Of a stretch of DNA of 64,000 nucleotides, positions 1-64,000 are shown in pieces. Position 1 is the stretch's first letter, and the number at the start of each line of letters is the position of its first letter. The translations under genes and the position numbers were made by a program. The stretch comes from Callorhinchus milii. Lineage: Eukaryota. The notes beneath the pieces are model-generated. The model ran no database searches, had not been told where the DNA came from, and saw nothing but the letters and a program-made list of their open reading frames with translations. The stretch covers positions 18,848,001 to 18,912,000 of the forward strand of contig NW_024704749.1 of NCBI RefSeq assembly GCF_018977255.1, read 5' to 3'.

Positions 1-32
1 ACTGCTCACTGGAGTCTGAATGATTTGACGTC

Positions 33-292
33 TTGGTAACCAGGTGCCCCTTGTGATCTAATGCGCTGGTAACTTGGGGACCCAGAGGTCTGATGCTCTA
101 GTAATCAGGGGCCCAAATGACACGATAACCTGCTCACCAGATTTCGAGTAACCCAATGCCCTCATAACCAAGTAACCTGGTCACCCGAGGCTCCAGTAAC
201 CAGGGGACCTAGTGACCTGATAACCTGGTAACCAGGTGCTCTAGTGACCAGAAGTCCTGGTAACCAGGTATTCTAGTGACCTTGTAACGAGG
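33..292. repeat. Degenerate ~30-bp minisatellite built on CCTGGTAACCAGG / CTAGTGACC
   Basis: Recurrent tggtaaccaggtg..ctagtgacc units, clearest at 200-290. No convincing ORF. Confidence 0.6.
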
Positions 293-1779
293 TGCACGCC
301 TGACAATTCCGATTTAATAGGAATGACAGTGAGGTCTCAAGGGCCTAGGGAGTTGGGCGGAGGCTGGAGCCCATCTCCACGGGCTCTTGGACTGACTCTC
401 TCCTGCCCACGGGGGCAGTTTCGACCAAGCCTTTGGTCACCCTCCTACCCGCAACTCTCCCCGCCTACCCTCCACCCCCCCTGATCCCCACCTCCAGCTC
501 GGGTGCAAATCCTTGACTCTACAGTGCCTTAAAACATCCTCCCCCATGTGAAAGGTGCTATACCAACGTCATGTGTCATTGGTGATGGTGGTTTGCAGAT
601 ATTTGCAACAAAATAAAACTCCACAAGGCTCCACTTTTCTAAATCCCACTGCTTGTTAAACAGACTCTGCCATTGTCCTGCCTCCGAATTGGTCAAGATG
701 GATGAATAAGTGTATCAGAGACATGCAAACATTACATATAAATGTAACACAACAACAGCTTGCGTTTACACAGTGCCCTTCACTCAGAGCAGCATCTCAA
801 TGTCCTTGACGGTGGCAGAGGATGGTTGGAAGAACACTGACGTTATAATAATAAACCTTGAGTTTGATACAGCGCCTTATCATGTCGTTGGGACGTCTCA
901 AAGCGCTTCCCAAAACATTGTAACGTGGACCGACTGTGTATGCGAATGAAGTCTCGACAGATATTTTTCTCATGAAGGTTCCACCTCTTTCGGTGGGGAC
1001 CTGAACTTAATTGGGTGGAACTCTCATTGACCAATTTTTTTTTTTTTTGGTGATTCTCTTTGGACACGATCAAAACTGACGTGCTTCGGATTTACAAATA
1101 AAAGCTCTCTCCGGCGCTTTGACTCCCTCACCGCTTGTTTCTTCTTCTTTTTTTGGGGGGGGGGGGAGGAAACTGCAAAACCTGAAGCCCGGAACTCCAT
1201 CGCCCCCCCCCCCCCCCTCCCCAGAAGAGGTGGCAAAATTGTGGTGGCAAAGGTGGCAAATTGCAAAATTGAACGATTTATTTCAGTTCTAATTTGGAAA
1301 CCAGTTTTGTTTCTGAACTCGAGTGGTCCGTAACTGCAGCCGTACCGGCGCTTTGGGACGTCCTCCCGACGTGAAAGGCGCTCTATAAATGGAATCTTGT
1401 TGTTGTTGCGTTGATGTACACCGCCTCGGGCTGCGCCCCTCAAGTCCAGTAGCTGCCTGCCATGCCTTTCAACCAAATCAGGTCAGGTCACCGAGTAGTA
1501 AGCGCTCCGAGACGCCGTCCGGCGCGGAGGGTGCTATATAGGTCCAAGTCGTTGTCGTCGTCGTCGGTGTTTGTGGAAGTAGAACTGAACCCCGACACTG
1601 TTCCTGCTGCTCAGTTGTTTATCCGGTTCCTTTCTGACCGTTTCTGCTGATCCGACCTCAATGGCCACCCGTGATGCTGAATTCCTGACACCCTCACCCT
1701 CACCCTCCTCGGAGTCGAGGGATTCTTTCCTCGCACCCTCTTCCCTTACCCGGCCGCCCTCCTCTCCCGAACCATTTCT

Positions 1780-2140
1780 CTAACCCCCTCTTTCCCCCTC
1801 TAAACCCCCTCCCCTTTAGCCCCCGCTCCTTCTCGAGCCCCCCCTTCCCTCTCACCCTACTCCCTCTACCCCCCCCTCCCTCTACCCCCCCCTCCCTCTA
1901 GCCCCCCTCCCTCTACCCCCCTCCCTCTAGCCCCCCTCCCTCTAGCCCCCTCCCTGTAGCCCCCCTCCCTGTAGCCCCCCTCCCTCTCCCTCTAGCCCCC
2001 CTCCCTCTAGCCCCCCCTCCCTCTACCCCCTCCCTCTCCCTCTAGCCCCCCTCCCTCTACCCCCTCCCCCTCCCTCTAGCCCCCCTCCTCACTCTACCCC
2101 CCCCCCCCCCTCTCCCTCCCTCACCCCACCCCCCAACCCT
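1780..2140. repeat. C-rich minisatellite (CCCTCTA[G/C]CCCCC)n; G-run-rich on the minus strand
   Basis: Tandem ccctctagccccct-type units are directly visible. Confidence 0.9.
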
Positions 2141-2160
2141 CAACACACACACACAGTCTC

Positions 2161-2745
2161 CAGGGGGGAAGAGATGAGCGGTGGACCGGAAGTGTGCGGG
2201 AGGGAGGCCGGGGGACGGGTTAGGGGGGACGGACCGCTGCCTGGAGACGGTGGAGGCGTCGGTCGGGAGCCGAGAGGAGGTGACGCCTGGAGACCCGACA
2301 CCGACACCGACAGCCAGAGCCCGGGGGCCAGAGCTCAGGGGCCCGGGGGCCAGAGCCAGAGCCCGGGGGCCAGAGCTCAGGGGCCCGGGGGCCAGAGCCA
2401 GAGCCCGGGGGCCAGAGCTCAGGGGCCCGGGGGCCAGAGCCAGAGCCCGGGGGCCAGAGCTCAGGGGCCCGGGGGCCAGAGCTCAGGGGCCCGGGGGCCA
2501 GAGCCAGAGCCCGGGGGCCAGAGCCAGAGCCCGGGGGCCAGAGCCAGAGCCCGGGGGCCAGAGCCAGAGCCCGGGGGCCAGAGCCAGAGCCCGGGGGCCA
2601 GAGCTCAGGGGCCCGGGGGCCAGAGCCAGAGCCCGGGGGCCAGAGCCAGAGCCCGGGGGCCAGAGCCAGAGCCCGGGGGCCAGAGCTCCATGGGGGAGAG
2701 TCAGGCTGGACACCGGCATAGACATGGCGGCCTCCAGGTACCCGG
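2161..2745 (+). promoter_or_regulatory. Probable WDR31 CpG-island promoter / first exon
   Basis: GC/CpG-rich. ETS/GABP motif CCGGAAGTG at 2186-2194, YY1-type gacATGGCGGC at 2721-2731, candidate donor CAG|gtaccc after 2737 (alternative donor near 2817). Confidence 0.6.
2313..2688. repeat. GC-rich VNTR of 20-nt (GCCCGGGGGCCAGAGCCAGA) and 22-nt (GCCCGGGGGCCAGAGCTCAGGG) units
   Basis: Near-perfect tandem units. The array explains the long low-complexity ORFs at 2174-3284. Confidence 0.95.
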
Positions 2746-2819
2746 GGACTGAGGGGAGAGAGAGAGAGAGAGAGAGAGAGGCTGAGCTGCTCACTGCACT
2801 AACACGATTACTGTTGGTA

Positions 2820-2820
2820 A

Positions 2821-2854
<34 letters not shown>

Positions 2855-3192
2855 AATCTGTCTGTCTGTCAATCTGTCTGTCTGTCTGTCAATCTGTCTG
2901 TCTATCAATCTGTCTGTCTGTCAATCTGTCTGTCCGTCAATCTGTCTGTCTGTCTGTCTGTCTGTCAATCTGTCTGTCTGTCTGTCTGTCAATCTGTCTA
3001 TCAATCTGTCTGTCTGTCTGTCAATCTGTCTGTCTATCAATCTGTCTGTCTGTCAATCTGTCTGTCTGTCAATCTGTCTGTCCGTCAATCTGTCTGTCAT
3101 TCTGTCTATCAATCTGTCTGTGTCTGTTAATCTGTCTGTCTATCAATCTGTCTGTCATTCTGTCTATCAATCTGTCTGTCTGTCTGTCTGTC
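2820..3192. repeat. (TCTG)n/TCAA compound microsatellite, preceded by (GA)n at 2754-2779
   Basis: Directly visible. Confidence 0.95.
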
Positions 3193-3230
3193 AGTACAAA
3201 ATAAAGATCTTCATGGAAAGCCCCTGGGAG

Positions 3231-3626
3231 GTAATAATAATAATAATAAATAATAATAATAATAATGATAATCCTTGCATTTGATATAGCGCCTTATCAC
3301 GTCGTCTCAGAGCACTTCATGCAATAATATACTGTAAAATAAACTGACTGTGTATCTTGTGGGTGAAACACGACCTCCAGTTGTGTACAGTAAGCAGCGT
3401 CTCACAAACACTCGTGGATTGAGTGATCACATTTTTTTTTAAAAGGGATTATTACCCTCCGGAAATGATCCGCCACTCGACTAACAACCAGCTTCCTCCT
3501 TACTGCTAGGTAGACAGAGACGTACGGAGTAAGGAAACTTGCCTAAGGTTTCGTCTCACCCGGAAATCGAACCTGGGTCCTCTCTCTTGCGAGGTGAGCG
3601 GGTTAACCACTCCGCTACAGGAATCC
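3231..3626 (-). mobile_element. tRNA-derived SINE, head type B (tRNA-Val/Asp-like head), with (ATT)n tail
   Basis: On the minus strand: head GGATTCCTGTAGCGGAGTGGTTAAC...GGTTCGATTTCC (A and B boxes) and tail GGCGCTATATCAAATGCAAGGATTATC.. Related copies at 16870-17075, 24770-25126, 29100-29320, 59958-60140; head only at 10073-10146. Confidence 0.85.
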
Positions 3627-4214
3627 ACAACCCTCTGATGACCCGCTGGCCTGATGATAATCCATGGCTTCGTTCAGGCTGACATGAAAAGGCCGGCACT
3701 TTTTGGACCATAAAATGTAAGTACAGTACGTTTTTTTAAGGTCAGTTTGTTTTGTGGTGTTGGAGTTGTACGATGTGAAAGTTCCACGACAGACAGACTG
3801 ATTTACCAGCCTGAGTATCTTTAATCCACTCTAATTATTGTGGAATGTATGTCACTGAGCAACCCCATTCCTTCCTTCATGTCTGTGTGTGCCAGCTCTG
3901 GAGCGATCGCTCTAATCCATTTATCTTTTCCCTCCCCCCAAACCCTTTTGTGTCTTAATTTTTTTCCCCCTAATGTTTATCCGATTCTTTTCAAATCAAA
4001 AATTTGACTTGGTATCGTACTTGATATTAATTTTCCCACATTGCCGTTACCATTTATGAAATAAAATGTCGGAAATGCGCAGCCGACGAATAACCAGCAA
4101 GGCAAGCTAATGTGTAGGTGTGACTCTTCATGAGAAAGTGGAATGACTGACTCCAATCCTGTCTCTTTTAGACACTACAGTTATGGCGTGTCTCCACTGA
4201 GCACACTTACTGCT

Positions 4215-11412
<7,198 letters not shown>

Positions 11413-14400
11413 GCACGTTTCTCGAGCCACACATGGGGAAACAGCATCAGAGAGCGTCTGGGGAACCGATTATCTGATTAGCCGAACACAGGGAGGTGGC
11501 GCTGGGTGGAATGAAAGACCAGTGCTCTCTGTGTTTATGTTAATAACTATTATTATTATATTAAGCACTTTTCTGTTAATAGGTGATGTCCCTGTGTGTA
11601 CTGTGTATAATCTGGACTCTCCAAAATAAGCTATGAACAATATGGGTTAGATAAGTTTTAAAGGAGTGAAATTAACCTGAACTTGTTTAAAGTATTTCCA
11701 AGGTACTAGTTGCTGTCGTTCTGGTCCTCGATGGAATTTGGGAGTCTGATGCTAACTGCTCTGCTCTTGGCAAGTGAGAGCTGACCCTTCATGTCTGATC
11801 CTGTGTGGTTTACACGAGTGCTGTTGCCAGTTCTGTGCAGGGAATATCTGCTTGGCACGACCTCTCGACACGAAAGGCGCCGTTTGAATGTAATTTTTTT
11901 TAGTTGTCTACACCAACTTGGCTCGGTTGGCAGGATTCTCACCTGTGGGTCAGAAGATTGCTGGTTTAGAGTCCAGGCTGACGCTCACAGTGCAGTGCTG
12001 GGCTAGCGAGCACTGCATTGTCAGAGGTGCCATCATTCGAGTGAGATGTTAAACCGTGGCCCCTTCTGGCTATTCGGGTGGACATTAGTGATCCCAAGGC
12101 ACAAATCAAAAAAAGGAAGGAGGTTTTCTTGGTGACTCAGATCCCTCAGATAAATTGGTCGTTCACTTTATGGTTGTCTGTGGGACAATGCTGTGTGCAA
12201 ATTGGCTGCCACTTAAAGGTATTTATTGTAAAGGCCTTGAACGTTTCAATGTTTTAGGTACTAAATCAAATGAAAGGACTATTACAATTATGATTAGGTA
12301 TAATTGTGCCCTTTTTTTATTCTTAGTTATAAAGAAGAAAACCCACATTATCACTTAACTGTGTGTAGTAATCCGAGGTCCCATCTGCCTGTCCAGGTGG
12401 ATGTTAAAGATCCCACGACACTATTTGAAAAGAGAAGGGAGTTTCTCTCTTGCAGTATCCTGGGAAACAAATTCCCCCAAATAAAATTGGTCACTCACTC
12501 CTTGGCTGTTCTCTGGAGACGTTGCTGTGGCTAAAATTGGCTGCCGCGTTCGGCCACAAAACACACAGTAACTTTACAATATATCCTGTTAAGCGCTTTC
12601 AAACGACCTCCTGACGTGAAAAGCGTTACATCAAATGCAAGGATCAGTATTTTTATTTAACAGTGCTTATTATTTAATGCTTATCATTAGCATAAGCCAT
12701 CAGGATGTACTTTTGGTTGAAGCCAAGTCCATACAGCAGTTAAAACACAACCAGATACAATTTAGTGGGTAAAATTAACATAGCATTATGAGGGGAAAAG
12801 GGGCAAATGGAATTGAAGTGGATGGCTCCAGTAGCAGCACAAACTTCCTGCGTTGTAAAGTTTCTATGATGATGATGTTGAGAGGCTGCAAATATGTACC
12901 CTAGGTGGCACCAGGGTAACACGTATTCTACCACTGGATGGCACTGGGGTTGCCAAAGTTTTGTCAAGTGCAGGAACTGCATTGAGTGTGTGGGGTTATG
13001 ACTTGAGTTCACTCCGTGTGTTTGCTTTGCTGACATTCCTTGAATACCTTGACCTATAGACTGCTGGCAAGTTAATGGAAACTCCCCCCCCCTCTCTCTC
13101 TCTATGGTCCGACCAGTTCTGTAAAGTTATCAACTCACTGAAATCTTAAATGCAAATGCTAAAAATAGATAATAAAGGTGCGGTTGTCTACATTAATCTC
13201 TATCCGTTTTTAAAAAAAAGTGTCGCGTTTTATTCTGTTTGCTCTTACGGTCAGCCATAATTCTCTTTTCTGACTTTTTTTAAAAACGTTAAAACTCTTT
13301 ACTTGTCACGTTGGAGCTGAGGGTGCTTGTAACAAGATGTTTTCAGCAAAAGTTGAAGGCAAAATATGAATAGCCCAATCTCGTAGTTGAAAGAGTCAGA
13401 CAGATTGCTTGATGCACTGGGAACCTATCACCATACTCAAGAGTATCCAAACCAGACTGATAATTCTGAGCCTGAAAGCGTGGAATATGCATGGAAATTC
13501 CCGGGAATGGAATGGAATGCTTATTGTCTCCAAGTGACGCATCCTCTCTTCTGGAGAGGAGTTGGCACAAGTTGCCAAGAGTCAGTGTGTGTTGGGGTAG
13601 TTGCTGCGATTTAATCAACCAGCTTGAGACCAAAGGCTCTGCCGCATGAGGTAAATGGGAAACAATGGTCCTTTATTCCAAGGCAAACATTTGGTTTTAG
13701 GAACAATCCATTTGGACACGAGAGCTCCACATCCAGTCCTCATTTCATTGCCCCTTCAGAATCCTGCATCAGTCAGCCGGGTGTCTGACACGTGTGGAAA
13801 CCCAGCCACATGCTAAGAGTATCCGAAACAAACAGAGTTCCACCTACGTATGGAAATTCCCAGAATGCGCACTCTCTCCTTGGAGGGACTCATCCTGCTA
13901 AACCAATTACGAAATGTATTAGGGCGCAGGTTGGCAAGAGCCAAAACACGAGGATCCCAGAGTGTGTGCTGCGGTACTGCTGGAGTCTAACCAGCTAAAA
14001 CTGCATATCTTGCAATTGATATTGCTGCCTGGCAAGCTTTCCCGCTGCCAGTCCAACTAGTGCCTCTCTACCTGTTAGGACTTTGGCTTGCAGGGTTAAC
14101 AGGAGCTGAGTGTGAAGAGTCCCTGCCCGCAGTGACTGTTCTGCCTTCCAAGTCCTGGCTGTGCTGTCATCAGCAGTGCTCTGGAATACTGCAGACCTGC
14201 CTGGCTCATGAACTGGATTACCGAGACCGCCACAGAGGGTTGGCTCGATTCTCACATTCCGTTGCCCAACAAGTCACCTTGAAGCCAGTCGGCAAATTCT
14301 TAAATTCAGTGTTAATTTTGAAGCCGCCTTCGCGAACGTTCCCATAAAAACTAGAGAAAATCAACTTGGAAGTCAAGGCTGAATTCAACAGCTTGGCAAG

Positions 14401-14991
14401 TTCTGCACACTTTTAAATGCTACATATATAGAGTCAATCTGGACCCAGGTGAAATCTCTTATCAGTTCCCCCTCCACCGTCTTAACTTTAAGAATAAAAG
14501 TGGCTTCCAAATTAGGATTTAAGAATTTTTCAACCTCCACCTTCTCTGCTCTAAGGAGAATCTCCAATGCTGTACATTTTTTGTGGTTTTGTTGTTTGAC
14601 CTCATATGGTTATACTTATAAAAATCACGTTCAATCAAACGTAAAATGAGTACAACTTAGCTTCGAGTACAAACATCGGATCATTCCTTGTTACCATCAA
14701 ATTCCCCCTAATAAAATTGGTTGCTCAGTTCATGTTTTTGGGGCGTGAATAAGCTTTGAATAAAATAAGCAATCTTTAAATAAGTATATGACATCCGCGC
14801 ACTCACCACCGTCAAAATAAATCAATTCTCACAGCAAGGGCAGAAAGAAACTAATTTACAAAACCCACCAAATCGATTGGCCAGTTGACACATGTTGATG
14901 AATTATTCCTGTAACAGTGTGCGTGTTTGGAAAGAGTTTCCCTGTTGTGTCTCTCAGGAAAGCGAGCTGTGAAATGCTGGATAAGGTGCTG

Positions 14992-15540
14992 TCATAAGAC
15001 TCGGATGAGGTAGGCAGGGATGAAGATGATACTGAACACGAATAGCAAGCTGGCCAGCATGAGGAATCCTACACCGAGGTAGTTAGTGAACCAGATCCTG
15101 TATCTGGACAGGCGAGGTGGGTGATGGACGCCCACCATGTGGGGAGGGTATGGGTGCTCAGGGTGGGGCAGAAGCTGCAGTGTCACCACCATGCCGAGGT
15201 CTTCGCTCCCATTTTTCTTCAGCCAACACAGCCGAGAGCCCTCCAGCCAGACTGTCTGCAGATCCTGCAGGCCTGGAGGGAAGGAGGACATCATCTCCAG
15301 GTTGGCACTGAGTTTGGGAATCCCTCCTGCTGGGATGGAGATGGCAGCCCTACAGAGCGGACAAGAGAAAGTGTCTGTCTGCTTGGTGAAGATGCACATC
15401 CTGGAGAGGCACTCCATGCAAAAGGTGTGACCGCAGGACAAGAGCAGAGGTGTCTTGGGGCCATTGTCGTAAGAGACATAACAGACCGGACACTCAGAAA
15501 TAGTCCTGTGGGGCTGCACCTCCTCTCCCTGATCTCCCAT
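14992..15540 (-). CDS. RING-HC finger + C-terminal transmembrane E3 ligase, RNF183 family (RNF223-like), 182 aa
   Basis: Intact single-exon ORF with CPVC..CGHTFCMEC..CPLC (C3HC4). VWLEGSRLC resembles RNF223 as recalled. Hydrophobic tail YLGVGFLMLASLLFVFSIIFIPAYLI. Candidate acceptor tcttggctcag ~40 nt upstream. Confidence 0.88.
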   Translation of the reverse strand: MGDQGEEVQPHRTISECPVCYVSYDNGPKTPLLLSCGHTFCMECLSRMCIFTKQTDTFSCPLCRAAISIPAGGIPKLSANLEMMSSFPPGLQDLQTVWLEGSRLCWLKKNGSEDLGMVVTLQLLPHPEHPYPPHMVGVHHPPRLSRYRIWFTNYLGVGFLMLASLLFVFSIIFIPAYLIRVL

Positions 15541-18500
15541 GCCTTGGAGTTAAGCAGGAATGGTCTCCATGCTGTGACCCTGAGCCAAGACAACTCACAT
15601 AGACCAGATTCAGTGAAGTTAGTAGAAGATAAAAGGGAGTTCCTTTGTAGCCAGGGCAGTGGTGTCCTTGTCTTGTTCCAATGGATGTTTTTCAGAGATG
15701 AGGACCTCTCTCCTCTGGCTGTGATGTCTCACTCCTCTTGAACTCACTTATGTCGCCATATGAATATCACTCCTTTCTTTCTTCTCTCTGTGATGTATCT
15801 CTCTGGAACAAATATCTTCACCTTTTCTCTTCCCTTCCTCCGATTATCTCTTCTTTGCATTTATTTATCCCTCTTCGCTGATTTTCTGTTCCCTCGATTC
15901 TCTTTCTCTCTCTCTGCAATCTCTCCAGTTCTCTCTGTACTTGTCTGTAACTCCACTCCCTTCTCAGTGAAGCTCTCCTCTCTCTCTCTGTGAGTCTCTC
16001 TCTCTCTGTGAATCTCTCTCTCTCTCTCTGAGACTCTCCCTCTTTCTCTCTGTGAGTCTCTCCTCTCTCTCTCTGAGTCTCTCTCTCTCTCTGTGTTTGC
16101 TAATCGTTTCTAAGGTTGCCTCAGACTCCCACTCCACCTAGTTACCACTTTCATTCAATGTTCACTGTCACTCACCTTGTTTGACTCCAGACTCCAACTC
16201 CTACAGTTCCAAACTCGGATCTTCAGGTCATTTGATTGAATTGGTTACGATCAGGGTAGGTTATCAACTGTTGACGATCGGAGAAAATTCCCAGGGCAAC
16301 AATCCTGTTGGAGGTCATCTTAGGAGGAGCGAGAACGGGTGATATTGCCTTGATTGACTGTATTCAGATACAACTCCCTTTTGCCCCCCCACCCCAACCA
16401 ACTCCCTGTTAAAGTTTTCTACTGGTTACCTGGTTCCTAATGGGAGCAAAACAAAATATACAACAAAATTCAATTTGCAGTATATTCTGTGAAGCCCTTT
16501 GAGACGTCTCAACGATGTAGTAAGATGCTAAATCAAACACAAGGATTATTATAAAGTGCATATTACTGTTGGTGGTGTGTTGGTTGCCCTTTAAGGCTTC
16601 ACTGCTCCATTCCTGGCCATAATGAAAGTTGTTTTCACTCATGTAGCATAGCAACACAGGGACTTTGTGACCACTGCACCAGGCTGGAGAGCAAGAACCT
16701 CTCACAAGATAAATGGGTCTTGGGTCACTGCGGTTTGCTCCAACGTCAGCCTCGGTCATGGTTAATATGCTTATTGGCACCATCCAGACCTCAAGTATAT
16801 TCAGATCAATCATCCTGCTTACCTCAGGCACGTCACTTATGACCTGCCTTTGCTCTGAGAACGTGAAGTTGGAACCCGGTTATTAAACGATTGGCAGATC
16901 ATTTTCCGGAGGCAATAATCCCTTAAAAAAAATTGGGACACTCAATCCACGACTGCTGTGCGCAATTGGCTCACAAAAGACAGTCAATTCACTTCTCAGT
17001 ATGTTCTGTGAGAAATCTCAACAGCGAGATAAGGCGCTGTATCAAATGCAAGGAATACCAATATTATTATTATTAGCTTTCTCAGCCCCACAAGTCATAA
17101 GGTTGTCTTCAGTCACTGGAGCCCCCCACACACATGCACACGCACACAAACAGCCAGCGACTGCATTATTTCAGGCCCACAAGTTTATTATTAACTTGGT
17201 GTAAAGCTCTTTGTTGTGGCAGCCTGGACTGTGAGCTCAATTACCCCCTGAACTGGGGCTTTGCCCTCAGCCTTCTGACCCAAAAGTGGGAGTGTGACCG
17301 GCTTGAGCCGAAGCACTTTTTTTTGCTGCGCGGGAGAAAAGATGAAAGTTAGACACCAGGAACTCTGTATCGAATATCAATGCAAATCACCAGCAAAGAA
17401 GAAAAAAGATTATTTGAATTACAATGGAAACTCTGATCTGCATTAAGAGAATGTTTCACAGAACGCTATCTGCACAGATCATCTTTTACACAAGGCTGAA
17501 ATTTCCTGCTACGTCACTGGGGACAGAGGCACCGGCTCGTTGGTGTTGGGCTCCTTATGACACAGATCGGGATCTGACTACTGGGGGGTTCTCACAATGG
17601 GATTCAATGAGATTCTATGATAAGGAACCAAAGCCACACAAATTGGGAACTCGGCAGTACATCCCACTGAGCAGCACATTGCCTGATCGAGCCACTTGGT
17701 AAAGAAATACTTCTTGGTATCCCTTTTAATATTGCCCTTTGCAACTCTAAACCTGTTGCTCTGCTATCTTGGCATGTTTAAAAATAGAAGTTTTACATCT
17801 CTCAACAGGAGAGATGAGGAACAGACAGCAATGCTCCAGGCTCAGTGGATCAGTACAATGGCAAATTTCTCCCTAAAGGCACAGAACAAACACAATAACA
17901 ATAAAAACAGCAGTCGCCGGAAACACTGACTAAAAGTCATTGGCCTGAAACGTTAACTCGCTTTCCTCTCTCCGTGGATGCTGCCTGACCTCCTGAGGGT
18001 TCCCAGCGACTTCTGTTTTTATTTCAGATTTCCAGCATCTGCCCTATTTTGCCTTTTGTTGAATAACAATGATGTTCACTGTATTTGAAACATCACGGAT
18101 CACATCAAAACATTTCACAGAGAATTGTGTAGTGACTGAGCGCTCTGGGACACTACTCTACTTGAGGGGAGCTAGATAAATCCAAGCTGCTGTTGTTGTA
18201 ACTGTCTATTTCAAGGCAGACAATTTTGAGCATAATAATGACCCTCAGATCAGCCACAAATTTTATCTGGAAGCTTGTTGGCCTGGACACCGAGAGAAAA
18301 AAGACCTTTTTGTTTGGAATTACTTTGCGGGATCTTTAACATCCATGCGAACAGGCAGACGAGACCTCCGTTTAAAAGGACGACACCTCTAATATTGTAG
18401 AACTCCCCCCAGCACTGCACTGATAGGGCTGAAAAGTGCTGCCTTGTGCAATCATTGCCTATAGCTCATCCATTTGGGTGAGGAGGTGGGTGTCAGTCTC

Positions 18501-19854
18501 AGCACTGCAGTGAGTGAGTTCACTCCTCTCTGTCCTTCCCAAAGTGGAGTGCGCCCCATTTGGATCTCCCCTCATTTAACTAAAGTAGCTCAGGTTTCAG
18601 CTCAGTAGTACATTAGGGAAATATATGGAAATAAAGAGTCTTTTTTCATTATACATTTGACAGCCACATCTGAGAGAGAGAGAGAGCAGATGCGTGGACT
18701 GTTACCTGCGAGTAGAGTTTGCAGCTCAACGCAGTGCAGTCAAAAAACCTCAGGCCTGGCAAAGACAGCCCGTTCCAGCAGATCCAACGTTAGCTATCTC
18801 CGAAGCAGAAGAATTCCCCAAGGAGATCAGTGGCGGAAAAGAGAACATTGCCTTGGATTGAGAGTAAGAGTTTCAGAGCTTTCAATGGCAGTGTTGGAAT
18901 ATAAGTCTATCCAACTGTGTGAGCTTTGCTTCTGTCAGTCTTAAGCTGTGCTGTGCTCTCCATCTTGCCTGTCTCCATCACTTAGAGCTCACGTGGTGAA
19001 AAGTTTCAACCTTTTCAGCCTCTGACGCTCTCACTCTCTCTGACAGACCATTTGCAACAAATTCCGTTTCTCAAATGGGCTGTTGTTACCAACGCAGTTG
19101 ACTTTGCGTTGACTCCCTGGTTCAGTTGGTAGCACTCTCACCACTGCATCAGAAGGTTGTTCAAGCCTCGGGGTCAGGGACTCTGAGTTGACAGTCAAGG
19201 CTGTGAGAGCCTATGCTGTACCGTTGGGTTATCAGACATGTGTCCTACAGATGAGATGTTAAACCGAGATCCCATCTGCCTGCTGAGGTGAACGTTAAAG
19301 ATCCCTCGGGGCTACTGATGTCCAGGCCAACAATCTTCAAGATAGAAGTATCCATTCACACTACGGCTATTTGTGGGTCAATGCTGTGTTGCAGTCACAT
19401 TTGCCTACAGATCTACAGTCACAGCAATTATTGTGAAACGCTTTGAGAGGTTTTGGATGTCATAAGGCAGCGGATCAAATGCAGGGATTACTATTAGCAT
19501 TCCTTGGGTGTTACCCTTCAGATAAGATGTTAAACCTGTTAAGGCGGACGTTAAAGATCCCATGGCACTATTCGAAAAGAGAAGGGAATTTCTCCTGGTG
19601 TCCTGCGCCACACTTTCAGAAGAGGAACCAGAGAATGTTCCTTTCCCCGGAGGGTAATCGATGACTGGAACAGTTTACCAAGAAGTGTGTGAGTGCGAGT
19701 GTGTGTGGGGACGGGAGTTGGGGGTTCGGGGGTTGAGTCCTGGACTCATTTCAAAAAGAGATAGATGCTCTGATGGGAAGACAGTAGGGTGGGTATTGTG
19801 GAAGGATGACATCATGTGTTTTGACAAAGTGCCACATGAAAGATTAACTGAAAG

Positions 19855-20405
19855 ACAACAACAACAACAACAAGATTTCATTTACAGAGCGCCTTTCACG
19901 TCGGCAGGACGTCCCACGGTGCTGGACAGTTGGGTCGGGACCCGAGCAGGGGAGAAACAGTCAGGGTGAGGGGAGGGAAGGGAGGGAGCGAGGAGTGGGT
20001 AGAGAGTCGAGAGGGGAGCTGAAGGCACGGTCAAAGAGAAAGGTCTTGAGACCGGCCTTGAAGGAGGAAAGGGAGGAAGCGAAGGCGAAGGCACTGGGGG
20101 TTAGAGTTCCAGAGCCTCGGGGCTGAGAGGCTGAAGGCCCGGCCACCGATGGTAGGGCGGTTGGGGCGGGGGATGTGAAGCAGACCGGAGCCAGAGGAAC
20201 GGAGGGTACGGGCAGGTAAGTAGGGGGATAGTAGGTCGGAGAAGTAGGAGGAAGTGAGGCCGTGAATGGCCTTGTAGGTGAGGATGAGGATCTTGAATTC
20301 GATCCTCTGGGGGAAGGGGAGCCAGTGGAGGCGAGCGAGGGTGGGAGTGATGTGGTCGCGAAGCCTGGTGCGAAGACCAGATTGCCAGGAAGGGTGGTTG
20401 AGGCC
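19855..20405 (-). mobile_element. L2-clade LINE 3' fragment (RT C-terminus + 3' UTR + (TTG)n tail)
   Basis: Translation DHITPTLARLHWLP..RIEFKILILTYKAIHGL..YFSDLLSPY.PARTLRS..GGRAFS..APRLWNS. Shorter L2 3' ends at ~410-570, 4318-4530, 35030-35210, 37075-37230, 48845-49130, 50065-50345, 53825-54150, 62860-63070, 63467-63590. Confidence 0.92.
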
Positions 20406-20957
20406 AGGAAACTGCACTCATTGAAAAAAGTGCTTGATGCTTTGATGGAAGGGAAGGAGATGAGATCAGAAAGGACTAAAGGCTTTCTTTGTCTGAACTA
20501 GTTTTGTTATCTTTCTTGCAAGATGATTGTCAGACATCCGTTTAGTTCTGTCAGTATATCCTGGTTGTTCCTAGAATAACTATGCAAGTATACCAGGCTT
20601 GTTTTCATGGCTATGTGTACGACTTCTATTCTGCAGCCCTATGCGATTTGATTATCATGTAACTGAATATTCTTTGCATTTAACACAGCACCTTTCATGT
20701 CGGAGTGATGTCTCAATGCACCTCACAGGATTTACAGCCAAATTTGCACACAGCCATCTTCCACAAACAGCCACAAAGAGAATGATTCCATGACACTATT
20801 ATTAATAGTATTATTGGTAATAATAATAACTATGAATATTATTAATAATAATGATGATTATGTAGCGTCAGCCAAGACAATGCCCTCCTGTGACTCTGTC
20901 TTGTGTCTCTGTAGGGTCCTCTGGTTGCCGTTGACATCGTTGACGTCGTGTCAGATC

Positions 20958-21521
20958 ATGTCTGAAGACAAGTTCCATGACCTGGAGTGCACGATCTGCT
21001 TCAGTGATTACAACAATGGCTTCCGAGTGCCCAAGGTGCTGGAGTGCGGACACGTCTTCTGCCTGGAATGCCTGGCCCGGATGAACATGAAATCTCACGT
21101 GGCCGAGGCCATCCTATGCCCGATGTGTCGTGGCATTTCCCAGGTGCCCTTGGCCGGCTTGCCCAAGCTTAACAACGACCCCGCAATCCTGTCCGCCTTG
21201 CCCAACGACATGAAGAGGATATACAGCGTCCGCTTCAACCGCACCAAAGGCCGCCTCCTCATGCACAAGCCCAGATCCCAGATAAAGAAAAAAGTGTTTG
21301 TCAACTCGGTCAGTCAGACCCTAGACGTGAGCAACCCATCACAGCCCGTCATCTACAGTCTGCGCAAACGCATCTGCTGGCCACTGTCCAAGGCCAAATA
21401 CTGCCTCGCCACCTTCGTGATTATAGTTGTCACCCTTGCCCTCTTCTTCGTCTCCATCTGGGCTTTTAATCTTCCCCAGAACAACTCCAGCTCATGGAAA
21501 ACTACAAACAGCAACAAATAA
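20958..21521 (+). CDS. RING-HC finger + transmembrane E3 ligase, RNF183 family (RNF225-like), 187 aa
   Basis: Likely start MSEDKFHDLEC at 20958, after acceptor tctctgtag|20915. CTIC..PKVLECGHVFCLECLARM..CPMC. SVRFNRTKGRLL resembles RNF225 as recalled. TM helix YCLATFVIIVVTLALFFVSIWAF. Confidence 0.88.
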   Translation: MSEDKFHDLECTICFSDYNNGFRVPKVLECGHVFCLECLARMNMKSHVAEAILCPMCRGISQVPLAGLPKLNNDPAILSALPNDMKRIYSVRFNRTKGRLLMHKPRSQIKKKVFVNSVSQTLDVSNPSQPVIYSLRKRICWPLSKAKYCLATFVIIVVTLALFFVSIWAFNLPQNNSSSWKTTNSNK

Positions 21522-24500
21522 TTCCACTTTGCAGCATCATTGCCGTTGCCATAACCTGGGACCCCCGAGGGAGGGGCAAGGCCACTTTACATATTTTTAT
21601 AGTACTTCAGCACCTTGCGACGTCCTCCTGACGTGCCCTGCTCCACCGTACTGTTAGATATTCCTGGGCATGTCACCTGCCCAGGTAAACCTTGCTCAGC
21701 TTGGCACAGATATGCATCTCTGTTTGAATAGTGCCATAGAGTCTTTGATGTTCATTTGAAGAGACGAAGAAAGGAGCCTCGGTTTAAGGTCTCATCCAAA
21801 GAACGTCACCTCTGATAATGCATTGCACTCGACTGGTAGTCTGGACCGGGAGCTCAGAATTTCTGATGAGGGGATTTATTATATTATATATTATATTAAA
21901 TAACATATTAAAAAAAAATTGAAAAAAAAAGCACATTTACTTAGGTAAAACCTCAGCAGAACTGTGAAGGATAAGCGTGGGTGGGGTGGGGGGGGGGGTT
22001 ACTATAAAAGTATTTTGACAATTGTGTGAATTGTTGACAACTCATCTTAATCCTCTGTGGATGAGTCAGTCACCTGAAGTTGCGCACAGTTTGGCGAGGA
22101 GGCTATTCCATGCTTATCAGAGCCATCTACAGTGAGAGAGATTGCATTATGAGTAGAAATTCAGGGTCGTTCTGCTGACATTTTTTAAGTCAACGAAGGA
22201 TAGTTCTGCCTTCATCAACAACAGCAAAAAACAAATTACTCTTAATAATAATCTTGCATTTGATACAGCGCCTTATCACGTCTTTGAGACGTCTCAAAGC
22301 ACTTCACAGAATATATTGTAAAGTGAATTGACTGTATATTTTGTGGGTGATCATATAGCGCCTTTCATGTCAGGAGGATGTCCCAAGGCACCGGACAGTC
22401 AAGGATTTGGCCCCGAGCTGGCGTTTGGGTGAGAAAAAGAACACTGACACTTTTGGGTACAAATTCTGTTCAGAGATATCGGTCGTGCCTTTGGTGCCTG
22501 TTAAAGTCAGACTCCGCTACTGTCAAGTGCCCTGGGATGCTACACCACGTGAAGAGGGCTATATAAATGCAACTTGTTACTGTTGTTGTTGTTGTAAAGT
22601 CTCATTATATGGCTGACATTGTCTGAGGCTACACCAGAATGCTGAACGTAAGGTCTACGTTTGTAACTTAAAGTCTCTACCTGGCTCTCTTCAAAGCCAA
22701 TTGAGAGGACAGTGCGTTAGGAAAGAGAGAAATTCTGACACCTCAAGTCTATTATGCCCCACAGGTAAACCATGTGTTGACGTCTGTGAACAGATGAAAT
22801 TACAGATGCTCTTCAATCCATTGCATTGCAAGTCTAACCACATTATTAAATGTTTGCACGAGGTTTTCACATGCCACATAACTGAACCCAACCAACATAA
22901 CTGAGCTCTGCCTCTCCCCAGAAAGTCCAGCCGTGTCAAATTACTATTGTTAATAAACTATGTGTGTGTTTCCTTTCAGCTATGCAACTTTTCCTAATCA
23001 AAAGGGTTTATTTTGGGGGTTGGGGGTGGGGGGGTGGGAGCAGGGAGAGTGGGATTGTCAGTGAAGTGTCTGACACACAAGGAAACACATCACCGCCCTC
23101 GAGCCTCCAAACCATAATAGTAACAGCGTCAGTGGTGGCTTCCAATTGTCTGGAAGGGAATGAGCACTTGCTACCTAAATGACAACGTGACTCATCTAAT
23201 CGCGGAAGCAAGAGCCAAGGCTTGGGGCTGGGGGGGTGGTTCCCAGAATGTGCAGAATGACTTTCATGTAGTTATATGGGAGATGGGCCAGGTGGAGGAG
23301 GTGTTTGAAGACTCAGTGAATGAGATAGACTTTTACAGGTTTGTTTAAAGTAACTCTAGACGTTAACCAGCTAAAAACTGCACAGCCCGTCACTGTGAAC
23401 AAGATCCCTCTGCTTGTCCAGCTGGGATCTACTCACATTTTGAGAAACAAGCTGTTCCCGTCGTTACTGATGTTTGCTCCAATAAAACAGTTCCTCTCTG
23501 TATTGAATGGTCTCAGGCTCATTCCCGTCTCTGTCCACACTGAGTATGTTTCTCAACAGCACCAAGTTACACTTATACAAAGCCTCTCATGGAGTTATAT
23601 GGGAGATGGGGCATTTTGAAGACGCAGTGAATGAGATAGATTTTTACAAGGTTGTTTAAAGTAATCATAATAATCCTTGCATTTGCTCTATCACGTCTCA
23701 CAGGATTTTACTATGAAGTGGAGTGACTGTATTTGTAGGCCAACACAGCAGCACAATCGCACACAGCAGTGTCCCGCAAACAGCCACGGAGTGAGCCAGT
23801 AATTTTACTTGGGGGATTAATGGCCAGGACACCGGGAGAGAGAACCTCCCTTCTCCTTTCAAATCCTGTCATGGGATCTTCAAGTTTGGTTTAAAGTCAC
23901 ATCTGAAGGACGGCACCTCTGGCCATATAGCACCTTGACCCCAGCACTGCATTGGAGCATCAGCCCAGGATGTACAGATTGTGCCCTGATCAATATTTAT
24001 TCCCTGATTCTAGTTACTTTACCAGCTGTTCCTGCTGTTTCCCCAATGTGTGTGATATAAGGAACACTCCTCTGTTCGCTCACACACCTGTCTCAGTGCT
24101 GCTCTTTGCAATCCCCCCTTTCTCCCTCACCGTCTCCAAAAACAACTCTGCCATCTATTGCCGCTGTGTTTCCCAACTAACCAGGTACCTATGTGTCTGT
24201 GCCGGGGAGGTGAAGGGTCACCAGATCCTGCCCTCTCCTGCTCCCATCTCTGTAGATTACGGGTGCAACGGAGTGGCACTGAGACACACCTGAGCTGGGA
24301 GAGAGAAAGAGAGACAAGCGTGCGGGTTACAATTCATCTGATTAAACAGGACATCAGAACCTGTACAACCTGTTTCTCCGGCTCAGGTGTACCACGTGAT
24401 ACAGCTTAGGAGCCGTGAGGAGAGCTTGTATTTCCTTGAGAAGAAAGGGGGAAACTTTCAATATCAGTTCCTTGTGTTGAGAGCAATGATTCGCTCCCGT

Positions 24501-25418
24501 GGACACCGCTGGATTGAGTCGGGCAAATTAATTGTGGAGACGAGGATTGGGATTAATTCCTCAGTGGCCTAGTCACTCGACGTGAGGAAGCCGGGTGAGC
24601 GTGGGCAGTCTGCACAGAGAGACCCTAACTGCTTCAGGCAGTCATCAATCTAAACTTGTGCGCCTGAAACAACGCAGTGCCTGTCCGTTTGTGTGTGCGC
24701 TTGTGCGTGTGTCGGGGGCTCCAGGGACTGGAGACAAGCTTATGACTTGTGGGACTGAGAAAGATGATATAATAATAATCCTGCATTTGATATAGCGCCT
24801 TCTCACATCCTTGAGACGTCTCAAAGTGCTTCACAGAATAGATTGTAAAGTGGAGTGACTGTGTATTTTGGGGGTGAAACATGGCAGGTGAGTTGTCTCA
24901 TTCACAAACAGTCGTGGATCGCGTCACCCAATTATTTTTTGGAGAGATTATTACGCTGGGAAAGCGATCTGCCAATCGAATAACAACCGGGTTCCTACTT
25001 ACTGCGAGGTAAACAGAGCCGTGTGGAGTAACGAAACTTGCCTAAGGTTTCACCCCGCCCGGGAATCGAACCTGGGTCCTCTCGCTGGTGAGGTGAGAAC
25101 ACTAATCACTACACTACGGGACTCCAAAATCCCAAGCAACGACAGAGAGTGGGATAGCTCTCTTCCAGAGGCACGAAGGGCAGGACTCTGCGGCACAGAA
25201 ACCGGTGCGAAAGCGTGAGGTGCGATCAGCCCGACCGTCTTACTCTGGTTCCCCGAGAGCTTCGCACAGAGAAGGCTGCAGATCGTCAAGCGCTCGTGGT
25301 CGCACAGGGGTCCGGGTTCTATCTGCCGTGACATTGAGGGGCTCCGCTTGGTGTTCACCCCCCACCATCTCCCCACTGCGCCCACAACCGGCCACTTACT
25401 TCACTGCGTCTCGCTGCG

Positions 25419-25979
25419 ATGCTGCAGGGAAATGACCCCGGGGAACCCGAGTGTGTGATTTGCTGGAATCGCTATGACAATGCCTTCCGGATGCCCAAGG
25501 TGCTGGAATGCAAACACACCTTCTGCCTGGAGTGTCTGGCCCGCATGAGCCTGGCCTTCGTGTCGGAGTCGGCCCCGGAGGTGTCCTGCCCTCTGTGCCG
25601 GCAGTTGACCGTGCTGGGGCCGGGCCGGCAGATCACAGGGCTCCCGGCCAATGCCGACATCCTGCGCCACTTGCAGCTCGAGCCCTTCAACGTGCTGCTG
25701 GACCGCGGGCGACTGGTCTACAAGGGCTCGAGGAAAGCTCACTTCCTGCTGCACCGGCCCACGGTCTACACCCTCAGCCTCGATGTGGAGAGGCAGCGGG
25801 ACCTCTCCCTGTCCCCGGGGGGAGGGGACGGGGCTCCCGGCCGGAGATTCCTGCGGAAATGCTGCCAGAGCGTTCATCTCCGGGCCTTGACGTACGTGCT
25901 GATCAGCGTGTTCGGGATCTCCATCTTCCTGATTGTCTCCTTGTTCTGGACCAAGCAGATCTTGTGGGGGATGGGCTGA
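25419..25979 (+). CDS. RNF183: E3 ubiquitin ligase RNF183 orthologue, 186 aa
   Basis: CVICWNRYDNAFRMPKVLEC.H.FCLECLA, CPLCRQ.TVL, LQLEP, PTVYTLSL and the C-terminal FWTKQILWGMG match human RNF183 (..FWTKQFLWGVG). Same position and orientation between WDR31 and PRPF4. Confidence 0.92.
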   Translation: MLQGNDPGEPECVICWNRYDNAFRMPKVLECKHTFCLECLARMSLAFVSESAPEVSCPLCRQLTVLGPGRQITGLPANADILRHLQLEPFNVLLDRGRLVYKGSRKAHFLLHRPTVYTLSLDVERQRDLSLSPGGGDGAPGRRFLRKCCQSVHLRALTYVLISVFGISIFLIVSLFWTKQILWGMG

Positions 25980-27802
25980 GCTGAGCCAGCGAGCGAGCGA
26001 GCTTGCGAGGTGAGGCTGACGAAAGTCATGGAGCAAAAGACCAAACACTCACTCTCGGGCAGAGTGAGGCACTGGATGATTCCGCTCTGCCGGCTACTTT
26101 GGAAGCAACTCCGCGGCCCGAGCCGCTCTCTCTTGTGTTGTATTTGAATTTGTTTTTTCATACAAAAGGCCGTATTATTTAGAACCTCACACGTACGGAC
26201 CAGGGGTGAGGAGCGGCTGCTCGGAGTGACAGCCACCTCCCTCACGCTTTGCTCCTGCCCCTGAGCTGTGCCCTTTGCTGTTAGCTGAACTTGTTGGGAA
26301 GAACCAGGAGACAAATCCCCTTTCATAAAAATATTAATAATCTTTACGTTCGATACGGCGCCTTTGGACGTCCTCCTGAAGCAAAAGGCGCTGTATCAAA
26401 TGTATTGTAAATTGTACTGTATACCGTAAATTGTTGTGACTGTGTATTTTCTTTGTACGGTGAGCGGGGGTGGGGTGGGGAGCAAACTCCTCAGTGGCTG
26501 CTTCCTGCCAAAAATACTAGACATAGGGACATTGGGAATAGGTCGTAAATTAGGAAACGTGCTCTGGGGAGCTGTGACCATAGATGATTGGATCAGAGGA
26601 GCCCAGGGAACAAGTTTACTAGAGGATAATAATAGTTAGTGCCAGACAATGACAAGCTATGTGGTTTCCAGCAGTTACCCAAACACAACACTCTGCAGTC
26701 TCCATGCCTCGACTCTTGCAAAATTGCACCAAATACTCTGCGGAATTAGGTAAGTGGGGTGGGATTCTCTGGGGAGAGTGCTCACTCATTCCATTTCGGA
26801 CAGAAGGAAATGTTAAAGAATATTCCAAATCCAAATACATGGATATTCTCAAGCGTGGTGATGGGTTTCTGTACGTGTCCGAGTCTGGCTGAGTTCCGCT
26901 GGAAATCTGGTGGATTGTTGGCCAGGACACCAGGAGAAACTCCCTTTGCTTATGTAAACCAAAATTGAGTGAGTGAACGGAAAGCTGTACGCATACACAC
27001 AGCACATCACATACCACAGCCTCCCATAACATAATCTTGAATTTGGTATAGCACCTATCACATCAGGACATCGCAAAGCACTTCACTGGATGTATTGTAA
27101 AGTGGAGTGACTGTGTGTTTGTAGGTGAATGTAACAGCCGATTTGCAGTTATACAAGCTTGTGATGTAGAAGTTGATGTTTGTTTCCCTGTGACTGTAAA
27201 GCACTAAGCAAATCTTAATTAAAAAACAATATGTGAAAGGAACCAAGCAGATGACATGTAATGAGTACAAGAGTCTTAAGTATTGATTTGCAGCAGTAAT
27301 AGAAATGACTGGAGCTTCCAACTATCAAGGCTGAAGTTTTGAACAGAATTGATCTCAAACCACACTCCGCTACATTTTTCTTTGCGCACTTAACATGGGA
27401 AAATTTGGAATTGATCACCAGGAATCAAAATTCTGAGCTGTCAGGGTTAGGCAGTCAGATGTTTTAACAAACCTTTACTCCAGCATTATCACGTCTTCAA
27501 GACGTCTATAAGCGCTTCGCAGAATATACTGTAAAGTGAATTGATTGTGTATTTTGTGGGAGAAACAAGGCAGCCAATTGTGATGAATGATTCAGGATTG
27601 CGATGAAGCAGTAAAGACGAACAGTAGAGAACACGCAGTAAATGAAAACTGCTGGTCGGACTCGTAAAAAATAAAATATAAAATAAAATTGCATTTGGAG
27701 GGCATTGCAAAGCGCTTCGCAAGATATACTGTAAAGTGCAATGACTGTGTGTTTTGTAAGTGAATAGTTTAGAATGACGAAGTGTTTTTTTTTACAAAAG
27801 TA

Positions 27803-27808
27803 TTTATT
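27803..27808 (-). terminator. Candidate PRPF4 polyadenylation signal AATAAA
   Basis: First canonical minus-strand AATAAA I found downstream of the PRPF4 stop (~0.8 kb 3' UTR). Confidence 0.45.
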
Positions 27809-28615
27809 ATACAAAGGTGGTGGGGATAATAAAAGGCTGATCACCCATATTCACAAACGCGATAGTTGCGTGTTTAACTAGCCGAGTGAACCTGAGTCAC
27901 TGACCCGCTGGGGTTCAGCGTGGTGCGAGCCCCCAGGACGCTCCTGGGTGGTTTACATTTCAATACTCGAACGGTCACCTAGAGCCCTGCAGATTGATGC
28001 AAGTTTGTGTTCCTGGCGGTGCTCAGGCTCAGCTCTGCTTCAACAATCAAACCAGCAGCAAAGGCAACACTCGCGAGCCTGACTGCAGGAGAGGTGAGCT
28101 GTGATCTGCCCCATTGCTTAAGTTCTGCTTGTATGAACCGGTTGGTGGGAAAACCGTAAATAAATCCAGTGAAAAGGATGGGACCTTTGATCCTCAAAAG
28201 GTCTTACTGTACGCTTCGGAGATGTGCGGTTAAGAGCACGCAAACCCCAGTGCGGAATTTGTTTAGTTTCCATGGCGGGGTTTCAGCAAGCACCACAGCT
28301 GAAGGAAAGGCTGAATTAGGTTTAGGTTTTATGTAAATATAAGTTTCTGTTCAACCAACGTGGCTTTAGGGGAAGGTCAGGAAACCAAACAAGTTTCAAA
28401 CTCCCGTCTTTTATCACTGAGAGAAAGTTAGAGAGAGAGAGTGCGGTACCTCGGCAACCACTGTATACAAGAATCTGACTGCACACAGGAGTCAGGCAAC
28501 AGAGCTGAGGGAACCATGGCCAGGTGCCATCGAGTGCGTTGTGTTTTGGCTGCAACACCTGCCCCACTCCCGCCCCGCTATGGCAGCTTGTCACCAGATC
28601 CTGCTGATGTCCTGT

Positions 28616-38453
<9,838 letters not shown>

Positions 38454-40198
38454 CTTGTAAATCGGGTGATGTAACTGCAAAAATAATAATAATTCTGGCA
38501 TTTGATGCAGCATCTTATGTGTTGTTGAAACGTCTCAAAGCGCTTCACAGGAGATATTGTAAAGTGGATTGACTGTGTATTTTGTTATTATTATTAAATG
38601 AAAAAGACATCCCTCCCCAAATACACAAAATCAGCCATTCGTTCACAATGGCCATTCGTTCACAACCTAGATTGCAGTTAGAATATGATTCTCAATTTGG
38701 GAAAAGTTGACATTTCTGTCTGCGCAAACAACTTACATTTATATAGCGCTCCTCACGCAGAGTAGCTCTACACTCATCGTGATTGCTGGGAAATAGCACT
38801 TTCCAACTTAAGGTACAGTGACAGCACGAAGACAAATCACAAGCTCGATGCAGAGTGAAGCTCATTATGCACAAAGTCGTTAAACACTCCCTGGCACTGT
38901 TCGGTTTGGTTAAGTGGTCCGACACGCTACCCCACATGAAGGGCCCTGTTGTTATTGGATGTCGAATAAAATGCCCTCAATGTTGCTTCACCCAACAGAA
39001 ACTCCCAAATCAGAAACTGAGTGGATAATCTGGTCCAAAACTTCAGCGCGGTACTGAATTGCTGGAGGCAGCATCCTTATAAAATATTAAACCAAAGAGG
39101 CTGCTGCGGAAGCTCATGGCGGCACAAAAAGATCCCATGGAACTTTAACCAAGAACAGGCTGTTTGTTCTCTTGCTTTCCTCACTAACTCTCTTCCTGAA
39201 TCCGAATTGACAATTGGTCATTTATCTCCAATCCATTTGTGAAAGATGCCGGCACCGATTAACTTGTGCGTAACAACCATAAATACCCTCAAGTAAATCG
39301 TTATGTGAAGCATTAGCATTTCAAGCTTTTCCATAATGGTACGCACGCACAGTACATAATGAAGTGGTATTTATTTTACTATGAGATGCAATAGTAAAGC
39401 TCCCTCTGCATCTCCCCATCCAGCACTCCCGAAACAGGTACAGCCTCACTAGTCCTCTCTCCCCCCCCCCCCCAGTGTACCATAACCCTTCCCCTTTTGC
39501 ACTACAGTACTGGAAAAGAGTAGGAAGGTGATCCTTGGCCGACAACCACCTCCTGGATAGAAACTGTGGGACACAGCTGTGTGCAAATTGGCTGCGACAA
39601 CAACGACGACGACAACCGACCAAAATCACTGCACTTTGCTGTTAAAAAAAAAGAACCCGGAGCGGCGCAGTGTCCCGCAAAGTCTTGGGACGGATATAAT
39701 TTTATTCGCGTTCGGGTGAAAGGCGGCGTTACACCGAGTGCCAGTCTTATTGAATGACGAATATAAATCCTGTGGGGACCCCCGACCCCGACCCCACCGC
39801 CGTCTCCCTCCCTCTCCCTTTACCGCAGCAAAGGCGGAGGGGTGGTGGGTGGGTGGGGGGTGGGTGTGAACCTCTCATTTCCTCCACCAGGTCACGGTCT
39901 TGAGCGGGAAGTTTAATTCGTTGGTGCCGCAAGAACCGAGGAACATGAACCCTCCCCGACACACAAAAAAACACAGCACATGTCACGCTGCGGATACCGA
40001 GCGGCACCGGAGACAGGAGACTCCCACCCTCATGGGGGCGGGGGGCGGGGCTGCTCCACGCTCTCGGGCCTGAGCGGTAGTTTCAGGCCTCGGGCTGCGC
40101 TGACCGACCGACCGACCGCAGCCTGCGAGCTGAGCGCCGGGACGGAGGGGGGCGGTGGGGCGGGACGGCGATGAAGCCGGTTCTCCTCTCGCCTCACC

Positions 40199-40730
40199 TG
40201 AGTCTCGCTCAGCTCTCCGCGGCTCCCCGTTCCTCTCGCCGTTCCCGCCGCCGACGCCGTCGCTACGGTTCGCCAGTGCCTTCCGGGTCGGAGGTTGAGA
40301 AGGGATAAAGGGGGGGGGGGGGGGCGCGCCGCGAAGGCCGCCGGGAGTTGGTGTTCCTTTCTCCCCGGGCTGGCTGGCGCGTACGTCACTTTGGACTACG
40401 CGTCCCGGCGTGCCTGGCGGCTGCGCGTGCGCACAAAGCAAGCGCGGTGCCGGGAGAACGCTGCGCTCGAATCGCTGGAGACTACAAATCCCGGCAGCCA
40501 GTGGGGCAACAAACACGCGCGCGCACGCGAAGACGCTCGCTCTGCCGGGGGCGGGCACTCCCACGGCCCAGCGCCTGTCGGGAGTTGAAGTCCCCCCCCC
40601 CCCCCCGCGCGATATTGGAACGACACGTCACAGCGTGCGCCGACCCCCGACGCATGCGCGCGTTGCCGGGCGTCCTGTCGCCGAGCTTGCGGGCCGGAGC
40701 CCGAGCCCGAGCCCGGAGCCGCCATGTTGC
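40199..40730. promoter_or_regulatory. Bidirectional CpG-island promoter of PRPF4 and CDC26
   Basis: Head-to-head genes. ZNF143-type ACTACAAATCCCGGCAGC at 40481-40498 plus variants at 40395-40414, 40336-40355(-) and 40573-40591(-). NRF1 TGCGCGTGCGCA at 40422-40433 and CGCATGCGCG at 40651-40660. ETS CTTCCGG at 40280-40286. YY1 GCCGCCATGTT over the CDC26 ATG. Confidence 0.88.
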
Positions 40731-41617
40731 GGAGGAAACCCACCCGCCTGGAGCTCAAACTGGACGACATCGAGGAGTTCGAGAGCATGAAGAAGGAGCT
40801 GGAGGTGAGGAGGGATGGGCGCCAGGAGGCTTCGGGCCTTCCGGCTTCCTTCACCTGCGCGCGTCTTGAGTCCTCGGCCTGAGGCGGGGGGCGGGGGGGG
40901 GGGGGGGCGGTGGTGGGGGGTGGAAGGCCCGGCCCGGCCCGGCCCGGCCCGGGGGAGACTCCTGGTTGGCTTACAAACCGCTCAATGGCCTCGCTGGTCC
41001 CCCAGTCAGTCCAGTTCACTTCCAGATCTCAGGGACATTGCCCACTTCCCCCCCACTCACCCCCTCCGGAGGGTCAGTCCGGGGCCTGGAACTGAACTGA
41101 CTCAAGTCATGATGGGTTTTTTTTTCGACAGCACCGGTTTAGGGGTAATTATAATCAACCTTTCCGGGGGGGTAATGATCCCTTCCCCCACCCCCAAAAA
41201 AAAAAATATTGGTCACTCAACCCGCGGCTGTTTGTGGGGACGCTGCTGTGCGCGATCGGCCGCCCGCGTTTTGCCCACAAAATGCACAAGTCATTTATTT
41301 CACTTCACGCAGTGTATTCTGTGAAGCACTTTGAGACGTCTGAACAGATGCGATAACGCACCATATGGAATGCAAGGCTTCTTCTTTCTGTTATGAATTG
41401 CTGTAGAGGAACGTCTCTCAACGTTTCTCGGTTGTTGTTGTTGCAGAATCAGAAGAGGCAGCAGCGGGAGGAGGGGGAGCTGGTCAGCCCCAGTGAGATG
41501 GACAGTACGAACGGGGCCAGGGACGAGGCCAAAGTCCGAGAGAAGATCAACGAGCGGATTGGATATCGTCCCAATCCTCACATCAAACCCTTCTCATTGT
41601 TTGGGAATCTTCATTGA
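40724..41617 (+). CDS. CDC26: APC/C subunit CDC26, 83 aa
   Basis: Exons 40724-40804 ([27 protein letters not shown]) and 41447-41617 (..[17 protein letters not shown]). Kozak gccgccATG. AATAAA at 41968-41973 and ~42641. Confidence 0.96.
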
Positions 41618-42059
41618 TGACCCGGTGCCCAGCAGCAACCTGCTCACGGCAGCGGTTTCAGGAATGTCCCAACCTGGGTTCGCTCACGCAAAAATGTGGA
41701 ACAGGCTGAGCTCCAGCGATGATCTGTGAGGCTGGTGAAGAACTGCCCTTCCCTGTGGAGGACATTGGTTACAATGGTAGAAAGACTTATCTCCGGGAAT
41801 ATCCATCACAAAGTGTCTTTAAACCCAGTGCTGAGCTGAACTGATTTTACTTTGTTTAACGAAAAGGACTTGCAGTGTATCAGCACCTTGGGATAAGCCA
41901 CTCTGCCTGATTCAAGGAAATTAATACACCATCCACTCAGGTAGTGGATTGCAGGGTTACGTCCATTAATAAATGGTCTCCAGTGATTATATGTCTGTTA
42001 ATTCTGCTTGAATTATCTTGTCATTCAGTGGGGGTGCAAACACTTGCTGTGTTTTTCTC

Positions 42060-42456
42060 TAGTGGTAGCACTCTCGCCTCCGAGTCAGAAGATTGTGGAT
42101 TCAAGCCCCCGCATGACACTCCAATGCAGTGCTGGAGTGTCGCATTGTCAGCGTCCTTGGTATAGAATGCTATACCGAGGCCCCATTTGCCTATTCAGGT
42201 GGACATTAAAAGATCCTGTGGCACTTTTCAAACAGTGTAGGGAGTTTCTCTTTCCCAGTGTCCTGGCCAACAATCCCCCAAATAAAATTGGTCACTCACG
42301 CCATGGCTGTGTATGGGACATTACTGTGCGCAAACTGGCTGCCGTGTTTTGCTCACAAAATACACAGTCAATCCACTTTACAGTATATCCTCTGAAGAGC
42401 TTTGAGATGTCGCGACCTGATAAGGCGCTATATCAAATTCAAGGATTACTATTACT
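42060..42456 (+). mobile_element. Near full-length Deu-domain SINE (head type A)
   Basis: tRNA-like head, Deu-like core and shared tail ..GGCGCTATATCAAATTCAAGGATTACTATT. Confidence 0.85.
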
Positions 42457-44991
42457 GTTTGATGAAATTGGAGCCATACGGCTATATTTTTTAAAAGTAG
42501 AGCACTGTGAGAAAACCAGTCTTTGACTAACTTCTCACTTCCTCTATATTCATTTCTGATAAACATAAGTCTTATATTTCCCATCTTTTGAAAGAGGGGA
42601 CTGTTCCGCAGCAATAACCATTCCTTGTGAAGTTGTCCTTAATAAATAAAATGTTGGGTTCATTGAAATGAGAAGCATGGGATTAGTAAAGAATTCTCAC
42701 TTGGCAGAGAGCTAGGACAAAGATTGTCTTTAAGCTAGGGTTTAGAGTGACGGAAATTGGTATTAAATTGAAACTTCAATAGTTCTAAAGTCGTCATAAC
42801 CTTGAGATTAAATTGCAGTCTTTGTACTCCCACCGCTGCTGACTGGAGTCTTCTGCCTGTCTGGAATCTTCTTTAAAAAGCACTGTGACAATTGGAAATC
42901 ATGGTAAAATTATAGTAGTTGAGATTATAGTTGCGCCCACAAAATATACAGTCAATTCCCTTTACAGCATAATCTGTGAAGCGCTTTGAGACAACCCAAA
43001 GATGTGATAAGGCACTATATCAAATGCAAGGATTATTTATAAGATGCCATTGCAGAATAGTAGTGACTTACTGCTGATGTACAGAAGGAGTGAGGAAACC
43101 ATTTGGGGTTTGGCATTCATCTACACTGGAAAATACAATCACTACTTTACAGTATATCCTGTGAAGCACTTTGAGGCATCCTCCCAATGTGAATCAGTTA
43201 TAAAATAATACATTTGATGTTTCACGTTGGGAAGATGTTCACAGGATACACTGTAAAGTGTATTTTGTGTGAAACTGGCAGGAAATTTGTGCACAGCAAT
43301 GTCCCACATGCCACGAATGACAATTTTATTTGGGGGATTGTTGGTCAGGACATCAGGAGAAACTCCCTTCTCCATTGGAATAGTGCCACAGTATCTCTAA
43401 CGTTCACTTGAACAGGCAGACAGGACCTCAGACTAACGTCTCATTTCATCATATCAAATGCAAGGATTTATTATTGAGAGATTTAACATTTTAAATAAAT
43501 TCCCTGTACTATGTTATGAATTATGTGAGGGCTGGCATCAGTTCGAGCTCCCAGTCACTTGGATAAAGCACTTTGAGGCCTCCTCCTGATATGAAAGGCG
43601 CTATGTAAATATAAAATGTTATTGCTGGATACAAAATTGCTAGATTACAACTAAACGTTTAGGTGTATGAATAGCATGAATAGATCACTTGTTTCCACAG
43701 CACTGACATAATGGTGTCCAATTTGGTTTTGCTCTCCCAAGAATTTTTTAAATGAGCTTTTGTAATCTCACACTTCCATCGTGAACCAGTGGAGAGTTAT
43801 AGTTGGCACAAGTTCATTCATTCAATCAGTCAGACATTGCAACCAGAGCGATTGATGAATGACTGGCCAAGTCAGAATTCAATTACCGCTACAAACAATG
43901 ATACCTTTTTGTAATTCTTTATACTGCAACATAGCCAAGTACATTAACTTTTCCTTATCACTGTGATTTGGCAGAAGTAACTTTACATAGACTGAAAGAT
44001 ATGAAAAGGAAAAGTAATGTGAGCACACCATTGTGCAGAATTGAGCAACAGGTACTCAGGTCTCTTGTACATAAATTACATCAATACAGGATCAAAACAG
44101 GCCATTCCAGCACTCTCACCCGAGTCAGAAAGTGCGGATTCAAGGCCCTTGTTAGGTCTTTGAACTGTAGGCTCGACACTTCAATACAATGCTGGGGATG
44201 TGTTGTATTTAGAAGTGCCGTCCTTTGGAACAAGATATTAAACCAGGGTCCCGCCTGCCTGTTCATGTGGACATTAAAGATCCCATGGCATTATTCGAAA
44301 AGAGAAGGGAATTTCTTCCAGTGGCCTGGATAACAATCCCCCAAATAAAATTGGTCATTGCATGCGTGCAAATTGGCTGTAGCCATTCTAAACCAGGAAT
44401 TCCCAAACTTGCTCAAGGCCCATTAGTCATTAGCCATCCTGACTGAGGACCCCTCCATCGTTCACACATTTTAGCATTGTTGTTCCAAAAGGCAACTGGT
44501 GATTCAGTGGTTTCGAACATTGCTTCCCAACGTAGGGGGCCACAAGATGGTTTGGGGGAGGGACAATATAGCACTGTTGCCACCTTCTCAATACTCTCTG
44601 TGCTGCCTTCTGCCTCTCATTTCACCTCTCTTCTCATCGCTCTCTGCCGCTGCCTCTCACAAAGTTGTACATGACTTGAAGCAGCGCAGAGAGGGACAGG
44701 AGGAGAGTTAGAGTGGAAGGTATGAACAATGTAATCAAAGATGTTTTAAAATGTAATGTGTCAGCCTAGACTGAGTTTGGAGTCCAGACGTGGGGTTTGA
44801 ACCTATAATCTTCAGACTAAGCGACGAGATTGCTACCAACCGATCCAGGCTTACACCTCACATCAGCCTCACCCATACCCTGCTCGATGCTATGAATATA
44901 CAAACCAGATTGTAGGCCAATTGAAGTGTAGGTATTCAAAGCCAAATGTTGAATAAAAAGGCAAAGTTGAGGCAATAAAAACTAAAACACA

Positions 44992-44997
44992 TTTATT
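44992..44997 (-). terminator. Candidate distal SLC31A1 polyadenylation signal
   Basis: Minus-strand AATAAA followed by GT/T-rich gtgttttagtttttattg. Marks the edge of a SINE-poor 3.6-kb tract. Confidence 0.55.
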
Positions 44998-47900
44998 GGA
45001 GATGAGCATGATGCATTTCTTTTTTTGAGCAAAAATCCTTTATATCGTATTTAAGGTCTCTCAGAAAATAATAAATGGTTAGGCCTGTGGTCATCATGAC
45101 CCAGGTTCATTGCAAAGTCGCATCGTTGGAAGCAAGGTCACCAATACATCCAAGGACTGGCTGAAGAGCAAAGAGATCAAATTACAAGGCAGTGGTAACC
45201 ACTGGTGTACTAGCGGTTAAACCAAAGGCACTTGACGTTACAGAGCGCGCAGCACTTTAAAAAAATCAGTCAGATTCTGAAGGTAGATTCAAAATGAGAA
45301 GTACAGCAGGCAAGGCAACACCTTAAACAGAACACAACTGAAAAAAAATCAAAAGACAAATGACAAACAAGCACTGTGTTTCAAGCTGCAGACCCTACCA
45401 TTTAGTGTGATTGAAATTACAGCATCTGATAATTATTGATTCCAGAGCAAAATGCAATCTGCGTCACAGGAACATGAAGGCGTTGGGATTTTGGACAGGC
45501 TGCTCTCAGAGGCTGACAGGCTGCCCTGCAAATGCCCTTAAACTAAACCTGTAAGTGAGAAGGAGTTTCGAGTGCGAGCGAGCAGCGATTGGGGTCCAAG
45601 CAGGGAAGATGGGACTGAAGCTGGTTGTGCTAAGGGGTCAGTAAGACCTCTTGCTTGTAGCAATGCTCAAGTGTTGGTCCCACTGACCTTCACCCCTCTT
45701 ATAAATCCTGGGGACTGATCGGTGAGAGCAAATGATTGAGCATTGCTGGAAGCAAAAATTGCAATATCCTGAAACACAAACTCGATTTTCTCATTCATCA
45801 GAGCAGTAAACAATCCGTCAGTTAACAAGATGTCAGTTAATGGGGCAATATCCGATCTGATAAATGTGCTGGCTTTTCCACTGATGTATGGAATAAACAG
45901 TTCTGCCGTTCTTCATTAAATACTCTTATTTTAAAAATACCTCGAGGGCACAGGTGACATCTCGTGGTGGGAATGTCGTACTGCAACTCCGCATTTTAGT
46001 CCCAGATGCACTAGACTGATGACTACCGATCTGATCAAAGTCAAGAGCTTCAGGACACTCACTATGACAAACCATGATCCATATATTATTTCCTTAGGAC
46101 ATACTAATATGACTGTTAAGGACTGTACGACACTCACGTGGACAGGATTGAGTATAAAATCCAAGTTAGTGGCCCATCAAATCAATCACCAACAGTTTTG
46201 CACAGAATACAGTACTCATAGCTGCCTCGCTTCCCTTCCAGAAGACAATACAATATGATCCAACCAGTACTGTCTGATATTGCGCAACCTCCAGGAAAAG
46301 CCAACAGTTTCATGTCAAAATACTGAATGAAACGATATGCTCAGTGCTTTTACCCTGCAAGTTACTACTGCCACTGAGCTAGACAGTTACAAGACTCACA
46401 ATGTCACTAGTGTTCACAGAGCTCATCAATCCAAGGGATCAACTGCTCTGAATGGAGTGCTCTCATCTGTTAGTTCTGGGAAATGGGAAAACGTTGCTCT
46501 CTTACTCCAACGTACTGGGGAGGAGAAACGTTCGAAATTCTTTAAAGAGAGGTTAACAGGCTCCATGGCTCCTTTGGTGACATGGGAGACAGGGTATGGT
46601 GGTGGGGAAGGAGTGGGGGGGCGGATCTGCCCCCTGTAAAATCAGGAGAGTCTCGGGGTTCAGAACTCGGTCTGTTCTGAGTTAACTGATCTCAGGTGGA
46701 GTGCAAGTAGGGGTGCTAGAAGTGGAATCAGCGTCCTCACACCAGGGGAGTGAAACAAGGAAAATCTCCAGAATTCCTGATCCTGGCCACTACTGCCCAG
46801 TGTTCCTCGCAAAGTGTGTATGTCGTCAACAAGTGGGTGAAGGACCAGGTTCAGTTACAACAGACACTGCAGTCAGAGCTTACTCAATACTCATTATCTC
46901 GGCTCCCAAACAATGGCTACGCAGACAAAGTACCAGATGAGTGGCTGCATCCTCAGGACTCACAAAATAATCTAAGAGTGGGGGTGGGGGGGGAGGGGTG
47001 TCACCTCAGACAGGAGGTGTTAAGATAACCGTATAACCTCAAACATGTCTTGTGCAAATGGTGACGGGGCCTGTATTCGCCAAATACAGTATATAATTAT
47101 CAATGCACTAGATAAGTTTTTTTTGAAGCTTAGAACCTACTACTCGTTTTCCCACCCTAGTCAGGGTTACTGCAACTAAAAACCGACTGATCTTTTGCAT
47201 TTAATAATCCTCGCAGATTCATTTAAAAAAACACATTTCAAAGGACTAGTGTCTTAATTCCCATCGTTGCAAACTCCTCTACAACTTGTTTTTACCTGCA
47301 TTGCTCCGGTGCAGGTTAGAGTGTTCAACAGTAGAGTATCCACACTCTTCAAATGTATTTTACTGGCTAAAGCAGCAGAAGGTAATCCTACAGAATGCAC
47401 CAGATAACAGCACCCATCTGAGTGGGACACAGCACTGTCTACAATCAAACAAGACGATACATAATTTACAATGAATTACAATTTCACCAGCACAGCTACA
47501 GAATGTTGGATGATTATCATCAGGGAATAAATATATCTTGAACTCTGGTGTTCTGGGGGAGGGGGGGAAAGAAATGCATACATACACACACTTTAAGATG
47601 TAAAAAAACGTTTGATGCTAACTATTTTAAAAAAAAGTTAGGATCACAGTTTGCCTGGAATGGTCGGAACCAATAGATCTTGCCACCCTTTAGATGTCTG
47701 GATGGATCCCTTTAGGGAGAGAGTGCGCATTGCATTCCAACAGATATCTCTGGAATTTCCACGAGTAGATGGGTTGCATGGCACTCAGGTTGGTTTGGAT
47801 ACTCCTTAAGCAAGGTGATAAGTTCACACCCAGCTGACCAAGAAAAAGATTTCTGCCAATTTATCTGTAGCCACAGGATTAGTTAAATAGTGGAAACAGA

Positions 47901-48611
47901 CATTGAGAGAGTGAGAAAAAAAATCTCACCACCTACTTGCTCGCACTGCTCACTTCAAAAAGGCAATAGCAGCCCAAGATCACTTCATGGCATTTCTAAC
48001 AGCAAGGTGAGCAGTGCTGATCCCTTTAACTTGATAAGAAGGCATCATTCTGGGTTTAGATATGTTTTTTGGTGAACCGGAATTGTGATCAGACTGTGGG
48101 CATCAATAGCCAAACCAGAGGATCTGACATTTTTATTTGGTGAGGCGGGGCCGGGGGGGGGGGGCGGGAAGTCGGGGTAACTATATCCATATAACGCTGC
48201 TGCAATACCAGAATTTTCTGGGAGCGACAGTGGGAATGATCACTTACACGCAGCTCCAGGTAAAGCAACCGCCCACCGTTTGAAGAGCCTCGTCTGTACT
48301 TGGGACTCCAAAGCAGACGCTCAAAGAACCTTGGCTGGCCTGAGGTAGAGAACCAGGCAGTGGCCAACTGCTAAATGCAGGACTGAAGGCATGAGGTAAA
48401 GTGATGTCTGATTGTGGATCCTTCAAACTGGAGTCTGAACAGAAATAAATCGAGTAAAAGTGAAAGAAAGAGAGAGAGAGAGAAACTCTTATTTTAAGTG
48501 TTGTGTTTTTTTTTGAACTGGCTCGACACTGCAAATTATGGTGCTGGGAGTGTGATCCATTACAATTGGTGATTAAGTGGCATTACAATTGGTGAGGGGT
48601 TAGGCCAGATG

Positions 48612-50918
48612 CTAATGGCAGTGTTCTGTGATATCTACCACCACTGCTTTTTTCCAGCTGAAGACGAAATATCCAGCCCCCGCGCCCAGCGCCACAGCGA
48701 TGCAAAGGTAGCCATTGTACGTCATGAAGACCAACATCAGGAAGTAGCTGATGACAACTTGTAGGATGTGGAGCATGGTCTGGATGATGTGAGGCACGCT
48801 GAGCATCTGTTGGCTGCAACCATAGACAGACATTACAATCGACAACTTGCATTTACATAGCACCTTTCACCCAGCGCAATGTCTTGGGAGTGCTTAAAAA
48901 TGGCGCTAAGCCGGAGGGGAGAGGTGTTGTGACCATAAGCACCGTCGAGGAGAAGGGTGGAGTAAGGCAGAGGGATTAGGGGAAGAGAGTTGGTGGTGGA
49001 GTGGAGGGGTCGAGGGACAAGTAGGAGGCCAGAAGCAGCCAAGCGGAGGCAGTGGGCAGTAGGGTGGGGAGAAAGCAGGTCAGAAAGGTAGGGAGGTGAC
49101 AAGGCATGCCACCAACAACTTGCATTTATAATAATGCCCCTCACAGTTGACTCTTGCTCACCCAACAGTTTTGTGCGTTTCCATCAGCATTGTCCCATTT
49201 GGTCCAGGAACGGGCATAGAGTTGTAGCGAACGTTAACCTGTGATTTTCGGAGCAAGCATTCTCGGCCAATCTTCAGTCCCTCATAAAGCATTGCGAGCA
49301 GGAATATGACCACGCAAGCGGCGACCATCCCTGCAAGGCAGAAAGGACAGAGAAGGGAAGGTATGATTCAGCTGTGGAGCCATCAGTCATTAAACACACT
49401 TCGGAAAAAACCCTTATGTCATTGTGATCCGAATTGTGTGCAGCACTCGAGGTGGGATTGGACGATATATCTTCCCAATGCAAACAACCCTATATAAATG
49501 TCAATTGAATTGTATAAGACCTCCAATTAAAGGGCTCCCCAAATTTTTCAACGCCTTTCTTAATAAACTCACTCACATGAAGTTCTGTATAAGATTATAA
49601 ACTTACACAAGTGTCAGCAAACGACAAAAGGGTGCAAATTGGAGGTACAACAAATTGTGGTTCGGGGCCAAAGACTGTTGAGTAAAGGGGGCGGGGCGTG
49701 TGGGAGTGGAGAGAGGGCGGCTGAGAGATTACTGCTTCAATTCCATTACTTGGCACAGTCTGAGTATTAATCGTAAGGCTCTCCAGGTCAGTGAGTTTAG
49801 TCGGGAAGGCGCTGAACAATTCCGAAAGCCCTTTAATTGGAGGTTTTAAACCATACCTTGGATGGAATTCAAACCATAAAATCCTGGTTTGTAGTATGCC
49901 CGTCAGTCGCACTCACCTCCAACAGAATTGATCACCAGCCCAGGAAACAGCAGCTCTACGTTCTTGTGGCCGAAGTAGAACGTCATTTGCTGTTGAGAAA
50001 CAAATGGCAGAGTGAGCTCCAGACAGTGGACACCAGGCTAAGTCTGTTAATATTGACCTGCCTTTCCTCTCCAAGTTGCAGGAACAAGTCGTCACCTCCC
50101 AGCTTCGCTCTCCCCACTCCCTCGCCAACCTTCTCACTTTCAAATCTTTCCATGGTCTCGCCTCCCCCTCCCTGCCTTCAAAATCTGCCTTAATAACCTA
50201 TCTTTCGACCCGCTTTTGGCTATGTTCCACCCACACCCCCCCACCCACTCTTCCCCCTTCAGCTCGAGCTCCCAGACCAGCTGTGTAAAGCACTTTGAGA
50301 GCTACTCATGACTTGACAGGCATTTCATAAACGCAACTTGTTGATTCAAGCCCTACATCAGGAACTCTGAGCTCAAAGTCTAGGCTGACTCTAATACAGT
50401 GCGAGTGGTGCACCGCATTATCAGAAGCATTGTCTCGGGTGAGACATTAAACCTTAGATAAATGTTTTTACTATTGAAAAGAAGGGAGTTTCACCCAGTG
50501 TCCTGGGCAACAAACCCCATCCCGGATAAATTGGTCAAACACTATTGGCTATTTGTGGGACAATGTTGTGTGCAAATTTCCACAATAACAAGCTTTCAGA
50601 GCCACCTTGAGAATGTAGGTAATAATAGTAAATACTCTTATTATAATAAAGCATTTGAAAAAAAGGGGCATAACAAACCACATTGACTGCCATGATTCAT
50701 ATCCTCTATTTACCTAGTAGGTGCCATAAACCACACATCATTCCAAACCTTACAAACTTGGCAATGGCGTGTCACCTTCTACAGAATCTGGTTCAAGTCC
50801 TTACCATCATCATCATCATGCCCCCGTGCCCGCCTGACCCGTTGGCTGTCTGGTGGGGTGTGTCGGTGGGCATCGCCATGTTGTGGTGATTGTGGTGGTC
50901 GTGCATTGACATGTTCAT
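48612..50918 (-). CDS. SLC31A1: High-affinity copper transporter CTR1, 185 aa
   Basis: Exons 50918-50805, 49989-49917, 49330-49162, 48813-48612 (558 nt). His/Met-rich N-terminus, [45 protein letters not shown] (MxxxM), GAGAG (GxxxG), C-terminal HCH. Acceptor at 50960; upstream exon not found in window. Confidence 0.97.
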
Positions 50919-53900
50919 TGCGCCAGTGGTGAAGTTGAACCCAGGACTCTCCGTGAAAACCTGGAAACATAGAGCAATGGAATTAATAATAAGTAATAAT
51001 AGCGCTTCCAACGTTAAAATGGCTCAAAGCGCTGCACAGGTTATCGCTTTCAAGTACAGAGACAATGAAGATGAGGCAGCCAATATCCACACACCAGAAA
51101 CAGCCACATACCAATTTTAACTTGAAGGATTGTTGGCCACGACACTGGGAGAAACTCCCTTCTCTTTTCAAATAGTGTCATGGATTGTTTAATGCCAGCC
51201 TAAACAAATAGATGGGACTATTTCTTCCAGTGTCTTGGGCATCAATTTTTCTCTTAAAATTGGGATATGGCTCTTTCTGGCACACTGCTGTGTGAAAATT
51301 GTCAAGTTAAACATCTAGTTTAACCAGCTTGACATGATCCCAATGTGCCAGTTTGCTGTCAAGTGCCAAGCTCGCATTAACTATCCATCAAATGCTGCGA
51401 GTCAGAGACAGGAAACTGACTTTGGGATAAGGAGAAATAAACATTTGCTACATTAACAAGAAATATTTAAAAAATAATTGTTAAAATCCAATTTAAGTTT
51501 CAGCCTGAGGTAGGAACGTCTCAATCCACGACTATTTGTGGGAAACTGCTGCGCGCAATTGGCTGCCGCATTTCGCCCACAAAATATACAGTCAATTCAC
51601 TTTACAGTACATTCTGTGAAGCGCTGCCAAGACATCTCAAAGACATGATAAGACACTATATCAAATGCAAGGATTATTATTATTATTACTACTTGTAACC
51701 ACAGCCTCAATGAGTAATAAGGGTACTCCAATTTAACAGAAGCAGCCCTAGAAGCTTAAACCACTTCACAATCTCTTCAATATCTAACATGCATTCTACA
51801 TTTCATTCCCTTTCTCACAATGAAACACATACCTCAAATTCAAACAAACAAGTAGATTCAGTCCAGCTACTTATGGACTCACAAATGTCACTGATCGTCT
51901 AGGCAGAGGCTTCAGCACAGTGCGAGGGGAGCACTGCTTTGTTAGATCTTCCAACCTTCAGACAAGATGTTAAACCTCTGGTTTGTCTGTTCATGTGGAT
52001 GTTAAAGATGCACCACACTATTCACCGGATAAATTGGGCTACAAAACAATCATTCGACTTCCTAGTACTGTATGTCCTGCGAAGTTCTTTGAGACATGTA
52101 AGGTGCTATAATTATTATTTAGAGTAAATAATTTCATACCTGCTTGTGGGTCTTGCTATGTGCAAACTTGGCTCTTGTTCACCTACAATTAATAACCATA
52201 CTTAGTTGGCTTACAATTAGTAACCATCTTCCATCCTTCAGATGAGACGTTAAACCAAGGTTGTTGGTTCTGCACTTTGAGATGTTCGAAACCTATAGCC
52301 ACAATTATCATGTCATCACTTCCCGTTTTGAAATCAATGCAGAGGACAAGGTAACTATTGTTTGTGAGATATTCTAGAGAGACTAATCCCACAACTCACC
52401 TCGTCTCACTGACTATTAAACTCCACTGCAAGATCCCAGCCACCTGCCAGTGTGACTTTGTGGTCCTGTTACTGTACGAATTAAACCCTCAATCAGATTC
52501 CAGTTTTAAGATTCATATCCTCCTAATGCGCTTAAATTGGCATTGATCGAATACCAAGCCAGTGTGGCATTCATTCAGCAGGGTAGGTTCTGCCTCAGGC
52601 ACAGGTCTGACGTGCCTGACATTTAAACTTAAATCGTGTTTGGAGTTATCAGCACAAAATGAGGCAGGCTGCAGGCGTGATCTGTGCGGGCTGCGGAGAC
52701 AGCAATGCACACGAAGGGGGCTGTGGCAGACGCTAATCCGCAATCAATGCTATTACTGGGCAAACAACATGTCGTCTCTTGGCAACGAATCACTAAAGTA
52801 GATTACAGGAACAAACTAATTTGAACTGTTAGATTCCAGCAATACATTGGCTGACCAAAAACTGTCATCCGCTAAACTCACACAAAGAAGTTCAACAGGT
52901 GTAAACTTAGACTTGTATTCAATTTCACCCCCCACCCCCACAACCCCCCCACCCCCAATCTGACAGCCTGGCTCAGTTTGTAGCACGCTCACCTCTGGGT
53001 CAGAAGATTGTGGGTTAAAGTCTCACGTCAGAACGTTGAGCTCATAGTCGAGGCTAAAATTTCAATTTTAGCTTTTAGGTTTTCTACATTTAACATATGT
53101 CAATAATGTCAATACATATACCTCTTTGAAGGTCCCTTCTGTCATTCCTTGTAGCTCATCCTTCTTCCCTGGGGATCAGCCCAGTTTCAAACAGCTTACC
53201 ACCAGAAGATCCTTTAAATCATATCTTCCAAAATCTGTATCATACACTATATGCCCCCCCCTCAAAGTGCAGTGTGTTTATATTCTGATTTCAGGCACTT
53301 GCTGCTGCTTTGGTCTCATGACATTAGCTACACCTCGTGATCTCCTGGTGTCTAATGTTTTCATCATTTAATCCAGCTATCTGTACATGCCCTGGGGTAG
53401 GGTTGGGGGGGGGGGGTGTACAGATAGATGGATTAAATGAATGAATGCCTGCTCTCACTGATCACGAGCAGGAAATTGAGAATAGGTCTCGAAAACCAAC
53501 AGTAACACACAAATCTGCATTGTTAACCCATTCCAAAAGAAAAGGGAGTTTCTCCCCATGTCCTGGCCAACAATTTCCCAAGTAAAATTGGTCATTAACT
53601 TCATAGCTGCTTGTGGGATATTGCTATGCTACATTTGCCAACAAAGTACACAGTCACAGCACTTCACAGTAAATTCAGTGAAACGGCTTGAGATGCATCT
53701 CCTCCTGCTCTGCGCACACGCACGCACCCCTTTACACTTATACAGCACTTGTCACGTAGGAAAGCATCTCAAATGCACATTGTTGAGGCAGAGTGGAAAC
53801 CTGAGCTGGGTAGAGAATAATAAACTTACATTTGATATAGCACCTTTCACGTCAGGAGGACGACCCCAAAGTGCTTCACAGGATATATTGTAAACTGCAA

Positions 53901-55469
53901 ACGTGTGTTGTATGACGTGCAGTTGGGAAGGAGGTGGTGAAAGACTCAATTAAAGAGAGAGTTTTTTTTTAAGATTGGTGTTGAAAGCAAAGATGGAAGG
54001 GAATGAAGCAGAGGAATTTCAGAAGAGCTACCACGAGCAGGGGGCGGTAAGCTCGCCAGCGGAGTGAAGGAAGCAGAGACGTGAAGCAGTCTAGTGTTGG
54101 CGGAGCGAGGAGAGCAGGTGGGGGAGTAGGACGACAACAACAACCACAAGTGATCGCAGAGATAGTTTCAACTGTTTCGCCCACAAAATATACAGTCAGT
54201 TCACTTTACAATATATTCCGTGAAGCGCTTTGAGACGACTCGAAGACGTGATAAGGTGCTACATCAAATGCAAGATTATCATTTATTATTAATATAGGGA
54301 TGGGGCAAGACCATGGACCCTAAGTTTGTTCCACTGCAACATCGGCTGCTAGTGGACCCTTGAGCTAATGGAGCCTTGCGCAGGAGAGAACGTGGGCTGG
54401 AAACAAGCTCTAATTCGTTAACTGCAGCCTGGGGCAGCTTTTCTCATTGGGCCCGGAATCAAATTTGCAGTTGGGAACTGCAGAAGGAAAACGAAATTTA
54501 ATCTTTAAAACAGCAAATAATCTAATTACAAAAACTTGTGAAGGATCTTGTGAGGATCAGCTCTGCTCTGACCATCTGACAACCTGACAGGCATTTGTAC
54601 CATGTGCCTCTTTTCCCATCCTCCATGTTAACGGTCATTACTCAGACGATACGAGGGCAAATTCAATTCGAGAGACTTACTGCCATTCTAGTTTTCTTTC
54701 GCGCAGGCACTGACAGTGATTCCCGATCAATGTTTGATAGCTTTGGGGAGGGGGGGGGAAGAGAGGAAGAGGAAAGAGTGTAGATAAAACTATCTTAAAT
54801 AGTACCCCAAGGCCATATGCAGCATTTTAAAGGTAGCTCAAGAATGTTCTGGTTTGCCTGAAGCTGAACGTTAAACAAAGAAGTTAACTTCCACTGAGGC
54901 AGCAATTTCATGCAGACATGGTAAACAGTCCCATTGGTAAATACTGAGAGGAAAAAGATAACAGCAAAGAGATAACTGCTTTCTCGCATTTGGGTTCCTT
55001 TGCAAGAAGCAACAGAAAGCACACAGTACCAGACAGTAAATTTAGCAATAATTCCTGAGCTTGCCATGTTTAACCATGTCTCTCACTCGCCCCTTCCCAC
55101 GGATTGCAGCAAGTCCGCTTCCAAAAAAAGTTACATTTCACAAAAGGAATTAATCAGCAATTGCTACTTGCATAATCTCCTCGGGGATCAATCCTTGGCC
55201 CTTAGCCTGTTTAGTGCAGGGCCACTGAGGGTGTAAAAGGCAAGATTGGAACAGACACCAGGAAGTATTTTTTCCCCCCCGCAAAGGCTGGAACAGGTGA
55301 AGCAGGAAGGTGCTGGAGAGGATAACGAGGTTGGAGTTTTGCGTATTTTATTTTTTCTGTCACGGATGTGGTTTTTCGTGAGGAAAGTGAAATACATTTT
55401 CATACTCATAAATATATTTGTTAAAAAAAAGTGGTAGAGAGGGCAGGGCTTTGGACTCATTGACAGCAG

Positions 55470-56260
55470 CAAGATTATATTTGTATAGCGCCTTTCAGGT
55501 CGGGAGGACATCGCAAGGCGCTGGACGGTGTACAACATTTCAGACCCGAGCTGGGTCGGGGGGGAAGGGAGGGGAGGGGGGGTGACCGATGGCATGGTCG
55601 AAGAAGAGGGTCTTGAGGCCGGACTTGAAGGAGGCTAAGGAGGGGGCGAGGCGGAGTGATTGGGGGATGGAATTCCAGAGGTTGGGGGCGAAGTAGCTGA
55701 AGGCTCTCCCGCCAATGGTGGTCCTGGAGTTGAAGGTGGAGGCAGAAAGATAGAGTTGGGTGTCATCCGCGTGTACATGTGGAAGTTGACCCCATGTCTG
55801 CGGATGACGTCACCAAGGGGGGGGGGGAAAGTATGTAGAGATTAAAGAGGAGAGGGCCAAGGACAGAGCCCTGGGGGACGCCAGACGTGAGAGTGCGGGG
55901 GCTGGAGGAGAAACCGTTAGAGGCAACAAAGTGGCCACAAAGTATTCAAATCACAGTGCTGAAACCTTCACATATTCATTGGAAATTTCTATCTGTCTGG
56001 AATGGTCTCAGCAATTCCATGGGAAATTTCTGAGACCATTCCAGACAAATAGAAATTTCCCAGTGCCTGGAATAGAATGCGCATCCTAGGAGAGGCGGTC
56101 TGTGAGGATGGAGTGGTCGACGGTGTCGAAGGCGGCAGAGAGGTCGAGGAGGACAAGAAGGCAGAAGAGGGAGCCCTGATCACAGATGTTCTGAATGTCA
56201 TTAGTGACTTTGACCGGGGCGGTTTCCGTGCTACGGGCAGCGCGGAAGCCGGATTTAACG
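55470..56260 (-). mobile_element. Fragmented L2 LINE (RT core + 3' end)
   Basis: STETA..KVTNDI...[22 protein letters not shown] at 56086-56260, GVPQGS.LGPLL-like segment at ~55845-55890, and an L2 tail at 55470-55720. Confidence 0.85.
55981..56060. repeat. 80-bp near-perfect palindrome (MITE-like) nested in the L2 fragment
   Basis: Arms ggaaatttctat(c)tgtctggaatggtctcag and ctgagaccattccagaca(a)atagaaatttcc. Confidence 0.85.
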
Positions 56261-59200
56261 CCCTGATGCTGGAACAGGAATCCTACGAATGCTTGATAAT
56301 TATTAATAAAATAGTAAAAATAATCCTTACATTCGATGCAGTGTTTTTCACATCGGGAAAACATCTCAAAATAAAACCGTTCGTTCGCTCCATGGCTGTT
56401 TTTGTAGGACTATGCCGTGTGCAACTGGCTGCCCACAAAATACACAGTCAAACCAATTTACAGTATATCCTGTGAACTGCTTTACGATGTTGCAATGATA
56501 CGATGCAATGATGATTATTATTATCACTGTGGATAAAATCAGTGGGTGAGTACTCGTGCCAGCTCTCTGTACACTAAGCTCCAACGGGCCTTCTGGCCTC
56601 TGAGAGTGGCGGGGAGGCAAGATGATCTCCCTGTTGTGAAACAGCTTAAACTGAGAATCTGCCGTGTGTCGCCCTCCATCTACATTTCCGAAGAAGTGAT
56701 GGCAACGAAAGCTGCATTCGGAGACGTTTACATCGAATTTGAGACGACCGAGAATGTGACCAAAGACCCCAATCCTGAAACTCTGTGTCACACGTTAAAG
56801 CACCGAGTTGAGTGCGCAAACTCATGTCAGTGGCACACATCAACCCGACTGGTTCAAAGTCCATTCCCTATCTGTTCGTGGAAACGGTATCAAAATATCT
56901 GTCATTATAGGCACCGATTCCAATTAATATTCAGTAATTACTGGGACATGTCAGGGTGACCGTTCACACTCCCATTTATTGCTATGATTATTTTGAGGCA
57001 ATGAGTAAAGTCCTCCCTCACACAGCCTTTTCTTTTCTGCGATGATTTCCTCACTGATTAATCAGTCTCAGCCTTATCTGAATTCCAAGCCTCTATCTCT
57101 ACACCCTGAACTGTTTAACTGTTGTAACTAACTGAGAGGGGGGGGAGTTACATTTTAGAGGCATTTAAATCACTTTAACATTTAATCAGAGGTCTCTAGT
57201 TCCCTTACACAGGCTCAAAACAGAACAGCTGACAATAAGGTGAATTTGCACTCCGATCACCAGCCACAAAAAACACTCAAATGGTGGGCAAGGCTTATTC
57301 CGACCCTCGATGTTTCGATAGACCCACGGCATCTGCTCTCTGCAGACCTCCACCCCCCACTGCACTCCGACAAAATCCACACCCCCTCCCACAGACCCCA
57401 TCCAAACTACCACTCCCCACCCGCCACCCACCCACCTCTAGCAATCCAACAGACCTCCAGACCTATGCATCAACAGATCGCACCCCCAGATAGGCTCTCT
57501 CACCTAAAGCCCTCTGACAGATCCCTCAATCCACAACAGCTGTGTGCAATTGGCTACCGCATTTCCCCCGCAAAATATTCACTTTACAAATTTCAGCTCA
57601 CGATCTAGGCTGACACTCCAGTGCAATCTTGCTCATCAGACTTTAATCTGAGGTCCTGTCTGCCTGCGCTTCAGGTGGATGGTAAAGGTATGGTGACATA
57701 ATCAAATAAGAAGAAAGGTTCTTTCTCCCAGTGTCGTGGGCAACAATCCTCTGATTGTTTATTGGACCTTGTGTTGTGCAAACCCAGATGCCAGAGTTCC
57801 TCCAATGAAAATGTTTTAATACTCATAGTACATTACCATTCTATACTTTCATTCTTTCCCCTCAAACACACACTGAACTTAATTCACGACATCTCTGCCC
57901 ATTCCCCTATCCGCTCTAGATTCTTCCAGGTTTCTTCATCCTTTCTTTAGAGTCACACAAGTCATTTCATTAGATAAAAGGTAGAACCCAGCCCACACCC
58001 TGAGATATGCCAACGTTGCTTCTCAAATGCATATTTAACAAGTATTATTTAATAGGATCCCCAATATAAGCCGACACACTTACAACTTCCTAATCACCGA
58101 GAAGCCATCAACATCGCGCTCTGATAAATTAGCCGTTCATCACATTCAGTGGAGTGCTTCTACCACATAAGCCATGCACCTCTCTTGCTCTCTCTCACAC
58201 ACACACACACACACATACAATTTAGTCTTTCTCCAAAGATTAGCTTAGTTTCCCCAATTCTCCTCCCAGATTCTAAACCCACAACTCTGCAAAATTTCAC
58301 TGCTGCCCTGCAATTGCAATATTTCTTTGAAACCATACTCACTGTTGTGGCAGCATTCATAGTTCCGCGCTGCTGAATGCCCAGTTAACAACTGAATGGC
58401 TTCAGGAGTTCAGAATCCACTTAAATATCATGTCAAATCTGCTGACGCAGTTATATACGGTTAATGTTTACTAAAGGCACGTAAACAGGACCAGTCCATG
58501 CTGATAACTCTCCTGTTTCAACACCTCACTGCACATCGTGATAACACCAGCAGAAATGTTATATTACCACTCCAGTGGCTTAGGTTCAGTGCGGCTTTGA
58601 AACATGCACACCGGGATGTCCTATGAGTTGATGCCCAGTCTGTGCTTACTTAGTTAAAATAATCTTTGTATTATCATTTTGTTGAGATGTCTCAAAGCGC
58701 TTCACAGGATATATTATAAAGTTAATTGACTGTATAGTGCTTTGGGACGTCCTCCTGACGTGAAAGGCGCTCTACAAATGTAATTTTGTTGTTGTTGTAT
58801 ATTTTGTGGGCGAAACAAGGCAGCTAATTGTGCACAGCAGCGTCCCACAAATAGTTGTGGATTGAGTGACCAAATTACTATTATAAGAAAAACAACTGGC
58901 ATTTATAACCCACAAAATCGTGGCTACCACAGTACACTCTTACATCCCTCATTTCTTTTTTAAAAAATCTAGCAAGCCAGCCAGTTGGTCATTTGAGCAC
59001 TTTGCTACTTTGAGCACTGCAGTGAATCCTACAAAAGGCCACAAAGTGAATATGTATCCTCTAATCAGTGTTGAGCTGTTTCTTAAACGAGTCAGACATC
59101 ATGGCTTCCACCACTTTTCTTGTTAAACCCAATCCAGTCATTACGTACTCTCTAGGTAAGAGAAACGCGACGTGGTGTCTGTCCTGAAACTGCTTTTGCA

Positions 59201-62200
59201 AACTTGATTCTGAAGCCGCTGCCTGAAGGTATTGTTCTGGGTTTACTTTCTTCGGTCCATTTAGCTCTCCTTTCAAAGAGCTTTAGCCCTTAGTTGTCAA
59301 ATAGATCTTTTATCGTAATTTATATAGGGGCAATAGAAAGTTTCCAGCACTGCGTGTTCTCACCTTTTGGATCTGGTTCAAATCCAACCCAGTTAAAAGG
59401 TATACTGTACAGTTCTCCTTTCTGATGGTGAAGGATTGGCAGAGTTCAAAGTCGAAGTTTAATGCTGACAATCGAAGGTTAGGTCAGACCGCGGCCTGTG
59501 GACTTCATGAAGCATGCGTGCCAAAAGGTTCTTGCTCCAATATTGTCGATCGGCTGTACTATAGGGTCCAGGCTCCACCCTGCCTGTCCCCCTCCCATAA
59601 GACCATTTCAAGCCACCCTGCCCAATGCCGTTTGACAGATGATCAGAGGAAAAGGGGAGACCATCTTCGAGCTAAAAGCATCAAAACAAGGTACCAGTGC
59701 AGTCAAAACAAACTCAATTTTCTATTTAAATTTGGTATGACAGGATCCAAAAGTAGACCAGTCAGCAAGGACAAAGGATTCATTTCTCTTATTATTTTGT
59801 TTTTTGCACAGAAGGAGTTCAGTCAGCTCACAGCCCGAAACTGATGATTTGAAGAAATAATGGCAGTTTGGGGAACGGGAAACCCATAGTATCAGTTTAG
59901 AGGATGAGTTTCTTTCTCTTCTGCCCTCGTTCGACCATATGGGTGACCAGCTGAGCCGAGTCCTGTAGCGTAGTGGTTAGCGAGCTCGCCACGCTAGTGA
60001 GTCCTCTCACTGGCTCACAAAAAAAGTCACAAAATATACAGTCAATCAACTTTACAGTATATTCTGTCAAGCGCTTTGAGGCGTGTCAACAACGTGATAA
60101 GGCTCTATATCAAATGCAAGGATTATTATGATTATTAGTATTTTTATTCGCTGTCCACAGAAGCTCACGTTTCTAGCAGGTCACGGAAAAGTAATGAGAA
60201 GTGGGAAACCATGGCTGACGGTGCCACTCGCCTTCTCCAGACCTGGCAAGTTTCTTGACTCTTCCCTCTCCCATGCAGGATCTGCCATCAACACTCCTTT
60301 CTTCTCGGCCCGATGGTTAGGCCAAAATTAGTGACACCATAATTATCTTTAATTAAAGTCTCTCTCTCGAGCCCAGAAATATCTCATTCTAAGGAAGACC
60401 ATAGCAACCAGGGGAGACCGGAGAATTCATGGCATGCAGCCAGTATTAGTCTGAAGTGTAGATATTGCCTGATAGTGACTATCAGAGCAGACCTCATAAT
60501 TTCAAGAGTTTATTAGATTAGAGAACGGTCAAACTCAGCAGAAGCCTCTTCAATGTAACTAAAATTGTTTGGAAAGAATTCTGAACCACTTTGCCACCAC
60601 TGCGCTGAAGAGAAATTATAAAGGGCATTTTTAACATCATTTAAAATGATTATAAAAGTATAGTTTAAGATCCACTGCTCTTTTAAAAAAACTTTGCTGT
60701 GTAGGGCGGAATCAGATGGTGGGCACGTGTACAAACCACCATCACGTCAGCAGGAGACAACATCAGCCAGGCCTCTGAATCAGGATCCTCCAAAAGAAAG
60801 AATCACCCTCTACTGCTCTTATACGCCTCCCGACACACAATTACCTTATAAAACCTTACATATCAGTTCAATCTCCGGTTAAACATCCACCCCACAACCG
60901 GAAGGAGTGAGAGTCATTATAAAAGTGTTAAATCTATATTTCAGACAAAAATTGACCATACTCTGATGAATTTTCAAGCCCAAAACATCTGCANTTTTTT
61001 AAAACGAAAATTGTCTTAATAGACTGTCAAGTTAATTGTGTCTCGGTTTTCTGTGGCTTACTTACTGCGCGTGGTTTTGCTTCAAGACTCAAAGAAATGC
61101 TATCGTTTAAACTGTATTAAAATCTTAATTTGGTTAAAGAGATTCTGGTGGGGAAGGGAAAGAGGGGGAGGCGGCGAAAGGGGAGATAAACTATGGAAAA
61201 AAAGGGTAATTAAAGTCAGCACCAACTCATTAGCGGGACACAAAGAGCTTCTTGCTTTCCATAAACAGAGCTATGAAAGGGTCAACCCGGAGGAAATCTT
61301 TAGTTTGCCGTACCACCTAAATCTATGCCAGATCGGAGTTCTTAAATTCTCAGAGAAAATCATTTTTATTTTAAATTTGCAGCCAAAGCAAAGACTAATT
61401 TGGTCCTGCCGCATTAAACGCCTTGACCAGTAAACGGTTCGGGCCTTAAAATGAAACACGGAATTGTTTTATAATCTGTTTGCTGTTTAAGCTGAAGATG
61501 CATGAGCAATGCCAAGTACAGTGCTGAAGGTACGTGATAGCATGTCACTGCAGTACTGTGGGGCCAGATAGTCTCATTCTATCATGGCTCCAGTTAGTTA
61601 ACTCAATTTCCATGTGCTCCAAGCATTAGAAAAAAAATTAACAGAGCTTCTCAGTAGGATTTTTCTAATACAAACTAATGCAACTGTAGGAAATGACTTG
61701 AAAATGCAATGAGGCACTACAACATTCAATAATATGGAGATGCTGTAAAAAGATCTTTCGCTTTGCTTCAAATCCTCATTTTTAATCTCCTCCTCACCCA
61801 ATCTGCCAAGTCAAGATACTGAGCTTTCCACGTGTAATAAAAGGCCTCAGATACCTTGCCCAATATATGACCCTGGACCATGAACTTTGCTCAACCATTT
61901 TACGCAGTTATCCTCACTCAAAGTGTCATACGTCTATGTATGAAAATCGGAAAATAAGTCCCACACAGCTTGGTATAGGAACCAAAGTACTCAGATCCCC
62001 AAGGTCGCAAGTTCTATTCCCAGGCTGTGCTAGGACTGCAGTAAAGGAAGCAATAGTCAGTACCATCATTCCTGTCCTTGGGTGAAGAGGACGGAATCAG
62101 TCTATTCCCTATTGCTGACCAGCGATTCACGCTGGAAGAAGACAGGATCAGGCTTAGATGAGATGCTCTTCTTTGCTGACATTCATTGTCTGAACCCACG

Positions 62201-63778
62201 CGTGAAAAATAGCAACTTGCCTAAGCTACCGAGGTGGGGGGGGCAACTACCTGCATCAGTGGAACTGGACCCCAAGGTCTTCAAGGAGGAAAAGTATAAA
62301 GCAAAATAAAACCATACAGACCGACAAGAGACAAACCTGGCCACGTCAGGAAGGTGAAGCCCGAAGGGTCTTCAGATACACGTGTAGAATCTCACTGTGA
62401 TTTCATACTCACTGTGAATCTCACTCCTGATTCAGACTGAGCGAAAGACAGTCAGTGAAGTCAGATAAAACTTCTGAACAAAAGGCCTGACTGTTCAGTG
62501 CTTGCCTGAGTGATGGGCAGATTTATTTCACCAATCAAACGGGCCCATTACACGACTGGGTGAGGTTGTGGCCGATTCTATTTGCACAGTTAGGTCAGCA
62601 TGCAACATTCAATTAAAGTCCACCAGACAAAATCAAACAAGGAATCAGCCATAACTAGGAAGTAAAGAAACTCTTAGTTCTATTCGCACTTGCATTTACT
62701 TGTGCGTGAAAAAGTCTCAAAGCACTTCAAAATAATTACAGTTAAATGTAGTGATCGTGGTCCCATGAGCAGAGGGGAATGGCCAATACAATAGAAAATC
62801 TTTTCTCTTTCCAAACTGTGTTACGAGTTCCCTAAAGTCGATCTGAACAGGCACCAGGGCCTTGCTTACTCTGCCCACGCCCTTTGGAACTCATCCCACA
62901 GTCTCTTGCCTCCTTCAAAACCCTCCTCTTTGACCTCACCTTTGGTCACCCTCCTAACCCCACCCTCCCTGCCCTCCACCCCTCCTGATCTCAAGCCTCA
63001 GCTTGGGTCAAAGCACCTTGGGACGTCTTCCTGACATGAATGGCGCTATACAAAAGGTAATTTATTGTTAATATTCATCCGAAGGACGGCACCTTCAACA
63101 ATGCATCGCTCCTCCAGCCCTTCACTGGAGGGTACATAGACTGAGCTCACAGTCCCTGACAAGGGAAACTGCAACCTTCTGACTCAGAGGTGAGGATGCT
63201 ACTAACAGAGCTGGGTTGTCTTGCGAAAATAACTCAATACTTTAAGAAAACACCTCGTCCATTTCTAAGAAAAGGTTTAAGAGCTCTCTGGCAAGTCTTG
63301 GTATAAATGGGCACTTAACATTGAATCACCTCAGATCAGTTGACATTTTATCCATTTGTACTAGATTCAAACTAAAGCGCTGTAGGTGAAAGAACAGTGT
63401 GCAAACGCATTGCAATTCCAAATCCCAGTATCGTCTAAGGAAGAAATTACAATCTGTTATAAATCTATGAGGAGGAGGAACAGGAGGCTGGAGCCAGCCG
63501 AGCAGAGGGTGGTGGAGTCTGGAAGAAGCAGGTTGGAGAGGTAGAAAGGATCTTGAAGTTGATCCATTCTGTGACAGGGAGCCAGCATTGCATAAACTTA
63601 ATCCCATACCGAGACCATACTTCAGGTATTCTCCTTATGACTTCCCCGCTCACATGAATAGTTCTATAGGTGTTCCTTTATGTTTGATCCTGACAAGTGT
63701 TATCACAGGGGAACTATTGCCACCTGATGTTAGTTCACACTATGTAATTTTACAATTAAATCATGGGGGGGGAGGCAA

Positions 63779-64000
63779 TTGTCAGCCTGGCTCAATTGCT
63801 TTACACCTCCTCTCTGAGTCAGAAGGTTGTGAATTCAAGCCACACTTTGGGACTTTGACGCTCTAAAGCAATGCTGAGGGAGCGCTGCATTGTTGGAGGT
63901 GCAGTCCTTCGGAAGAGACATTAAACCGAGGTTGCATCAGCCTGTTCACGTTGATGCTAAAGTGTCCACGGCGAGATTCGAAAACAGAAGGGAGTTTCTC
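63779..64000 (+). mobile_element. Deu-domain SINE 5' half (runs off the window)
   Basis: gtcagcctggctcaattg..tctgagtcagaaggttgtgaattcaagcc head followed by attaaaccgagg..cctgttcacgttga core. Confidence 0.8.

Follow-up and report, generated by a model that had tools for sequence, protein, structure and literature searches.

In this study, we believe that the window, the whole stretch of 64,000 nucleotides of Callorhinchus milii DNA that was analysed, carries RNF183 together with two further intact ligase lineages, A and B, which are as old as the jawed vertebrates and were likely lost in mammals. The products of the three genes (Table 1) are predicted to be ubiquitin ligases with a tail anchor, which would mark membrane proteins for turnover by lysosome or proteasome, and we give this reading as a whole a probability of about 75%.

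Table 1. Features of the ligase cluster and its neighbours (positions in the window)
Feature	Position	Strand	Description
WD40 gene, left neighbour	4172..11412	+	
Gene A	14992..15540	-	182 aa; RING-HC, beta-strand module (VWLEG motif), C-terminal TM helix
Candidate 5' untranslated exon of A	16104..16318	-	RNA-type contig match ends exactly at minus-strand AG acceptor 16319-20
Gene B	20958..21521	+	187 aa; RING-HC, SVRF module, TM helix
Gene C	25419..25979	+	186 aa; RNF183 ortholog
PRPF4, right neighbour	27887..37617	-	5' end further right, beyond mapped part

The three uninterrupted ORFs lie between a WD40 gene, which we take to be WDR31, and PRPF4, which was recognised by its PRP4 domain (37424-37498), its WD40 exons and a splice joint (28808-29456). 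Matches to PRP4, ALAD, SPRY/PRY and WD40 gave the block order ALAD, SPRY gene, WD40 gene, the cluster and PRPF4. We take the SPRY gene to be BSPRY, and the human order is presumably ALAD-BSPRY-WDR31 with RNF183 just downstream of PRPF4. The fragments to the right of PRPF4, presumably SLC31A1 and FKBP15, had no Pfam match. The left WD40 gene has a long 3' UTR that appears to reach about 14.8 kb, in the direction of A. A strong minus-strand donor was found at 16175, within the candidate exon upstream of A; this segment is likely a 5' untranslated exon of A, and we infer its strand and its link to A. A and B are divergent, with their ATGs 5.4 kb apart, and B and C are in tandem.

All three proteins scored above the curated Pfam RING cut-offs with E-values of 1e-9, and their orthologs in sharks and rays have 54-63% identity; therefore, the ORFs are not chance frames. 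The eight C3HC4 zinc ligands (8/8), the linchpin Arg and the loop-1 hydrophobic residue are intact in each, and each has a single C-terminal hydrophobic segment (Kyte-Doolittle 19-mer peaks 2.45-2.84), so that A, B and C all have the RING ligands and the C-terminal TM segment of the RNF183-type RING-TM ligases. The original prediction of three intact RING and TM frames of 182-187 aa, the first two head-to-head, was thus borne out. The RING signature that it described is real, with a spacer of 4 residues, and the motifs that it named were found, among A, B and C, in A only (VWLEG..LC) and in B only (SVRF..G.L). In the structure models, A and B end in a long C-terminal helix. The best structural match to the predicted RING and flanking helix was the TRIM23 RING (Z 11.8, rmsd 2.2 over 75 residues); whole models served as queries and the match lists were filled by the RING, so the TRIM likeness concerns the RING part. 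We predict from the models that A and B have a RING with flanking helix like those of TRIM23, TRIM2 and TRIM32 (5VZV, 8AMS, 5FEY), followed by a three-strand module bearing the paralog-specific motifs. Unlike these TRIM proteins, they lack a B-box and coiled coil; what follows the RING is a short beta module, and a TM segment anchors the protein.

An upstream in-frame ATG at 20790 would give B 243 aa, and this form was rejected because the shark and ray orthologs begin at MSE[D/E]K. Since all three aligned orthologs (3/3) start in this way and a pyrimidine tract with an AG at 20913-20914, likely an acceptor, lies ahead of it, 20958 is likely the start of B.

The relationships were taken from a careful tree of 58 rows, for which 26 of the 84 rows of a quick tree were dropped as long branches or near duplicates. 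A (100/98), B (100/99) and RNF183 (100/100) each formed a clade; the GC-rich sequence P0175 fell in none of the clades. The global identities were 23% (A-B), 32% (A-C) and 35% (B-C), which agrees with the claimed strong divergence of an array that is not recent. C grouped with RNF183 of monkey, tegu, frog, gar and shark at 43% identity to the monkey protein. C is the RNF183 ortholog, as had been predicted for a 9q32-type block, and the ALAD, SPRY, WD40 and PRPF4 neighbours agree. RNF183 is a mammalian tail-anchored RING-HC E3 placed with RNF186, RNF182 and RNF152 in an 'RNF183 family', and the available text of the review mentions neither RNF223 nor RNF225 (PMC7313026). A and B share their layout with C and are separate lineages from it.

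The true RNF223 of this genome lies at 6.449 Mb of another contig, C24, between agrin NtA exons (6.24-6.25 Mb) and DUF4501/C1orf159 (6.47 Mb), presumably in the human order AGRN-RNF223-C1orf159, and it groups with mammalian RNF223 (95/83). It is also the gene of this genome that A matches best after itself (42% across residues 16-114), and it has a VWLEG-type module in common with A. The identification of A with RNF223 was ruled out, because the AGRN-C1orf159 slot is occupied by this separate gene and A is in its own clade. The name RNF223-like was right insofar as the RNF223/RNF183 branch is the one nearest to A. The grouping of A with RNF223 had support of 43/0 and A and RNF183 as sisters were kept by the test (p=0.49), so that the two placements are indistinguishable. 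Judged by its sequence, A is its own gnathostome lineage and a paralog of RNF223 and RNF183.

B and RNF225 share the SVRF module and an LDVG-type strand, and their common branch had support of 98/96. In the quick tree, B was an open grade and RNF225 was monophyletic; in the careful tree, B was a clade and RNF225 a grade, with RNF225 monophyly still allowed (p=0.436). Shark B as the ortholog of bony-vertebrate RNF225 was rejected (AU p=8e-5). A separate true RNF225 was found in the shark Mustelus, on a 140.6-Mb contig and thus unlinked to RNF183 on a 109.0-Mb contig, and in the goby Periophthalmus, whose genome has both B and RNF225. These results ruled out that B is RNF225; of the description RNF225-like, the nearest branch stood and the identity did not. 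B, as placed by the trees, is its own gnathostome lineage and sister to RNF225.

In the bamboo shark Chiloscyllium punctatum, A, B and C are consecutive (GCC34074/75/76). In C. plagiosum all three are on a single contig, in seven further elasmobranchs two of the three are on one contig, and in the newt A and B are five locus tags apart; outside the bamboo shark, linkage was judged by the proxies of same-size contigs and near accession numbers. The A and B lineages were found in sharks, freshwater fish, newt, turtles and crocodile, the last with both genes, and B occurs in many teleosts and A in frogs. Crocodile B has Trp in the linchpin position and may be in decay. The unbroken trio of the bamboo shark, the nearby A and B of the newt and the crocodile's possession of both make A, B and C, on these records, an old gnathostome cluster. 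To our knowledge, A and B are absent from mammals; no mammal was among the nameable representatives (6/13 of A and 6/35 of B), and both were likely lost there. Several shark genomes already carry automatic annotations of the trio under misleading '-like' names, so that one refutation foreseen in the original prediction applies in part. The literature covered, with subscription journals and supplements outside its scope, nowhere describes the cluster, A or B.

We believe that B and RNF225 are likely sisters by whole-genome duplication. A tandem ligase array may have existed before the second vertebrate genome duplication, after which the cluster chromosome would have retained three genes and the MHC-linked copy RNF225 only, the sister of B; RNF223 would be an offshoot of the A/RNF183 branch. 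The earlier idea of a scattered ancestral array is thus kept for the ancient array and dropped for A and B as ancestral copies of RNF223 and RNF225, since the true ones are separate. The cluster contig, C8, has one of the four PBX and one of the three BET loci, the latter about 320 kb from the cluster. Contig C24 has none of either, which leaves RNF223 without support for a simple origin by genome duplication. In this genome, DHX16 and RPS5 are about 11 kb apart on contig C167, so that B is without RPS5/DHX16 linkage, and neither RNF225 nor a remnant of it was found in 110 kb around DHX16 or genome-wide. A frame beside RPS5, which we take to be nurim-like, was matched by nothing in Pfam or the PDB and by no named entry of the Atlas. 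In sturgeon, one RNF225-like gene model terminates with an exon of DHX16. The gene list of a BAC from sole places rnf183, known there by name, beside dhx16 (PMC6579814), and mammals have an RNF225-RPS5 block (bioRxiv 2026.04.26.720791). The DHX16-RNF225-RPS5 link is therefore a composite of different species, in a genome without detected RNF225 of its own.

It is possible, but rather less probable, that B and RNF225 were split by a small-scale event such as retro- or transposition before the jawed vertebrates. The absence of paralogon markers on the RNF223 contig implies that such moves happened in this RNF family, and single-coding-exon genes move easily. Moreover, 9q32 borders on the 9q33-34 region that is named in PMC1309616. 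In contrast, the DHX16 and RPS5 neighbours tie RNF225 to the MHC region, and the PBX and BET paralogs of the cluster contig also argue for the duplication origin.

Contigs of four presumed-RNA runs were placed on the window, and they contain mRNA because the spliced PRPF4 joint is present. A single contig of run X1 (14170-15972) covers the whole of A, which is no proof of its transcription, because the contig continues the 3' UTR of the left neighbour at the same depth and is unstranded. In run X2, B was covered from 20948 to 21527 near background depth and C from 25057 to 26937. A TonE/ORE consensus, scored irrespective of promoter positions, gave 16 matches against 14.45 expected by chance; the interval from the A to the B start codon had no match, and one match fell within B, 3.9 kb upstream of C. 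The original prediction had suggested a co-regulated module of urea osmoregulation, and we consider it improbable that the three genes form an NFAT5-driven module that removes ion transporters in kidney and rectal gland. In favour of such a module, NKCC1 and Na,K-ATPase do the central transport work of the shark rectal gland, the A and B genes point away from each other, and their linkage is preserved in sharks. In the text available of two reports, mammalian RNF183 is induced by NFAT5 and targets NKCC1 and Na,K-ATPase beta1 (PMC7313026, PMC13230821). Against this, TonE matches are at chance level, the A and B starts are far apart, and the long contigs differ by run, with A in X1 and B and C in X2 (contigs cannot rank expression). 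Furthermore, A or B is kept in animals without urea osmoregulation, such as freshwater fish, newt, turtles and crocodile, and the two are recorded singly in teleosts and frogs, as far as presence records go.

Slightly less credible still is that RNF183 gave rise to A and B by local tandem duplication once RNF223 and RNF225 had branched away. The genes are adjacent, a 72-nt stretch of the RING is 85% identical between B and C, and the retained sister placement of A and RNF183 means that such an origin may hold for A alone. A single clade of A, B and C was rejected (AU p=0.003), so the trio is not a set of lineage-specific RNF183 duplicates, and B is nearer to Latimeria RNF225 (40%) than to C. 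That A and B are RNF223 and RNF225 in their ancestral position, relocated to other chromosomes in mammals, is highly improbable given the separate RNF223 and RNF225 genes and the AU rejection described above, even though the motifs, the database names of the orthologs (RNF223-like for A, RNF225 or RNF225-like for B) and the branch nearest to B fit it.

For RNF183 and the two old lineages beside it, we speculated that the RING would be cytosolic and would recruit UbcH5/Ubc13-type E2s, while the three-strand module may select substrates or adaptors and so give each paralog its own clients. By analogy with mammalian RNF183, K63 chains may route these clients to the lysosome. As a wider and doubtful speculation, the cluster could be a relic of a proto-MHC tandem ligase array that predates the vertebrate genome duplications, of which mammals kept one gene; jawed fish would use three specialised tail-anchored ligases to control membrane proteins, ion transporters among them, in epithelia that handle salt, and much of teleost 'rnf183', including a candidate reported for sex determination in a croaker, would be B or RNF225.

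A and B are two unnamed members of a known family and bring no new mechanism. Database naming is mixed: B orthologs are called RNF223, RNF225 or RNF183-like, and RNF183 is the name given to one true RNF225. Functional claims moved from mammalian RNF183 to fish 'rnf183' may therefore concern another gene. The results suggest that RNF225 belongs to the MHC region and was moved to 19q13 in mammals, and they make shark RNF183 a candidate for the control of rectal-gland NKCC1 and Na,K-ATPase. The orthology of this small, little-studied ligase family is corrected in that its close members in jawed vertebrates numbered at least five, namely RNF183, RNF223, RNF225, A and B.

The three open reading frames (ORFs) of the original prediction were present as described, and each passed the curated Pfam RING cut-offs. 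The eight C3HC4 ligands, the linchpin arginine and the hydrophobic loop-1 residue were retained in genes A, B and C, and each had one C-terminal hydrophobic segment. The start codons of the divergent pair A and B are separated by 5.4 kb, B and C form a tandem pair, and the pairwise global identities of the three proteins were 23–35%. An in-frame ATG upstream of B was not conserved. The best match of C was the Callorhinchus milii RNF183 entry (96%).

Coordinates of the three RING genes in the window
Gene	Position	Strand	ORF
A	14992-15540	-	182 aa
B	20958-21521	+	187 aa
C	25419-25979	+	186 aa

A 72-base RING stretch of B (21013-21084) was 85% identical to that of C (25477-25548), owing either to strong constraint or to old conversion over a short tract. 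The UniRef 'Ring finger protein 183' of C. milii (P0018) is a chimera of the first residues of B and the remainder of C, joined at 14 bases identical in both genes (21030-21043 in B, matching the RING stretch in C). Because the implied donor scored 0.0, this entry is likely a gene-model artefact that masks B.

In the careful tree, which kept 58 of 84 rows (the other 26 were removed as long or redundant), the support values of A, B, RNF183 including C, and RNF223 were 100/98, 100/99, 100/100 and 92/99, respectively. B joined RNF225 (98/96), and A, RNF223 and RNF183 shared a branch (95/93) with no settled inner order. The quick 84-row tree differed, with B as an open grade, an RNF225 clade (98) and A with RNF223 (85). 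It had been proposed that A and B are RNF223 and RNF225 in an ancestral array that was later scattered. The support of A with RNF223 was 43/0 and the AU p value of A with RNF183 was 0.49, neither being favoured. A separate C. milii gene at 6.449 Mb of contig C24 pairs with mammalian RNF223 in the tree; flanked by agrin NtA exons and DUF4501/C1orf159, it holds the AGRN-C1orf159 slot, so A is not RNF223 in its ancestral place. Nor is B RNF225: orthology of shark B to bony-vertebrate RNF225 was rejected by the AU test (p=8e-5), the true RNF225 and RNF183 of Mustelus are on different chromosomes, and Periophthalmus carries both B and RNF225. RNF225 monophyly was not rejected (p=0.436). That all three are RNF183 duplicates fails, as a single A+B+C clade was rejected (p=0.003). 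Because the trees and AU tests agree with the separate RNF223 and RNF225 loci, A and B are paralogs of RNF223 and RNF225 instead of those genes in an earlier position. The feature is real and adds two members, as yet without names of their own, to a known family.

Other family members were observed in this genome. Two genes on C24 (L014, L059) and two on C14 and C2 (L008, L019), which we take to be RNF186-like and RNF182-like, respectively, were starred as pairs in the tree and presumably exceed the human gene number. L005 (G000:C5:11004158-11004646) is a single open frame that holds two RING domains of this type in tandem and has no clear TM segment, and L011 on C3, a RING frame with two stops, is likely a pseudogene. 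RING genes without a TM segment (L006 and L020, presumably RNF224-like and RNF208-like) and a third RING frame (G000:C8:18146949) lie on the cluster's own contig, approximately 720–750 kb to its left.

The view that the array is old, not recent, is borne out by linkage of the trio in sharks, of A and B in a newt, and by a wide gnathostome spread. The orthologs are consecutive models in Chiloscyllium punctatum (GCC34074, GCC34075, GCC34076) and lie on a single contig in C. plagiosum. Contigs of equal length, a proxy for linkage, carried A and C in Heptranchias, Rhincodon and Hemitrygon, and B and C in Hemiscyllium, Pristis, Carcharodon and Narcine. A distance of five locus tags separates A from B in the newt Pleurodeles. 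A was also seen in a frog, bichir, elopomorph teleost, snapping turtle and crocodile, and B in several teleosts, a side-necked turtle and crocodile. When the best 150 representatives of the profile search were sorted by clade profiles, 13, 35, 8, 32 and 29 were assigned to A, B, RNF183, RNF223 and RNF225, respectively, 14 to other relatives, and 19 were unassigned. There was no mammal among the representatives with an organism name (6 of 13 for A and 6 of 35 for B); A and B were thus probably lost in mammals. The crocodile B ortholog (P0126) has Trp for the linchpin Arg and a model without a clear TM segment, and is possibly decaying. A 137-aa cysteine-rich sturgeon protein with no RING seen clusters with an RNF183-like protein two accession numbers away (P0056-P0066), probably an artefact of clustering through a fused model.

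As for novelty, the genes are already auto-annotated in public data under mixed names, and no account of the cluster, A or B was found in open-licence full texts. A teleost 'rnf183' has been placed near dmrt1, cfap157 and odf2b (PMC9871315), and PMC11507226 cites a reported croaker sex candidate; both may be gene B.

The cluster window (G000:C8:18848001-18912000) has a PRP4 domain at 37424-37498, placing PRPF4 to the right of the cluster; on the other side is a WD40 gene, and beyond it SPRY/PRY and ALAD exons. This corresponds to the human 9q32 order ALAD-HDHD3-BSPRY-WDR31-RNF183-PRPF4, which has a single RING gene. The 3' UTR of the WD40 gene (11413-14820) apparently measures about 3.4 kb and contains AATAAA at 14493-14816, and appears to end near, or overlap in antisense, the 3' end of A. 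By its 5' end, a GC-rich tandem repeat and TCTG/ATCT microsatellite block (2200-3200) gives long spurious frames.

A sturgeon RNF225-like model has at its end a DHX16 exon, which matches DHX16 with E 3.6e-19. The rnf183 of a Senegalese sole BAC adjoins dhx16, ppt2 and tnf-alpha (PMC6579814, Table 1); from this gene list, we infer that it is RNF225. An RNF225-RPS5 block has been described across mammals (bioRxiv 10.64898/2026.04.26.720791). [quoted passage not shown] C8 has one of four PBX loci and one of three BET loci, and its BET locus is about 320 kb away from the cluster; C24 has none of either. Given these links of RNF225 to DHX16/RPS5 and the MHC and the PBX and BET loci on C8, assembled across several species, we believe that B and RNF225 are rather probably ohnologs (about 0.6–0.65). 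On C167, the DHX16-RPS5 gap is about 11 kb, with a class I tRNA-synthetase exon close by; RNF225 was not found there or elsewhere in the C. milii genome. This region (G000:C167:61000-88000, L079-L081) sets a human MHC gene (DHX16) beside a human 19q13 gene (RPS5), and a nearby frame with no database match is presumably nurim-like. Inverted near-identical RRM/zinc-knuckle gene segments (L075 and L076, G000:C167:20900-31600), with other repeated blocks and a 25-N gap nearby, reflect either local duplication or misassembly.

Expression was read from four contig sets presumed to be RNA, in which A, B and C were each spanned by one contig. One contig stops at the minus-strand acceptor 16319-20, which suggests a spliced A transcript. 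Because the long contig over A is unstranded and runs on from the 3' UTR of the left neighbour at equal depth, and the B contig depth is close to background, this evidence of transcription is weak. The open frames conserved between chimaera and elasmobranch orthologs (54–63% identity) are better evidence of function than the contigs. Neither co-regulation nor a role in urea-based osmoregulation found support; TonE-type sites were at chance level (16 observed vs 14.45 expected).

The predicted models of A and B (pLDDT 76.6 and 71.4, respectively) consist of a RING, short helices, three strands (residues 97-122 and 91-123, respectively), a linker predicted with low confidence and a single long helix at the C terminus. 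The closest folds to the predicted RING were those of TRIM23 (Z 11.8, rmsd 2.2, 75 residues), TRIM2 and TRIM32. Paralog-specific motifs, conserved inside each clade, sit on the strands, and this three-strand module would select substrates. Studies have shown that mammalian RNF183, which is located in the ER, Golgi and lysosome and induced by NFAT5, uses K63 chains to direct DR5, Na,K-ATPase beta1 and NKCC1 to the lysosome (PMC7313026; PMC13230821). By analogy, A and B would work like mammalian RNF183, each with other clients.
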